A stretch of 64,000 nucleotides of DNA from a virus (Duplodnaviria > Heunggongvirae > Uroviricota > Caudoviricetes), in the IMG/VR virus record IMGVR_UViG_3300046519_000060, positions 64,001 through 128,000 of that record; one strand, given 5' to 3'. The notes beneath the pieces are model-generated. The model had not been told where the DNA came from, did not search any database, and was given only the letters and a program-made list of their open reading frames with translations. A program made the translations under genes and the position numbers. Shown here in pieces: positions 1-64,000 of the stretch (position 1 is its first letter; each line of letters begins with the position of its first letter).

Positions 1-1
1 C

Positions 2-2047
2 CTTGATGACGTGACCATCATCAACTTGGTGATGGACTACAAGATCGCCAACGTGCCTGTACTGTTCAGCAAGTCATCGGCATCGATCCAGTCGGGCGTG
101 GCGAATCGGTACAAGTCGGAAAAGACGCAACTCTTGAAGCTGGCTGCACAGTACAACAGCGCAGCGCAAATTGCCTCGACCTCGGCAGAGAAGGATGCGG
201 TCATTCCGCCGAAGCCGGTGACGGCTATCCCGGCGAACCCGGACATCCCGAATGCGGTGTCGCAAGTGTTCCAATCGAACACGGCCACGACTGCTGCGTT
301 CAACCCGAAAACTGATTCTGACAACCGAAATCTTTTGGCTGCAACATCGACCGGTTTCAGTGACCCGGATGGTATCTACCCGTTGAAGGACTACGACAAC
401 GAACCGGATACGAACAAGCTGGCGCGTGGTATCTCGGAAGGCACGGCAGCAGAGTACAAGTCCCTGAATCGTGCAACGGGAATTCGCACGGCGGATGGTG
501 ACACGTTCGACCAACCATTGAATCCGTTCAATGCGCAGTATCCTTACAACAAGGTGTTCCAGACGGAATCGGGCCATGTGGTTGAATATGACGACACGCC
601 CGGTGCAGAACGTATCAACGTTTATCACACGTCAGGAACGTTTACGGAAATCGATGCCGTCGGCAATATGGTGCGCCGCGTCGTCGGTTCGGATTACCAA
701 ATTACAGACGGGAACGGTTATGTCCGCGTGGAAGGTCGTTGTCATATCAGTGTTGGCGGTAGTGCTAATATCACTGTCGCAGCGGATGCAAATATCGAAG
801 TCGATGGAGATACGTTCCTCACAGTCGGAAACGATCTTGTTGCAGAGGCCGGTGGACGGGTTCAGATAAGTGCAGCGGAAGCGATGGACCTTCGTGCGCC
901 GAACATCTACATCGAAGCGGATGAAGAATTGCACCTGACGGCTGGTTCGAAGATCAATGTGCAGTCGCAAGGTCCGATTAATGCGAAGTCGGCAACGGGT
1001 ACTTACGTCGATGCAGGGAACAATTTCGATGTGAAGGTTGGTGCGGACTTCAACCTGAATGCGGGTGGTCATGGCAACATCGAGACGACTGGCGATGCCA
1101 ACGTGAAGGCGGGTGGTAGTGCGAAGGTGTTTGGTAGCTCGTCGGCGCACTTGAAGTCGGATGGATCAACGAACCTCGATGGTGGGTCGATGAACATTCA
1201 AGCTGGTGCATCGGTTCAGGCCGATGGTTCGCAACCGGTGGAAGCGGAAGATGCTGAGTTTTCCGAAGCAGGGCTGCTTGATGGTCGGATCAACTATTCG
1301 GAAGATGTCTTTGATGACGACTTCCCGATCATTGCATCCGACCGTACAGCACTGGCCGTGGAAACCCCGGAAGAAGCCTCTAACGGCGGCACAGACACGA
1401 TCCGTGCGGCACTGGTGGATTCGGGTGTAGCAACGGCAGCGGAACTCGCCAAAGACCCGGTAGCGCAGTCTGATGTACCGGTCGTCACGTTGCCGACCAT
1501 CGCAACACCGGTTCTGAATTCGAAGTCGGACCCGAAGCAGATTGCCTACATCAAAACGTTGTCGAACATCCCGATTGGATTCAAGTTGACGCCGAACTTC
1601 ACCTTGGGTCAGTTGTCAGCCAATGCTCCCGCGCAACGTGATCGAGTAAGGGCGCAATGTAACCTGACAGAAGGTGAGATTGTTGCCAACCTGTATGAAG
1701 TTGCGGTGAACATCCTCGAACCGATCAAGGCAGCTTACCCGAACATGTTTGTGACCAGTGCTTTCCGAGACTTCTCACATAACACGGTGAAGTCTGTAAG
1801 TCAGCACTGTTTGGGTTTGGCAGTGGACATGCAGTTCAGTGGTGTAGCTAAATCGGACTACTACGACTTGGCGAACAAGTTGAAGGCATTGCTACCGACC
1901 TATGACCAATTCCTGTTGGAATACAAGACGTTCGGTAGTGGTAATCCGTGGATTCATGTGAGTTTCAATTCGAAAGGAAATCGCGGACAAGTGCTTACCA
2001 TGTTCAACAACAAGACACATGGAACTGGTCTGATTAAGTTGGCCTGA
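2..2047 (+). CDS. gp5: Baseplate hub/spike protein gp5 (5' end outside window) with C-terminal peptidase M15-like domain
   Basis: YPYNKVFQTESGHVVEYDDTPGAERINVYHTSGTF is the T4 gp5 signature, followed by beta-helix repeats. The C-terminus has SAFR...SQHCLGLAVD...WIHVSF (M15 Zn motifs). The frame is open to the window start. Confidence 0.9.
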   Translation, partial: LDDVTIINLVMDYKIANVPVLFSKSSASIQSGVANRYKSEKTQLLKLAAQYNSAAQIASTSAEKDAVIPPKPVTAIPANPDIPNAVSQVFQSNTATTAAFNPKTDSDNRNLLAATSTGFSDPDGIYPLKDYDNEPDTNKLARGISEGTAAEYKSLNRATGIRTADGDTFDQPLNPFNAQYPYNKVFQTESGHVVEYDDTPGAERINVYHTSGTFTEIDAVGNMVRRVVGSDYQITDGNGYVRVEGRCHISVGGSANITVAADANIEVDGDTFLTVGNDLVAEAGGRVQISAAEAMDLRAPNIYIEADEELHLTAGSKINVQSQGPINAKSATGTYVDAGNNFDVKVGADFNLNAGGHGNIETTGDANVKAGGSAKVFGSSSAHLKSDGSTNLDGGSMNIQAGASVQADGSQPVEAEDAEFSEAGLLDGRINYSEDVFDDDFPIIASDRTALAVETPEEASNGGTDTIRAALVDSGVATAAELAKDPVAQSDVPVVTLPTIATPVLNSKSDPKQIAYIKTLSNIPIGFKLTPNFTLGQLSANAPAQRDRVRAQCNLTEGEIVANLYEVAVNILEPIKAAYPNMFVTSAFRDFSHNTVKSVSQHCLGLAVDMQFSGVAKSDYYDLANKLKALLPTYDQFLLEYKTFGSGNPWIHVSFNSKGNRGQVLTMFNNKTHGTGLIKLA

Positions 2048-2125
2048 AACCAGTGACCGCGAAGCGCGTCCGAAGGACGGAACATGAAGTCCCAAGTTCT
2101 CCTATTGTGAATAGTTGATTACTTG

Positions 2126-2217
2126 TGTTCCGCCTTCGGCGCTTCGCTTCGCTCAGTTGACTTGTTTTATTTTTAACTTGTGACTGACTAGTAATTTAAC
2201 AGTTTGGTAACAGTGAA
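2126..2217. repeat. Copy A of a ~90-nt dispersed non-coding element (copy B at 51658-51750)
   Basis: Aligns by eye with 51658-51750. Shared blocks: CTTCGCTTCGCTCAG, GTTTT(A/G)TTTTT, GACTAGTAA(T/G)TTAACAGTTT, AACAG(T/C)GAA. Confidence 0.8.
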
Positions 2218-2440
2218 CAGTCGCTTCGCGAAGGAAGAAACCCCTCCCCAGAAAGACCCATATGAAACATCTGAACGCAAAAGTAGACCACTCCTAAGTG
2301 ATGCCGCGTTCAGGCTGTTTAAAGACGGTTGCGCACATGTAGCTGGTGGTTTCGTCTCTCCGCGCCAAGGAAGGTATTGGTCGCTGCGGGTCTATTTTGT
2401 CACATGGTTTGGTTCCACGTTTGATGCCGATGGCGACTGT

Positions 2441-3136
2441 CTACACCATCGTTGTTCTGTATTTATGCACGTTCAGATAACGCCAGAAATGCAGTTCCTT
2501 AACGTCATCTAGTTTCTTGCCTATCACGCTTATATAGGTGCTTTGAAATCCTTCAAAGGTCGTTGGTCGAATTGATGGGTCGGCTCTATATGCTAGTGCC
2601 AACGACACATACGCCATGTCGCTTTTCGGTTCACCTATCTTCCTGATGCGTTTGTTAGCCCGCTGTATGAGACGTTTCTGGGCCTCGTCTACGACTACAG
2701 GTGGATTTGATGGCACTTCACCTGTAGTCGGCTTCGCAGACCGCAAGAATGCGTTGGTATCATCTTTCTTGCATCGTTTCTTGGTAGGTATGATGGGTTT
2801 GGCGTAGCTATCCTCAGTTCCCATACTATTGAACGCGAACGTCATGCTCTTGTTCGCATCCGTACCAACATCGAACATACCTGCCAGAAGCATATGAAGT
2901 TCATAGTGCTCTCGCGCAGTGATGTACACGATATTCGTGGACGTGTCTGATCCTCCAAGTGATCTTGGATGAATATGATGTCCATGTATAACCGATCCCA
3001 ACAGCTTGTCTTTGGCATCCTTCCTTGAACTACTCCGACTGGCATATTCCTTCACCAGTTCGAAGTAGCGGATGGACACCTTGGTTCTCTGGAAGCCATA
3101 GACTTCCATGAGACTCTTTAGGTGATTTGTTAGCAT
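2441..3136 (-). mobile_element. Free-standing HNH endonuclease-like protein
   Basis: HHIHPRSLGGSDTSTNIVYITAREHYELHMLL is typical of T4-family HNH (mob-like) homing endonucleases. Confidence 0.7.
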
Positions 3137-3549
3137 TACTTCTTTTTCTTTCCCGGTCGCTTCTTGTCCCGGTTCTCTACGTCACGGATCGTCTGTGCTT
3201 GTTCGGCGGCTTCTTCGGCACGGATAGCGGCGTAGATCGCCTTCATCGCGTCCGTCACGGTCTTACCTTCTTCACGCTGCGCAATCATGCGGTCGAACGC
3301 TTTGGCACGTTCCTCGAACGTCAGTTCTTGTGCCTTGGCCTTCAATACCTTCTCGGCTGGTCCCCACGTCTGATGCGACGAGATACAGACCGTGATTTCC
3401 ATTCCATCGTAATCCGAAGTATCGGTTGCGACCACGTTGAAAATGTTCCCACTCGATGCAAACCGCTTGCGGCTGTCACGGTACATGTTGTCTGTACCGG
3501 CGATGATGCTTCGCGCGGTTGCTGCTACTTCAATTCTCAAATCCCGCAT
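3136..3549 (-). CDS. Hypothetical early protein
   Basis: 137-aa ORF, start/stop coupled to neighbours in the minus-strand operon. Confidence 0.7.
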   Translation of the reverse strand: MRDLRIEVAATARSIIAGTDNMYRDSRKRFASSGNIFNVVATDTSDYDGMEITVCISSHQTWGPAEKVLKAKAQELTFEERAKAFDRMIAQREEGKTVTDAMKAIYAAIRAEEAAEQAQTIRDVENRDKKRPGKKKK

Positions 3550-3815
3550 CAGTACGTACCTCGGCTTACCGTCTTACGTTCGTAATAGTCATAACTGCCA
3601 CAATACACGCCCGTTCCCGAGTAGTATTCGGCCCAAAGTTCATCGTAGTACTCGACTGAATCTTCGAAGCAGTTGAAACAGCTAGTCAACCAGTTCGATT
3701 CTTCATGCGCATACATCGTGTTCATGTGGCGGCGCTGCACCGTGATGCAGGGCAAACCACAACACCCGCACCGAACAGGCCGGTAACGGGTCTTAGCGTG
3801 TTGTCTAACGTTCAA
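3549..3815 (-). CDS. Hypothetical Cys-rich (CGCC...CxxC) protein
   Basis: ORF 3549-3887. Likely start is the TTG at 3815 overlapping the upstream TGA. Confidence 0.55.
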   Translation of the reverse strand: MNVRQHAKTRYRPVRCGCCGLPCITVQRRHMNTMYAHEESNWLTSCFNCFEDSVEYYDELWAEYYSGTGVYCGSYDYYERKTVSRGTY

Positions 3816-4030
3816 CGGTCGTTCCAATAGGGACTGTATGACGAGACGGCTTTCGTGACCGTGCGGCCACAGCCGGGAAGCGGACATGACACAACGAGAT
3901 AGTCACCATCGCGCTGATCGCCTTGGTAGCTGGCTTCGCCTTGCTTGAACTTGAACATCGTGTGGCAATGCGAACACGATACGGTGTATTCCTTCTCGGA
4001 AGGAATTTGACCTTGCTTGATGATTTCCAT
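3812..4030 (-). CDS. Small zinc-ribbon phage protein
   Basis: CSHC...CPLPGC motif, coupled to neighbours. Confidence 0.7.
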   Translation of the reverse strand: MEIIKQGQIPSEKEYTVSCSHCHTMFKFKQGEASYQGDQRDGDYLVVSCPLPGCGRTVTKAVSSYSPYWNDR

Positions 4031-4182
4031 TACTTCTTTTTAGCTTCTCTTGTTTTCTTTTCACCTTCGAGCATCGCCCGAAGAAGTTCCAGTTCTGATG
4101 CAGCGGGACCAGTGAAGATGTGTCCCGCTTCGACCGCCTTGGCCGTCTCGATCAGATAGTCAAGGTACTGCGTTGCATTCAC
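4030..4182 (-). CDS. Hypothetical protein
   Basis: Probable GTG start (VNATQYLD) overlapping the upstream stop; start coordinate approximate. Confidence 0.5.
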   Translation of the reverse strand: MNATQYLDYLIETAKAVEAGHIFTGPAASELELLRAMLEGEKKTREAKKK

Positions 4183-4316
4183 TTGATGAATCCACATGCA
4201 CGGCTGGCCCAAAGCCATTCTTTGAAGTCAACTTCGTAGGGCTTGCGAAGTCGGCGGGACATATCGGCCTTATGGCGCATGTAGTCCAGAAACATTTCGG
4301 TGGTCGTCTGGTTCAC
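4179..4316 (-). CDS. Small hypothetical protein (~45 aa, not in ORF track)
   Basis: Manual translation VNQTTTEMFLDYMRHKADMSRRLRKPYEVDFKEWLWASRACGFIK*, overlapping both neighbours by a few nt. Confidence 0.5.
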   Translation of the reverse strand: MNQTTTEMFLDYMRHKADMSRRLRKPYEVDFKEWLWASRACGFIK

Positions 4317-4633
4317 AGTGGATTCCCGTTCTTGTTGACCGCGTAGGCGATTTCCTTCGGCGCATCTTCCTTGCGCACCCGGACATATTCTTTGACATCG
4401 ACCAAGTTCATCGATTCGGCCATACCGGGCGTGCTGTACATGCGTCGCTCGAATCCGCGTGGCGAATAACCGACGAAAAGCGTGTCCGATGGGTCGATAT
4501 GGATTTCCTTGTCGAATCGTGCGATAAGGGCGTCAAGACGTTCTAACGCCGTGCAAGCACGCATCGCAACGAAGTCAACCTTCGTATCCGTGAGGATGTC
4601 ACGGATTTCTTCCAGTTCTTTCCGATGGATCAT
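4313..4633 (-). CDS. Hypothetical protein
   Basis: 106-aa ORF in the coupled operon. Confidence 0.7.
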   Translation of the reverse strand: MIHRKELEEIRDILTDTKVDFVAMRACTALERLDALIARFDKEIHIDPSDTLFVGYSPRGFERRMYSTPGMAESMNLVDVKEYVRVRKEDAPKEIAYAVNKNGNPL

Positions 4634-4824
4634 GTGTTCTCGTTGTTGGGGTTGTGTTTGAGTGCGCGAAGAAACGCCTGTTTCAACGCACGACGAGCAT
4701 CAACACGTTCCTTGAAACTGCCTTCGCGTTGAGCGTATCCGTATTCTTCCAGAAGTCCTTCGAACTTCTGCAACGATTCGTATTCGTCGTGCGACAGGTC
4801 TTTCGTGGTGATTTCGTTGCTCAT
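4630..4824 (-). CDS. Hypothetical protein
   Basis: ATG at 4824 (MSNEITTK) with an upstream GGAG. Confidence 0.65.
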   Translation of the reverse strand: MSNEITTKDLSHDEYESLQKFEGLLEEYGYAQREGSFKERVDARRALKQAFLRALKHNPNNENT

Positions 4825-4828
4825 GCTT

Positions 4829-5071
4829 TTACTCCTGATCGTTAAGAATCGAGTCAATCATCAAGAATGCCTTGTTCTTCGCAGCTTTGAACGAAGTCGC
4901 GAAGTCGGGCGTGATTTCCAGAACGCCAACAGCCGTGCGGCACAGGTTGCCGGTGTACTTCACCGTGAAAATCTTGTCACGGCCACGCTCGATCCATGCA
5001 AGCGTCGTGCGCTTTTCATCTTCCACGGACCAGTCGTTGAGGCTTTGCTTGTGGACGGTCAATTTCGTCAT
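4829..5071 (-). CDS. Hypothetical protein
   Basis: ATG at 5071 with a GGAG RBS, directly downstream of the sigma70 promoter at 5101-5129. Confidence 0.65.
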   Translation of the reverse strand: MTKLTVHKQSLNDWSVEDEKRTTLAWIERGRDKIFTVKYTGNLCRTAVGVLEITPDFATSFKAAKNKAFLMIDSILNDQE

Positions 5072-5100
5072 GTGATGCGCTCCTGTAGTCAGTGAGAAGC

Positions 5101-5129
5101 ATTGTACCAAACCTGCTTCTCACTGTCAA
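5101..5129 (-). promoter_or_regulatory. sigma70-type early promoter
   Basis: Minus strand TTGACA-N17-TACAAT. Confidence 0.8.
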
Positions 5130-5146
5130 CTATTCCCAGACGTGTT

Positions 5147-5470
5147 TTAGAACTTCATGAACGTCTTGTTTGTGACCGTCTGTGCTGGACGATCCGCCGC
5201 ATCCTCATACACGAAGAAGGGCATGTCGTCAATCCACACGTCGATGCTGATGCCGACCGCGAACATGAAGTCCTTCTTGGCCTGACGGTTGGTGAAGTAG
5301 ATGTTATCCACCTTACCAGTCAGGTCGTGCATCACTTGTAGACCTTCTTCCGGGCTGCGCATCGTCACGCAGTAGACCTTGTGGCCCTTCTCGCGGAAGA
5401 AGGTCAGGAAGTGATCCCAAGCCTTCGGATCGCGCGTGTATGTGTTGTCATAGTCAAGACTGATGTTCAT
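5147..5470 (-). CDS. Small HAD-superfamily hydrolase
   Basis: N-terminal LDYDNT (DxDxT), VTMR, K, and WIDD motifs I-IV. Confidence 0.7.
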   Translation of the reverse strand: MNISLDYDNTYTRDPKAWDHFLTFFREKGHKVYCVTMRSPEEGLQVMHDLTGKVDNIYFTNRQAKKDFMFAVGISIDVWIDDMPFFVYEDAADRPAQTVTNKTFMKF

Positions 5471-5693
5471 TTCTTTTTCTCACAAGTTCGAACATTTCGA
5501 ACAGTTCCGATAGGCGCAAAGTGTAGGTACGCTTGCCGCCATTGATTTCTTTGAATTGGACTTCGAAATTATCTTTCAGGAAGTCGAACTCTTTGACGAG
5601 TGCATCCTTACGACGTTCTTCCCGCCATCGGTCACGAATCTCTTGTCTGGCAGCTTCTTTCATGTCCAGATAATCTTGGGATGGATCGCTCAC
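5454..5693 (-). CDS. Hypothetical protein
   Basis: 79-aa ORF in the operon. Confidence 0.65.
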   Translation of the reverse strand: MSDPSQDYLDMKEAARQEIRDRWREERRKDALVKEFDFLKDNFEVQFKEINGGKRTYTLRLSELFEMFELVRKRNEHQS

Positions 5694-5989
5694 AGACGCG
5701 TCCGCATTTCTTCAAGTGCCAGTTCGTCCTTGGCGTACTGTTCAGCGCGGGATTCAATCGGCCCGATGTCCTCGGACAGTTGGCTACGACCTATTCCCGT
5801 CCTCGGACAAAGTGCTTTGATGAATTGCTCTTGTGGAAGATCACCCGCTACTTTCACGAAAGCCGTAGCGACACGTTCTGCTACTTCTTCCAGCTTCTTG
5901 CCGAAGATGCGGTCATAGTTGTCACGGTAGGCGTCCGTGGTTCCCTTGGTGGCGATGCTGTCGCCTGTGATGTCGTTGCGTGCAGTCAT
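5690..5989 (-). CDS. Hypothetical phage protein (MTARNDITGD family)
   Basis: Likely ATG at 5989 inside track ORF 5690-6112. Confidence 0.6.
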   Translation of the reverse strand: MTARNDITGDSIATKGTTDAYRDNYDRIFGKKLEEVAERVATAFVKVAGDLPQEQFIKALCPRTGIGRSQLSEDIGPIESRAEQYAKDELALEEMRTRL

Positions 5990-6084
5990 GCGAAGTATTT
6001 CAGGTAGACGGCAATTGCCGTGGTGATGATTCCGGCGATGATGACGGTCGTCGGGTCCGGTGGAATGAATAGGGCAGTTCTCAC
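5986..6084 (-). CDS. 32-aa predicted single-TM peptide (not in ORF track)
   Basis: Manual translation MRTALFIPPDPTTVIIAGIITTAIAVYLKYFA*. The GTG start overlaps the upstream stop and the stop overlaps the next ATG. Confidence 0.45.
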   Translation of the reverse strand: MRTALFIPPDPTTVIIAGIITTAIAVYLKYFA

Positions 6085-6386
6085 AGCATGTCCTTCGGCC
6101 ATACGAAGCCATCGATTAGGTTTGCGATCTTTTGCTTGACCCATGTATCGTCAGCCACAGAGCGCAGTTCATGTTCCTTGGCGAACAGCGTCAAGCCGTC
6201 ACCAAACGTGACCCGATAGCACTTTTCCACGTACTCAGGGTAGCCATCCATCAGGTAGTGACCGTCCTCAACGATCCCGGCGATGATACATTCTTCGCCG
6301 TTATAGTCGAAGTTCGATTCCGTGTATGTCCAGTCCGGGTCGATATAGGCAACACACACGTCACCAAGTTTGTACTTTCGTGTCAT
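6081..6386 (-). CDS. Hypothetical protein
   Basis: 101-aa ORF, coupled to neighbours. Confidence 0.7.
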   Translation of the reverse strand: MTRKYKLGDVCVAYIDPDWTYTESNFDYNGEECIIAGIVEDGHYLMDGYPEYVEKCYRVTFGDGLTLFAKEHELRSVADDTWVKQKIANLIDGFVWPKDML

Positions 6387-6592
6387 TGCATTTCCAGTGC
6401 TTCGTAGACACGGAATTCGCCATCAGGGTACTTTTTCTGATAGTGGTCCTTGACGATGTGCGCTGCGGCCTTACTCTCGAAGGGTGAATCGTTGATGGAA
6501 TTCCATCCCCATACACCTTCATAGCCCTGAACGTCCCACCCGGCGTGATTGGTTGCCAACGGCAGACCATCTTCATCAAACTTAGTCTGCAT
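6383..6592 (-). CDS. Hypothetical protein
   Basis: ATG at 6592 (MQTKFDE) overlapping the upstream TAA. Confidence 0.65.
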   Translation of the reverse strand: MQTKFDEDGLPLATNHAGWDVQGYEGVWGWNSINDSPFESKAAAHIVKDHYQKKYPDGEFRVYEALEMQ

Positions 6593-6987
6593 TACTTTTC
6601 TTCTTCCTTTAGTTCGATACCCAGAAGCTTTGCTGCTGCGCGGATGTCCGCTTCGTCGGCTTCGCTGTGATACTTGTTCTGAATCGCCCGATGGAACTCG
6701 TTGTAGACTGCATCGCGCTTGCGATCTGCATTCCATTGATATTCGCTGACGACCAGTTGGCGTCGATACTGTGAATAGCCATCAGACTTCTCGTAGCCGG
6801 TGTCACGTTCAAACTGTGATTCGGTTCTCCAACGGTCCGAACTCTTGACCGTGACGTACTTACGGGCAACCTTCACGACCTCACACGGTTCGATTTCCTT
6901 CTTCTCGCTGTCGCGATAGCGGGTGATCGTCATGAACAGTCCGTCACCGACCTTTAGGTGATCGAACTTTCCCTGTTTCTTTTCCAC
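6592..6987 (-). CDS. Hypothetical protein (LKVGD...SH3-like beta barrel)
   Basis: Probable GTG start at 6987 within track ORF 6592-7032. Confidence 0.6.
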   Translation of the reverse strand: MEKKQGKFDHLKVGDGLFMTITRYRDSEKKEIEPCEVVKVARKYVTVKSSDRWRTESQFERDTGYEKSDGYSQYRRQLVVSEYQWNADRKRDAVYNEFHRAIQNKYHSEADEADIRAAAKLLGIELKEEEK

Positions 6988-7121
6988 TCTTTCTTCCTTT
7001 CTTCGCACTCGGCAGTGCAACAAATCCAACATTCGCAGTGATAGTCAGCTTCGCCGCGTTCCCATTTCATACGTGCCGCTTCTTGACGACACCATTCAGC
7101 TTCAAAGTCCAGAACGCTCAT
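6954..7121 (-). CDS. Small Cys/His-rich hypothetical protein
   Basis: ATG at 7121; HCECWICC motif. Confidence 0.5.
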   Translation of the reverse strand: MSVLDFEAEWCRQEAARMKWERGEADYHCECWICCTAECEERKKEWKRNRESSIT

Positions 7122-7353
7122 TCCATTCTTCTGCGCTGATGTCCAATACGAGACAACGAATCGAATCTGCGACTGCGCGGGCAGCTTCATCCGACAAGCG
7201 GATCATCTGTTCTTCGTTCCCAACGTTGTTCTTGTTGACGAACTTCAAGATGAAGTCGCCACATTCGGCAACCAACACTTGTACGGTACGGTTCTCGTCC
7301 AGTTCGGACCCGATGCCCTTAACGATTTGCAACGGTTCAGTATCTTTTGACAT
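7102..7353 (-). CDS. Hypothetical protein
   Basis: 83-aa ORF. Confidence 0.65.
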   Translation of the reverse strand: MSKDTEPLQIVKGIGSELDENRTVQVLVAECGDFILKFVNKNNVGNEEQMIRLSDEAARAVADSIRCLVLDISAEEWNERSGL

Positions 7354-7534
7354 AGACTTTCTTCCCGCACGGCGGGCATTTGATGTAGTGGTTGATGTCT
7401 ACGCAACCTGTGTAGTCGCGAGACTGTTCTTGGTAGATGTCATTGGGGACGTATTGTAACGTACTCCCACAATTGGGACAAACCTTTTCTTTCACCACAG
7501 ACGGGTGTGGTGTTGTTGATACGACAGTAACCAT
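7337..7534 (-). CDS. Small zinc-ribbon phage protein
   Basis: ATG at 7534; CPNC...CPPC motif, similar layout to 3812-4030. Confidence 0.65.
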   Translation of the reverse strand: MVTVVSTTPHPSVVKEKVCPNCGSTLQYVPNDIYQEQSRDYTGCVDINHYIKCPPCGKKVYVKRY

Positions 7535-8004
7535 TAGTGCCTCGTCGGTTCCTTGATGGTGCAGGGCGTGTAGTTCATCAGTTCGCCGGTCGATACGTCG
7601 ATTTGCACGACCGGGCGACCGTTCTTGGACTTCACCCACATGTTATCAGACTTGGGAATGAATGTGTTGAGACGAATCTGTTGGATGTCGTCACGCCACT
7701 CACTGAAAATCATCACCGCGAACCCGTTGTGCTTCACGAACACGTCTTGGTTCTGCAACAGCGCGTCACCGTGCTTCTCGAACACGTAGCTGAGAAGCTT
7801 GAACATGAATAGCCGGTCCTCGCGCTTGGCGAAGTCCCGATCCACCATCCGTTCGGGGAAATGCTTGGAGATAAACACGCGGGCGTGCTGGCCGGTCCCA
7901 CGTTTGAGAATTTCGTTCAGAATGCCCCCGGCAAAGCGGGAGTAGTCGCGCGCCAGTTCGTTGACCTTCGCACGCTTGACAAGTCCTTCGACTGTACAGG
8001 CCAT
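7534..8004 (-). CDS. Hypothetical protein, first gene of the early island
   Basis: 156-aa ORF with a GAGG RBS, downstream of the promoter at 8076-8104. Confidence 0.7.
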   Translation of the reverse strand: MACTVEGLVKRAKVNELARDYSRFAGGILNEILKRGTGQHARVFISKHFPERMVDRDFAKREDRLFMFKLLSYVFEKHGDALLQNQDVFVKHNGFAVMIFSEWRDDIQQIRLNTFIPKSDNMWVKSKNGRPVVQIDVSTGELMNYTPCTIKEPTRH

Positions 8005-8075
8005 TTTCTACATCCTCTAGTTTGTTTACATTTCTAGTCAGTGTTGGCGTGACACACATTCATCACGTTATGCAC

Positions 8076-8104
8076 ATCATATCAGGTCTGATGAGAGATT
8101 GCAA
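8076..8104 (-). promoter_or_regulatory. sigma70-type early promoter
   Basis: Minus strand TTGCAA-N17-TATGAT. Confidence 0.65.
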
Positions 8105-8182
8105 CAGGTTTGTACGTTTGCGCAACGCATCCCAACCTTGGTGCCTATCACATCCGAACCGAAATGTCAAGTACTAGGGACG

Positions 8183-8214
8183 AAAAAAAGACCCGGCACG
8201 GCCATGCGGGTCTT
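8183..8214 (-). terminator. Intrinsic terminator
   Basis: Minus strand AGACCCG-loop-CGGGTCT followed by a T run. Confidence 0.7.
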
Positions 8215-8237
8215 GTGAAGGTTACAGCTTGTTATGG

Positions 8238-8438
8238 TCAGGCATCGTTCCTGACTTCGGCCCCGCTACTACCCCGTAGACAATCAGCTTTGCTTCTGTG
8301 ACCTTCCGCCATGCTTCGGTGTAGACGCTCTATATGAATCTTCCCGTCACTGGCGGCTAAATCGGCAAATTCTTCGTGCATCTGGGCTGATTGTCGGTGG
8401 TTCTCAATTCGGCCCTCTCGCTTGCTGGCTACCGTCAT
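8238..8438 (-). CDS. Small His-rich hypothetical protein (66 aa)
   Basis: ATG at 8438 with a GGAG RBS; own terminator downstream. Confidence 0.55.
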   Translation of the reverse strand: MTVASKREGRIENHRQSAQMHEEFADLAASDGKIHIERLHRSMAEGHRSKADCLRGSSGAEVRNDA

Positions 8439-8513
8439 CCTGAACACTCCAATAAATATTACAGGAATACCACTCACTCGCACAGCAAGGAAAACATTAC
8501 CACTGCTGTATGA

Positions 8514-8533
8514 CTAAATACAAGCCCTAAATA
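8514..8533 (+). promoter_or_regulatory. Tandem T4-type late promoters
   Basis: CTAAATA at 8514-8520 and 8527-8533, upstream of gp25. Confidence 0.75.
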
Positions 8534-8546
8534 TTGGATCGACCAC

Positions 8547-8951
8547 ATGGCTATCACTGTTTCCCAAACGAACGTTGTTTTCCGGGACTTGGACTTGGCG
8601 TTCAGTGCAAACCCGATTACGGGCGATGTTGCACGCAGGTATGACGAGAATGCGGTCAAGCAGTCGATCAAGTCGTTGATCCTGATGAAGCCATACGACG
8701 CACCGTTCCATCCCGAAATCTCGTCTCAGGTCTACAACCTCATGTTTGAACTTGCTTCGCCCATCACGGCGGAATTGATTAAGACCTCGATCATTCAGGT
8801 CATCAGCAAGTTTGAACCTCGCGTCGCGCAGTTCGCGGTCGATGTCACGGATGACATGGACAACAATGCGTACTCCGTCACGGTCGAATTCATCGTCAAG
8901 GGTTCTGATAAGTCCACGACGCTCAATACACTGCTTTACAGGTCACGATAA
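8547..8951 (+). CDS. gp25: Baseplate wedge subunit gp25
   Basis: FRDLDLAFSANPITGDV...AVKQSIKSLIL...PFHPEI...FEPRV, the gp25 family signature. Confidence 0.92.
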   Translation: MAITVSQTNVVFRDLDLAFSANPITGDVARRYDENAVKQSIKSLILMKPYDAPFHPEISSQVYNLMFELASPITAELIKTSIIQVISKFEPRVAQFAVDVTDDMDNNAYSVTVEFIVKGSDKSTTLNTLLYRSR

Positions 8952-9437
8952 ATGAATCAGCAACAACTTCGGGAAATCTTCGATTACCGTGCGGAAACCG
9001 GTGAACTTGTTTGGAAATCTCGCACAAGCAACCGAATCCGTATCGGTGATGTGGCCGGAAGTAAGAGCAAGCTGAATGGATACATCGAAGTCCGTATTAA
9101 AGGGAAGTTGTATCAGGGACATCGTTTGGTTTGGGTGTATGTGAACGGTGACATCCCGGATGGACTATTGATAGACCACGTTGACGAGAACCGTAGCAAT
9201 AATCGAATCGAAAATCTTCGTCTCGCTACAAAGGCGCAGAACATGATGAACCGGGGAGCACAGAAGAACAACTCCCTCGGAATCAAGGGCATCGACATCG
9301 TAGGAAAACGATTCCGCGTGCAGGTTGCTGGTAACGGAAAACGTGCATACGGTATGTTCGATGACATCCAAGAAGCCGAACAATTCGCAATGAGTGCAAG
9401 AGAAGTACTCCATAAGGAATATCACAATCATGGCTAA
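8952..9437 (+). mobile_element. HNH homing endonuclease (HNH_3 + AP2-like)
   Basis: HRLVW...IDHVDENRSNNRIENLRLAT..QNMMN followed by an AP2-like C-terminus. Confidence 0.88.
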
Positions 9438-11238
9438 CACAATTACGAATCTCGACTTCGATGACATCAAAGCGGGGTTGAAAGCGTTCCTACAATCTCA
9501 GGACGACATCACCGATTACGACTACGAAGGTTCGGCCATCAGCCGGGTTCTCGATATTCTGTCGCTGAACACGCACTACAATGCTTTCCTCGCGAATACA
9601 TCGTTTAACGAATCATTCCTGCAAACGGCGATCAAGCGTGCCAATGGTGTCACGCGGGCAGGGGAGCATGGGTATGTGGCGCGTTCAGCGAAGTCGGCCA
9701 CGGCGGTTGTGAACGTGGACATCGTTGATCCGACCCAGACGCCAATCAACCTGTCAATGGACAAGTACAGCGCGTTCCAGACGACCATCGACGGTACGGA
9801 CTACACGTTCTACACGGTCGATGCGATCAATACGCCGCTGGTGGATGGTGCGTATGAATTCGCCAACGTCAAAATCTATGAAGGCAAGCTGCTGACCAAT
9901 TCGTATGTGTACGATGGTGTGAGTACGCCTTCGTTCGTCATCCCGAACGCGGATGTGGACCTCGACACGCTGACGGTCACGGTGCAGAACAGCGCGATTG
10001 ACACGCTGCTGACCAAGTACAACTTCACGAACACGATTCAGGGCATCACTGGCACATCGCCGGTCTACTTCGTCAAGGAGAATGCACAGGAACAGTACGA
10101 AGTCTACTTCGGTGATGGCGTCATCGGCGCTGCACTGGCGGCGGGTAACGTGGTGAAGCTGACGTACCTCGTATCGAGCAAGACGGCGGCAAACGTCTCG
10201 GCCAAGATGACGCAGACCTTCACCTTTGCGGGTGACATCGGCGGCAATACGGGCGTGACTGTGCGCACCATCAGCAATTCGGTCGGCGGTGCAGAGAAAG
10301 AGGACTTGGCTTCGATCCAGTTCAATGCGCCGCTGTCGCTGGCATCGGGCAAGCGCCTTATTACCTCGGATGACTACCTTGTTGGTATCTCGGAAGGCGC
10401 ATCGTCCGTGGATGCTGTGTCGGTCTGGGGTGGTGAGGACAATAGCCCGCCTGTATATGGCAAGGTGTTCATCTGCCTGAAACCGTTCGATGGCTATGTC
10501 ATTTCGGATCAGGTCAAGACCGACATCACGGCGAATATCCTGAACAAGCAGGGCAACCGTCTGATTACGCCGGTCTTTGTGGACCCGGACTATCTGTACA
10601 TGACCCTGAACGTGGTGGCGACCTATGACCCGAACCTGACCTCGGTTGGATCGGATGACATCGCGGGCTACATTTCCACGACGATCAGCGACTACTTCAC
10701 ACAGGAATTGTCGAAGTTCAAGAAGGACTTCCAGTTTTCGCGCTTGTCCAAATTGATTGACAGTACTAATGATTCGATCCAGTCGAACATCATGAACATC
10801 AGTTTGCAGAAGCGCCAGACGTTCCCCTACAACTATCCGACCACGATTGACTTCCTGTTCGGTATGGCAGTGACGCCGGGTTCATTGAAGTCGAATGTGT
10901 TCACCTACTCGGTAGGGGACCAGTTCAACGTGGCGTCGATGTTCGTGGATGATGGCGCGGGCAACATTTCGGTGCAGGACTGGACGACCTTGAAGATTCT
11001 CGCACCGAACATCGGAAGCATTGATTACACGACTGGTGAAGTCATCGTCAAAGATTTCGTCATCACAGGTCTGATGGGTAACGTGGAAAACATCATCATC
11101 AATGTCAGCCCCAAGAACGGCGTGACTGATGTGGATGCAAACAAGAACCAGATCATCATGCTTGATGATTCGACCAAGAACAATACGGCGAACATCGCAT
11201 CTGGCCTGACGGTCGCAGTTGTGGCTAAAAAGCAATGA
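9430..11238 (+). CDS. gp6: Baseplate wedge subunit gp6
   Basis: LDFDDIKAGLKAFL...YDYEGSAISRVLDILSLNTHYNAF, the gp6 signature. ATG at 9430. Confidence 0.93.
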   Translation: MANTITNLDFDDIKAGLKAFLQSQDDITDYDYEGSAISRVLDILSLNTHYNAFLANTSFNESFLQTAIKRANGVTRAGEHGYVARSAKSATAVVNVDIVDPTQTPINLSMDKYSAFQTTIDGTDYTFYTVDAINTPLVDGAYEFANVKIYEGKLLTNSYVYDGVSTPSFVIPNADVDLDTLTVTVQNSAIDTLLTKYNFTNTIQGITGTSPVYFVKENAQEQYEVYFGDGVIGAALAAGNVVKLTYLVSSKTAANVSAKMTQTFTFAGDIGGNTGVTVRTISNSVGGAEKEDLASIQFNAPLSLASGKRLITSDDYLVGISEGASSVDAVSVWGGEDNSPPVYGKVFICLKPFDGYVISDQVKTDITANILNKQGNRLITPVFVDPDYLYMTLNVVATYDPNLTSVGSDDIAGYISTTISDYFTQELSKFKKDFQFSRLSKLIDSTNDSIQSNIMNISLQKRQTFPYNYPTTIDFLFGMAVTPGSLKSNVFTYSVGDQFNVASMFVDDGAGNISVQDWTTLKILAPNIGSIDYTTGEVIVKDFVITGLMGNVENIIINVSPKNGVTDVDANKNQIIMLDDSTKNNTANIASGLTVAVVAKKQ

Positions 11239-13982
11239 ACAACATTTCAACATTCGTACAGTCTCAGTTTCCGCAGTTCGTGCAGGAAGATTACCCTGCA
11301 CTGATTGCGTTTATTGAGGCGTACTACAAATTCCTCGAACTGGAAAAGAATCCGCAAGACATCCTCTCGAACCTGATCGCTTATGCGGACATCGATAGGA
11401 CGTTGGATGAATTCGTCTCCAAGTTCGAGAAGCAGTACTTGAATGGTCTGCCACAGCAGGTCAAGGGTGACAAGCGAACCTTCATGAAGTATGTGAAGGA
11501 CTTGTACAACACCAAGGGTACTGAGGAATCGTTCAGGCTGTTGTTCCGCTTGCTGTTCAATGAGGAAATCGAGATTGCTTATCCCAAGCAACAGATGCTT
11601 CGTCTGTCGGATGGTAAGTGGTCCCAACGTGTTTCCGTCAAGGTCATTCTGGACGGCGGGGTAGACACGTCCAATGTCCTGAACAAGAAGATCAAGATTT
11701 GGACGGCCAACGGCGTCATCAACACCTACATCAAGGATTTCGTCTACCAGTCGGACGGCATCTATGAAGTGTTCATTGACAAGACCTTTGGTATCAACGT
11801 TGCACCGGGCGACCGTGTAACGGGTCTGGGCTTTGGTGCGACTACGGTCCCGACGACCTCGAAGATGCTGGTTCTCAATCCGGGTTCGGGCTTCCACATT
11901 GGTCAGGTGTTCGATGTGTCGTCCGTCATGGGCGCTGGCACGAAGATCAAGGTGACGAAGGTTGACGCCAATGGCGGCATCAAGCGGGCGGCATTCATCC
12001 AGTTCGGTACGGGCTATGAAGCTGACTTCATGGTGCAGTTCGCGGCATCCACCCGTAAGTCTGGCGCACTGGACCCGTTCCAAGCCTACACCAACGGCTT
12101 TGAAGAAAACGTGTTGGTGACGAAGGTCACGTACTTTGCATCGGACTACGTTGAAATCGACTATTCCGGTCAGGTTGTTGCATCGTCATACACGAACGAC
12201 TACAAGCCCGACAATGCACAGGCTGCGACTACGCAACCGGCAGTGATCCAGTTCTACCTTGGTGCGCTGTGTACCTATCGTGGCGAGTACACCACGGCTG
12301 ACGGCTTCCTATCTGATGTGAATGTGATTCAGGACGGCTACCTGTATCAAGACTTCTCGTATGTGATTAAGACGAAGCACATGCTGTCTGAATTCGCATC
12401 AGTGGTTAAGAAACTGTGTCACCCGGCTGGCACGATCATGTTCGGGGAAGTGTCCCTCGAATCGAACATCGATGTGGGCGTGTCCTACGAATACTTCAAA
12501 GTGCTCGCAGAACAGTTGCGCATGGAAGAATTCGTGACATCTACGGATGCGATGACGTTCAGTACCGGCAAGACGCTGACTGATGCACTGTCCGGTTCGA
12601 CTGAGGCGCTTGCAAAGGTGGTGGGTAAGGCGCTGACGGATACCTTGGCCGGATCAACCGAATCGGTTGCAAAGTCGGTAGGTAAGGCACTCACGGATTC
12701 GCTGGCGGGTTCGACTGAGGCGCTTGCACTGCTGACGGGTAAGGCGCTGGTTGATGCACTGTCCGGTTCTGATGATACGAACCTGTCATTCGTAACGGGT
12801 AAGGTACTGGCCGACAGTCTGGCAGGTTCCATTGATAGCACGTCGATCAATACCGGCAAGCTGTTCAATAGCGCCATCACTCAGTTGGTGACTGTCAGTA
12901 ATCCGATCCAACTTGGCACTGGCGACGGTTCGACCACGCTGTATCAGTTGGTGAATGAACTTGGCGTACTGAACCCGATTGTCTCGGCTACGGTATATCA
13001 AACGAACTGGCAGGGTGCGCAACCGATGTTTCCTACATCGCGTACCAATTCGTTCCTGTCATCGGGCGACTTCTCGAATGCAGCATGGGGACAAACCCGC
13101 ATCCTGTCGTTCGCGAACACTTCGGCCCCTGATGGTACGAATGGCGCGCAGACGATTACCTCGAATTCCTCTGGTACGGCGTACTGCTACCAGTCGATGA
13201 ATTGGGTGGCGGGTCAGCAATATCCGGTGAGCGTGTTCGCGAAGGCCGGATCGACCAATGTGGTGAGTATCCAATCATTCCAACAGACCGGTGCAGCAAG
13301 CTTCACGTTGTTGGGTGCTGGATCGGTCACGGTGTCTGGTGTAGCGACCGGTGCGACCATCACCAGTCTCGGAAATGGTTGGTTCTACTGTCAAGCCATC
13401 TTCACGGCAAATGTGACTGGTGCAAACAATGTGTCGCCATGTGTAATCCCGGCAGTGTCGGCCACGGCAAGCTTCTATGCCCCGATGTCGGACTACGGTC
13501 AGTACATCCCGACGACCACGGCTGCTGTGACGGTTCAACCTGACTACACGGTGAGTGCTGACGGTAACACGGACATCACGTTTGCTGTGGCCCCGGCTGC
13601 TGGTGTGGTGGTTAGCTGGACTGGTTCCTACAACCTGATTGGTGACTACGGTACTTCGAATGATGCTACCTACACGTTCCTGACGGGTAAGGCACTGGCT
13701 GATGCACTGGCGGGTTCCACTGAGACGGTGAAGTTCCTGATGGGTAAATCCCTGACGGATGCAACCTCGGGTGTCGCTGACAGTATCAAATTCACAACAG
13801 CGCGGTCCTTGACAGATTCACTTTCTGGATCAGACGACAGCGGCATCGCACTAAATACTAGTAGGTTGTTGTCGGATTCTCTTAGTGGTTCTGATGATTC
13901 GGCAATCTCTGCCTACCTGTTCAACTACTCGGACGTAACCTATTTTGCCGACTCATCATACGTTGGCACATCCGTAATGTAA
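11235..13982 (+). CDS. gp7: Baseplate wedge initiator gp7-like, with 19-aa repeats and an inserted sugar-binding-like cassette
   Basis: QFPQFVQEDYP..F..AYYKFLE...DLYNTKGTEESFRLLFRLLFNEE...LSDGKW; position between gp6 and gp8. Confidence 0.82.
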   Translation: MNNISTFVQSQFPQFVQEDYPALIAFIEAYYKFLELEKNPQDILSNLIAYADIDRTLDEFVSKFEKQYLNGLPQQVKGDKRTFMKYVKDLYNTKGTEESFRLLFRLLFNEEIEIAYPKQQMLRLSDGKWSQRVSVKVILDGGVDTSNVLNKKIKIWTANGVINTYIKDFVYQSDGIYEVFIDKTFGINVAPGDRVTGLGFGATTVPTTSKMLVLNPGSGFHIGQVFDVSSVMGAGTKIKVTKVDANGGIKRAAFIQFGTGYEADFMVQFAASTRKSGALDPFQAYTNGFEENVLVTKVTYFASDYVEIDYSGQVVASSYTNDYKPDNAQAATTQPAVIQFYLGALCTYRGEYTTADGFLSDVNVIQDGYLYQDFSYVIKTKHMLSEFASVVKKLCHPAGTIMFGEVSLESNIDVGVSYEYFKVLAEQLRMEEFVTSTDAMTFSTGKTLTDALSGSTEALAKVVGKALTDTLAGSTESVAKSVGKALTDSLAGSTEALALLTGKALVDALSGSDDTNLSFVTGKVLADSLAGSIDSTSINTGKLFNSAITQLVTVSNPIQLGTGDGSTTLYQLVNELGVLNPIVSATVYQTNWQGAQPMFPTSRTNSFLSSGDFSNAAWGQTRILSFANTSAPDGTNGAQTITSNSSGTAYCYQSMNWVAGQQYPVSVFAKAGSTNVVSIQSFQQTGAASFTLLGAGSVTVSGVATGATITSLGNGWFYCQAIFTANVTGANNVSPCVIPAVSATASFYAPMSDYGQYIPTTTAAVTVQPDYTVSADGNTDITFAVAPAAGVVVSWTGSYNLIGDYGTSNDATYTFLTGKALADALAGSTETVKFLMGKSLTDATSGVADSIKFTTARSLTDSLSGSDDSGIALNTSRLLSDSLSGSDDSAISAYLFNYSDVTYFADSSYVGTSVM
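13851..13857 (+). promoter_or_regulatory. Late promoter embedded in the gp7 3' end
   Basis: CTAAATA about 150 nt upstream of ORF 14003. Confidence 0.55.
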
Positions 13983-14002
13983 ATTAAGGAAACCAAACCA
14001 AA

Positions 14003-14446
14003 ATGCTGAAAGAAACTTTTCAAGCTGTCGGCACATTGAAAATTGAACACCGTGATGCCAACGGCAATCTGATTGAGCAACGCGACCTCAAAAACATCAT
14101 CACCGACCTCGGCAAAGGCTTCATTGCTGCGCGTATGTCGGCAACCGGTACGCCTACGGCCATGTCGCACATGGCAATCGGTACGGGTACTACGGCGGCT
14201 GCATCGTCACAAACGACGCTGGTCACGGAAGGTGGTCGTGTGGCACTCACTTCAACCACGGTTAGCGCGAACACGGTGACGTATGTTGCCACGTTCGGTT
14301 CGGGCGTGGGTACGGGTGCAGTGACCGAAGCCGGTATCTTCAACGGTTCGACTGGCGCAACGATGCTTAACCGCACGGTGTTCTCGGCCATCAACAAGGG
14401 TGCGAGCGACACAATTACAATTACGTGGGTTGTAACCATTCAATGA
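14003..14446 (+). CDS. Conserved virion/tail-associated structural protein
   Basis: NIITDLGK...MSHMAIGTG...TEAGIFN...MLNRTVF pattern common in tail modules. Confidence 0.7.
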   Translation: MLKETFQAVGTLKIEHRDANGNLIEQRDLKNIITDLGKGFIAARMSATGTPTAMSHMAIGTGTTAAASSQTTLVTEGGRVALTSTTVSANTVTYVATFGSGVGTGAVTEAGIFNGSTGATMLNRTVFSAINKGASDTITITWVVTIQ

Positions 14447-14467
14447 TACCCATGTGATTGTGACTGA

Positions 14468-14504
14468 CTAAATATTCGGGACCACTAACAAATGTCCCGA
14501 ATAT
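14468..14504 (+). promoter_or_regulatory. Late promoter overlapping an 11-bp hairpin in front of a homing endonuclease start
   Basis: CTAAATA at 14468-14474. ATATTCGGGAC (14472-14482) pairs with GTCCCGAATAT (14494-14504). ATG at 14506. Confidence 0.75.
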
Positions 14505-14505
14505 C

Positions 14506-15210
14506 ATGTCTAAGTTTTTTTCGATTTATCTGATTACGAATGTTGTCAATCAGAAGAAGTACACCGGATTCACTTCGGATGCCAAACAGCGTTGGATCGA
14601 ACATCAGTTTTACAGTTATGATCCAGCGCATCCGAAGCACAGCTACATCCACCGTGCAATGCACAAATATGGTTTGGATAACTTCACGTTCGAAGTCATC
14701 TATCAATCACTGGACGGTAAGCATACCCTCGATGAAATGGAAGCATATTTCATCAAAGAATATGACACGTTTGGTCCCAACGGCTACAACCTGACATCTG
14801 GTGGTGAAGGCAATCCGGGTTACAAGAAAACCCCGGAACAGATCGAAAACCATCGCCGTACTCTTGTCGGTAGAAAGCACACAGAGGAACACAAACGTAA
14901 ATTATCCGAACTTCAAAGTGGCGAAAACCACAACATGTTCGGTATTCCTAAACCACAGACAGTCAAAGACAAGATTTCTGCAACCAAGACCGGTTGTAAG
15001 TGGTGGAACAACGGGACCGAATCCAAGACCTCGCACGAACGTCCCGGTGAAGGTTGGGTTCGTGGACGTATCAAGCGTTCAACAGATCACACAAAGATGT
15101 CCGAATCCAAAATCGGTTGTAAGTGGTGGAACAATGGTTCGGAAACTAAATCATCCAAAACATGTCCCGGCGAAGGTTGGGTTCTCGGTAGAAAACTAAG
15201 GAAACAATAA
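14506..15210 (+). mobile_element. GIY-YIG homing endonuclease (Seg-like) with NUMOD3 and KWWNNG repeats
   Basis: SIYLITN..NQKKYTG...RW..H...AM.KYG..NF; HTEEHKRKLSE; two GCKWWNNG repeats. Confidence 0.9.
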
Positions 15211-15211
15211 G

Positions 15212-17554
15212 ATGGACTATGTTTTGAAGTCATCAATTCATACAGTCATCGGGGAGACGATCATTGCGGACATCCGTTCGCAGCGTTCGGCCTATTACTT
15301 CTTCGTCGGTGGTCTGGACAATACGAATGGCACATCAACGCCATACGCAGATGACACCTATGGCTATGAATTGGGCGTTCGGAACCAAATCGTTTCACTG
15401 AAACAGATTCAGGATTCCGATGTATCGTTCGTGGTCCCCCGCATCGATTGGGTCAGTGGCAATGTCTATGACCAGTACGATGATTATTCGCCTACGTACC
15501 CTGCTGCGTCGGGCGCTACGTCCATTGATGCCGCATTGTTCTACGTGGTCACGGACGAGTACAAGGTCTACAAGTGCCTATACAACTACAACGGTGCGAA
15601 ATCCACGGTCAAGCCTACCTCGACCTTGGCCGCACCGTTTTACACGTCTGACGGCTACCGCTGGAAGTTCATGTACCTGATTCCGCTGTCGGCACGTAAC
15701 CGCTTCATGAACAATGCGTTCATGCCGGTACAGACGGCATTGCTGGACAACTTCTATTCAGCCGGTCAAATCCTGACGACCGCGATCCTGAACAAAGGTA
15801 CGGGCTACATCAATGCAACCATCCTCGTTGATGGTGATGGACAAGGCGCATCCCTGCGTGCCGTGGTCAGTAACGGCCAGATCATTCAGGTGATCGTTGA
15901 TGAACCGGGTACGGGCTACACCTATGCAAACCTGACGGTATCGGGTGACGGCACTGGCGCAAGCATCGTGGCGACACTGTCGGTGGGCGATTTGGATACG
16001 GCACAAGCTGACGTGGAACTGTTGGCCCAACGTGGCAGCATTGAAGCCTACCGCATCACCAATGGTGGTTCGGGCTACCAAGCATTGACGGCGGCAACGA
16101 ACGGTACAACCAATGGCACGACGAACCAGTTCCAGTTGACGGATGGCGGATCGGTTGTCACCAATGCGCAGAACGTGGCGGTGTACCGTACCTACGCTAA
16201 TGGTCTGGGTAAGTTCCAACAGTACACCACGCCGCGTACCAATCTGGCACTGGATTCGCAGTTCCAATCATTGACGCCGTGGGGTCATTCGATCAGTAGC
16301 ATCACGAAGAATGCGCGTGTTGCACCGGATGGCACGATGACCGGTGCAACAGTGACGTGTACCACGGCTGGCAATGACTACATCTGGCAGAACATCAACG
16401 GCGACTATCACGGCGCAACGGTGACGGCCTCGGTGTGGCTGTATGGCGATGGTACGGCACGCAGCTTCAACCTGTTCTTGAAGGATTCGGCTGGTAACAA
16501 TGTGGTTGGTGCTACTGTGACCCCGCCTGTGGGCGTGTGGACCCGATACAGCGTCACCAACACCTATCCGGCCAATGCACCGACTAACTACATCGGCTTG
16601 TATGTCGATCCGGTTGCAGCATCAACGCTTGGTCAGACGTATGGTATCTGGGGTGCGCAAGTTGAAGTCAACCAGAATTCGACATCGTTGATCCCGACGA
16701 CCACGGCTGCTGTGACGGTCACGGATATTCAGGCATTGACAGTGGATGGTCGCGTGACATTCACAAGCAATCCGAACAATGGCGACATCATCACTTGGGC
16801 GGGCAAGTACGTTCCGTCTACTGGTGGACAGGCGCTTCAAGTTACCAATAGTCCGGTGGTGTCACTGGATACGCTGTCAGGTCCGACATGCACGATTGAC
16901 GGTGACGGCACTGGTGCGGCGGGTTATCCGGTCATCAGTAACGGTCAAATCGCGGGCATCATCGTGACCAATCCGGGAACGGGTTACACGAATGCCAAGG
17001 TGACGATCAGTGGTAACGGTCAAGGTGCAAAGGCTGTGGCGATCTATGCGCCGCCCGGTGGTCATGGCAAGAATGCGATCAATGAACTGAAAGCCACGCG
17101 TCTATCGTTCTTCTCGAACCTGCTGAATGACAAGAACCAAGGTGTCGAAGTGTCGGCACGGTTCACGACCATTGGGTTGCTTCGGAATCCTAGTGAATAC
17201 AGTTCAGACCGGTTGTACTCGAAGCTGATGGCATCGGGTTGTAACTACATCACGTACTCAGGTCCAACCCCGACGCAATACGATGTGTTCACGGAGCGCA
17301 CGACTGGTAGCCGATTCCAAGTGGTGCAATTGGACGGAATTTCGGGAATGTTGTTGCAAAACCTTGACAACTACGATTTGCCTAGTAACTCAGCACTCCT
17401 AAATACTAATTCAGGTGGACAAATTACGGTCATGGCTGTCACGGACCCTTCCATCGACAAGTTTTCAGGTGATCTTATGTTTATCGACAACTTCGCTATC
17501 AATCAGCAAGCCGGTCAACAGATCATCATTTTCAAGACCACACTCAAATTCTAA
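15212..17554 (+). CDS. gp8: Baseplate wedge subunit gp8-like with inserted sugar-binding-like cassette
   Basis: VSFVVPRIDWVSG.VYD.Y...FYVVTDEYKVYKCL.N...S...P...SDGYRWKFMY, the gp8 signature. Confidence 0.88.
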   Translation: MDYVLKSSIHTVIGETIIADIRSQRSAYYFFVGGLDNTNGTSTPYADDTYGYELGVRNQIVSLKQIQDSDVSFVVPRIDWVSGNVYDQYDDYSPTYPAASGATSIDAALFYVVTDEYKVYKCLYNYNGAKSTVKPTSTLAAPFYTSDGYRWKFMYLIPLSARNRFMNNAFMPVQTALLDNFYSAGQILTTAILNKGTGYINATILVDGDGQGASLRAVVSNGQIIQVIVDEPGTGYTYANLTVSGDGTGASIVATLSVGDLDTAQADVELLAQRGSIEAYRITNGGSGYQALTAATNGTTNGTTNQFQLTDGGSVVTNAQNVAVYRTYANGLGKFQQYTTPRTNLALDSQFQSLTPWGHSISSITKNARVAPDGTMTGATVTCTTAGNDYIWQNINGDYHGATVTASVWLYGDGTARSFNLFLKDSAGNNVVGATVTPPVGVWTRYSVTNTYPANAPTNYIGLYVDPVAASTLGQTYGIWGAQVEVNQNSTSLIPTTTAAVTVTDIQALTVDGRVTFTSNPNNGDIITWAGKYVPSTGGQALQVTNSPVVSLDTLSGPTCTIDGDGTGAAGYPVISNGQIAGIIVTNPGTGYTNAKVTISGNGQGAKAVAIYAPPGGHGKNAINELKATRLSFFSNLLNDKNQGVEVSARFTTIGLLRNPSEYSSDRLYSKLMASGCNYITYSGPTPTQYDVFTERTTGSRFQVVQLDGISGMLLQNLDNYDLPSNSALLNTNSGGQITVMAVTDPSIDKFSGDLMFIDNFAINQQAGQQIIIFKTTLKF
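17399..17405 (+). promoter_or_regulatory. Late promoter embedded in the gp8 3' end
   Basis: CTAAATA upstream of the tail fibre gene. Confidence 0.55.
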
Positions 17555-17557
17555 GAC

Positions 17558-20326
17558 ATGGCTACGTACACAATGGTATATCGCGGTGTCAAGGGTTCGC
17601 CACTGACGAACACGGAAGTCGATACCAACTTCCAGAACCTTGACACCTACAAAGCCCCGATTGACGAACCGACATTCACGACGAGTGCGACGGTACAGGG
17701 TCAGTTGACGGCTGTTGCCGGATCGGGTGCGCTGATTGCCTCGAACGGCGGTGGCACAGGCCAGACCTCGATTCTCATGCTTCGTGCTGGTGCTGCTGTC
17801 GATCAGGGACGGTGGGAACTCTTGACGGGTTCGGATGGTGCGTTCTCGCTTCGCACCATCAATGACGCATATTCAGCCAATGCTACGATCTTGAAGGCCA
17901 CGCGTGCAGCATCGGGCTATGGCATCGGCTATGTACAGATTAGTGGTGCTGGCAACCGTACCCTGATTGGTTCGGGTACGGATGATGGCGTCAATGCGCT
18001 TCAAGTCACTGGCAACATTGAATCCGATTCCAAACTGATTCTGTCTGGTTCGGGTTCTGGTGCAGAACTTGGTTCAACCTCGGCTGCAAACACGCCGGTC
18101 ATCGACTTTCATAGTTCGGGCAACAACATCGACTATGACGCACGCATCGCGGGTTCCAGTGGTTCGGCTACGGTCGGCGCTGGCAACCTGACGTACTACG
18201 CTGGCGGCAACTACTGGAACACGGTCAATGGCACTGTGATGCTGCTGAATGGTTCGGGTCGCCTGATGATCGGTACGACCACGGATGACGGTTCCAACCT
18301 GTTGCAAGTCAATGGCGGCGCTGCACTCTACAACGGTGGATTCGCAGCTACATCGTTTGGCGGCTATGCACCGATCCGTCTGCGTTCGGCTGGTGGTACA
18401 CAAGCTTCGCCTACGGCCCTTGGCACTGCTACGCAAATTGGTGGCATGAACCTGTCGGGCTATGATGGTTCGGCATACACTGACGTTGCGACTATCTCGG
18501 CCTACACGGAAGAAGCCTTCACGACTTCGGCACACGGCACACAACTTCGTTTCTTCACGACGAAGGCTGGTACGACTGCGCAGAAGGAAGCAATGCGTCT
18601 GACGGGTGCAAACCGTCTGCTGGTGAATCAGACATCGGATGACGGTGTTCGCACGGTTCAAGTAACCGGTGGTATCGCCAATACGAACACAACTGACGCC
18701 AATCCGGGCATCCTACTGACGGGTCTTAGCGGCTTCTCGGCTGGTATGCACCTGTTGAACTCGACTGCATCGACTGGTCGTAAGTGGTCCGTATATTCGG
18801 CAAACAGTGGTGCGTTCACGATTGGCGACGAAACTTCCAGTACTGCTCGTGTGACGATTGATTCGGCTGGTCTGTTCACTTTCACCGGAAATACCACTGT
18901 TACCGGCACATCAACGGTCACTGGTGCGACAAATATCAATGGACTGCTGACGGCAAATGCGGGTCTGACTACCTACGGCCTGATGACCGTAAATGGTGGT
19001 GCGATTGAACTTGGTCAGACTTCATCTGCAAATACACCGTTCATTGACTTCCATTCGTCGGGCAACAATATCGACTATGATTCGCGAATCATCGCGTCTG
19101 GTGGTTCTGCCACGATGGGTAACGGTACGCTGACGTTGCAAGCTGGTGGCGGCGTCGTGATGAATGTCTCCGGTTCAAACGCAACGCTGAAAACCAGTCA
19201 AAGTTTTGCCGCATTGTTCTTCTCCGCGAACAATGCCGCATATGTCCCGCACATGCGGGCGAATAGCACCAACAGTTGTTTTGAATGGGTGAACAGTGCC
19301 AACAGTGCCGTCAATATGACGCTGAGTGATTCTGGTGGCCTCACGCTTCGTAGTGGCCTCACGGTCAATAGCACGTTGAACGTGAACGGCGGCTTGTTGC
19401 AAATGACTTCCGGTGGGTATTACGGATACATTTCGGCCAACCCTAGTGGATGGATTGGATTCATCAACTCCGCGAACAACCAGTGGAACCTCTACATCTA
19501 TGACGGCGGCGACATTGCGGCGCGTGGTGTTGTGCGTGCCGGTGGCAGTGGCGGTGCATACCTGAACACGGACGGCAACATCAACGGTACGGCATGGGGC
19601 GGCTGGCTGTCGAACGCTTTCCTGTGGCGTAGCGGCGGTACGATGACTGGCACTATCAATTGCGGTGTTGCCACGAACCAGACGGCGGGCGCGCTTCACA
19701 TCAATACCGATTGGGGTACATCGTGGAATAACTGGACTGGTACGGCTAACGCGGCAGTACAGATGGATTGTCCGTCATCTGGTTCGGCCTACTACGGTCT
19801 GCGATTCACCCATTGGGGCGACAAGCACTTGGCCGCGCTCGGTGCATACGAAGACCCCGGTAACGGTGCGGCCCACATGGTTTTCTTGGTTGGTACGGAT
19901 ACTGCACCGGGCTTCTGGTTCAATTCGGGTGGTAACGGTACGTATGCTACGTCATGGACCCTTGGTTCGGACTACCGAATCAAGAAGGACGTGGTAACGG
20001 TTGATCCCGAAGAAACGCTGACAAAGGTCTTGAAGCTTCGTCCGGTGGAATTCGGTCGTATCGAAGAACATCACGGTGACAAGCGTTGGCCGGGTTACAT
20101 CGCACATGAAGTCCAAGAACTGTTCCCGCTGGCTGTGCATGGCACGAAAGACGCGATGCGCCCGAAGATGGACGGTGAACCGGGTGAAATGGAAATTGAT
20201 CCTCAGTCGGTGGACTACATTGCAATGTCGTCGTACTACGTTGCAGCAATCCAAGCCCTGTCAGCGAAGTTGGACAAGGCGCTATCCCGGATTGACGAAC
20301 TGGAATCGAAATTGGCAGGTAACTAA
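17558..20326 (+). CDS. Tail fibre/receptor-binding protein with C-terminal peptidase S74 (intramolecular chaperone) domain
   Basis: N-terminal KGSPLTNTEVDTNF; G/S/T-rich repeats; SDYRIKKDV...LRPVEF...GYIAHEVQELFPLAV. Confidence 0.88.
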   Translation: MATYTMVYRGVKGSPLTNTEVDTNFQNLDTYKAPIDEPTFTTSATVQGQLTAVAGSGALIASNGGGTGQTSILMLRAGAAVDQGRWELLTGSDGAFSLRTINDAYSANATILKATRAASGYGIGYVQISGAGNRTLIGSGTDDGVNALQVTGNIESDSKLILSGSGSGAELGSTSAANTPVIDFHSSGNNIDYDARIAGSSGSATVGAGNLTYYAGGNYWNTVNGTVMLLNGSGRLMIGTTTDDGSNLLQVNGGAALYNGGFAATSFGGYAPIRLRSAGGTQASPTALGTATQIGGMNLSGYDGSAYTDVATISAYTEEAFTTSAHGTQLRFFTTKAGTTAQKEAMRLTGANRLLVNQTSDDGVRTVQVTGGIANTNTTDANPGILLTGLSGFSAGMHLLNSTASTGRKWSVYSANSGAFTIGDETSSTARVTIDSAGLFTFTGNTTVTGTSTVTGATNINGLLTANAGLTTYGLMTVNGGAIELGQTSSANTPFIDFHSSGNNIDYDSRIIASGGSATMGNGTLTLQAGGGVVMNVSGSNATLKTSQSFAALFFSANNAAYVPHMRANSTNSCFEWVNSANSAVNMTLSDSGGLTLRSGLTVNSTLNVNGGLLQMTSGGYYGYISANPSGWIGFINSANNQWNLYIYDGGDIAARGVVRAGGSGGAYLNTDGNINGTAWGGWLSNAFLWRSGGTMTGTINCGVATNQTAGALHINTDWGTSWNNWTGTANAAVQMDCPSSGSAYYGLRFTHWGDKHLAALGAYEDPGNGAAHMVFLVGTDTAPGFWFNSGGNGTYATSWTLGSDYRIKKDVVTVDPEETLTKVLKLRPVEFGRIEEHHGDKRWPGYIAHEVQELFPLAVHGTKDAMRPKMDGEPGEMEIDPQSVDYIAMSSYYVAAIQALSAKLDKALSRIDELESKLAGN

Positions 20327-20328
20327 GC

Positions 20329-20886
20329 ATGACAACGTTTCGCCGTGTGCCGGTGCAAAATCCGGCAGTTCTCGCAATTGCATTGGTTGGGGATGATGGT
20401 TCTACGATCCAGTCTGACTTGGATTGTAAAGTCGGTAGTCCCCTCTGGGACCAGTATCAGGTCTGGTTGGCATCGGGTAATTCACTGGATAGCCCGGTTG
20501 TCATTGATTCCTTACCGGTCTTACGTCAACGACTGTTCGGCCAAGTTGACGCGATAGTAGCTGCGCTCTACGACCCCTTGACCCGTTTCCAAGTTGAGTA
20601 TGACGAACGGATCATCGCGGCCAATGCTTTCGTGGCTAATGAGTATCAGGGCGATCCGGGCATCTGGATTACATCGTTCGCGACTGCTGCACAGTTGGAT
20701 AACAACACGGCGGCAGACAGGATCATCGCCCAGAACACTGCCCTTCGTGCAGCATTGGCCCAGATTGGTGCGTTGCGGATGCGTAAGTACGAAATCCTGA
20801 ATTGTCCGGGTGATGCGGTAGCGGTGCAAAACACCTATGACGACATCGTTTCGAAGATCAAGGTAATCGCCTCACAAATGTCTTAA
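20329..20886 (+). CDS. Putative tail fibre assembly protein/chaperone
   Basis: Directly follows the fibre gene; helical Ala-rich protein. Confidence 0.5.
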   Translation: MTTFRRVPVQNPAVLAIALVGDDGSTIQSDLDCKVGSPLWDQYQVWLASGNSLDSPVVIDSLPVLRQRLFGQVDAIVAALYDPLTRFQVEYDERIIAANAFVANEYQGDPGIWITSFATAAQLDNNTAADRIIAQNTALRAALAQIGALRMRKYEILNCPGDAVAVQNTYDDIVSKIKVIASQMS

Positions 20887-20892
20887 ACCCTT

Positions 20893-20917
20893 GACCCGGA
20901 CGATGCCGGGTCTTTTT
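20893..20917 (+). terminator. Intrinsic terminator
   Basis: GACCCGG-acgatg-CCGGGTC followed by TTTTT. Confidence 0.8.
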
Positions 20918-20919
20918 CT

Positions 20920-21489
20920 TTGGAGAACATAATGACTTACATAAAGTATGGATTCCTGACTGTCCTGAATCTCCTGTTCACTGGATTCGCGATGCTTGTC
21001 GCTCCCATCGTGGCCCTGTTCTCGGACAAGGCCGGATGGTTGCCGAACTGGTTGAAGTGGTTCCAGACCTTTGATGCGTCTCTCGATGCTGGATGGAAGG
21101 ACGGCTATTTCGGCACGTTCTCAGCCCCGCCTACCGGTTGGCGACTGTGGTGGCTACGTACCAAGTGGTTGTGGCGTAACCCGGCCTATGGCTTCTGCTA
21201 TTGGGTTCTGGGTACATCGTTTGATCCCAAGGACTGGACGGTGGAAACATTCATCCAAGACGGCAAGTACACCAAGTTCGTTGCTCGATCCAATGATGGT
21301 AAGCACTTCTGCATTTCCTACAATGGACCGTGGGGAAGCTGGAAACTTGGTTGGAAGGCATGGAACTACTTCCAGAAGCTTGACGAGAATGGTCAACCGG
21401 TCTGGAACACTACACCGTGGGGACCGGAATGGATCGCTCCTATCTGCTTCACCCCGAACTTCTATAAGGCATTCAGCTTCAAGAAGTAA
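20920..21489 (+). CDS. Trp-rich conserved phage protein with N-terminal TM segment
   Basis: WFQTFD..LD...WLWRNPAYGF pattern; hydrophobic N-terminus. Confidence 0.7.
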   Translation: MENIMTYIKYGFLTVLNLLFTGFAMLVAPIVALFSDKAGWLPNWLKWFQTFDASLDAGWKDGYFGTFSAPPTGWRLWWLRTKWLWRNPAYGFCYWVLGTSFDPKDWTVETFIQDGKYTKFVARSNDGKHFCISYNGPWGSWKLGWKAWNYFQKLDENGQPVWNTTPWGPEWIAPICFTPNFYKAFSFKK

Positions 21490-21494
21490 CCATT

Positions 21495-21518
21495 GGCCCG
21501 CCACTGTGCGGGCTTTTT
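21495..21518 (+). terminator. Intrinsic terminator
   Basis: GCCCGC-cactgt-GCGGGC followed by a T run. Confidence 0.8.
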
Positions 21519-21540
21519 ATTTGTCAAGCGCCAAACATCA

Positions 21541-21547
21541 CTAAATA
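21541..21547 (+). promoter_or_regulatory. Late promoter
   Basis: CTAAATA upstream of ORF 21585. Confidence 0.75.
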
Positions 21548-21584
21548 GTTTCTACGAAATAATTCAATTCCATTAAGGATTCCG

Positions 21585-24500
21585 ATGTCAGCCGAAATTC
21601 AAACTTTCAACACTGCACCGTACTACGACGACTACGACGAATCAAAGAAGTTCATGAAGATTCTGTTCAAGCCGGGGTATGCGGTACAGGCGCGTGAATT
21701 GACGCAACTGCAATCGATCTTGCAGAAGCAGATTCAGAGGCATGGCGATAATGTGTTCAAGGATGGCGCGATGGTGATTCCGGGCGGAACGTCCGTGGAT
21801 ACTTCGTTCCCCTATGTCAAGGTCCAGAACACGTACAACAACGGCACTCAGGTTGCCAACTATACGGATCAACTGGTCGGCCAATTCGTGGTCGGACAGA
21901 CGACTGGCGTGCGTGCGCAAATCGTCAAGGTGGTCCACACGGATACGGTCAATCCCGAAACCCTGTATGTGAAGTACGTGTCATCGGGTACGGACAATGT
22001 GACCAAGGTCTTTGCGGACAACGAATCACTGATCCCGGAAGCTACAAACCTCGCCTCGCTTGGCGTGCAAACACTCTCGTCAGGTTCGACGGGCGTGGGT
22101 TCGGCTGCATCTGTCGCGGAAGGTGTGTACTACGTCGGCGGCTTCTTCTGCATGGTCGATGCACAGACGATTGTTCTGGATGCCTATGATTCGTCACCCT
22201 CATACCGTGTTGGTCTGAGTGTGGCATCGGGCGTGATCGACAGTGAGGATGATGAATCCCTGCTGGACAACGCCCTTGGTTCGTTCAACTACAATGCGCC
22301 GGGTGCTGACCGCCATTCCATCGTTCTGACGCTGACTGCACTTCCGGTCGGTTCGACCAATGATGCGAACTTCGTGGAACTGTTCACGGTGGTTGACGGC
22401 ATCATCCAGTCGAAGGTGGATACGACCGCCTACAACGTCATTGCTGACACGATGGCACGCCGTACCTATGATGAATCGGGTGACTACACTGTGACCCCGT
22501 TCACGCTGGACGTTCGCGAGCATCGTAACAACAACCGTGGCGCATGGAAGGCATCGACTGTCTACCTCATTGGCGACGTTGCGACCAATGGTTCGAACAC
22601 CTATGTTGCCAAGACTGCCGGTACGTCTGGCACGACTGCACCTTCGCATACCTCGGGTGATGCAGCGGACGGTACGGTGACGTGGACCTTCACGACCAAT
22701 CCTTCGTACAACCGTGGTATCTACTCGCCGGAAGCGGGTGGTGATGCAACGATGCTGGCCCTTGGTCTGGAACCGGGTAAGGCATACGTGCGTGGCTATG
22801 AAGTCAACAAGGTCGGCATCGACTACTTGGCAGTTCCGAAGGCACGCGACACACAATACGCTACGACCGCGAAGGTTGGTGCGAAGGTTGGTAACTACAT
22901 CTTCGTGACCAACGTTACGGGTCTGCCGAACATCAGCCAGAACGCCATTGTGACCTTTGGCGACCAGTTGACGACTTCCCGCACTGCACTCAACGGTAAT
23001 AACGTTGGTTGGGCGCGAGTGCGTTCGTTCGAAATCCATAGCGGTGTTGCGGGTCAAGCATCAGCCATCTACAAGATGTCGCTGTTTGATGTGAACCTGA
23101 ATGCTGGTAAGAATCTTGGCGATAACGTCAAGTCGTTCTTCATCAACTACGGTTCGGCTGCACTGAACTTCGCGGCAGATGTGTATGGCATCCTGACCAA
23201 GAACACCGGTAGCATCACGGCCTCGGCATCGACCACGGTGACGGGCGTCGGTACGCTGTTCCTGTCTGAACTGGTGGTTGGTGATTACATCGTCTGGAAC
23301 AACGGTACGACCGCGCGTGTGACGGCCATTGCATCGAATATCAGCCTCACGGTTGCATCGGCAGTGACGGCCAATGGTGAAGCCTTCTATACCATCGGAA
23401 CTGCATTGCAGGAACCGGGTTACAGTCCTGCGCTGTTCAGTCTGCCGAACTATGCAATCCAGACGGTTCGTTCCAATGACGGTTCGATTGCGACCGCCTA
23501 TGCAGTGCAGCAACGATTCACGACCACGACCAATGCTTCGGGTGTCCTGACGCTGGCGGTTGCTGGTGGTAACGATACGTTTGGTTCGGAAGCCGAATCA
23601 ACGAACTACCTGTGCGTGGACAATACGACTGGTTCGATTGTTCCTCCGACTTCAATCGTGCGTAATAGCCCGTTGATGACTCAGGTGACGATTACCCTTG
23701 GTGCGACCTATGCTTCGCGTTCCTTCACGGTGATTGCCACTGTGAACCGCACTGGTGCAGGTACGGAAAAGACCAAGACCCTGACGACTGCGACGGCCAC
23801 GTTCACCACGCAAGCGACCGCACAAGGCAAGATCATCAATCTCCCGGTTGCTGACGGTTATGCACTGGTGTCGGTGATGCAGGATACGGGTTCGTTTGCA
23901 ACCCCGACTGGTACGTACTCCAAAGACATTACGGCGAACTACACGTTCTCGGATGGTCAACACGATTCGTACTATGGCCTCGCATCGATTACGTTGGTTG
24001 ACGGTTCGCCGCTGCCGACTGCACCGATTCAGGTGGTGTACAAGTATTTCCAGCATTCGGTGACGGGTGATTACTTCACGGTCAACAGCTATCTGTCCAC
24101 GGTTGCATATGAAGCCATCCCGTTCTATGGCACGGTTCCGCTTCGCGACTGTATCGACTTCCGCCCGCGTATCGACAATACCGGTGCAGATTTCGTCTCG
24201 GCGGGTGCAGTGGTCAATGGTTGCCCGAAGCGTGGCGTGGATATTACGACGAACTACACGTTCTATCTGCCGCGTAAGGACAAACTGGCACTGGCAATGG
24301 ACGGTACGTTCTTTGATGTCAAGGGTGTGTCTGGCCTGAACGCATCGCTGCCGGATGATCCGACGACTGCAATGGTGCTGTTCAATGTTGCGCTGGAAGC
24401 CTACACGTTCGGCACTGGTGCATCCAATGTCAATGTGACGACCATCGACAACAAGCGGTACACGATGCGTGACATCGGCAAGATCGATGCTCGCGTGGCT

Positions 24501-27500
24501 AATCTGGAATACTACACATCGCTGTCGCTTCTGGAACAACAGACGACCTCGATGAACATTACGGATAGCACTGGTCTGTCGCGCTACCAGAATGGCTTCA
24601 TTGTGGATTCGTTCAATGGTCAAGGTGTGGGTAACGTGTCGTCCCCGGACTACATGTGCGCCATCGACATGACGAACAATATCCTGCGTCCGTTCTACTC
24701 GATGGAGAACGTCACGTTCTTTGAGAAGAACACGACCAATGCGCAACGTGCAACGTCTGGCTATCAGGTGACGGGCGATGTGGTGACACTGCCGTACTCG
24801 TCGGTTCCGCTGATTACGCAACCGTATGCAAGCCGTACTGAGAATGTCAACCCGTTCGCGGTCTTCGCATTCGTGGGTCAGACTGATTTGAACCCGTCCT
24901 CGGATGAATGGTTCGACACCTATCAGTTGCCGGATATTGTCACGAACGTTGATGGCAACTTCAATGCGGTGTATGCACTGGCGGCATCGACGGGTGTTCT
25001 GGGTACGGTTTGGAATGCTTGGCAAACCCAATGGTCGGGCGTGACGGGTAGTTCGTTCTCCTACACCGACTACAACGGCCACACAGACTATGTGACGACT
25101 GATGGTGTTACTCGTCTGCGTAGTGCAGCGGAATTGGCGGCATCACAGACCAATGCGTGGTTGTCCAGTCAGGGTATTGGCGCACAGCGTCAGATTTTGA
25201 CGGAGACGGATGCAATCACCACGGTTCAGTCGCGCAGTGGTATCAACACGCAGATTGTTCCGCAAATCACGAACACCGTGACGGATGACAAGGTTGTGGC
25301 CTCGGCTGTGATCCCGTACATCCGCAAGCGTAACTTGATGGTGGTGGCACGCGGCTTGAAGCCGAACACACGCTTCTACCCGTTCTTTGACGGTACGAAC
25401 GTGTCGGCCTACGTGACGCCCTCGGTGCTGTTGCAAGTGACGCCGATTGCTGGTTATGTGGCTGACTTTGATTGGCAGTCGAACGTTGGTGGTCTGGCCG
25501 ATGAATCCCGCCGTCAAATCTGGGGTAATTCGGACAACGCACTGGATCGCGGTGACGTGGTTTATGTGGCGCAACGTGGTGGTGTGAACTACACGGTATC
25601 GAACTCCCCGGCAACGGCAGTGGTTGGACTGTGTGCAACGAAGGCGGATGGTTCGCGTGAAATCCGTGTTCAGAACTGGACCGGTGGTTTCTCGAATGGT
25701 GACGTTCTGGTTGGTACGATCAGTGGCGCACGCGGCACGATCATCAACGGTTCGGCAGGTACGAATCCGGGTGATCCGCTGATTTCAAGCTTCAATGGTG
25801 ACGTGGTTGCACTGTTCCAGATTCCGAACAATTCGGCGCTCGCATTCCGTACTGGTTCGCGTGTGTTCAAGCTGTCGGATGATCCGAACAACGGTTCGAA
25901 CTCCACATCTTCTTCGTCAGTGACATACACGGCAACGGGTATCCTGCAAACGAAGCAAGCCTATGTGACCTCGACCCGTAATGCACAAGTGGTTCAGACG
26001 CAAGTTTCGGATAGCCAAACGTTGGTTAGTTCCAATACCTTCGTGGCATCTGACACTGGTTGGTACGATCCGCTGGCACAAACCTTCCTGATTCAATCGA
26101 CGGATGGCGCGTTCCTCACCGAAGTTGACCTGTTCTTCCAATCGAAGGACGCCAACATTCCGGTGCAGATCGAGATTCGTCAAGTGGTCAATGGCTATCC
26201 GGGTTCAACGGTGCTGCCGTTCTCCCATACGGTTCTGACGCCTAACCAAGTGAATGTGTCGGAAGATGGTTCGGTTGCGACGACCTTCAAGTTTGCATCC
26301 CCGGTGTACGTCAATGACGCGACCTCGTATGCACTGGTGGTGATGTCGGATTCGAATAATTACAACCTCTGGATCAGTCAGCTTGGCGACAAGATGGTGA
26401 ATTCGGATCGCTTCATTTCCGAACAACCGTATGCCGGTGTGCTGTTCAAGTCGCAGAATGCTTCGACGTGGACTGCTGACCAGACCCAAGACATGAAGTT
26501 CACGATTCGTCGTGCCAAGTTCGTGACGGGTCAGTACGGTGAAGCTGAATTCGTGAATGACCAAGTGACGCTGGATACATTGCCTACGCTGTGCTTCCAG
26601 ACGGTGACGGGTTCGAAGGTTGTGCGTGTGTTCCATGCTAACCACGGTCTGCCGGTCGGTTCTACGGTGGTGATCGCGGGTGTGACGGCGGCAGTCAACG
26701 GTATCCCGGCTGCAAACTTCAATGGTTCGTTCGTGATCGCCAATGTGGATTTCGATTCGTACACCATCACAGTTGCAACGGCGGCTACGTTGACGGGCTA
26801 TGCGGGTAACGCTGGAATCACGGCGGCTGGTAACTACAGCTTTGACCAGATTCAACCGGTGGTGCAGCAACAGACGTTCACTGGCACGACTTCATCGTGG
26901 TTCGTCAAGACGACTACGGGTATGTCCCCGGAAGGTGCAGAAACACCGTACCTGCTGGATAGCGCCTACAGTGCGGTCGCGGTGAATGACAACAATGTGT
27001 TGGGTCATACGTGTCTGGTTGCAAGCGTGGCGAACCAATCGGCCTCGGCATTGCATGGTTCGAAGTCTCTGTTCCTGAAAGGCCGTCTGTATACGACGAA
27101 CGATGCAGTTTCCCCGTTCATCGATATGCACCGACTGTCGGCAATTCTGGTCCGTAACCGCGTCAATGCACCGACTGCGGCTAACGTGAACGTGGCGGGT
27201 CTGGATGATCGCGTGGTGGTTTCGGCTAACACCAACGTGGCATTCGGTACGAACACGATTACGACGACTGATGCGGCAACCAAGGCGCTGTTCAAGACTG
27301 TGGCCGTGGGCCATGTGCTGAACGTAGCGGGTTCGGTATCCGCGAACAATGGCGATGCAATCGTGACGGCAGTGGCGGCGGATGGTTCGTCCATCACCCT
27401 TGCTGATACGTTCACGGTGACGGCGGCTGGTGCAAGCATCACGCTGACCTCTCGCGAAATGTTCGTGGACGAGATTGCACCGATCAACAGCACGACGATT

Positions 27501-27833
27501 TCGAAGTATGTGTCCAAGAAGGTCAACTTCGCGAACACTTCAACGTATCTGCGTGTGCAGTTGGCGGCATCGGTTCCGGCAGTTGGCAAGCTTCTGGTGT
27601 ACTACAAGGTCAACCCGGCTGGTAGTGCGCTGGACTTTGACACTGTGCCGTACACGTTGCTGAACCCGGATGCGTCTATCCCGGTGTCATCGAACGGATC
27701 GTTCTCGGACGTGACGTTCTCGCTCTCGGGTCTGTCGGCATTCGATGCGGTTCAAGTGAAGCTGGTGATGCAATCCACGGATACATCACAAGTGCCGATG
27801 GTCAAGGACTTGCGAATTATTGCGTGCGCCTGA
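21585..27833 (+). CDS. Large virion structural protein (VrlC/DUF4815-like)
   Basis: FNTAPYYDDYD..K.F..ILFKPGYAVQARELTQLQSILQ.Q; APGADR; YTFYLPRKD; GFIVDSF; DPLAQTF. Typical of VrlC-like proteins of T4-like phages. Confidence 0.85.
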   Translation: MSAEIQTFNTAPYYDDYDESKKFMKILFKPGYAVQARELTQLQSILQKQIQRHGDNVFKDGAMVIPGGTSVDTSFPYVKVQNTYNNGTQVANYTDQLVGQFVVGQTTGVRAQIVKVVHTDTVNPETLYVKYVSSGTDNVTKVFADNESLIPEATNLASLGVQTLSSGSTGVGSAASVAEGVYYVGGFFCMVDAQTIVLDAYDSSPSYRVGLSVASGVIDSEDDESLLDNALGSFNYNAPGADRHSIVLTLTALPVGSTNDANFVELFTVVDGIIQSKVDTTAYNVIADTMARRTYDESGDYTVTPFTLDVREHRNNNRGAWKASTVYLIGDVATNGSNTYVAKTAGTSGTTAPSHTSGDAADGTVTWTFTTNPSYNRGIYSPEAGGDATMLALGLEPGKAYVRGYEVNKVGIDYLAVPKARDTQYATTAKVGAKVGNYIFVTNVTGLPNISQNAIVTFGDQLTTSRTALNGNNVGWARVRSFEIHSGVAGQASAIYKMSLFDVNLNAGKNLGDNVKSFFINYGSAALNFAADVYGILTKNTGSITASASTTVTGVGTLFLSELVVGDYIVWNNGTTARVTAIASNISLTVASAVTANGEAFYTIGTALQEPGYSPALFSLPNYAIQTVRSNDGSIATAYAVQQRFTTTTNASGVLTLAVAGGNDTFGSEAESTNYLCVDNTTGSIVPPTSIVRNSPLMTQVTITLGATYASRSFTVIATVNRTGAGTEKTKTLTTATATFTTQATAQGKIINLPVADGYALVSVMQDTGSFATPTGTYSKDITANYTFSDGQHDSYYGLASITLVDGSPLPTAPIQVVYKYFQHSVTGDYFTVNSYLSTVAYEAIPFYGTVPLRDCIDFRPRIDNTGADFVSAGAVVNGCPKRGVDITTNYTFYLPRKDKLALAMDGTFFDVKGVSGLNASLPDDPTTAMVLFNVALEAYTFGTGASNVNVTTIDNKRYTMRDIGKIDARVANLEYYTSLSLLEQQTTSMNITDSTGLSRYQNGFIVDSFNGQGVGNVSSPDYMCAIDMTNNILRPFYSMENVTFFEKNTTNAQRATSGYQVTGDVVTLPYSSVPLITQPYASRTENVNPFAVFAFVGQTDLNPSSDEWFDTYQLPDIVTNVDGNFNAVYALAASTGVLGTVWNAWQTQWSGVTGSSFSYTDYNGHTDYVTTDGVTRLRSAAELAASQTNAWLSSQGIGAQRQILTETDAITTVQSRSGINTQIVPQITNTVTDDKVVASAVIPYIRKRNLMVVARGLKPNTRFYPFFDGTNVSAYVTPSVLLQVTPIAGYVADFDWQSNVGGLADESRRQIWGNSDNALDRGDVVYVAQRGGVNYTVSNSPATAVVGLCATKADGSREIRVQNWTGGFSNGDVLVGTISGARGTIINGSAGTNPGDPLISSFNGDVVALFQIPNNSALAFRTGSRVFKLSDDPNNGSNSTSSSSVTYTATGILQTKQAYVTSTRNAQVVQTQVSDSQTLVSSNTFVASDTGWYDPLAQTFLIQSTDGAFLTEVDLFFQSKDANIPVQIEIRQVVNGYPGSTVLPFSHTVLTPNQVNVSEDGSVATTFKFASPVYVNDATSYALVVMSDSNNYNLWISQLGDKMVNSDRFISEQPYAGVLFKSQNASTWTADQTQDMKFTIRRAKFVTGQYGEAEFVNDQVTLDTLPTLCFQTVTGSKVVRVFHANHGLPVGSTVVIAGVTAAVNGIPAANFNGSFVIANVDFDSYTITVATAATLTGYAGNAGITAAGNYSFDQIQPVVQQQTFTGTTSSWFVKTTTGMSPEGAETPYLLDSAYSAVAVNDNNVLGHTCLVASVANQSASALHGSKSLFLKGRLYTTNDAVSPFIDMHRLSAILVRNRVNAPTAANVNVAGLDDRVVVSANTNVAFGTNTITTTDAATKALFKTVAVGHVLNVAGSVSANNGDAIVTAVAADGSSITLADTFTVTAAGASITLTSREMFVDEIAPINSTTISKYVSKKVNFANTSTYLRVQLAASVPAVGKLLVYYKVNPAGSALDFDTVPYTLLNPDASIPVSSNGSFSDVTFSLSGLSAFDAVQVKLVMQSTDTSQVPMVKDLRIIACA

Positions 27834-28566
27834 TCTTGCAGTTGTCGAAGTGATGCCTAAACATGATTGCCCCTTTGCCGGTCTTACCACAATGCGGGCA
27901 TTCATGAGTTACGGAAAGGTTATGGGTTCCGGCCTGTAACCTTTCTTTGTTTCTCTGTGAGGCAAACTTCGATCCAATTTCACCTTGGAAGTGATGTACA
28001 CCACGGCTTACCCGTTCTCGTACATGCTTCGCTGCGTCGGCGGTTTGGAAGTAATGTTCGCCACGTTCAATTAGTGCAGCTTGAATCTCACTGAAATGGA
28101 TGGAACCGGCCTCACCCTCATGGTGGTGCTGGATTCCTGCTGCACGCCTATCTTCGTGAATCTTCTTTGAATGCTTGGAACCACGCTCGCCTTGGAACGG
28201 ATGGATACCCAATTCAACCTGTTTGCGGTTCGATAGGCTCATTACCTCAGGGTCAATACCTTCACCGCCACGGCTTAGATTGTAGCCCTTGTCTTTACCA
28301 TCAAGGACACAGCAATCGTATTGTTTGATGAACTGTTTCTCGAACTCACCAAGTTCTTCTGGCTTGAATACCACGAAGATAACTTGAAAGTCGAAGTTGT
28401 CGATCCCGTACTTTCGGATTGCCGCATGTAACGGGGTATTCGCACCTTTGGCTGCATCGTTGATGTGCTGGCGTCGTCTGGTATTGGGCCGCTGGATCGT
28501 CTTTCCGATGTAGACCTTGCCGTTCAGGGTGTTTTCAAGCTTGTAGATGGTCGGATAAATAGACAT
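27817..28566 (-). mobile_element. GIY-YIG homing endonuclease with G-x-H-x-FQ repeats and C-terminal zinc finger
   Basis: TIYKLEN..NGKVYIG...AIRKYG..NF; repeats LGIHPFQ/RGEHYFQ/RGVHHFQ; CPHCGK...HHFDNC. Likely start MSIYPT at ~28566. Confidence 0.85.
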
Positions 28567-28595
28567 GTTTATCTTTAGTTGTTTGTGTATTTGAA

Positions 28596-28602
28596 TATTT
28601 AT
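28596..28602 (-). promoter_or_regulatory. Late promoter for the antisense endonuclease gene
   Basis: ATAAATA on the minus strand about 30 nt upstream of the ATG. Confidence 0.55.
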
Positions 28603-28650
28603 CGAAACACAATCTTTCAGAAACGTTTCATCGCATGTGCTTATCATATC

Positions 28651-28836
28651 ATGTACGGATGCAAATTATGTGGGAAGGTGAACATACCTATGGATCATAG
28701 GTGTGACGACCCAAACGAGAAACCCCAATACGTCTCTATCACCTTTGATAGTCAAGAGACACGAATACCAAAACGCGAACAGGTGAATATGCTCGAAGCA
28801 CATCAAAGATGGGCCAACCTGTTCGGAATATCGTGA
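28651..28836 (+). CDS. Small hypothetical protein with CxxC...HxC
   Basis: ATG at 28651 within track ORF 28579-28836. Confidence 0.4.
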   Translation: MYGCKLCGKVNIPMDHRCDDPNEKPQYVSITFDSQETRIPKREQVNMLEAHQRWANLFGIS

Positions 28837-28843
28837 GGCAACA

Positions 28844-29068
28844 ATGGAAAATTTCATCAAAGTCGCCGGTCACGATGGCCTTGTTCGCGACCGTGCGAGT
28901 GGGGCTATCGTGAATACTGATCGGGCGGGCTATCAAGCCTACATCCAACAACGCGACGCACTGATGCGCCGTCAGCAACAGATTGACGAGAATACTCAGG
29001 ACATCAAACGACTGAGTGACGATATGACGGAAATTAAGCAGATGCTTAAACTGTTACTGAACAAATAG
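28844..29068 (+). CDS. Conserved small coiled-coil protein of T4-like phages
   Basis: IKVAGHDGLVRD..SGAIVNTD...Y..Y, followed by a coiled coil ending IKQMLKLLL. Confidence 0.8.
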   Translation: MENFIKVAGHDGLVRDRASGAIVNTDRAGYQAYIQQRDALMRRQQQIDENTQDIKRLSDDMTEIKQMLKLLLNK

Positions 29069-29076
29069 GAGTACGA

Positions 29077-29811
29077 ATGAAGTTTGCATTCCATAAAGCA
29101 AAAGATACGCTGTTCGCGAAGTTGTGTAGCTGGAAGATGGAAGGACCGTACACGCACGTTGAGGCGTGCTTTGGTCCCGATCCGGTCAACCCCAAGCTGA
29201 CGGTGTGTGGTTCCTCGAAATTCACTGATGGCGGTGTACGTCTTAAATCACTGGACCTGTCAGATGCCACGGCATGGGACATCATCGATGTTCCGGGTAT
29301 TGATGAAGAAAAGGCGCTGCAATGGTTCAAGGATCATGCGGGACAACCGTATGACACTCGCGGCCTGATCCAATTCATTACGTGGTTCCCGGTTGGTCAC
29401 AATCCGAAGGGCTGGTTCTGTGACGAAGCGTGTCTCACGGCTATCGGTATGGAACAGGCTTACCGCTTTGATCCGAACGGTATGGCCTCGATCCTCGAAT
29501 TCTTGAAGGGCTATCAGGCCGGAACCCTGAATGCTGCAATCGCAGTGGTCAAGGCCGGTGAACTGGATAGCGTGGCAAAACCGGTGAACCCGATTGATGC
29601 AATCCAAGCAGAAGTCAACAAGGTGCTTCCGGCTGTCGAGCAAGTCGCTCACACGGTTCAATTGGCGGCTCCTGTACTGGCAATCATTCCGGGTGCTGCG
29701 CCGGTTGTAGCGGTCGTAGAAGGCGTTGCAACGGCAGTTGATAAGGTGGTGGATGCTGCACCCCAGATCAATGCCACTGTGGACGCATTGCAAGCCCTGA
29801 AAGCGAAGTAA
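29077..29811 (+). CDS. Permuted papain-like (NlpC/P60-type) amidase with Ala/Val-rich tail
   Basis: YTHVE (His), GQPYD and WFCDE (Cys) appear in the permuted order. Confidence 0.6.
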   Translation: MKFAFHKAKDTLFAKLCSWKMEGPYTHVEACFGPDPVNPKLTVCGSSKFTDGGVRLKSLDLSDATAWDIIDVPGIDEEKALQWFKDHAGQPYDTRGLIQFITWFPVGHNPKGWFCDEACLTAIGMEQAYRFDPNGMASILEFLKGYQAGTLNAAIAVVKAGELDSVAKPVNPIDAIQAEVNKVLPAVEQVAHTVQLAAPVLAIIPGAAPVVAVVEGVATAVDKVVDAAPQINATVDALQALKAK

Positions 29812-29817
29812 CCCTCG

Positions 29818-29839
29818 GCCCGCCTAGTGCGGGCTTTTT
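29818..29839 (+). terminator. Intrinsic terminator
   Basis: GCCCGC-ctagt-GCGGGC followed by TTTTT. Confidence 0.8.
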
Positions 29840-29851
29840 CATTGGTGTCAA

Positions 29852-29858
29852 CTAAATA
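29852..29858 (+). promoter_or_regulatory. Late promoter
   Basis: CTAAATA upstream of gp13. Confidence 0.75.
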
Positions 29859-29895
29859 GTAGAAGCACTGTCACTTACATACAACGGGATTACTC

Positions 29896-30660
29896 ATGGC
29901 ACGTCCAAATTCATTTGACACACTTTCGACTTACTGCTTGCAGGAACTTGGCGCACCGGTCATCCAGATTCACGTTGCGCCGGAACAGATTCAGAACCGT
30001 ATCGAAGATGCGTTCGACTTCTTTCATGAATTCCACGGTGATGCCATTCAGGATACCTACCTGAAACATCAGGTGACGCAGGATGACATCGACAACGGGT
30101 GGATTCCAGTGGGCGATGGTGTGACGGCAGTGCTTAACGTGTTCCCTATCGCGGGCAGTGCTAACACCAATAGTCAGTTCTCGGCCTCATATCAGATCAA
30201 GGTCAATGACATCTATTCGCTGCAATCGTCCAGTGGATCATTGGCAACCGGTGGTCTGGCCTACTACGAATCCGTCAAGCAATACCTGAACATGATGGAT
30301 GGTGTCCTGATTGGTCAGCAACAGTTCCGCTTCAATCCAAAGGTCGGCAAACTGTTCATCGATATGGACTGGAATGAGAACGTCAATGTGGGCGACTACA
30401 TTCTGGTCGAATGCACGGCAGTCGTGGATGAAGAAACGTACACGGCGATCTACAACGACCGGATGCTAAAGAAGCTGGCCGTCGCCTATGTCAAGAAGCA
30501 ATGGGGTAGCAACATGAAGCTGCACGGCAATATCGTGCTGCCCGGTGGTATCACAATTCAGGGCCAACAGATTTACGATGAAGCGATGGTTGAAATCGAG
30601 AAGATCGAAGACCAGATTCGCGACACGTATCAAGCGCCGCCAATGTTCCTCGTAGGTTGA
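29896..30660 (+). CDS. gp13: Neck protein gp13
   Basis: YCLQELGAPVIQI.V..EQI..RI.DA...FH.D; KKQWGSNM...LPGGITIQG. Confidence 0.93.
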   Translation: MARPNSFDTLSTYCLQELGAPVIQIHVAPEQIQNRIEDAFDFFHEFHGDAIQDTYLKHQVTQDDIDNGWIPVGDGVTAVLNVFPIAGSANTNSQFSASYQIKVNDIYSLQSSSGSLATGGLAYYESVKQYLNMMDGVLIGQQQFRFNPKVGKLFIDMDWNENVNVGDYILVECTAVVDEETYTAIYNDRMLKKLAVAYVKKQWGSNMKLHGNIVLPGGITIQGQQIYDEAMVEIEKIEDQIRDTYQAPPMFLVG

Positions 30661-30663
30661 ACC

Positions 30664-31386
30664 ATGAAGTCATTCAAACAGTTTATTGCGGAATCCGAAC
30701 AACATCCGATGATCGATGTGGATGGTGTCCAGAAGCATCGCAACAATAGTGAGGGACGACCGATCCATCCGACTGACGAAGGTATCCGCAACTTCCATCG
30801 CTGGTTTGGTGACAGTAAGGCCGTCGATCAACACGGACGGCCACAGGTGATGTACCACGCGTCCACATATGGTGACATCCACAAGTTCAATACACACGAA
30901 GGCGTGTTCGGTAAAGCTGGTTACGGTTCATATTTCAGTAACCAACACGGTGCCAACATGTTCGCTGAATACGGTCAGAACTTCCAAGCGAATCGTAGTT
31001 GGGCTGGTGAAGAAAAGAAAGTGAATGTGACTCCGGTGTATTTGAAGATGAACAATCCGCACTATGCAGACCACGTTGATGATCTTCGGCCCGGTATTCA
31101 TCTTCATGCCAATCAGACCTTCGGACAAGGCGCACAGTACCAGAAGAACAAACCGAATCCAGTTGGCCCACTGGAAGCTAAGGGTCATGATGGCATCATC
31201 ACATCCGAAACCACAGCCAAGAAGGTGCATAAGACCCAAGGGTTGAAGATTCTTGATAGGGACGACCCCAAGGCGACACGGTTCCCGGTCCATGTCGTGT
31301 TCCATCCGCATCAGGTGAAGTCCGCAGTCGGCAACAACGGCAAATTCAGTTCGGATTCCGAACACATCCACGAACAGGTGAAGTAA
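30664..31386 (+). CDS. ADP-ribosyltransferase-like protein (ART-PolyVal type) with capsid-targeting N-terminus
   Basis: NFHRWFGDSKAVDQHGRPQVMYH...G.YFS...PVYLKMNNP...GHDGII...VFHPHQVKSAVGNNGKF matches the ART-PolyVal pattern. N-terminus MKSFKQFIAE. Confidence 0.7.
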   Translation: MKSFKQFIAESEQHPMIDVDGVQKHRNNSEGRPIHPTDEGIRNFHRWFGDSKAVDQHGRPQVMYHASTYGDIHKFNTHEGVFGKAGYGSYFSNQHGANMFAEYGQNFQANRSWAGEEKKVNVTPVYLKMNNPHYADHVDDLRPGIHLHANQTFGQGAQYQKNKPNPVGPLEAKGHDGIITSETTAKKVHKTQGLKILDRDDPKATRFPVHVVFHPHQVKSAVGNNGKFSSDSEHIHEQVK

Positions 31387-32036
31387 TGGCAGTAAACAAC
31401 TATTTTCAAGCGGGTATCCCGGAAGCCTACGGCAATACCCAAGACCTGATCGAAAGCCTCACCATTGAAGCCATCCAGATCGGCGGAATGAATGTGTACT
31501 ACATTCCCCGCACCATTCTGGTAGAGGACATCAATCCGGTGCTGACAGAAGATGTGCTGGCGTCCTATGAACATGCGTTCCAGATTGAAGCCTATTTGGA
31601 GAACGCCACTGGCTTCGAAGGTGATGGCGCAATGCTGTCGAAGTTTGGCATTGAAATTTCGGATTCCTGCACATTTGTGATGTCGCGTCGTCGCTGGACA
31701 GAGGAAGTCGGTTCCAAGGGTGTGACACGTCTACCCCGTCCGATTGAAGGCGACATCATCTTCTTGCCCCTGACCAAATCGTACTTCGAAATCAAGAAGG
31801 TCAATGCACAGAACCCGTTCTACCAGTTGGGGAAGCTGTACACCTATCGTCTGGAATGTGAACTGTTCAACTTCTCGCACGAACAATTCGAGACTGGCGT
31901 TGAAGAAGTGGACGAACTGGCAATGGAAATCAACCTGCACGACTTGGACCCCGGTTCACAGAATGATGTGTTCGATGCCAAGAAGTCGGACACACTGGAC
32001 TTCGATGAATCGAATCCGTTCGGAGACATTCAGTAA
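31386..32036 (+). CDS. gp14: Neck protein gp14
   Basis: LIESLTIEAIQIGG..VYYIPR; IE.YLEN..GFEG; PFYQLGK...L.CELF. Confidence 0.93.
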   Translation: MAVNNYFQAGIPEAYGNTQDLIESLTIEAIQIGGMNVYYIPRTILVEDINPVLTEDVLASYEHAFQIEAYLENATGFEGDGAMLSKFGIEISDSCTFVMSRRRWTEEVGSKGVTRLPRPIEGDIIFLPLTKSYFEIKKVNAQNPFYQLGKLYTYRLECELFNFSHEQFETGVEEVDELAMEINLHDLDPGSQNDVFDAKKSDTLDFDESNPFGDIQ

Positions 32037-32803
32037 TGCTTTCTAGTTCACCTTTCTACAATCGCACCACTGAGAAGGCCATCATTGCATTCGGCAACCT
32101 GTTCAAGAATGTCTACATCGAACGGTGCAAACAAGATGGCACGGTGGAAAAGACGATTCAGGTTCCGGTGTCATATGGTCCCAAAGAGAAGTTTCTGGCA
32201 CGCGAGCAACAGCAACCGAACATCGACTTCTCGACCGAAGAACTGACGCTGCCCCGTCTGGCCTTTGAAATCACTGGTTTCCAACCGGATGCCAGTCGGC
32301 GCATGAACCCGATGCAGCAGCGCAAGGCGGTCGTCAATGGACAGACCAACAGTGTGTTCAATCCGGCCCCTTGGAACCTCAATGTCAGCCTGTATGCCAT
32401 TGCCAAGTACCAGACGGACGCATTGCAGATGTTCGAACAGATCATCCCGATGTTCAATCCGTCCTACATCGTCACGATGAAGTCGCTCCCGGAACTGAAC
32501 CTGACGGACGATGTGCCGATCATTCTGGACACGGTGCAGCATGAGGACACCTATGACCAGAAGTTCGAACAGCGGCGCATTGTGACCTTCACGTTCAACT
32601 TCACGATCCAGATGAACTACTACGGTGGTGTGGACAAGAACCGTGCAGTCATCAAGCAGACCGAAGTCGAAATGGTTGGTGGTACTACCGATCCTTCATT
32701 GGGACTGCCCGCACTGGAAGTAATCAAGAATACGGTGTCGCCATTGTCGTCCAATGTGACTGACAGTTGGACGACCATTACAGAGATTGATGGATTCAAA
32801 TAA
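32036..32803 (+). CDS. gp15: Tail sheath stabilizer/tail terminator gp15
   Basis: FYN.T..K.IIAFGNLF...VPVSYGPKEKFL...TLPRLAFE. Confidence 0.93.
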   Translation: MLSSSPFYNRTTEKAIIAFGNLFKNVYIERCKQDGTVEKTIQVPVSYGPKEKFLAREQQQPNIDFSTEELTLPRLAFEITGFQPDASRRMNPMQQRKAVVNGQTNSVFNPAPWNLNVSLYAIAKYQTDALQMFEQIIPMFNPSYIVTMKSLPELNLTDDVPIILDTVQHEDTYDQKFEQRRIVTFTFNFTIQMNYYGGVDKNRAVIKQTEVEMVGGTTDPSLGLPALEVIKNTVSPLSSNVTDSWTTITEIDGFK

Positions 32804-32805
32804 TC

Positions 32806-33300
32806 ATGGAAACGGCAGATAAGATGGTCAATGCGTTCAACACATTGGACGCGACCTTTGGCGTGGAAGGCGAGACGGTTCCCATTGTCCGGGAACCTCG
32901 CGAACTGACAGTGGTTCCGGTGGTGGAAGATCGGCCTGTCAATACAGACGATCAGGACAACGATATTGCGATTGCACGCGAGACGTACCATCGACTGATG
33001 TCCAAGGCAGAAGATGCACTGGATGATGTGATGACGCTGGCCCGCCAGTCGGAACATCCGCGTGCCTTTGAAGTCGCTGGTCAGATGATCGACAAGGTGA
33101 CGAACTTGGCCGACAAGCTGCTGGACCTGCACAAGAAGGTCAAGGAAATCAATACGGTCAAGGAATCGCCGCGTGAAGCTGCCCTCAATGGCGGCAATGC
33201 TATTGGCGGTGCATCGGCGGTCGTATTCACTGGCACTCCTGCACAAATCCTCGAAGCCTTGAAACAGAAGCGCGAGCTTAAAGACGTAACGGACGTATAA
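32806..33300 (+). CDS. gp16: Terminase small subunit gp16
   Basis: ARQSEHPRAFEVAG.M...L..L.K.. motif; lies upstream of gp17. Confidence 0.9.
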   Translation: METADKMVNAFNTLDATFGVEGETVPIVREPRELTVVPVVEDRPVNTDDQDNDIAIARETYHRLMSKAEDALDDVMTLARQSEHPRAFEVAGQMIDKVTNLADKLLDLHKKVKEINTVKESPREAALNGGNAIGGASAVVFTGTPAQILEALKQKRELKDVTDV

Positions 33301-33302
33301 CA

Positions 33303-35006
33303 ATGGTAGCGAAACTTATCCTTCGTGACCACGTTCGGGGGAATAAGAAAATTCGCCCTGACGGTTGGACACATCCCTATACCGAATGGGAACTGGAAGA
33401 ATTCGAGAAGTGCAAGAACGATCCGATCTACTTCATCCGCAACTATGTGAAGATCATTTCTCTGGATGCTGGTCTGGTCAAGTTCAATTGCTTCGAATTC
33501 CAAGAGAAGTACATCAAGATGCTTCTGGGACACCGGAAGACCATCTGTAAGCTGTTCCGTCAGGGCGGTAAGACGACCTGTACGGCTGCGGCAATCTGTT
33601 GGTACATCATCTTCTCGGATACGCCTCAGAACGTCGCTGTGCTGGCACACAAGGCTTCTGGTGCGCGGGAAATCTTGTCCCGTATCAAACTGATGTACGA
33701 AGAACTGCCGCCGTTCCTGCAACATGCAGTCAAGGAATGGAACAAGGGTTCAATCTGGTTGAGCAATGGTTCCAAGGTCACGGCTGCTGCTACCAGTGCG
33801 TCGGCTGCGCGGGGCGGTTCTATTAACTGGCTGTACCTCGATGAGTACGCCTTCGTTGGCGCAAACATCGCGGATGAATTCTTCGCCTCTGTGTTCCCTA
33901 CGTTGTCATCGGGTAAGACGACGAAGATTTCAATTACCAGTACTCCGATTGGTTACAACCACTTCTGGAAGATTTGGGACGAAGCAGAGAAGAAGCAGAA
34001 CGGCTTCGAAACCTTCACGGCGAACTATTGGGAACGTCCGGGTTATGACGACGATTGGGCCAAGGATCAGAAACGGGTTCTGGGACAGTTGAAGTTCAAT
34101 CAGGAAATCTTGATGCACTTCTTGGGTTCGAGTAACACCCTCGTTGCGGGTGAATACATCGCCAAGATGACTGCGGTCGATCCTGAGTACTCCAAAGACG
34201 GTTTGGACATCCTGCACAAGCCTGAGAAGGGTCATACCTACGTCTGTATTGCAGATACGTCGCGGGGCGTTGAGAACGATAGTTCGGTGGTATCCATCAT
34301 CGACATCACTCAGACACCGTACCGGCTGTGTGGCAAGTACCGGTCCAATACGATCCATCCGATGCTATTCCCCTCAGTGGTCCATAAGATCGCCAAGGAC
34401 TACAACGATGCGTTCGTGCTGGTCGAAATCAATGACAACGGTCAATCGACATCCGACACGTTGCTACATGAAATCGAATACGAGAACTTGCTGTGGATTT
34501 CCAAGGGCAAGAGTGGTCAAACGGTGTCCTCGGGATTCGGCGGCGGTGTGTCGCAGTCGGGCGTTCGGACGGACAAGCTGGTGAAGCGGGTTGGATGTTC
34601 GACCCTGAAAACGTTGGTGGAAGAAAACAACCTGTTGATCTATGACCGGACGTTTATTCAGGAACTCTCAACATTCACTGAAATCAAGGGAAGCTTCAAG
34701 GCCGACTTGGGCTACCACGATGACTGCGTGATGACCTTGGTGCTGTTCGCATGGCTGACGACGCAACCCTACTTCAAGGAACTGACGAACGTCAATCTGC
34801 GCACGACGATCTATCAGGAACGCATTGAAGCCATCCAGAACCAGTTGACACCGTTCGGATACAGCAACGGCATTGACGACAATCAGCCTCAGTACGTGGT
34901 CGAAGATCGCGATGCGTGGCTGGTCGATGACGCGGAATATCAGAAGGGATGGTTGGCCGAAAACGTCCTCGGAATGCCTGAATGGGGCGGGTTTCACGGT
35001 CGGTAA
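33303..35006 (+). CDS. gp17: Terminase large subunit gp17
   Basis: KCKNDPIYFI.NY; Walker A RQGGKT; LYLDEYAF; STP.G; C-terminal RNase H-like HDD. Confidence 0.96.
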   Translation: MVAKLILRDHVRGNKKIRPDGWTHPYTEWELEEFEKCKNDPIYFIRNYVKIISLDAGLVKFNCFEFQEKYIKMLLGHRKTICKLFRQGGKTTCTAAAICWYIIFSDTPQNVAVLAHKASGAREILSRIKLMYEELPPFLQHAVKEWNKGSIWLSNGSKVTAAATSASAARGGSINWLYLDEYAFVGANIADEFFASVFPTLSSGKTTKISITSTPIGYNHFWKIWDEAEKKQNGFETFTANYWERPGYDDDWAKDQKRVLGQLKFNQEILMHFLGSSNTLVAGEYIAKMTAVDPEYSKDGLDILHKPEKGHTYVCIADTSRGVENDSSVVSIIDITQTPYRLCGKYRSNTIHPMLFPSVVHKIAKDYNDAFVLVEINDNGQSTSDTLLHEIEYENLLWISKGKSGQTVSSGFGGGVSQSGVRTDKLVKRVGCSTLKTLVEENNLLIYDRTFIQELSTFTEIKGSFKADLGYHDDCVMTLVLFAWLTTQPYFKELTNVNLRTTIYQERIEAIQNQLTPFGYSNGIDDNQPQYVVEDRDAWLVDDAEYQKGWLAENVLGMPEWGGFHGR

Positions 35007-35035
35007 CACTTGACTTTCTCAAAACCCCGTTTTAG

Positions 35036-35042
35036 CTAAATA
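35036..35042 (+). promoter_or_regulatory. Late promoter
   Basis: CTAAATA upstream of gp18. Confidence 0.75.
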
Positions 35043-35121
35043 GTTCTGTCAAACAAAAGCTACAGAGTGGTGTGCCTAGTGTTTGGCACATCCAACAAAT
35101 TTCATTTAGGAGTAACTAACA

Positions 35122-37005
35122 ATGTTTATGCTCTCTCCCGGCGTCAATGTGCAGGAATATGACGCGACCAACATCGTCCCGGCAGTCGCGACGACTGCGG
35201 GCGGTTTCGCGGGGACGTTCCAGTGGGGTCCGGTTGAACACATTTACACGGTCGATAGCGAAACGACTCTTGTCAGTGTTTTCGGTAAGCCGAACCTGAA
35301 TACCGCTGTCTCGTTCTTCACGGCGGCAAACTTCCTCGCCTATGGTAACAATCTTCAAGTGGTCCGTGTGGTTGGTGAAACTGCTAAGAACGCAGTCGCT
35401 TCCGGTTCCGCTGTCCTGATTAAGAACGAAGAAGTCTATTCCTCGGAATTCACCAACGGCCAAAATAATGTTGGCTTCGTTGCTGCGAAGTATCCGGGTG
35501 TCCTCGGTAATGCGATCAAGGTGTCGATTGCCGATAGCAAGACCTACTCACAAGTCCTCGTTGGTTCGGTTTCTGTCACGAACAACAGCGGTATCGTGGT
35601 TGGTACGGGTACGACTTTCCGCGCGTCTGTTGTGCCGGGTACGCGTCTCTATACGACTGACGGCAAGCTGATTGGTCAAGTGGCATCGGTCACGACCGAC
35701 ACTTCCCTGTCGCTGACGGCGAACTCGCTGCAAACCGTGTCGAGCGTTCCGGTGCGTGCTGATTGGGAATACAAGTCGCAGTTCTCTGGCGCTCCGAACA
35801 CTTCGGACTACGCAGCGAATGTGTCGGCAGTGAACGACGAAGTTCACATCGTTGTGATCGATTCGACGGGTATCTTCACTGGTACGCCGAACACGGTCCT
35901 CGAATCGTATGCCTTCGCATCGGTTGCATCAGACGCCAAGAAGGACGATGGTTCGACCAACTTCTACAAGTCGCTCCTGAACAACGCTTCGCAGTACGTG
36001 TGGTGGATGGATCATCCGGTTGACGGTACGAATTGGGGCGGCATCGCTGCTGGTACTACGTTCGCCCAACTGAACGCTCCGCAAACCGCAACCCTGACGG
36101 GTGGTGTGTCGGATGACGTGCTGACGGACGCAAACGCAACGGCTGGCTACTCGATGTTCGAGAACGCCGAAGTGGTTGACGTGTCGCTGATCCCGGTTGG
36201 TGGTGCATCGCCTACGGTTGCTGAGTATGTGATCGACAACATCGCGAATCGCCGTCTGGACTGCGTTGCTTTCGTGTCGCCTACGCTTGACGCTGTGCTG
36301 AACAACAAGGGTTCTGAGGCTGACGACATCATCAACCAACGTGGTGCGCTGCCTTCGACTTCGTATGCAATGATGGATTCGGGCTGGAAGTACCAGTACG
36401 ACCGCTACAACGACGTGTATCGCTGGATTCCGTTGAACGGTGACATTGCTGGCCTGTGTGCTCGCACCGACCAGACGAACGATCCGTGGTGGTCCCCGGC
36501 TGGTTTCAACCGTGGTCAGATCAAGAACGTGACGAAGCTGGCGTACTCGCCGGGTCAGACGGATCGCGACAAGCTGTATCCGCAAGGTATCAACCCGGTT
36601 GTGACGTTCAAGGGCCAAGGCACGGTGCTGTATGGCGACAAGACGCTTCTCTCGAAGCCTTCGTCGTTTGACCGCATCAACGTTCGTCGTCTGTTCATCA
36701 CGCTTGAAAAGGCGATTGCAACGGCTTCGAAGTACCAACTGTTCGAATTCAACGATCCGTTCACCCGCGCTCAGTTCAAGTCGTTTGTTGAACCGTACCT
36801 GCGTGATGTGCAAGGTCGTCGTGGTATCAGTGACTTCTTGGTTGTCTGTGACGACACGAACAACACGGCGCAAGTCATCGATGGCAACCGATTCCGCGCT
36901 GCTATCTACATCAAGCCCGCACGTAGCATCAACTTTATCGAACTGCAATTCGTTAGCACGCCTACCGGTGCGCAGTTCTCCGAAGTGGTCGGTATCGCTG
37001 GCTAA
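35122..37005 (+). CDS. gp18: Tail sheath protein gp18
   Basis: LSPGVNVQEYD; F.WGP; SPAGFNRG; FDRINVRRLF; FEFND.FTR. Confidence 0.96.
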   Translation: MFMLSPGVNVQEYDATNIVPAVATTAGGFAGTFQWGPVEHIYTVDSETTLVSVFGKPNLNTAVSFFTAANFLAYGNNLQVVRVVGETAKNAVASGSAVLIKNEEVYSSEFTNGQNNVGFVAAKYPGVLGNAIKVSIADSKTYSQVLVGSVSVTNNSGIVVGTGTTFRASVVPGTRLYTTDGKLIGQVASVTTDTSLSLTANSLQTVSSVPVRADWEYKSQFSGAPNTSDYAANVSAVNDEVHIVVIDSTGIFTGTPNTVLESYAFASVASDAKKDDGSTNFYKSLLNNASQYVWWMDHPVDGTNWGGIAAGTTFAQLNAPQTATLTGGVSDDVLTDANATAGYSMFENAEVVDVSLIPVGGASPTVAEYVIDNIANRRLDCVAFVSPTLDAVLNNKGSEADDIINQRGALPSTSYAMMDSGWKYQYDRYNDVYRWIPLNGDIAGLCARTDQTNDPWWSPAGFNRGQIKNVTKLAYSPGQTDRDKLYPQGINPVVTFKGQGTVLYGDKTLLSKPSSFDRINVRRLFITLEKAIATASKYQLFEFNDPFTRAQFKSFVEPYLRDVQGRRGISDFLVVCDDTNNTAQVIDGNRFRAAIYIKPARSINFIELQFVSTPTGAQFSEVVGIAG

Positions 37006-37007
37006 TC

Positions 37008-37514
37008 ATGATCGTCTCCCCTCTCGTCAGCATCAACGCGAAGGGTGAGACGGTCAAGAAACCTATCCATGTCCGGGACTTGAAGAAAAGTTCCGGCATG
37101 AGAGTGGAATGTTGGTGTGAGAAGTGCGAAGGATTCTTCACGCGAGAATATAGGCGACAAACCTTCGAGTACTGTAATCCATGTACTCGCGGGTTTATCA
37201 ACGGCGGAAAGAAGTTTCCTGAATGGTGTGGCGAGAACAATGGCAGATGGAAGCCGAACAAATCTGCTTGGTATAGGTATCGCTACAATGTTCACCAAAT
37301 CTCTAAACAACAAAATCTTGCTGTTCTCGAAAACTTCGATAAGCCAAGAACTCTTTGTGGGGTTGAAGGCGGGTATCAACTCGACCACATAATCCCGATC
37401 CGCTATGGGTTCGACAATGGAATTCCAGAAGAAGTCATTGGACACATTGACAATCTTCAAATCATCCCTTGGAAAGAGAACAACTCCAAGCGGGACAAGC
37501 TAAATATTCAATAA
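37008..37514 (+). mobile_element. HNH endonuclease inserted between sheath and tube genes
   Basis: N-terminal CEKC...CNPC; YQLDHIIPI...NLQIIPWKENNSK. Confidence 0.8.
37500..37506 (+). promoter_or_regulatory. Late promoter
   Basis: CTAAATA in the HNH gene 3' end, upstream of gp19. Confidence 0.7.
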
Positions 37515-37536
37515 TTTTCCCTTTTGGAGAAATGCT

Positions 37537-38106
37537 GTGAGCGATACCGTTTATTTTAATGTAGATCAGTTCAAGTCGCAACTGGCTGGTGGTGGCGCTC
37601 GCCCGAACCAGTTCTTTGTGCAACTGACGTTCCCGACATCTGTAACTCTTGGTGCTCTGGCTATTCAATCGTCTCCGTTCCTTGTGACGGCTGCGACTAT
37701 GCCGGGTTCCTACGTCAACGAAACCGTTGTTCAATATCGTGGCCGTGCTGTGAAGCTGGCTGGCGAACGTACCTTCCAAGACTGGTCGTGCGTGGTCCTG
37801 AACGACAACAACTTCACTATCCGTAACGCGCTGGAAGATTGGTCGAACAAGATGAACGACCTTCAAAACAACAGCGGCGAACTTAGCCCGTCTAAGTATA
37901 CGGCGGATATGTTGGTTACTCAGTTGAACCGTAACAACCAACCGCTGAAAACATATCAAATCCGTTCTGCATGGCCGACTGCTGTTTCCGAAGTCAACCT
38001 CGACTTTGGCGCGAATGACACGATTTCGACGTTCAATGTGACGTTCGCATATCAGGACTTCAAGACGACTATGACGCCGCTGGCAGGACTCGTTACTGGT
38101 GGTTAA
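37537..38106 (+). CDS. gp19: Tail tube protein gp19
   Basis: GGARPNQF.V; YRGR.VK.AG.RTF.DW; AWPT.VSE..L. Confidence 0.95.
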   Translation: MSDTVYFNVDQFKSQLAGGGARPNQFFVQLTFPTSVTLGALAIQSSPFLVTAATMPGSYVNETVVQYRGRAVKLAGERTFQDWSCVVLNDNNFTIRNALEDWSNKMNDLQNNSGELSPSKYTADMLVTQLNRNNQPLKTYQIRSAWPTAVSEVNLDFGANDTISTFNVTFAYQDFKTTMTPLAGLVTGG

Positions 38107-38110
38107 TTAA

Positions 38111-39769
38111 ATGGAAATCTTCGGTTTCAATATAGGTGGGAAGGGAAAGAAGCTTCAACAGCAAGTTGAACAGAAGCTTCCTTCTTTTGCTGCGCCGGTT
38201 GACGACGATGGTGCTGCTACCGTATCCAATTCGGTAGGTCACTATGGCACATTCCTCGACCTCGATGGTGCTGCTAAGACTGAATCTGAACTGATTTCGC
38301 GGTATCGCGAGACAGCGAAGTATCCTGACTGCGATACTGCAATCGAAGAAGTCTGTTCAGAAGCAATCGCCACTGAGGACGATGAAGAAGTCGTCAAGCT
38401 GAATCTGGATGACGTGGAACTGTCCAAGAACGTGAAGAACATCATCGAAGAAGAATTCGATGAAATTCTGAACCTCTTGGACTTCGATAGCCGTGCTCAT
38501 GACATCTTCCGTCGCTACTACGTGGACGGTCGGATGTACTACCACAAGCTGTTCGACCAAAAGAACCCGTCTGCTGGTATTCAAGAACTGCGCTACATCG
38601 ATCCCCGCAAGATCAAGAAGGTTCGTGAAGTTGAGAAGCAGAAGGACGAGAAATCGGGTGTGGACATCTACACCAAGGTTCTCGAATACTTTGTGTTCTC
38701 TGATAACGGCTTCGCGAGAACACAGGGCTACACTGCCCCAAACAATACTGCTGCTGGTGTGAAGATCGCACCGGAAGCAATCGCATACGTTACGTCCGGT
38801 CTGATCGACTTGGATCGTAACTTGGTTGTTGGTCACTTGGATAAGGCCATCAAGCCGACGAACATGCTTCGTATGGCAGAAGATGCCATGCTGATCTATC
38901 GTTATTCGCGCGCTCCGCAACGACGCGTGTTCTACGTTGATACGGGCAACCTTCCGACCGCCAAGGCTGAACAGTATTTGAAGTCGGTGATGGATCGCTT
39001 CAAGACGAAGATTGTCTACGATGCTTCGTCTGGCGAGATTCGTGATGATCGCAAGCACATGTCGATGATGGAAGATTTTTGGCTTCCGCGTCGTGAAGGT
39101 GGTAACGGTACTCAGGTTGATACCCTTGATGGTGCGCAGAACCAAGGCGCTGTCGAAGAAGTCAACTACTGGCAAAACAAGCTGTACAACGCCCTGAATG
39201 TGCCGTCATCGCGTCTGCAAGGCGGCAACCCGCTGAACTTCGGTCGTCAGATGGAGATTTCACGCGACGAATTGAAGTTTGCCAAGTTCATCGCTCGTCT
39301 GCGTCGCAAGTTCACCGAACTGTTCGATGACTTGCTCAAAACGCAACTGATCCTCAAAGGTATCTGTCTCCCGGAAGATTGGGATTCAATCATCAAGCCG
39401 AAGATCAAGTATGTGTTCGCATCCGACATCTATTGGGCGGAAGCAAAAGAGATTGAGAACCTTCGTAATCGTGTAGAAATCCTGACTGAACTTGATCCGT
39501 ATATCGGCGTGTACTACTCGAAACAGTATGTCCGTCGCAACATCCTGAAACTTTCGGATGACGAGATTGAACAGATTCAGAAGGAAATCGAAACTGAACG
39601 TGAAGAAATGGCTGCTGATGCGGAATTCAAGGGTCAACTGGCCGCTGCACAGGAAATGCCAACGATTCAAGGTCAAGCCGATGTTCAGATGGACAGTGAA
39701 ATGCAGATGATGAAGGCACAAACTGCCCTCATGCCGCCTCAACCGGCTGCATCATCCAAGAAAAAGTAA
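38111..39769 (+). CDS. gp20: Portal vertex protein gp20
   Basis: FRRYYVDGR; RAPQRRVFYVDTGNLP; MEDFWLPRREGG.GT; RDELKF. Confidence 0.96.
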   Translation: MEIFGFNIGGKGKKLQQQVEQKLPSFAAPVDDDGAATVSNSVGHYGTFLDLDGAAKTESELISRYRETAKYPDCDTAIEEVCSEAIATEDDEEVVKLNLDDVELSKNVKNIIEEEFDEILNLLDFDSRAHDIFRRYYVDGRMYYHKLFDQKNPSAGIQELRYIDPRKIKKVREVEKQKDEKSGVDIYTKVLEYFVFSDNGFARTQGYTAPNNTAAGVKIAPEAIAYVTSGLIDLDRNLVVGHLDKAIKPTNMLRMAEDAMLIYRYSRAPQRRVFYVDTGNLPTAKAEQYLKSVMDRFKTKIVYDASSGEIRDDRKHMSMMEDFWLPRREGGNGTQVDTLDGAQNQGAVEEVNYWQNKLYNALNVPSSRLQGGNPLNFGRQMEISRDELKFAKFIARLRRKFTELFDDLLKTQLILKGICLPEDWDSIIKPKIKYVFASDIYWAEAKEIENLRNRVEILTELDPYIGVYYSKQYVRRNILKLSDDEIEQIQKEIETEREEMAADAEFKGQLAAAQEMPTIQGQADVQMDSEMQMMKAQTALMPPQPAASSKKK

Positions 39770-39774
39770 CCAAC

Positions 39775-39804
39775 TCCCGATCAGGGTAAATATTCTGATC
39801 GGGA
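39775..39804 (+). promoter_or_regulatory. Late promoter in the loop of a 10-bp hairpin
   Basis: TCCCGATCAG-ggTAAATAtt-CTGATCGGGA, just upstream of the RBS of ORF 39821. Confidence 0.65.
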
Positions 39805-39820
39805 CTACTAAGGATCAAAC

Positions 39821-40255
39821 ATGAATACGGAAGAAATTATCGCTCTGGGCGAATCAAACGGCTACTCGGGTGAATTCACGACTGTCAATGAAATCACCGG
39901 ATACCATCAGCACGGCGATGATGTCATTGCAACGAGCGGTAGTGGCTGGAAAGTTGGCACTAAGAAAGGTGCTGATGGTCGCTATGACCATGATTCGGCT
40001 GCGCACTTCGATGACCTCGAATCGGCCAAGAAGTTTATCGATGGCGGCAAGAAAGGATCGTATAAGAATCACAAGGGCGAAACCTGCACCAATGAATCGG
40101 TTGTTCAGGAATCGTTTATTGACCTGATGCTGTCGGATAAGGTTGCTGCCGAAGCGCGGTTCCGCCAAATGATGTCAGAGAAGGTTCAAGCTGCACTCGG
40201 CGCACGGCGCATCGAGATTGCACAAACCCTCTACTCTCGCGTTAAAGGTGCGTAA
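39821..40255 (+). CDS. Prohead core protein gp67-like with N-terminal insertion
   Basis: Position after gp20. C-terminal FIDLML..K...A...F..MM..KV..AL..RRIEIA resembles gp67-type core proteins. Confidence 0.55.
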   Translation: MNTEEIIALGESNGYSGEFTTVNEITGYHQHGDDVIATSGSGWKVGTKKGADGRYDHDSAAHFDDLESAKKFIDGGKKGSYKNHKGETCTNESVVQESFIDLMLSDKVAAEARFRQMMSEKVQAALGARRIEIAQTLYSRVKGA

Positions 40256-40845
40256 TGGACTTCGCCCAATTCCGCGCACAGAATGCGGCGCAAGCGCCCG
40301 CTAAGAAAGATGATAAGTGCTGCGATCCGGCGAATTCCGAAGTCAATGCAACCCCGGAAGCTGAGAAGGAACACCAGAACAAAGCCCTGCTGAAAATGAA
40401 GGGTGATACGGTCTGGATTCCCAAGCTTCCGAAGGTTCCGGGACTGAGTGAAGCTAAGACGCATCACAAGGTAAGAATTCACTTCGGCAGTGGCAAGTCG
40501 GAAATCCGTATGGTGGATGATGAAGAACTTGGCGCATTGCGTCGGTCGGGTCACATCACCAAGGTATTCAACCTCGCTGAAATGAAGCAAGGTGTTGAGT
40601 ATGCCTACGATGTTCCCGCATTGTTCGAAGAAGCTTGTGCTATGCAAGACAAGCACACGGTTCACTACAAGCACAAAGACGGTAGCACTGCCTACATGAT
40701 GACTCACAAGTACAAAGACCCGTCACTTGGCGAAGATCACTACGTCCACTTCTCGAAGGGCCGTGGTGCGGTCTACTCGAATGACGAAGGTAAGGCCAAG
40801 GGTCTGCGTCTGTTGAAGCGTCTCGGCTACAAAGCAAAGGAATAA
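40255..40845 (+). CDS. Putative prohead core/internal protein (gp68 position)
   Basis: Position between the gp67-like gene and gp21; several xxE candidate cleavage sites; His-rich. Confidence 0.45.
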   Translation: MDFAQFRAQNAAQAPAKKDDKCCDPANSEVNATPEAEKEHQNKALLKMKGDTVWIPKLPKVPGLSEAKTHHKVRIHFGSGKSEIRMVDDEELGALRRSGHITKVFNLAEMKQGVEYAYDVPALFEEACAMQDKHTVHYKHKDGSTAYMMTHKYKDPSLGEDHYVHFSKGRGAVYSNDEGKAKGLRLLKRLGYKAKE

Positions 40846-40848
40846 TCC

Positions 40849-41235
40849 ATGACTGCACTCGTTCAAACAGTACTCAAAAATACCCATACAGAGGCAGTCG
40901 TGAAGATTACCGGTACGGGTACGGCGACTATCGCGTTGGCGTCGCTGGCGCTGGCGGATGAAACGTATACGGCGGCACAAGCCAACGTCACGATCCGCAA
41001 GGCATACGTCTCTGCCCCACCGACACAAGCGACGAAGGTCACTCGCAATTCGGTTGACGTGCTTCAATTGTTTGGCACTACTACCGTTTATGACGAAGGC
41101 TACGTTGTTGGCGATCAAGCTTCAAAAGACATCACGGTGACGACTGCTGGTGATGGAACTGTCATCCTCTCGCTGCGTAAGACTGGTGGTTTCGACTTCC
41201 CGTACCGCGCAGAAGTCCTCACAAATGGTGCATAA
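40849..41235 (+). CDS. Conserved hypothetical protein upstream of the prohead protease
   Basis: 128-aa beta-rich ORF in the head operon. Confidence 0.7.
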   Translation: MTALVQTVLKNTHTEAVVKITGTGTATIALASLALADETYTAAQANVTIRKAYVSAPPTQATKVTRNSVDVLQLFGTTTVYDEGYVVGDQASKDITVTTAGDGTVILSLRKTGGFDFPYRAEVLTNGA

Positions 41236-41237
41236 GT

Positions 41238-41894
41238 ATGAAGCTGATTACTGAACTGTACGACGATGTTGAACATGTGCTTGAAGAAGGCACTGGCGAC
41301 AAGAAAGACCTGTATATCAAGGGTATTTTCGCGCAAGCCAACATCGTCAACCGCAACAAGCGGAACTATCCGAAAGCACACATGGAATCGGCTATTCGCG
41401 AATACGTCGAAAACTATGTGAATAAGAATGCTGCCCTTGGCGAACTTAATCACCCGCAACGGATGCAAGTTGATCCTGAACGGGCCTGTATGTTGATTAA
41501 GGAAATGTATTGGGATGGCAACAACGTGATCGGCAAGGCGAAGGTTCTGTCCGAAGGCGTTGGACGTGTTGTGCGTGGCCTGATTCTTGATGGCGTGCGC
41601 GTTGGTGTTTCTACTCGCGGCGGTGCTTCTGTGTCTCTGCGTGAAGGCATTACATATGTTGGCCCTGACCTTCGATTCTCTGCTGTTGACGTGGTGACTG
41701 ATCCTAGTGGTCCTGATTGCTTCGTGAACGGCATCATGGAAGGTGTCGAGTGGATTTGTGAGTCAGGTGTCTGGCGTATGGAAACCATCGAACAAGCCCG
41801 CGACAAGATCATTGAGACTCCCGCTGCGAAGATTCCCCAAATGACTATCGAAGTCTGGGAAAGCTTCCTCGGAAAGCTTCAACACATCAAGTAA
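41238..41894 (+). CDS. gp21: Prohead core protease gp21
   Basis: MKLITE; YIKGIFAQA...NRN.R.YP; LGELNHP; GVSTRG; D.V.DPS.P..FV.GIME. Confidence 0.96.
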   Translation: MKLITELYDDVEHVLEEGTGDKKDLYIKGIFAQANIVNRNKRNYPKAHMESAIREYVENYVNKNAALGELNHPQRMQVDPERACMLIKEMYWDGNNVIGKAKVLSEGVGRVVRGLILDGVRVGVSTRGGASVSLREGITYVGPDLRFSAVDVVTDPSGPDCFVNGIMEGVEWICESGVWRMETIEQARDKIIETPAAKIPQMTIEVWESFLGKLQHIK

Positions 41895-41913
41895 TCTCAA
41901 AAATTTGCTTTTA

Positions 41914-41920
41914 CTAAATA
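41914..41920 (+). promoter_or_regulatory. Late promoter
   Basis: CTAAATA upstream of gp22. Confidence 0.75.
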
Positions 41921-41958
41921 ATATGTAATTGGTAAAAGCCTTACCCAAAGGATACAGA

Positions 41959-42927
41959 ATGTCACTCGAAAAGAAGATCAACAAGCTGTTGGCCGAACGT
42001 GCCACGCTTCCGATCAGCAACATGGATAACGGCGACAAAGCCCCGATCCCCGCTGGTTCCTCACAAAAAGCTGAGTACAGCGAACTGTCGAAAGACATCA
42101 AGGGCGATGAAGCTGCTGCACCGGTCGCACCGGCAGAAGCACAAGCGGCCCTCGCGTTGAAGGGCGACCCGACAAAGGTCACGACGCAAGCGCAAGATGA
42201 TGCACTCGAAGGTACGGACATCGCTGCACTGTTCGCAGGTATGGAACTGGCAGAAGGTTTCGCTGAGAAGGCAACCGGCCTGTTCGAAGCTGCTGTTGTG
42301 GCGCGTGTAAATAGTGAAGTGGATAAGGCAGTTGCAAAGCTGACCGAAGCCCATGAAGCTGAACTCACCGCGACCAAGGCGAAGCTGTCGGAAGATGTCG
42401 ATGCCTACCTGTCGTATGTTGTCGAATCGTGGATGAAGGAAAACCAACTGTCGGTTGACGCTGGTCTGCGTACCGAAGTTGCTGAATCGTTCATCGCTGG
42501 TCTGAAAGACCTGTTCGTTGAGAACTACATCGAAGTCCCGGAAGACAAGGTTCAAGTCGTTGAATCGCTTTCGCAGGAAGTCGAAGTCACCAAATCGCGT
42601 CTGAATGAAGAAATCGAGAAGTCGATTGCTCTGTCAGACAAGATCGTTAAACTCGAAAAGCAAGCCGTGCTGGAACAAGCTTCGAAGTCCCTGACTGTTA
42701 CGGATTCCGAACGTCTGTCCCGTCTGGTCGAAGGCGTAGAGTTTGACAATAAAGAAGCCTTTGCAGAGAAGGTTGCAGTCATCAAGGAAGCCCACTTCAA
42801 GGTGCAACCGAAAAAGTCTGCTGAGACGCTTCTGGCAGAGCAAGCCGGTCAAGGTAACGAAACGAAGGAAGTGTCCCCGCAAGTTTCGCGTTACGTGTCC
42901 GCTCTCAATCGTAATTCCAAGTTTTAA
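41959..42927 (+). CDS. gp22: Prohead scaffolding core protein gp22
   Basis: F.EKA..LFEAAV; VDAYLSYVVE.WM.EN...V..GL.TE.AESF..GLK.LF.E.YI.VP. ATG at 41959. Confidence 0.93.
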   Translation: MSLEKKINKLLAERATLPISNMDNGDKAPIPAGSSQKAEYSELSKDIKGDEAAAPVAPAEAQAALALKGDPTKVTTQAQDDALEGTDIAALFAGMELAEGFAEKATGLFEAAVVARVNSEVDKAVAKLTEAHEAELTATKAKLSEDVDAYLSYVVESWMKENQLSVDAGLRTEVAESFIAGLKDLFVENYIEVPEDKVQVVESLSQEVEVTKSRLNEEIEKSIALSDKIVKLEKQAVLEQASKSLTVTDSERLSRLVEGVEFDNKEAFAEKVAVIKEAHFKVQPKKSAETLLAEQAGQGNETKEVSPQVSRYVSALNRNSKF

Positions 42928-42950
42928 TACATTCTGAAAATATCTGTTTG

Positions 42951-42958
42951 TATAAATA
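42951..42958 (+). promoter_or_regulatory. Late promoter (exact T4 consensus)
   Basis: TATAAATA upstream of gp23. Confidence 0.85.
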
Positions 42959-42994
42959 ACTAGGTAAAGCTTAAAATCCATCTTAGGAGTACTA

Positions 42995-44323
42995 ATGTTT
43001 AATCTCTCTGAATCAGTCAGCGCGAAGTGGAACCCGGTGCTGGACGCAGAAGGCGTTGCCCCGATCCGTGATGCACACAAGCGTGCTGTTGTCACGAAGC
43101 TGCTGGAAAACCAAGAACAGGACATGCTCAAAGAGCGCCAAGCCCTGTTTGAAGATGCACCTACCAACAACATCGGCGCTGGTTCCGATTCGAACGGTAT
43201 TGCTAAGTTCGACCCGATCCTGATTTCGCTGGTCCGTCGCGCTATGCCGCAACTGATGGCGTATGACGTTTGTGGCGTGCAACCGATGTCGGGTCCGACT
43301 GGCCTGATCTTCGCGATGCGTTCGAACTACGGCACTGACCGTAACATGGCGACGCGTAACGAAGCGTTCATCAACGACGCAAACAGCGCATTCTCGGGCG
43401 GCGGTTCGCAAGCTGGTACGAACCCGGCTGTTCTGAATGACGCAACGCCGGGTACGTACACACGCGGTACGGGTATCTCGACGGGTCAAGCAGAAGCCCT
43501 CGGTACGCAAGGCGGCGGCACGTTCGGTGAAATGAACTTCACCATCGAAAAGACGACTGTCACGGCGAAGTCGCGTGCTCTGAAAGCTGAGTACACCATC
43601 GAACTCGCACAAGACTTGAAGGCTGTCCACGGTCTTGACGCAGAAGGCGAACTCTCGAACATCCTTTCGCAAGAAATCATGTTCGAACTGAACCGTGAAG
43701 TCATCCGCACGATCTACACGGTGGCGAAGAAGGGTTCGCTGACGACCACGACTCCGGGCGTGTTTGACCTTGACGTTGACGCGAATGGCCGTTGGTCGGT
43801 GGAACGCTTCAAGGGTCTTCTGTTCCAAATGGAACGTGATGCGAACGTGATCGCGCAAGACACCCGCCGTGGTAAGGGTAACTTCATCATCTGTTCCGCT
43901 GACGTTGCTTCGGCACTGGCGATGGCAGGTGTTCTCGATACCGGTCGTGCTCTGCAAGGCCAAGACGCTCTGCAAGTTGATGACACTGGCAACACGTTTG
44001 CTGGCGTGCTCAACGGCAAGTTGAAGGTCTACATCGACCCGTATTCGGCAAACCTCGGCGCAAGCGAGCAGTTCTATGTCGTTGGCTACAAGGGCGCGAA
44101 TGCTTACGATGCTGGTCTGTTCTACGCACCGTACATCCCGCTGCAAATGATGCGCGCTGTTGATCCGCAGTCCTTCCAACCGAAGATTGCGTTCAAGACA
44201 CGTTACGGCATGATCGCTAACCCGTTCGTGACTGGCGTTGATGGCCGTACCCCGGACGCTGACGCGTTCACGGCTGGTCGCAACCAGTACTACCGCCGTT
44301 CGTCGGTGCTGAACCTGATGTAA
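42995..44323 (+). CDS. gp23: Major capsid protein gp23
   Basis: KWNPVL; LISLVRRAMP; VQPMSGPTGLIFAMR; AKSRALKAEYT.ELAQDLKAVHGLDAE; FQPKI.FKTRYG. Confidence 0.98.
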   Translation: MFNLSESVSAKWNPVLDAEGVAPIRDAHKRAVVTKLLENQEQDMLKERQALFEDAPTNNIGAGSDSNGIAKFDPILISLVRRAMPQLMAYDVCGVQPMSGPTGLIFAMRSNYGTDRNMATRNEAFINDANSAFSGGGSQAGTNPAVLNDATPGTYTRGTGISTGQAEALGTQGGGTFGEMNFTIEKTTVTAKSRALKAEYTIELAQDLKAVHGLDAEGELSNILSQEIMFELNREVIRTIYTVAKKGSLTTTTPGVFDLDVDANGRWSVERFKGLLFQMERDANVIAQDTRRGKGNFIICSADVASALAMAGVLDTGRALQGQDALQVDDTGNTFAGVLNGKLKVYIDPYSANLGASEQFYVVGYKGANAYDAGLFYAPYIPLQMMRAVDPQSFQPKIAFKTRYGMIANPFVTGVDGRTPDADAFTAGRNQYYRRSSVLNLM

Positions 44324-44393
44324 TTTGTCGGAGTCCTTCGGGACTCCTGATGAAGTACCAAGTTCCAGAACAAGAACATTAGCTGTACCTTTC

Positions 44394-44419
44394 AGACCTC
44401 GCTTCGGCGGGGTCTTTTT
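44394..44419 (+). terminator. Intrinsic terminator after gp23
   Basis: AGACCTCGC-TTCG-GCGGGGTCT followed by a T run. Confidence 0.85.
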
Positions 44420-44430
44420 ATTTGTGCTTC

Positions 44431-44437
44431 CTAAATA
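44431..44437 (+). promoter_or_regulatory. Late promoter
   Basis: CTAAATA upstream of gp3. Confidence 0.75.
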
Positions 44438-44465
44438 GTTGACCACAACTATACCCTGTCGGATC

Positions 44466-45011
44466 ATGGCTGATAATTCAAGCGCCTCATACAACCGTCC
44501 ACAGTTGGGTATCAAGCCCCAACACTTCTATTTCAATGTCCCGATGCTGCCGGATGTCACGTTCTCCGTGCAGTCGGCAGTCGTCCCGTCCGTCACTCTG
44601 GGCGTTGCTGGTTACGACAACCCGATGCAGGAAGTGAACCTTCCGGGTGAGAAGTTGAAGTACGAATCGCTGCGCATGACGCTGATGATGGACGAAGAAT
44701 TCCGCACCTACACGCAGCTTTACGGGTGGATGCGTGACCTCGCCTTCCCCGACAACAGACCGGACCTTGCATCCAAGGCATGGTTGAAGAACATGCGCCC
44801 GCCGCTGTACGACGACCCGCTGATGCCGATGACGGACTGCAACCTGATGGTCAACGATAGCAACAACAACCCTATCGTCTCGTTCACCTTCCGCTTCGCC
44901 TTCCCAATCTACATCGGGGAACTGCAATTCGACACGACAGAGGATGGCGAACCGTTCATGAAATACGATGTCGAATTTGCCTACACCTATTTCACGGTTG
45001 ACACTCCTTGA
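44466..45011 (+). CDS. gp3: Tail completion/tube terminator gp3
   Basis: P.V.F.VQS...P.V.LG; PG.KL.Y..L...L..DE....Y...Y.W; F..AFP...G.L.FD. Follows gp23. Confidence 0.88.
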   Translation: MADNSSASYNRPQLGIKPQHFYFNVPMLPDVTFSVQSAVVPSVTLGVAGYDNPMQEVNLPGEKLKYESLRMTLMMDEEFRTYTQLYGWMRDLAFPDNRPDLASKAWLKNMRPPLYDDPLMPMTDCNLMVNDSNNNPIVSFTFRFAFPIYIGELQFDTTEDGEPFMKYDVEFAYTYFTVDTP

Positions 45012-45034
45012 CACTCCTTGACACTCCTTGACAC
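44998..45034 (+). repeat. Tandem 10-bp repeat (TTGACACTCC)x3 + TTGACAC
   Basis: Read directly; overlaps the gp3 stop codon and the uvsY promoter -35. Confidence 0.95.
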
Positions 45035-45056
45035 GAATTCCCAGACGTGTTAGAAT
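45028..45056 (+). promoter_or_regulatory. sigma70-type promoter for uvsY
   Basis: TTGACA-N17-TAGAAT. Confidence 0.8.
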
Positions 45057-45083
45057 GCGTGTGTAACTTGTGGAATAAGTCTA

Positions 45084-45524
45084 ATGAAACTCAGTGAAGT
45101 CCAAGAAGAATGGGAAGCCGATTCACGGATCAATCGAACCGACCTCGGGAATGAATCGCTCCGCACCCCGATGCTGCACAGCAAGTACCTGAACAAGCTG
45201 TCGAACGTCAAGCTGCTGGTCCGCAAGGCCGAAGCTGACTATCTGACGATGCGTAAGGACAAGTACCGATATTTCAAGGGCGAACTGACCCGGCAAGAAC
45301 TGGCTGACCGTGGCTGGCATCAGTACCAAGGTCGGGTTCCCCTGAAAAGCGAAATGGAAGAATACCTGACGACTGACGGAGACATGATCCGCCTGACGGA
45401 CAAGTTGGAATTCCTCAAAACCGTTCAGTTCACTCTCGAACAAATCATGAAGGCCATCGGTCAGCGTGGTTGGGACATCAAATCTGCGATTGAGTGGGAA
45501 AAGATGCAGAACGGCATCGTCTAA
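45084..45524 (+). CDS. uvsY: Recombination mediator UvsY
   Basis: W..DS.I...L..ES...P.LHSKYL; K..YF.GE; I..RGW.IK.AI.W.K..NG. Confidence 0.93.
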   Translation: MKLSEVQEEWEADSRINRTDLGNESLRTPMLHSKYLNKLSNVKLLVRKAEADYLTMRKDKYRYFKGELTRQELADRGWHQYQGRVPLKSEMEEYLTTDGDMIRLTDKLEFLKTVQFTLEQIMKAIGQRGWDIKSAIEWEKMQNGIV

Positions 45525-45546
45525 GTGTGTGGTACGCAACATAGCA

Positions 45547-45590
45547 AAACCCTAGCAAGTCTTTGATTTGTCTAGGGTTTTTGTTTTTAT
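45547..45590 (+). terminator. Intrinsic terminator after uvsY
   Basis: AAACCCTAG...CTAGGGTTT stem followed by a T-rich tail. Confidence 0.65.
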
Positions 45591-45702
45591 GGATTAAATC
45601 AAGTCCGGTTTTCCGTGAAAGTAGTTGACTTCGAGTAGTCGGTTTGTTACAGTTGTCAACAAGGTAGCCAGATGGCTAAACCACTGAAACGGAGATTGAT
45701 TC

Positions 45703-46563
45703 ATGGCAACGACCCCACAACAAAACAATACACCGGCAACAACCGGGAAGAACACGGTGATGCGCCCCCTGAACATCGTTACGCGTTCGGTTGGCGGCAA
45801 CACCAAACAGGCCGGTCAACCGGCCATCACGATCAAGAAGCGTGCGAAGCGTCAGCTTTCACAGGCTGCTATCGCCAAGCAACTCGCACAGGCTGAACAG
45901 GCCCAGAAGCGGGCAGACAATGCGGCACGACGCAAACGTGAGGCCGAAGAAGCCGAACGCAAGGCGCTTGCCGCCGCAGAAGCGAATCGTCAGGAAGCTG
46001 AACGTCTCGAACGTGAGGCACAGGAAGCGGAACTGCGTGCGCAACGTGAAGCGGAAGAACAAGAGGCCATCCGTCAGGATTCGGTTTCGAAGCCGTCCAC
46101 GGTTCATGCGGTCCCGATGACACCCGACATTGAAGTGACCTTGAAGCGAATCAAGCGTGATTTCGAGACGTTCTTCAAGGACATCGAAGGTAAGTACGGG
46201 TATCACTTCCAGTGGTCCAACACGGATACGGTCAGCGGCGAACCGACACTGGTCAAGCGTGGCTTCGTGGCGATCCGCATTCGTGGTGATGTCCCGACAG
46301 AGAAGCGGGCAATCGCGACGCCTACGACCGATCTGGCCGCACAGCGAAGCGAATTGCGGTTCATGAAGTTCCACAAAGACCTCGGCCTGAACCCCGGTCT
46401 GCTGAACAAGGAAGTGCGTATCAAGGATGACAACAATACGTACATCTTCTCCGGTCTGCGCGGCAAGGCAAACTCGATTGTCCTGAAACGTAAGGATAAC
46501 GGGGACTTGTTCCTTGTGCCGAACGAGGACTTCAAGAAGATACTTGATAAGCACGCTATCTGA
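45703..46563 (+). CDS. Hypothetical early protein with basic N-terminus, coiled coil and globular C-terminal domain
   Basis: 286-aa ORF. Upstream TTGACT-N17-TACAGT and a downstream terminator make it monocistronic. Confidence 0.8.
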   Translation: MATTPQQNNTPATTGKNTVMRPLNIVTRSVGGNTKQAGQPAITIKKRAKRQLSQAAIAKQLAQAEQAQKRADNAARRKREAEEAERKALAAAEANRQEAERLEREAQEAELRAQREAEEQEAIRQDSVSKPSTVHAVPMTPDIEVTLKRIKRDFETFFKDIEGKYGYHFQWSNTDTVSGEPTLVKRGFVAIRIRGDVPTEKRAIATPTTDLAAQRSELRFMKFHKDLGLNPGLLNKEVRIKDDNNTYIFSGLRGKANSIVLKRKDNGDLFLVPNEDFKKILDKHAI

Positions 46564-46630
46564 CGGTATTCTTCTGACCGTGGATTGGTCCTGATCCGGT
46601 CCACGTCCCAGAAGGAAGTTGTTGGCCTAA

Positions 46631-46666
46631 CGGCGTGATAGTTCCCCTGTCACGCCGTATTTTTTT
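46631..46666 (+). terminator. Intrinsic terminator
   Basis: CGGCGTGATAG...CTGTCACGCCG followed by TATTTTTTT. Confidence 0.8.
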
Positions 46667-46671
46667 GGATT

Positions 46672-46678
46672 CTAAATA
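46672..46678 (+). promoter_or_regulatory. Late promoter for the ART pair
   Basis: CTAAATA immediately after the terminator, upstream of a GGAG RBS and the ATG at 46703. Confidence 0.8.
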
Positions 46679-46702
46679 TTGACATATTCCTCGGAGTGCG
46701 CT

Positions 46703-55080: not shown

Positions 55081-55463
55081 AGCTGATCGTTGCGGGTAGC
55101 CGGTCGATTCAGGATCGGACCTTCGTGTTCCACGAACTGAATCAACGCAAGGAAGCGATTGACGAAGTTGTGTCGGGTATGGCACTGGAATGGCTGTGGG
55201 ACAAAGACCCACTGGCTGGCGGGCCTGACAGATACGGCTTCGAGTGGGCGAAGGAAAATGGGATACCAGTCGCGCCGTTTCCGGCTGACTGGTCTAAGGG
55301 AAAGGCCGCTGGAATGAAACGGAACGCTGAAATGGCTGACTATGCCGATGCAGCGTTCGTTTTCTGGGACGGGGAATCTACGGGGTCCGTTGATATGGTC
55401 AAGCAGATGAAGAAGCGTGGTAAGTCTGTTGTTGTGATGCGGCAAGGTGGTCTGTACTTCTGA
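55077..55463 (+). CDS. SLOG-fold protein (YspA/DUF2493-like)
   Basis: LIVAGSR; VVSG.A..G.D..G..WA; PADW...KAAG..RN..MA.YAD...VFWDG.S.G...M. Confidence 0.8.
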   Translation: MKLIVAGSRSIQDRTFVFHELNQRKEAIDEVVSGMALEWLWDKDPLAGGPDRYGFEWAKENGIPVAPFPADWSKGKAAGMKRNAEMADYADAAFVFWDGESTGSVDMVKQMKKRGKSVVVMRQGGLYF

Positions 55464-56141
55464 CTAGGGCGTAGTAGCACCTGTACCCCTTGGCTTGTTT
55501 GACACGACCCTTTGCTACTTGACACATATTGGCTTTGTTGAGTCCATGCGTCTTACAGAAGTCACTAAGGTTGGTGATGATTTCTTCTTTTCCGCATGGA
55601 TGAACGATGCGCCACGTCATAGCGGTCTTGTCTCGCGATTCTTTCGGGCGCGTAGTCCCGATCTTCGCAGCGGCAAGTGCGGCGCGATGTTCATCTGACT
55701 TTGGACCGCTAAGTTTGGCCTTGTGTTCGTCTGAGAACGGACCCTTGGCCCTCTACCCTTCAATGCGGTTGAGATTCGCTTCTTGACCGCCTCGGTTACT
55801 GGCTTGGCACGCCGGAATCGACGCTTACCTTCCTGAACAACATGTTCATTGAGAAGTAATTCGTTGTCCCAATTATCGCGGATAAGCTGCTGTTCGAAAT
55901 CGTAGGCATCGTCGCCTTCCCAGAATTCGGCAAGGATGAACCAATCGAAATTTTCGAATCCCATCTCCGATATTACTTTGGATGAAGTTTTATATACGTT
56001 TGGTAGATCGAGATGTGAAGGGATTCCCTTCGAGAGATACACCTTCTTTCCATATCGAGAACCAAAATAGAATTGCTTGGTGACGCGATGGACAAGAAGA
56101 TAGACGTAGGGCATCACCCTACCCGATGGATAAATAGACAT
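55399..56141 (-). pseudogene. Frameshifted GIY-YIG/Seg-like homing endonuclease
   Basis: The N-terminal PYVYLL...FYFGSR domain in ORF 55617-56141 continues in another frame from ~55750 as NUMOD3-like repeats (PFSDEHKAKLS, PKSDEHRAAL), open to 55399. Confidence 0.75.
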
Positions 56142-56199
56142 GCTGGCATTCCTCGTAAATGTTAGAGAAGGTGGGACGGCAATCCGCGACCTTCATATA

Positions 56200-56206
56200 T
56201 ATTTAG
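56200..56206 (-). promoter_or_regulatory. Late promoter for the antisense endonuclease
   Basis: CTAAATA on the minus strand. Confidence 0.6.
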
Positions 56207-56225
56207 TGGAACGCATTCTTTCATA

Positions 56226-57938
56226 ATGATTACATTCAAACAGGTTCGATATAAGAACCTTCTTGCTACTGGTTCCCCGTTCACTGTCATTCAACTTGAT
56301 GCGGCAGGAACAACGCTTCTAACTGGTAAGAATGGGAGTGGGAAATCCACCTTCATCGAAGCCATCACATTTGCCTTATACAACAAGGCATTCCGAAAGA
56401 TCGTCAAGCCCGATCTTCTCAACACAATCAACCACAAAGAGTGCCTTGTCGAACTTGACTTCCACATCGGCACGAAGAAGTACACTGTGAGTCGCGGCAT
56501 CAAGCCCGCAGTGTTCGAAATCCTTATCAACGGCGAACCGTATCAGACGAAGCCGGGTTTGGATGACCAGAAATACCTAGAAGATGTCGTGCTTGGTATG
56601 AACTACAAAACGTTCGTCCAGACCGTCATCATCGGCAAGGCAACCTATACGCCGTTCATGCAACTGACGACCCCGCAACGACGCGACATCGTTGAGGACT
56701 TGTTGGACATCCGCGTGTACGGCACGATGGTTGACTTGCTGAAAAAGAAACTGAATGACAGCAAACAACGCATCAAAGACATCGAAGGCGAAATCGCCAT
56801 CGCAACGAATAAGGTTGACGTTCAGAAAGCTTACGTCAAGACTCTACATGATGACCGTTCGAAGAAGGTTGCAGAAGCACGGTCCCAGATGGACACCGCA
56901 CAGGCAACCATCGATCAAGCCATTCAGAGCATCAACAGCCTAACGGAACAACGTGAAGCACTGGAAGCTAAGGTCGAAGATTCCGACGCGACTACGGAGC
57001 GTTTGGCGAAGCTGAAACCGCTTTGCACCAAGCTGGTAGAGAACGTCCAACGGCTGCGCGAAGAAGTCACCTTCTTTGAGAACCATGACGACTGCCCGGT
57101 GTGCAAGCAAGGCATCGATGAAGCATTCAAGACATCGGCCATCGAAGAACGCAACACCAAGGTCTTTCAGATGAAGGACGGTGGCGCGAAGCTGCGCGAA
57201 CAGATTGAAGCCACGCAAGAACGTCTCGATGAAATCACCAAGATCAACGCAGAGATTCGCAAGCTGGATCGCGACATCGGCAACCTACAACAGAGCATCA
57301 TGCTTGAACAGCGCACTATCTCGCGCCTGAGTGCATCAATCACTGAGGACGAAGGTGCGACCGGCAACATCGAAGAAGAACAAGAGAAGCTTCGGCAAGC
57401 CGCACAGACAGTGCTTGAACTGACGGACAAGAAGAACGTCGCGCTGGAAGATAAGCACTATCTGGATGCACAGGCGATCATGCTGAAAGACACCGGCATC
57501 AAGGCCAACGTCATCAAGCAGTATGTGCCGGTGATGAATAAGCTTATCAACGAATACCTGTTGGAACTGGACTTCTTCGCGTCGTTCAATATCGATGAAA
57601 ACTTCGATGAAGTGATTCGGTCCAGAGCGCGTGACGAATTGAAGTACGAGTCCTACAGCGAAGGCGAGAAGTTGAAGATCGATATGTCGCTGCTGTTCAC
57701 ATGGGTCCGCATCGCCCGGATGAAGAACACCGTAGCAACCAACCTGCTGATCTTTGATGAAGTGACGGACGCCGGTCTGGATACGGATTCGTCGGGACAC
57801 ATTGTTGGCATTCTGAAAGAATTGTCCAAGACCGCCAACGTGTTCGTTATCTCGCATCACCCGGACCTGTATGCCGATAAATTTGACCGACACTTGAAGT
57901 TTGCGAAGGTCAACAATTACTCAATCCTGCTAGATTGA
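56226..57938 (+). CDS. gp46: Recombination endonuclease subunit gp46 (Rad50/SbcC-like)
   Basis: G.NGSGKST; CPVCKQ zinc hook; SYSEGEK..ID; LLIFDE; ISH. Confidence 0.96.
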   Translation: MITFKQVRYKNLLATGSPFTVIQLDAAGTTLLTGKNGSGKSTFIEAITFALYNKAFRKIVKPDLLNTINHKECLVELDFHIGTKKYTVSRGIKPAVFEILINGEPYQTKPGLDDQKYLEDVVLGMNYKTFVQTVIIGKATYTPFMQLTTPQRRDIVEDLLDIRVYGTMVDLLKKKLNDSKQRIKDIEGEIAIATNKVDVQKAYVKTLHDDRSKKVAEARSQMDTAQATIDQAIQSINSLTEQREALEAKVEDSDATTERLAKLKPLCTKLVENVQRLREEVTFFENHDDCPVCKQGIDEAFKTSAIEERNTKVFQMKDGGAKLREQIEATQERLDEITKINAEIRKLDRDIGNLQQSIMLEQRTISRLSASITEDEGATGNIEEEQEKLRQAAQTVLELTDKKNVALEDKHYLDAQAIMLKDTGIKANVIKQYVPVMNKLINEYLLELDFFASFNIDENFDEVIRSRARDELKYESYSEGEKLKIDMSLLFTWVRIARMKNTVATNLLIFDEVTDAGLDTDSSGHIVGILKELSKTANVFVISHHPDLYADKFDRHLKFAKVNNYSILLD

Positions 57939-57990
57939 TGTTCGCTACCACACATAGCACAAAATTGGTACAAAACAAGTCTGATTTTCC

Positions 57991-58020
57991 TTGACAACAC
58001 GTTTGGGCGTTTGATAGAGT
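57991..58020 (+). promoter_or_regulatory. sigma70-type promoter
   Basis: TTGACA-N18-TAGAGT upstream of the ATPase gene. Confidence 0.6.
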
Positions 58021-58096
58021 TCATTCATCGAGTCGGGGCCGGAACAAAACGGACCCCGCCGCACCAGAAAAATAATGATGAGTGAGGAACTAGATT

Positions 58097-59032
58097 ATGC
58101 CGAAGGGAGTAGCTAAGACGGGTCTGCGTATGACCAAGCAACGACTCGCAGCATTCGAAGCGACGAATCCAGAAGTCGCCCAAGCGTATCGCGAAGCACA
58201 AGCCAGAAAGAACCCGTTGACGCTGGTTCAACTTCACGCCGATTCACTGGCCGAACAGTTGATCCCGGTGGAAAGAACAGAAGAAGAAATCGAAGAAAGG
58301 TTGAACGATCTGTTCGAAGCAATGGACATCATGGCAGAGGCTACGGCGCACGGTATGAATCGTTCCTTGATTATCAGCGGTCCCGCTGGTATCGGCAAGA
58401 CCTACGGTGTCGAGAAGGTTCTTGATGCTCTGGGCGATGACAAGCGGATCAAGAAGGTGTCTGGCTTCATGCGCCTGACTGGTCTGTACCGCATGTTCTA
58501 CGAGAATCGCTTCGAAAACTGCACCATCGTGTTCGATGACTCGGATTCGATCTTCGCGGATGATGACAAGCTGAACATGTTGAAGAACGCGACGGACACC
58601 AAGGAAGTTCGCAAGATCACTTGGGGCGCGGAAACGTCGATGGAGACGGAGAACGGCGAAGCGATCCCGCGTGAATTTGTGTTCGAAGGTAACGTCATCT
58701 TCATCACGAACACCGACATGCAAGCCATCGTGGACCGTGGTGGACGTTCGGCAGAACACTACGAAGCCCTGATTTCCCGGTCGCACTATCTGGCCGTGTC
58801 GATGCCCGAGAAGATCGACTACATCGTGCGCATCAAGCAAGTCCTTCGCGGCGGGATGCTCCGTAACAAGGGCTTCTCGGCGGCAGAAGAAGCGATCATC
58901 GTCAACTTCATGGAAGATAACGCTGACCGACTTCGCGAACTGTCGCTGCGTATGGTCCTGAAACTGGCACAACTGGCGAAGATGTCCCCGAAGTGGGAAC
59001 GCCTCGCATCTGCAACCTGCATGAAGTACTAA
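58097..59032 (+). CDS. P-loop AAA-type ATPase
   Basis: Walker A GPAGIGKT; Walker B VFDDSD; FITN; SR arginine finger. Confidence 0.85.
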   Translation: MPKGVAKTGLRMTKQRLAAFEATNPEVAQAYREAQARKNPLTLVQLHADSLAEQLIPVERTEEEIEERLNDLFEAMDIMAEATAHGMNRSLIISGPAGIGKTYGVEKVLDALGDDKRIKKVSGFMRLTGLYRMFYENRFENCTIVFDDSDSIFADDDKLNMLKNATDTKEVRKITWGAETSMETENGEAIPREFVFEGNVIFITNTDMQAIVDRGGRSAEHYEALISRSHYLAVSMPEKIDYIVRIKQVLRGGMLRNKGFSAAEEAIIVNFMEDNADRLRELSLRMVLKLAQLAKMSPKWERLASATCMKY

Positions 59033-59057
59033 TTAGGTTGCGTACAGCAAAACAACG

Positions 59058-59104
59058 AATCCCCAAGTTTGTTATTGACAGACTTGGGGATTTTGCTTTA
59101 TAAT
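59058..59104 (+). promoter_or_regulatory. 15-bp hairpin terminator overlapping a sigma70 promoter
   Basis: AATCCCCAAGTTTGT-tattg-ACAGACTTGGGGATT. TTGACA (59075-59080)-N18-TATAAT (59099-59104). Confidence 0.75.
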
Positions 59105-59134
59105 GACGTTTATGTTGATTAGGGAGATTCGCAC

Positions 59135-59359
59135 ATGTATGACATTCTGGTGTTCCACGGCGACAAGCTGTACCAAGTGACGTTCAATGGCAAAACTGCC
59201 ATCAGCGTTTACGTCAGAATTGACGGTCGATGGAAGTCGTGCGAACACTGGCGTCGGGTCTGGGACTTTTGTCAGGACACCACATCAAAGAAGGTTGCGG
59301 CAATCATCGCCCAAGCTGTTGCGAATCGGGATGCTAAGAAGCTGAACAAGAGAGAGTAG
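59135..59359 (+). CDS. Hypothetical protein
   Basis: 74-aa ORF with a GGAG RBS. Confidence 0.7.
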   Translation: MYDILVFHGDKLYQVTFNGKTAISVYVRIDGRWKSCEHWRRVWDFCQDTTSKKVAAIIAQAVANRDAKKLNKRE

Positions 59360-59371
59360 AGAAACTAGAGA

Positions 59372-60391
59372 ATGTTTACGTCGCAAGAACTGCAACAAAT
59401 GAAGTCGCTCCTGTCGGATAACGTCCGCGAACTGGAAGCGAAGCGTCTGCAACACAAGAGTCACATTGATTCGTGGGTCGCATACAAGAAGCCATACGTC
59501 GAGCGTGGCAACAAGCATGTGGTGGATGAATGTAATCTGTGCATCCGCAACCTCTACAGCGACATGAGCAAGGTCGAAAAGAAGATCGCGAAACTTGCCA
59601 ACCTGCAACGTCGCATCAAAGAAGAAATGGTGGACCTGACCATCATCAATCGATACGAACAAGAGGAAGGTTGGAAAGCATCCTCGAACTACGAGGACGA
59701 GTTCGTTGAAGTGTTGCCGGAACATGATGGCACTGCATTCGAAGCGATCCATAGCGCCGCGTCTGATCTTCGCCTGATGTCGTCCAACGAAGGCTGGCAA
59801 GACAACAAGATGGAATCGTTCGCGACGACCGGATTCGCACAAGTGATGCCGCAACAACGCATCGACCTTCCGGGCCTTCCTGCTGGCGTCGAAGCGGTCC
59901 AACTGCCCTACATCATCACGAACACGTCGAACCCGGAACCTGTTGTCGTTGATCCTACCTCTAAGCCTTCAAATCCGAAGGACGCGATTGGGTCTGGCAA
60001 GCTTCCGATTCACCTGTGGCCGAACACGGCAACGGCGATGGGTTGTATCGGTTTCCTAAATGGGATGCTCAAATATGGGCGTCAGAACTTCCGGGCTATC
60101 GGTATCCGTGCATCGATCTACTACGACGCCGCCAAGCGCCATCTGGACGCATGGTTTGAGGGCGAAGAAGTCGATCCCGATGACAACGTGCCTCACTTGG
60201 CCGCTGCACTGGCCTGTATCGCGATCATCGTGGACGCAGAGGCCGCTGGCAAGCTGAATGATGACCGTGCCTACCCCGGTGGTTATCGTGCGCTTGTAGA
60301 CCATCTGACGCCCCTTGTCGCGCAGTTGAAGCAGCATCATGAAAGCAAGACCCCGCATCACTACACGATCAAAGACGTAATTGTTGGTTGA
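59372..60391 (+). CDS. Fusion of an N-terminal helical domain and a dATP/dGTP diphosphohydrolase N-terminal-like domain (DUF5664 type)
   Basis: NPKDAIG..KLP.HL.P; G..KYG..NFR; Y..AA.RHL..W.EGE..DPD..V.HL..A.AC..II. Confidence 0.75.
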   Translation: MFTSQELQQMKSLLSDNVRELEAKRLQHKSHIDSWVAYKKPYVERGNKHVVDECNLCIRNLYSDMSKVEKKIAKLANLQRRIKEEMVDLTIINRYEQEEGWKASSNYEDEFVEVLPEHDGTAFEAIHSAASDLRLMSSNEGWQDNKMESFATTGFAQVMPQQRIDLPGLPAGVEAVQLPYIITNTSNPEPVVVDPTSKPSNPKDAIGSGKLPIHLWPNTATAMGCIGFLNGMLKYGRQNFRAIGIRASIYYDAAKRHLDAWFEGEEVDPDDNVPHLAAALACIAIIVDAEAAGKLNDDRAYPGGYRALVDHLTPLVAQLKQHHESKTPHHYTIKDVIVG

Positions 60392-60415
60392 CAATCCCAA
60401 ATCTGGTTGTTAGAA
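60387..60415 (+). promoter_or_regulatory. sigma70-type promoter for the clamp/clamp-loader operon
   Basis: TTGACA-N17-TAGAAT. Confidence 0.75.
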
Positions 60416-60473
60416 TTACCTAAGTCCGGTCAATCCCGACCGGACACTTTGAGATACACACGAAATACCAAAC

Positions 60474-61130
60474 ATGCAAATCTCCGCAGCAACCCTCGCC
60501 GTACTGAAAAACTTCGCGCAAATCAACACGAACATTCTGGTCCGTGAAGGCCAAGAACTTCGCACGATCAGCACGATGAAAGACATCTTCGCGGTCGCCA
60601 AGGTCGAAGAAAACTTCCCGCAAGAATTCGCGATCTACGATCTGACTTCCCTTCTCGCGCTGCTGACGCTCAACGAGAACCAAGAAGTCGAGTTCGGTGA
60701 GAAGTCGTTGAAGATCGTGAAGGACCACGGCGAATTCGAATACTTCTACGCTGACCCGAGCATCATCGTGGCCCCGCCGAACAAGAACGTCACGGTCGAT
60801 GAACATTTCGTGTTCAGCCTCACGAAAGAGGACTTGGTGACGATCATCAAGGCCGCTGCTATCGTCAGCGCACCGAGCATCAGCTTCACGTCCAAGGGCG
60901 GCAAAGTGACCCTGAGCGTGGGCGATCCCAAGACCCCGGCATCGAACAGCTACAAGAAGGTCGTGGGCGAATCGGAACACGAATTCAACGTGCAACTGGC
61001 AGTCGGCAACTTGAAGGTCATCCCGGACGCCTATGAAGTCGTGCTGTCGAAGAAGAAGTTCGTTCACTTCCGCAACGAAGAACGTGGTCTGCGCTACTGG
61101 CTGGCCGCTGAACCGGCATCCATCATCTAA
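60474..61130 (+). CDS. gp45: Sliding clamp gp45
   Basis: S..TL.VLKNFA.IN..I; F.IYDL..LL; Y.YAD.S.I..P; Y.LA.E. Confidence 0.95.
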   Translation: MQISAATLAVLKNFAQINTNILVREGQELRTISTMKDIFAVAKVEENFPQEFAIYDLTSLLALLTLNENQEVEFGEKSLKIVKDHGEFEYFYADPSIIVAPPNKNVTVDEHFVFSLTKEDLVTIIKAAAIVSAPSISFTSKGGKVTLSVGDPKTPASNSYKKVVGESEHEFNVQLAVGNLKVIPDAYEVVLSKKKFVHFRNEERGLRYWLAAEPASII

Positions 61131-61309
61131 TGTCAGAACAGTTCATTGACGGTGCAGCTTGCCGTCTGTTTGATGGAACCATGAAGTGGTGGCACGGCGA
61201 CAAGGCCGACCGCCCGACATGGGACAGCATCACCGAAGAAATGCGTGACGTATATCGCCAGTCGGCACGCGACCGTGAATTCTACGCGAGACAAAGTGAG
61301 CAACACTGA
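61130..61309 (+). CDS. 59-aa hypothetical protein (not in ORF track)
   Basis: The ATG overlaps the gp45 TAA. Manual translation MSEQFIDGAACRLFDGTMKWWHGDKADRPTWDSITEEMRDVYRQSARDREFYARQSEQH*. Confidence 0.6.
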   Translation: MSEQFIDGAACRLFDGTMKWWHGDKADRPTWDSITEEMRDVYRQSARDREFYARQSEQH

Positions 61310-62234
61310 ACAATTCCTCTGGACGGAGAAATATCGTCCGCAACGCATCGAAGATTGCGTTATCCCGCAATACCTGAAAGAGACGTTCCAAGAGTACGTC
61401 GCCAAGGAACAAATCCCGCACATGATTTTGTCGGGTGGTCCGGGCGTCGGTAAGACCACGGTTGCGAAGGCGCTGTGCAACGAACTGGACTGCGATTTCA
61501 TCGTCATCAACGGTTCGAGTGAGAACGGTATCGACGTTCTGCGTACCAAGATCACGGCGTTCGCATCGTCGGTATCCCTGAACGGTAAGCCCAAGGTCGT
61601 CATCATTGACGAAGCCGATGGTCTGAATCCAAACAGCATTCAACCTGCACTACGCAACTTCCTCGAAGAATACTCGAAGAACTGCCGTTTCATCTTCACC
61701 TGTAACTTCGCCAACAAGATCATCAGTCCGCTGCACTCGCGTTGCACGGTCATCGAGTTCAAGCTGACGAAGGAAGATCGTCCGATGATGGCCGCGAAGT
61801 TCATGAAGCGTGTCCTCGGCATCCTCGAAGAAGAACAAGTAGAAGCAGATAAGAAAGTAGTCGCACAAGTCTTGTCGAAGCACTTCCCTGACTATCGTCG
61901 CGTTCTCAATGAACTGCAACGCTATGCCTCGAAGGGTTCGATTGATGAAGGCATCCTTGCCAACATCCAAGACACCGACATCAAGGAACTGATCGCGTCG
62001 TTGAAGGAAAAGAACTTCAAGACGATGCGCCAGTGGGTCATGAACAACCAAGACAACGATGTTCAACGCATCTATCGTCAGGTGTTCGATGCTCTGATGG
62101 ACCTTGTGAACGAAGTGCCGCAGATGGTCCTTATCATCGCGGACTACTCGTACAAGTCGTATTTCGTAGCAGACCAGACGATCAATACGACCGCCTGTTT
62201 CACTGAACTGATGGCTTCACTCTCTTTCAAATAA
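61296..62234 (+). CDS. gp44: Clamp loader large subunit gp44
   Basis: FLWTEKYRP..I.DC; GPGVGKTT; IIDEAD; SRC. Likely GTG start at 61296. Confidence 0.96.
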   Translation: MSNTEQFLWTEKYRPQRIEDCVIPQYLKETFQEYVAKEQIPHMILSGGPGVGKTTVAKALCNELDCDFIVINGSSENGIDVLRTKITAFASSVSLNGKPKVVIIDEADGLNPNSIQPALRNFLEEYSKNCRFIFTCNFANKIISPLHSRCTVIEFKLTKEDRPMMAAKFMKRVLGILEEEQVEADKKVVAQVLSKHFPDYRRVLNELQRYASKGSIDEGILANIQDTDIKELIASLKEKNFKTMRQWVMNNQDNDVQRIYRQVFDALMDLVNEVPQMVLIIADYSYKSYFVADQTINTTACFTELMASLSFK

Positions 62235-62237
62235 AAC

Positions 62238-62411
62238 ATGACACTTACTCTCGGCACCCTCACCTTCGGCACCATCGTTATGTGGATCATCATTGGTCTA
62301 CTGGCCCTGCTGTGCGCACGTTTCATCATCGCCGTTGGCCTGTATCTGTTCGGCTTCGTCATCGCGCTACTGGCTGCATTGGTCGCCATCCCGTTCATGC
62401 GACGCAGATAA
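62238..62411 (+). CDS. 57-aa hydrophobic membrane protein (not in ORF track)
   Basis: Manual translation MTLTLGTLTFGTIVMWIIIGLLALLCARFIIAVGLYLFGFVIALLAALVAIPFMRRR*. Confidence 0.6.
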   Translation: MTLTLGTLTFGTIVMWIIIGLLALLCARFIIAVGLYLFGFVIALLAALVAIPFMRRR

Positions 62412-62490
62412 GTATGATCGTCGCACTGCTGTTCCTCGCACCGGTCATCATCATCTACATCGGCACACATTAAAACAAACGTGGTTCATG

Positions 62491-62519
62491 TTGTATCGGA
62501 TTCCCAAACATGGTATAAT
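62491..62519 (+). promoter_or_regulatory. sigma70-type promoter
   Basis: TTGTAT-N17-TATAAT. Confidence 0.65.
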
Positions 62520-62556
62520 GTGAACTACATCGAAACGAAAACTGAGAACTACCTGT

Positions 62557-62718
62557 ATGAGCAAGAAAGTCGCAAAGAAGAACCAGACGGAAGAAGATTC
62601 AATCTTCGCAGAAATCGAAGCAGACCTTCCCGAAGATACCAGTGAACTGATGTTTGACGGTCGCCGGTTCGAATCACACGGCGGTAGCCGTAGCTATCTG
62701 GACGATGATGGTCGGTAG
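62557..62718 (+). CDS. 53-aa acidic hypothetical protein (not in ORF track)
   Basis: Manual translation MSKKVAKKNQTEEDSIFAEIEADLPEDTSELMFDGRRFESHGGSRSYLDDDGR*. Confidence 0.5.
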   Translation: MSKKVAKKNQTEEDSIFAEIEADLPEDTSELMFDGRRFESHGGSRSYLDDDGR

Positions 62719-63199
62719 GAAAAAGAAAGTAGAACCGGTAGAAGCAGTATCCCTTGCGGGCCTTCTGGGGATGGAAGAAACACCAGTCCTCGAACCGGTA
62801 GAAGAAGCCAAGGTGAAGAAGTTGTCGCCGTTCGATTTTATCGGCGCTATCACCTACAGCAAGGAACAGTTGATCGTTGATGACGAGACGGAAAAGCAGT
62901 ACGTCCCTTTCATCGTGAATCGCGGTCTGGCAAATTCGATGGATACGGTCATCTGGGCGAACGAAATGAATTCGCGACCGCACATCGAGAAAGGCCAACA
63001 GTTTGCATTCCTCATGAAGTCGATTCCCAAGCGCAAGCGATACGACAAGTGGGCGAAGGCAGAAGAAATCGAGAATTTGCAACTGGTCATGGACTATTAC
63101 GGGTTCAGCCGTGAGAAGGCAGAAGTCGCACTAAGTATCCTGCAACCCGAGCAATTGGAATACATCAGCAACAAGCGCAATAGAGGCGGCAAAGTCTAG
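62705..63199 (+). CDS. gp62: Clamp loader small subunit gp62
   Basis: SPFDFI..I...K; Y.PF.VNR.L....D....ANEMN; Y..S.EKA..AL.IL. Likely start at 62705. Confidence 0.92.
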   Translation: MMVGRKKKVEPVEAVSLAGLLGMEETPVLEPVEEAKVKKLSPFDFIGAITYSKEQLIVDDETEKQYVPFIVNRGLANSMDTVIWANEMNSRPHIEKGQQFAFLMKSIPKRKRYDKWAKAEEIENLQLVMDYYGFSREKAEVALSILQPEQLEYISNKRNRGGKV

Positions 63200-63200
63200 C

Positions 63201-63635
63201 ATGACCCTGAGCATTAACCTGAACACCAACGGCCACATCGAATACAGGCCGCTGGAAGTGACGTTGAAGAAGGAAGATGACTTCCTGAAAATCCGCGAAA
63301 CCCTGACCCGTATCGGCGTCGCGGCAAAGAAAGAACAGAAGCTTTACCAGTCGTGCCACATCCTACACAAGCAAGGCAAGTACTACGTGGTGTCCTTCAA
63401 GGAACTGTTCGCGCTGGACGGCAAAGAGACGGAAATCACGGACAACGATCTGGAACGTCGCAACACCATTGCGAAGCTAATGCAAGACTGGAACCTGCTT
63501 CGTGTGGTCGATCAAAGCATCCTAAATAACCTTGCTCCGATGGCCCAAATCAAAGTCATCGCGCACAAAGACAAACACGAATGGACCCTCGAACCGAAGT
63601 ACTCGATGCAGTCCACATACAAGAAGGCCGCATGA
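63201..63635 (+). CDS. regA: Translational repressor RegA
   Basis: DDFLKIRETLTRIGVA; LYQSCHILHKQGKYY.V.FKELF.LDG; RRNTI..L..W.L. Confidence 0.96.
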   Translation: MTLSINLNTNGHIEYRPLEVTLKKEDDFLKIRETLTRIGVAAKKEQKLYQSCHILHKQGKYYVVSFKELFALDGKETEITDNDLERRNTIAKLMQDWNLLRVVDQSILNNLAPMAQIKVIAHKDKHEWTLEPKYSMQSTYKKAA

Positions 63636-63835
63636 ACGAAATCATCAAAGCTGACCAAGAAAGCCAAGGCGGTTTTCACGTCGAGAATCGCAACGGCAAC
63701 ATCGTGGTAGTCGATAACCTTGGCAACGTGGTAGCAACGTTGCAGAAGGGAAAGAAGCTTTCCTACGAAGCTGGCATCCAAGCCAAATTTCAACAGAAAC
63801 GTCTTGACAAGATCAAGGCAAAGCAATCCAAGTAA
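63632..63835 (+). CDS. Hypothetical protein
   Basis: ATG at 63632 overlapping the regA TGA; CTAAATA at 63522-63528 upstream. Confidence 0.6.
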   Translation: MNEIIKADQESQGGFHVENRNGNIVVVDNLGNVVATLQKGKKLSYEAGIQAKFQQKRLDKIKAKQSK

Positions 63836-63850
63836 ACGAAAGGTAGATAA

Positions 63851-64000: not shown

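Follow-up and report, generated by a model that had tools for sequence, protein, structure and literature searches.

A conserved three-copy hairpin element in a T4-like soil phage and its possible role in replication initiation

Three copies of one element, placed at corresponding loci in three related genomes, are found in the DNA of the T4-like soil phage G000; judged from sequence, the element is a real, conserved, structured and non-coding module. The reading we prefer for it, which we put forward tentatively and rate somewhat short of an even chance, is that its copies might be replication start sites of the T4 kind, in which a promoter is coupled to an unwinding element. Such a role would account for a promoter that has no gene behind it, an AT-rich tract of unconstrained sequence, hairpins located on the strand that would be displaced, and the number and positions of the copies.

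The window analysed here is a stretch of 64,000 nt, bases 64,001-128,000 of a 167,847-bp IMG/VR virus record (G000; 52% GC, estimated completeness 92%). G000 is a divergent, uncultured T4-like phage from soil; the only public run with its DNA is a rhizosphere metagenome, megablast returned no cultured relatives, and its UvsW is less than 50% identical to the UvsW of cyanophages and Pelagibacter phage, the closest cultured phages. The genes relevant here are gene 5 (baseplate hub and lysozyme; stop at 2047), uvsW (49527-51077), a gene of 168 aa located between uvsW and copy B, and the gene for the late sigma factor gp55 (start at 51933). The 64-kb window contains no tRNA or tmRNA, and CTAG is strongly avoided in G000 (117 sites in 168 kb). 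Gene 55 is itself preceded by an 8-codon leader ORF (window 51910-51936, ATG at 51910), whose TGA overlaps the ATG of gene 55 as ATGA; four genomes have an identical CATCATGAGGAACCC block at this junction, so translation of gene 55 may be coupled to that of the leader peptide. The -35 box of the gene 55 promoter is bracketed by an inverted repeat, GCCCAAAC (51824-51831) and GTTTGGGC (51857-51864).

An earlier note on this DNA had proposed, from an alignment made by eye at roughly 70% identity, that copies A and B represent a duplicated non-coding unit of about 90 nt. The colinear alignment is better than estimated: a repeat search paired 2142-2217 with 51675-51750 (76 nt, 82% identity, ungapped), and BLAST inside the 167.8-kb genome aligned 2126-2217 with 51658-51750 (81%, E 6.4e-17). 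Size and number of the copies, in turn, had been put too low, as the unit measures about 180-210 nt and a third copy (C) lies beyond the window, at genome positions 156,690-156,810. CGCGAAGCG and a hairpin do precede both A and B, as had been described (2058 and 51604; hairpins at 2067-2079 and 51612-51632), and these two sites are among only six forward copies of CGCGAAGCG in the genome. GCTTCGC and GCGAAGC likewise recur in both orientations, at 2059, 2141, 2146 and 2223 in copy A and at 51605 and 51679 in copy B. Exact matches to the 15-mer CTTCGCTTCGCTCAG occur in the genome solely at the three copies. The element holds no conserved ORF, in agreement with its proposed non-coding nature; the small ORFs seen in it by eye are non-conserved frames of 4-21 codons only.

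The conservation of the element was followed in two near-complete relatives, G001 (168,385 bp) and G002 (168,527 bp), with gp55 identities of 72-76%. An nhmmer profile detected exactly three elements per genome in G000, G001 and G002, all on one strand, and no further diverged copies past these three. The same loci are occupied in each genome: locus A lies past gene 5, locus B between uvsW plus the 168-aa gene and gene 55, and locus C between the gene 41 helicase and the gene 61 primase. Conservation in relatives, which the earlier note had named as a check, is thus apparent at three fixed loci in both. Single extra copies were found on a metagenome contig (L163, B type), an IMG/VR contig (L182, C type) and one bacterial contig. 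In more distant relatives (gp55 39-49% identical) the element is absent upstream of gene 55, and the family is therefore confined to a small clade.

Within G000, the paralogous copies A and B are 80% identical over 90 nt, compared with 68-79% for orthologous A copies and 66-74% for orthologous B copies. Given that these paralogues are as alike as the orthologues, or more so, the comparison suggests sequence exchange between copies A and B. The A copies of G001 and G002 (L143:2380-2440 and L144:2380-2440) contain in their spacer a 13-bp hairpin, ACATGAAGTCCCA ... TGGGACTTCATGT, of which copy A of G000 retains the left arm alone (2083-2095), as if its right half had been swapped for B-like sequence. 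Copy A of G000 is also adjoined by a homing endonuclease gene (2441-3136, minus strand), an insertion particular to this genome: in G001, copy A is followed by about 250 nt and then by the orthologue of the G000 minus-strand gene 3136-3549, with no endonuclease gene in between.

Read along the plus strand, the copies share a common plan. A left module, consisting of CGCGAAGCG and a hairpin right after the upstream stop codon, is present in A and B only. An AT-rich spacer leads to H1, a GC stem of 4-5 bp, and to the adjacent H2, which is formed by the 15-mer core; H2 is followed by an AT-rich tract of 45-65 nt, the least conserved part. The plan closes, in B and C only, with a conserved AAACCCGAAACAGC-like block and a minus-strand promoter, TTGACA-17-TATAAT.

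Copy A begins 11 nt past the gene 5 stop. Its left module (2058-2079, plus strand) directly follows that gene and combines CGCGAAGCG (2058-2066) with the hairpin CGTCC-GAA-GGACG (2067-2079); both G-N-A loops are on the plus strand, and the module is kept in the A copies of G001 and G002 with GAA or GTA as loop. H1 (2131-2141, minus strand) reads CGCC-TTC-GGCG on plus, which places a GAA loop on minus, and H2 (2142-2156, minus strand) is the invariant core CTTCGCTTCGCTCAG, with covarying outer pairs. On its own strand, H2 takes the form CT-GA-GC-GAA-GC-GA-AG, i.e. a GCGAAGC mini-hairpin extended by tandem G.A and two outer pairs. The AT-rich tract (2157-2221) has 26% GC in its lowest 50-nt window, ACTTGT/ACTAGT motifs, and AACAG at 2198, 2209 and 2216. 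Copy A ends in the palindrome CGCTTCGCGAAGG (2222-2234), whose first 9 nt are an exact inverted repeat of 2058-2066, and no promoter follows.

Copy B is preceded by a late-promoter box, CTAAATA (51587-51593, plus strand), which overlaps the stop of the 168-aa gene. In its left module (51604-51637, plus strand), CGCGAAGCG (51604-51612) is joined to an intrinsic terminator hairpin with a T run (51612-51637); the stem shows a compensatory c-g to a-t change between genomes, and the module is a canonical terminator in three of the four B copies. The spacer contains a perfect 14-nt palindrome, TTAACAATTGTTAA (51639-51652), to which TTAACAGTTTTTAA at 51729-51742 is similar. H1 (51661-51674, minus strand) is TCGCC-TAGC-GGCGA, with GCTA as the minus-strand loop, and H2 (51675-51689, minus strand) again carries the core CTTCGCTTCGCTCAG. 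The AT-rich tract (51690-51748), poorly conserved among orthologues, includes ACTAGTAA twice, 11 nt apart (51709 and 51720), and AACAG three times. Next to it lies the start region (51749-51762, minus strand) with AAACCCGAAACAGC, which is invariant in the B copies of G000, G001 and G002 as well as in C of G000, and has close variants in the other four promoter-bearing copies; a minus-strand RNA of copy B would start near 51756 with UUUCGGGUUU. The orphan early promoter at 51763-51791 (minus strand; TTGACA-17-TATAAT) points into the element. Long-range pairing of a left GCGAAGCG with H2 (8-9 bp in A and B) was ranked secondary, because copy C lacks this pairing and the outer pairs of H2 covary themselves.

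Compensatory changes support H1 and H2. Pair counting over nine copies gave 83.5% paired cells versus 75.9% in shuffles, and both sides change at three pairs: one closes H1 (CG, UA, AU), and the other two are the outer pairs of H2 (CG/UA vs UA/CG and AU/CG). Two mismatched H2 positions have become Watson-Crick pairs in L163 and in the C copies of G001 and G002. When RNAalifold was applied to the minus strand of the eight promoter-bearing copies, it predicted only H1 and H2 and nothing in the 5' 60 nt. The structured non-coding RNA offered by the earlier note as one of two readings hence stands with respect to these hairpins and falls short for the rest of the predicted RNA, which has no conserved structure. 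Rfam 15 yielded no gathering-score match in the whole window, and only chance-level matches around A and B (E above 2, searched at E up to 5).

The loops of both hairpins are biased towards one strand. On minus, H1 loops are GAA, GCTA, GGTA or GTCA (10 of 11 copies), H2 loops are GAA or GCA (9 of 11 copies), and the H2 mismatches are tandem G.A; these G-N-A and G-N-N-A loops correspond to the DNA mini-hairpin motif as defined in PMC13037366. Mini-hairpins of the GCGNAGC, CCGAAGG and GNNA-loop types are unusually stable as DNA, melting near 65-76 degrees C, are far weaker as RNA, and occur at the origins of phages G4, St-1 and alpha3 and at RSF1010 ssiA (PMC13037366). Nearest-neighbour folding, which is blind to this stability, misses H2 in 8 of 11 copies when used alone. 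In the left module the motif is found on the plus strand, which gives the element hairpin pairs on opposite strands. A U/T run after H1/H2 is missing from either strand of every copy, unlike the ordinary terminators of G000, which have one.

The minus-strand promoter matches the sigma70 consensus at 12 of 12 positions in all eight B and C copies, with no Shine-Dalgarno (SD) sequence or ORF behind it. This arrangement is rare in G000: there are 29 near-consensus promoters in the genome, a start codon follows 25 of them at a distance of up to about 60 nt, in nearly every case with an SD, and the promoters of B and C make up two of the four that are gene-less. They are also two of only four near-consensus promoters on the minus strand. 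Nearly all promoters of this set have the spacer ATTCCCAAACCTG and a short leader. Given its perfect TTGACA at -35, the B/C promoter is of the early type and does not conform to a MotA-dependent middle promoter. Copy A has no promoter in G000, G001 or G002. However, the nearest minus-strand early promoter lies at 5129, 2.9 kb away, with no recognisable terminator between, and from this arrangement we infer that early antisense transcription may reach copy A.

Several further transcription signals were noted. About 20 early promoters (e.g. 45028-45056), a PeSL-like family, share TTGACA-N3-ATTCCCAAACCTG-TATAAT and the leader CCTTTCCATCGAC, and TTTGGG often stands just upstream of them, creating an inverted repeat around the -35 box. 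In a second promoter class, with the spacer GTTTGGGG..TTTTGCTT (window 51850, window 59075 and genome 155,104), the early-promoter spacer motif CCCAAAC is present in inverted orientation. Beyond the window, at genome 17,152-17,340, two perfect sigma70 promoters are arranged in tandem, 99 nt apart and with no SD or ATG within 60 nt, the first being followed by a CTCAGG...CCTGAG hairpin; additional non-coding RNAs may be transcribed from them. Late promoters follow the consensus CTAAATA, which is also that of cyanophage-type T4 relatives, and TAAATA is found 45 times on plus and 8 times on minus, mostly 30-45 nt upstream of ATGs. A late box firing into the element is kept in three of four B copies (it is missing in L163) and in all four C copies; it was set aside as a functional part, as in B the terminator comes at once after the box.

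The AT-rich tracts have minimum 50-nt GC contents of 24-36%, versus 52% for the genome, and belong to the lowest 0.02-2% of windows, although many other intergenic regions are equally AT-rich. ACTAGT occurs 8-9 times per genome, of which 3-4 sites fall inside the roughly 600 nt of elements where 0.03 would be expected (more than 100-fold enrichment), and AACAG is enriched 3- to 10-fold in the elements, on the plus strand only. Owing to this enrichment, both motifs are possible protein sites. The spacings of the three AACAG are irregular (11 and 7 in A, 11 and 15 in B), and the iterons suggested by the earlier note could not be recognised as an evenly spaced array, AACAG x3 and the two ACTAGTAA of copy B being the only repeats of this kind. 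GC skew, which had been recommended as an indicator, turned out to be uninformative: its increase is monotonic, following the dominant gene strand, and neither A nor B nor C coincides with a turning point.

How might these parts work together in replication? Host RNA polymerase would start early in infection at the minus-strand sigma70 promoter of B and C, while copy A would be read through from the neighbouring minus-strand early operon. Transcription would then cross the AT-rich tract of 45-65 nt and reach the two adjacent GC hairpins. In the AT-rich tract the RNA might stay annealed as an R-loop and prime leftward leading-strand synthesis, and the displaced minus strand could fold into two very stable G-N-A mini-hairpins, either holding the bubble open or marking a loading or priming site for the opposite fork. 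Transcription, R-loop formation, priming and read-through into A are steps that we infer.

The T4 facts on which the earlier note had built this idea, i.e. a promoter with an unwinding element that forms an R-loop, and oriE near gene 5, are correct (PMC3016281, T4 annotation). T4 oriF and oriG comprise about 100 bp, with a promoter and a sequence-independent AT-rich unwinding element, and their transcript forms an R-loop; the variability of our tracts fits this, since the unwinding elements of T4 are likewise independent of sequence (PMC3016281). The T4 record puts oriE within gene 5, at its 3' end, and oriF 0.9 kb beyond uvsW; the direction of both is minus. Copy A adjoins gene 5, while copy B is found 0.5-0.7 kb beyond uvsW, firing back towards it, so that copies A and B are found at the T4 oriE and oriF positions with the same polarity. 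Copy C sits among replication genes, between gene 41 and gene 61, which is a point in favour of origins; it is near, not at, the position of T4 oriA, which follows gene 61, and its polarity is opposite to that of oriA. No sequence is shared with the T4 origins, and no mini-hairpins were found near T4 oriA, oriE or oriF.

Both sides of the earlier alternative, an origin or a structured RNA, are still the two readings that we rank highest: the conserved and non-coding character, the covarying hairpins and the promoter and AT tract of B and C have stood, whereas copy A is promoterless, the genome has 52% GC and T4-origin sequence is lacking. Additional points speak against origins. The AT-rich tracts are not exceptional, an iteron array is missing and GC skew is silent. 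The positional parallel was noticed post hoc, and the T4 origins are themselves found at boundaries of transcription, a place to be expected of any regulatory element.

Bacterial genomes contain sequences related to the hairpins. A 20-mer covering the 3' half of H1 and the whole of H2 was found in 71 stretches of a bacterial collection, where roughly 4-15 would be expected by chance, and the matches include 25-nt tandem arrays in one Acidobacteriota MAG, long palindromes in Gemmatimonadales and Sphingobium repeats. Rfam gave no match on these look-alike loci, and a search of the literature for the core sequence returned nothing relevant. The Acidobacteriota MAG JAZFRU01 (L184, L210, L217, L234 and about 15 other contigs) has a repeat family of many copies that is not in Rfam, the end of which is built from tandem 25-nt units, GGCGG-CTTCGCTTCGCTCAG-ATAAA, and then ...GTGTGAGAAATGCGG. 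A true relative of the element is present on a contig labelled Cupriavidus (L261, JAFAJB010000200.1; 12.3 kb, 56% GC), with 30 nt identical to H1 and H2 of copy B and the T-rich motif after them. At L261:4950-5350, 2.5 tandem units of 94 nt have CGCGAAGCG, a hairpin and GGACTTCAT before the core, as in the A copies, and these units are part of 2.2 kb of non-coding DNA that separates a resolvase gene from an HTH gene within a restriction-rich island. We rejected this locus as a plasmid or phage origin region, given its restriction enzymes, resolvase and HTH protein and the lack of any phage or replication protein. With this contig carrying a related unit, the hairpin unit is not unique to these phages. 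The link between the phage and soil-bacterial repeats may help to find the host.

The same components can be read in other ways. It is possible, if unlikely, that the element gives rise to short early non-coding RNAs that form one family. From their own promoters, B and C would each produce about 85-110 nt, beginning with the conserved UUUCGGGUUU, continuing through an A/U-rich body and closing with the twin hairpins, which would protect the 3' end; A would yield the same RNA once the 3' UTR of the minus-strand early operon is processed. Such an RNA might act in trans, or antisense to the 3' end of the convergent upstream gene, much as the oop RNA of phage lambda is antisense to the 3' end of a convergent gene. 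An RNA product would explain why a perfect orphan promoter is kept in 8/8 copies, why the 5' end is conserved, why covarying hairpins come at the expected 3' side and why A can dispense with a promoter; the G...A loop bias would suit GNNA-type RNA loops as well. It fits less well with the missing U tract after the hairpins and with a body that is less conserved than any other part and lacks a consensus structure. An Rfam family match is absent, the conserved parts have no complementary target in the phage genomes searched, and G-N-A triloop mini-hairpins are much weaker as RNA. The core also invites comparison with REP-like hairpins at transcript ends or boundaries, which would have no other role and be kept alike by recombination, as are shuffled PeSL cassettes; we regard this as unlikely. 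The plus-strand hairpins of the left module would end or stabilise late mRNAs coming from the left, and H2-H1 on the minus strand would stop or stabilise transcripts coming from the right. Copy A is indeed located between convergent operons, the left module stands right after a stop codon and is mostly a canonical terminator in B, and paralogues in G000 are as alike as orthologues. The recurrence of the H1/H2 20-mer in bacterial palindromic and tandem repeats strengthens this reading further. Together with the hairpin core on the bacterial defence-island contig, it counts against origins, as a structural hairpin of a generic kind accounts for it better than an origin signal specific to phages. 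Left unexplained are the 12/12 gene-less promoter in all 8 B and C copies, the enrichment of ACTAGT and AACAG, and the restriction to three fixed core-genome sites instead of many operon ends, and H2-H1 has no U tract.

Very unlikely, in our estimate, is a docking site for proteins (for topology at convergent transcription, recombination hot spots or packaging) or a once-mobile, MITE-like module. Palindromic ACTAGT and AAC-NN-GTT motifs cluster in the elements, the ends of copy A form a 9-nt perfect inverted repeat (CGCGAAGCG/CGCTTCGCG), and the related bacterial unit lies beside a resolvase. Yet no candidate binding protein was found, B and C have no terminal inverted repeat, and the copies keep to the same positions in every genome seen, which gives no hint of recent movement. 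A replication start site remains the interpretation we favour.

To our knowledge, the origins of T4-like phages other than those of T4 itself are essentially unmapped. We consider it rather doubtful that all origins of this T4-like clade share one consensus, comprising an orphan early promoter, an unwinding tract and a displaced-strand pair of DNA mini-hairpins that stabilise the R-loop or serve as ssi-like loading or priming signals. If true, T4-type phages would thereby gain their first sequence-defined origin family, and mini-hairpins of the GCGAAGC type their first natural role in a phage with double-stranded DNA. A lineage with three homologous candidate origins defined by sequence would change the picture of T4-like origins, and promoter, AT tract and displaced-strand hairpins are separable parts on a 200-bp fragment. 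Should the product be a small early RNA instead, it would constitute a conserved phage non-coding RNA family absent from Rfam. Either way, the element represents cis-acting DNA that gene-based annotation has overlooked.

How does the element compare with known systems? REP/BIME extragenic palindromes, which exist in tens to hundreds of copies and have no promoter or AT-rich tract, resemble it in their GC-rich imperfect hairpins after stop codons and differ from its three copies at fixed sites. A MITE-like element is not indicated, given loci that are identical in three genomes and a 9-nt terminal inverted repeat in A only, although the related unit on the bacterial contig leaves some doubt on this point. 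The 3' hairpin plus U tract of a classical sRNA is lacking. Like the element, the PeSLs of T4-like genomes are repeated units with a strong sigma70-like early promoter and stem-loops, whose copies seem to exchange sequence through recombination (PMC2839356, PMC4122927). However, PeSLs are numerous, occupy hyperplastic regions and serve as gene-strand promoters of small genes, and G000 carries such cassettes too; the element, with three core-region copies, an antisense gene-less promoter and hairpins 45-65 nt downstream of the start, does not belong to them.

We know of no T4-type primase that recognises mini-hairpins of this kind. The ssi-type sites of G4, St-1, alpha3 and RSF1010 (ssiA/ssiB) share with the element GCGAAGC/CCGAAGG sequences, G-N-A loops, tandem arrangement and adjacent AT-rich DNA, and the opposite-strand hairpins of the left module recall the inverted ssiA/ssiB pair; ssi-type sites, though, function on single-stranded templates and have dedicated primases to read them (PMC13037366). 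For the element, the likeness is one of motif only.

The closest parallels are the T4 origins, which share no local sequence motif with one another and for which the rules of R-loop formation are an open question (PMC3016281). T4 oriE depends on an early promoter and has 12-nt iterons (PMC3016281; Vaiskunaite et al. 1999 cited therein). It resembles copy A in its association with the gene 5 3' end and in short direct repeats; its transcription against gene 5 from an early-type promoter would have a counterpart in copy A if the putative read-through from 5129 takes place. Yet oriE lies inside gene 5, with even 12-nt iterons and the repEA/repEB genes, whereas copy A comes after the stop codon, has irregular repeats of 5-6 nt only and no promoter of its own; iterons of the oriE type are not seen in the element. 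T4 oriF [ori(uvsY)] and oriG [ori(34)] also consist of a promoter and a downstream A+T-rich tract (PMC3016281). Both parts are present at sequence level in B and C, and A has the tract and no minus-strand promoter within 2.9 kb. As in copy B, the T4 oriF promoter is located just past uvsW and fires back towards it. The T4 promoters fire before replication, a timing that the sigma70 consensus would predict for those of B and C. In contrast, the oriF and oriG promoters are MotA-dependent middle promoters, and those of B and C are perfect sigma70 early promoters; the T4 origin transcript also encodes uvsY, whereas the promoter of the element has no ORF downstream. Finally, the T4 origins have neither GC hairpins nor mutual homology, while the three copies of the element are homologous.
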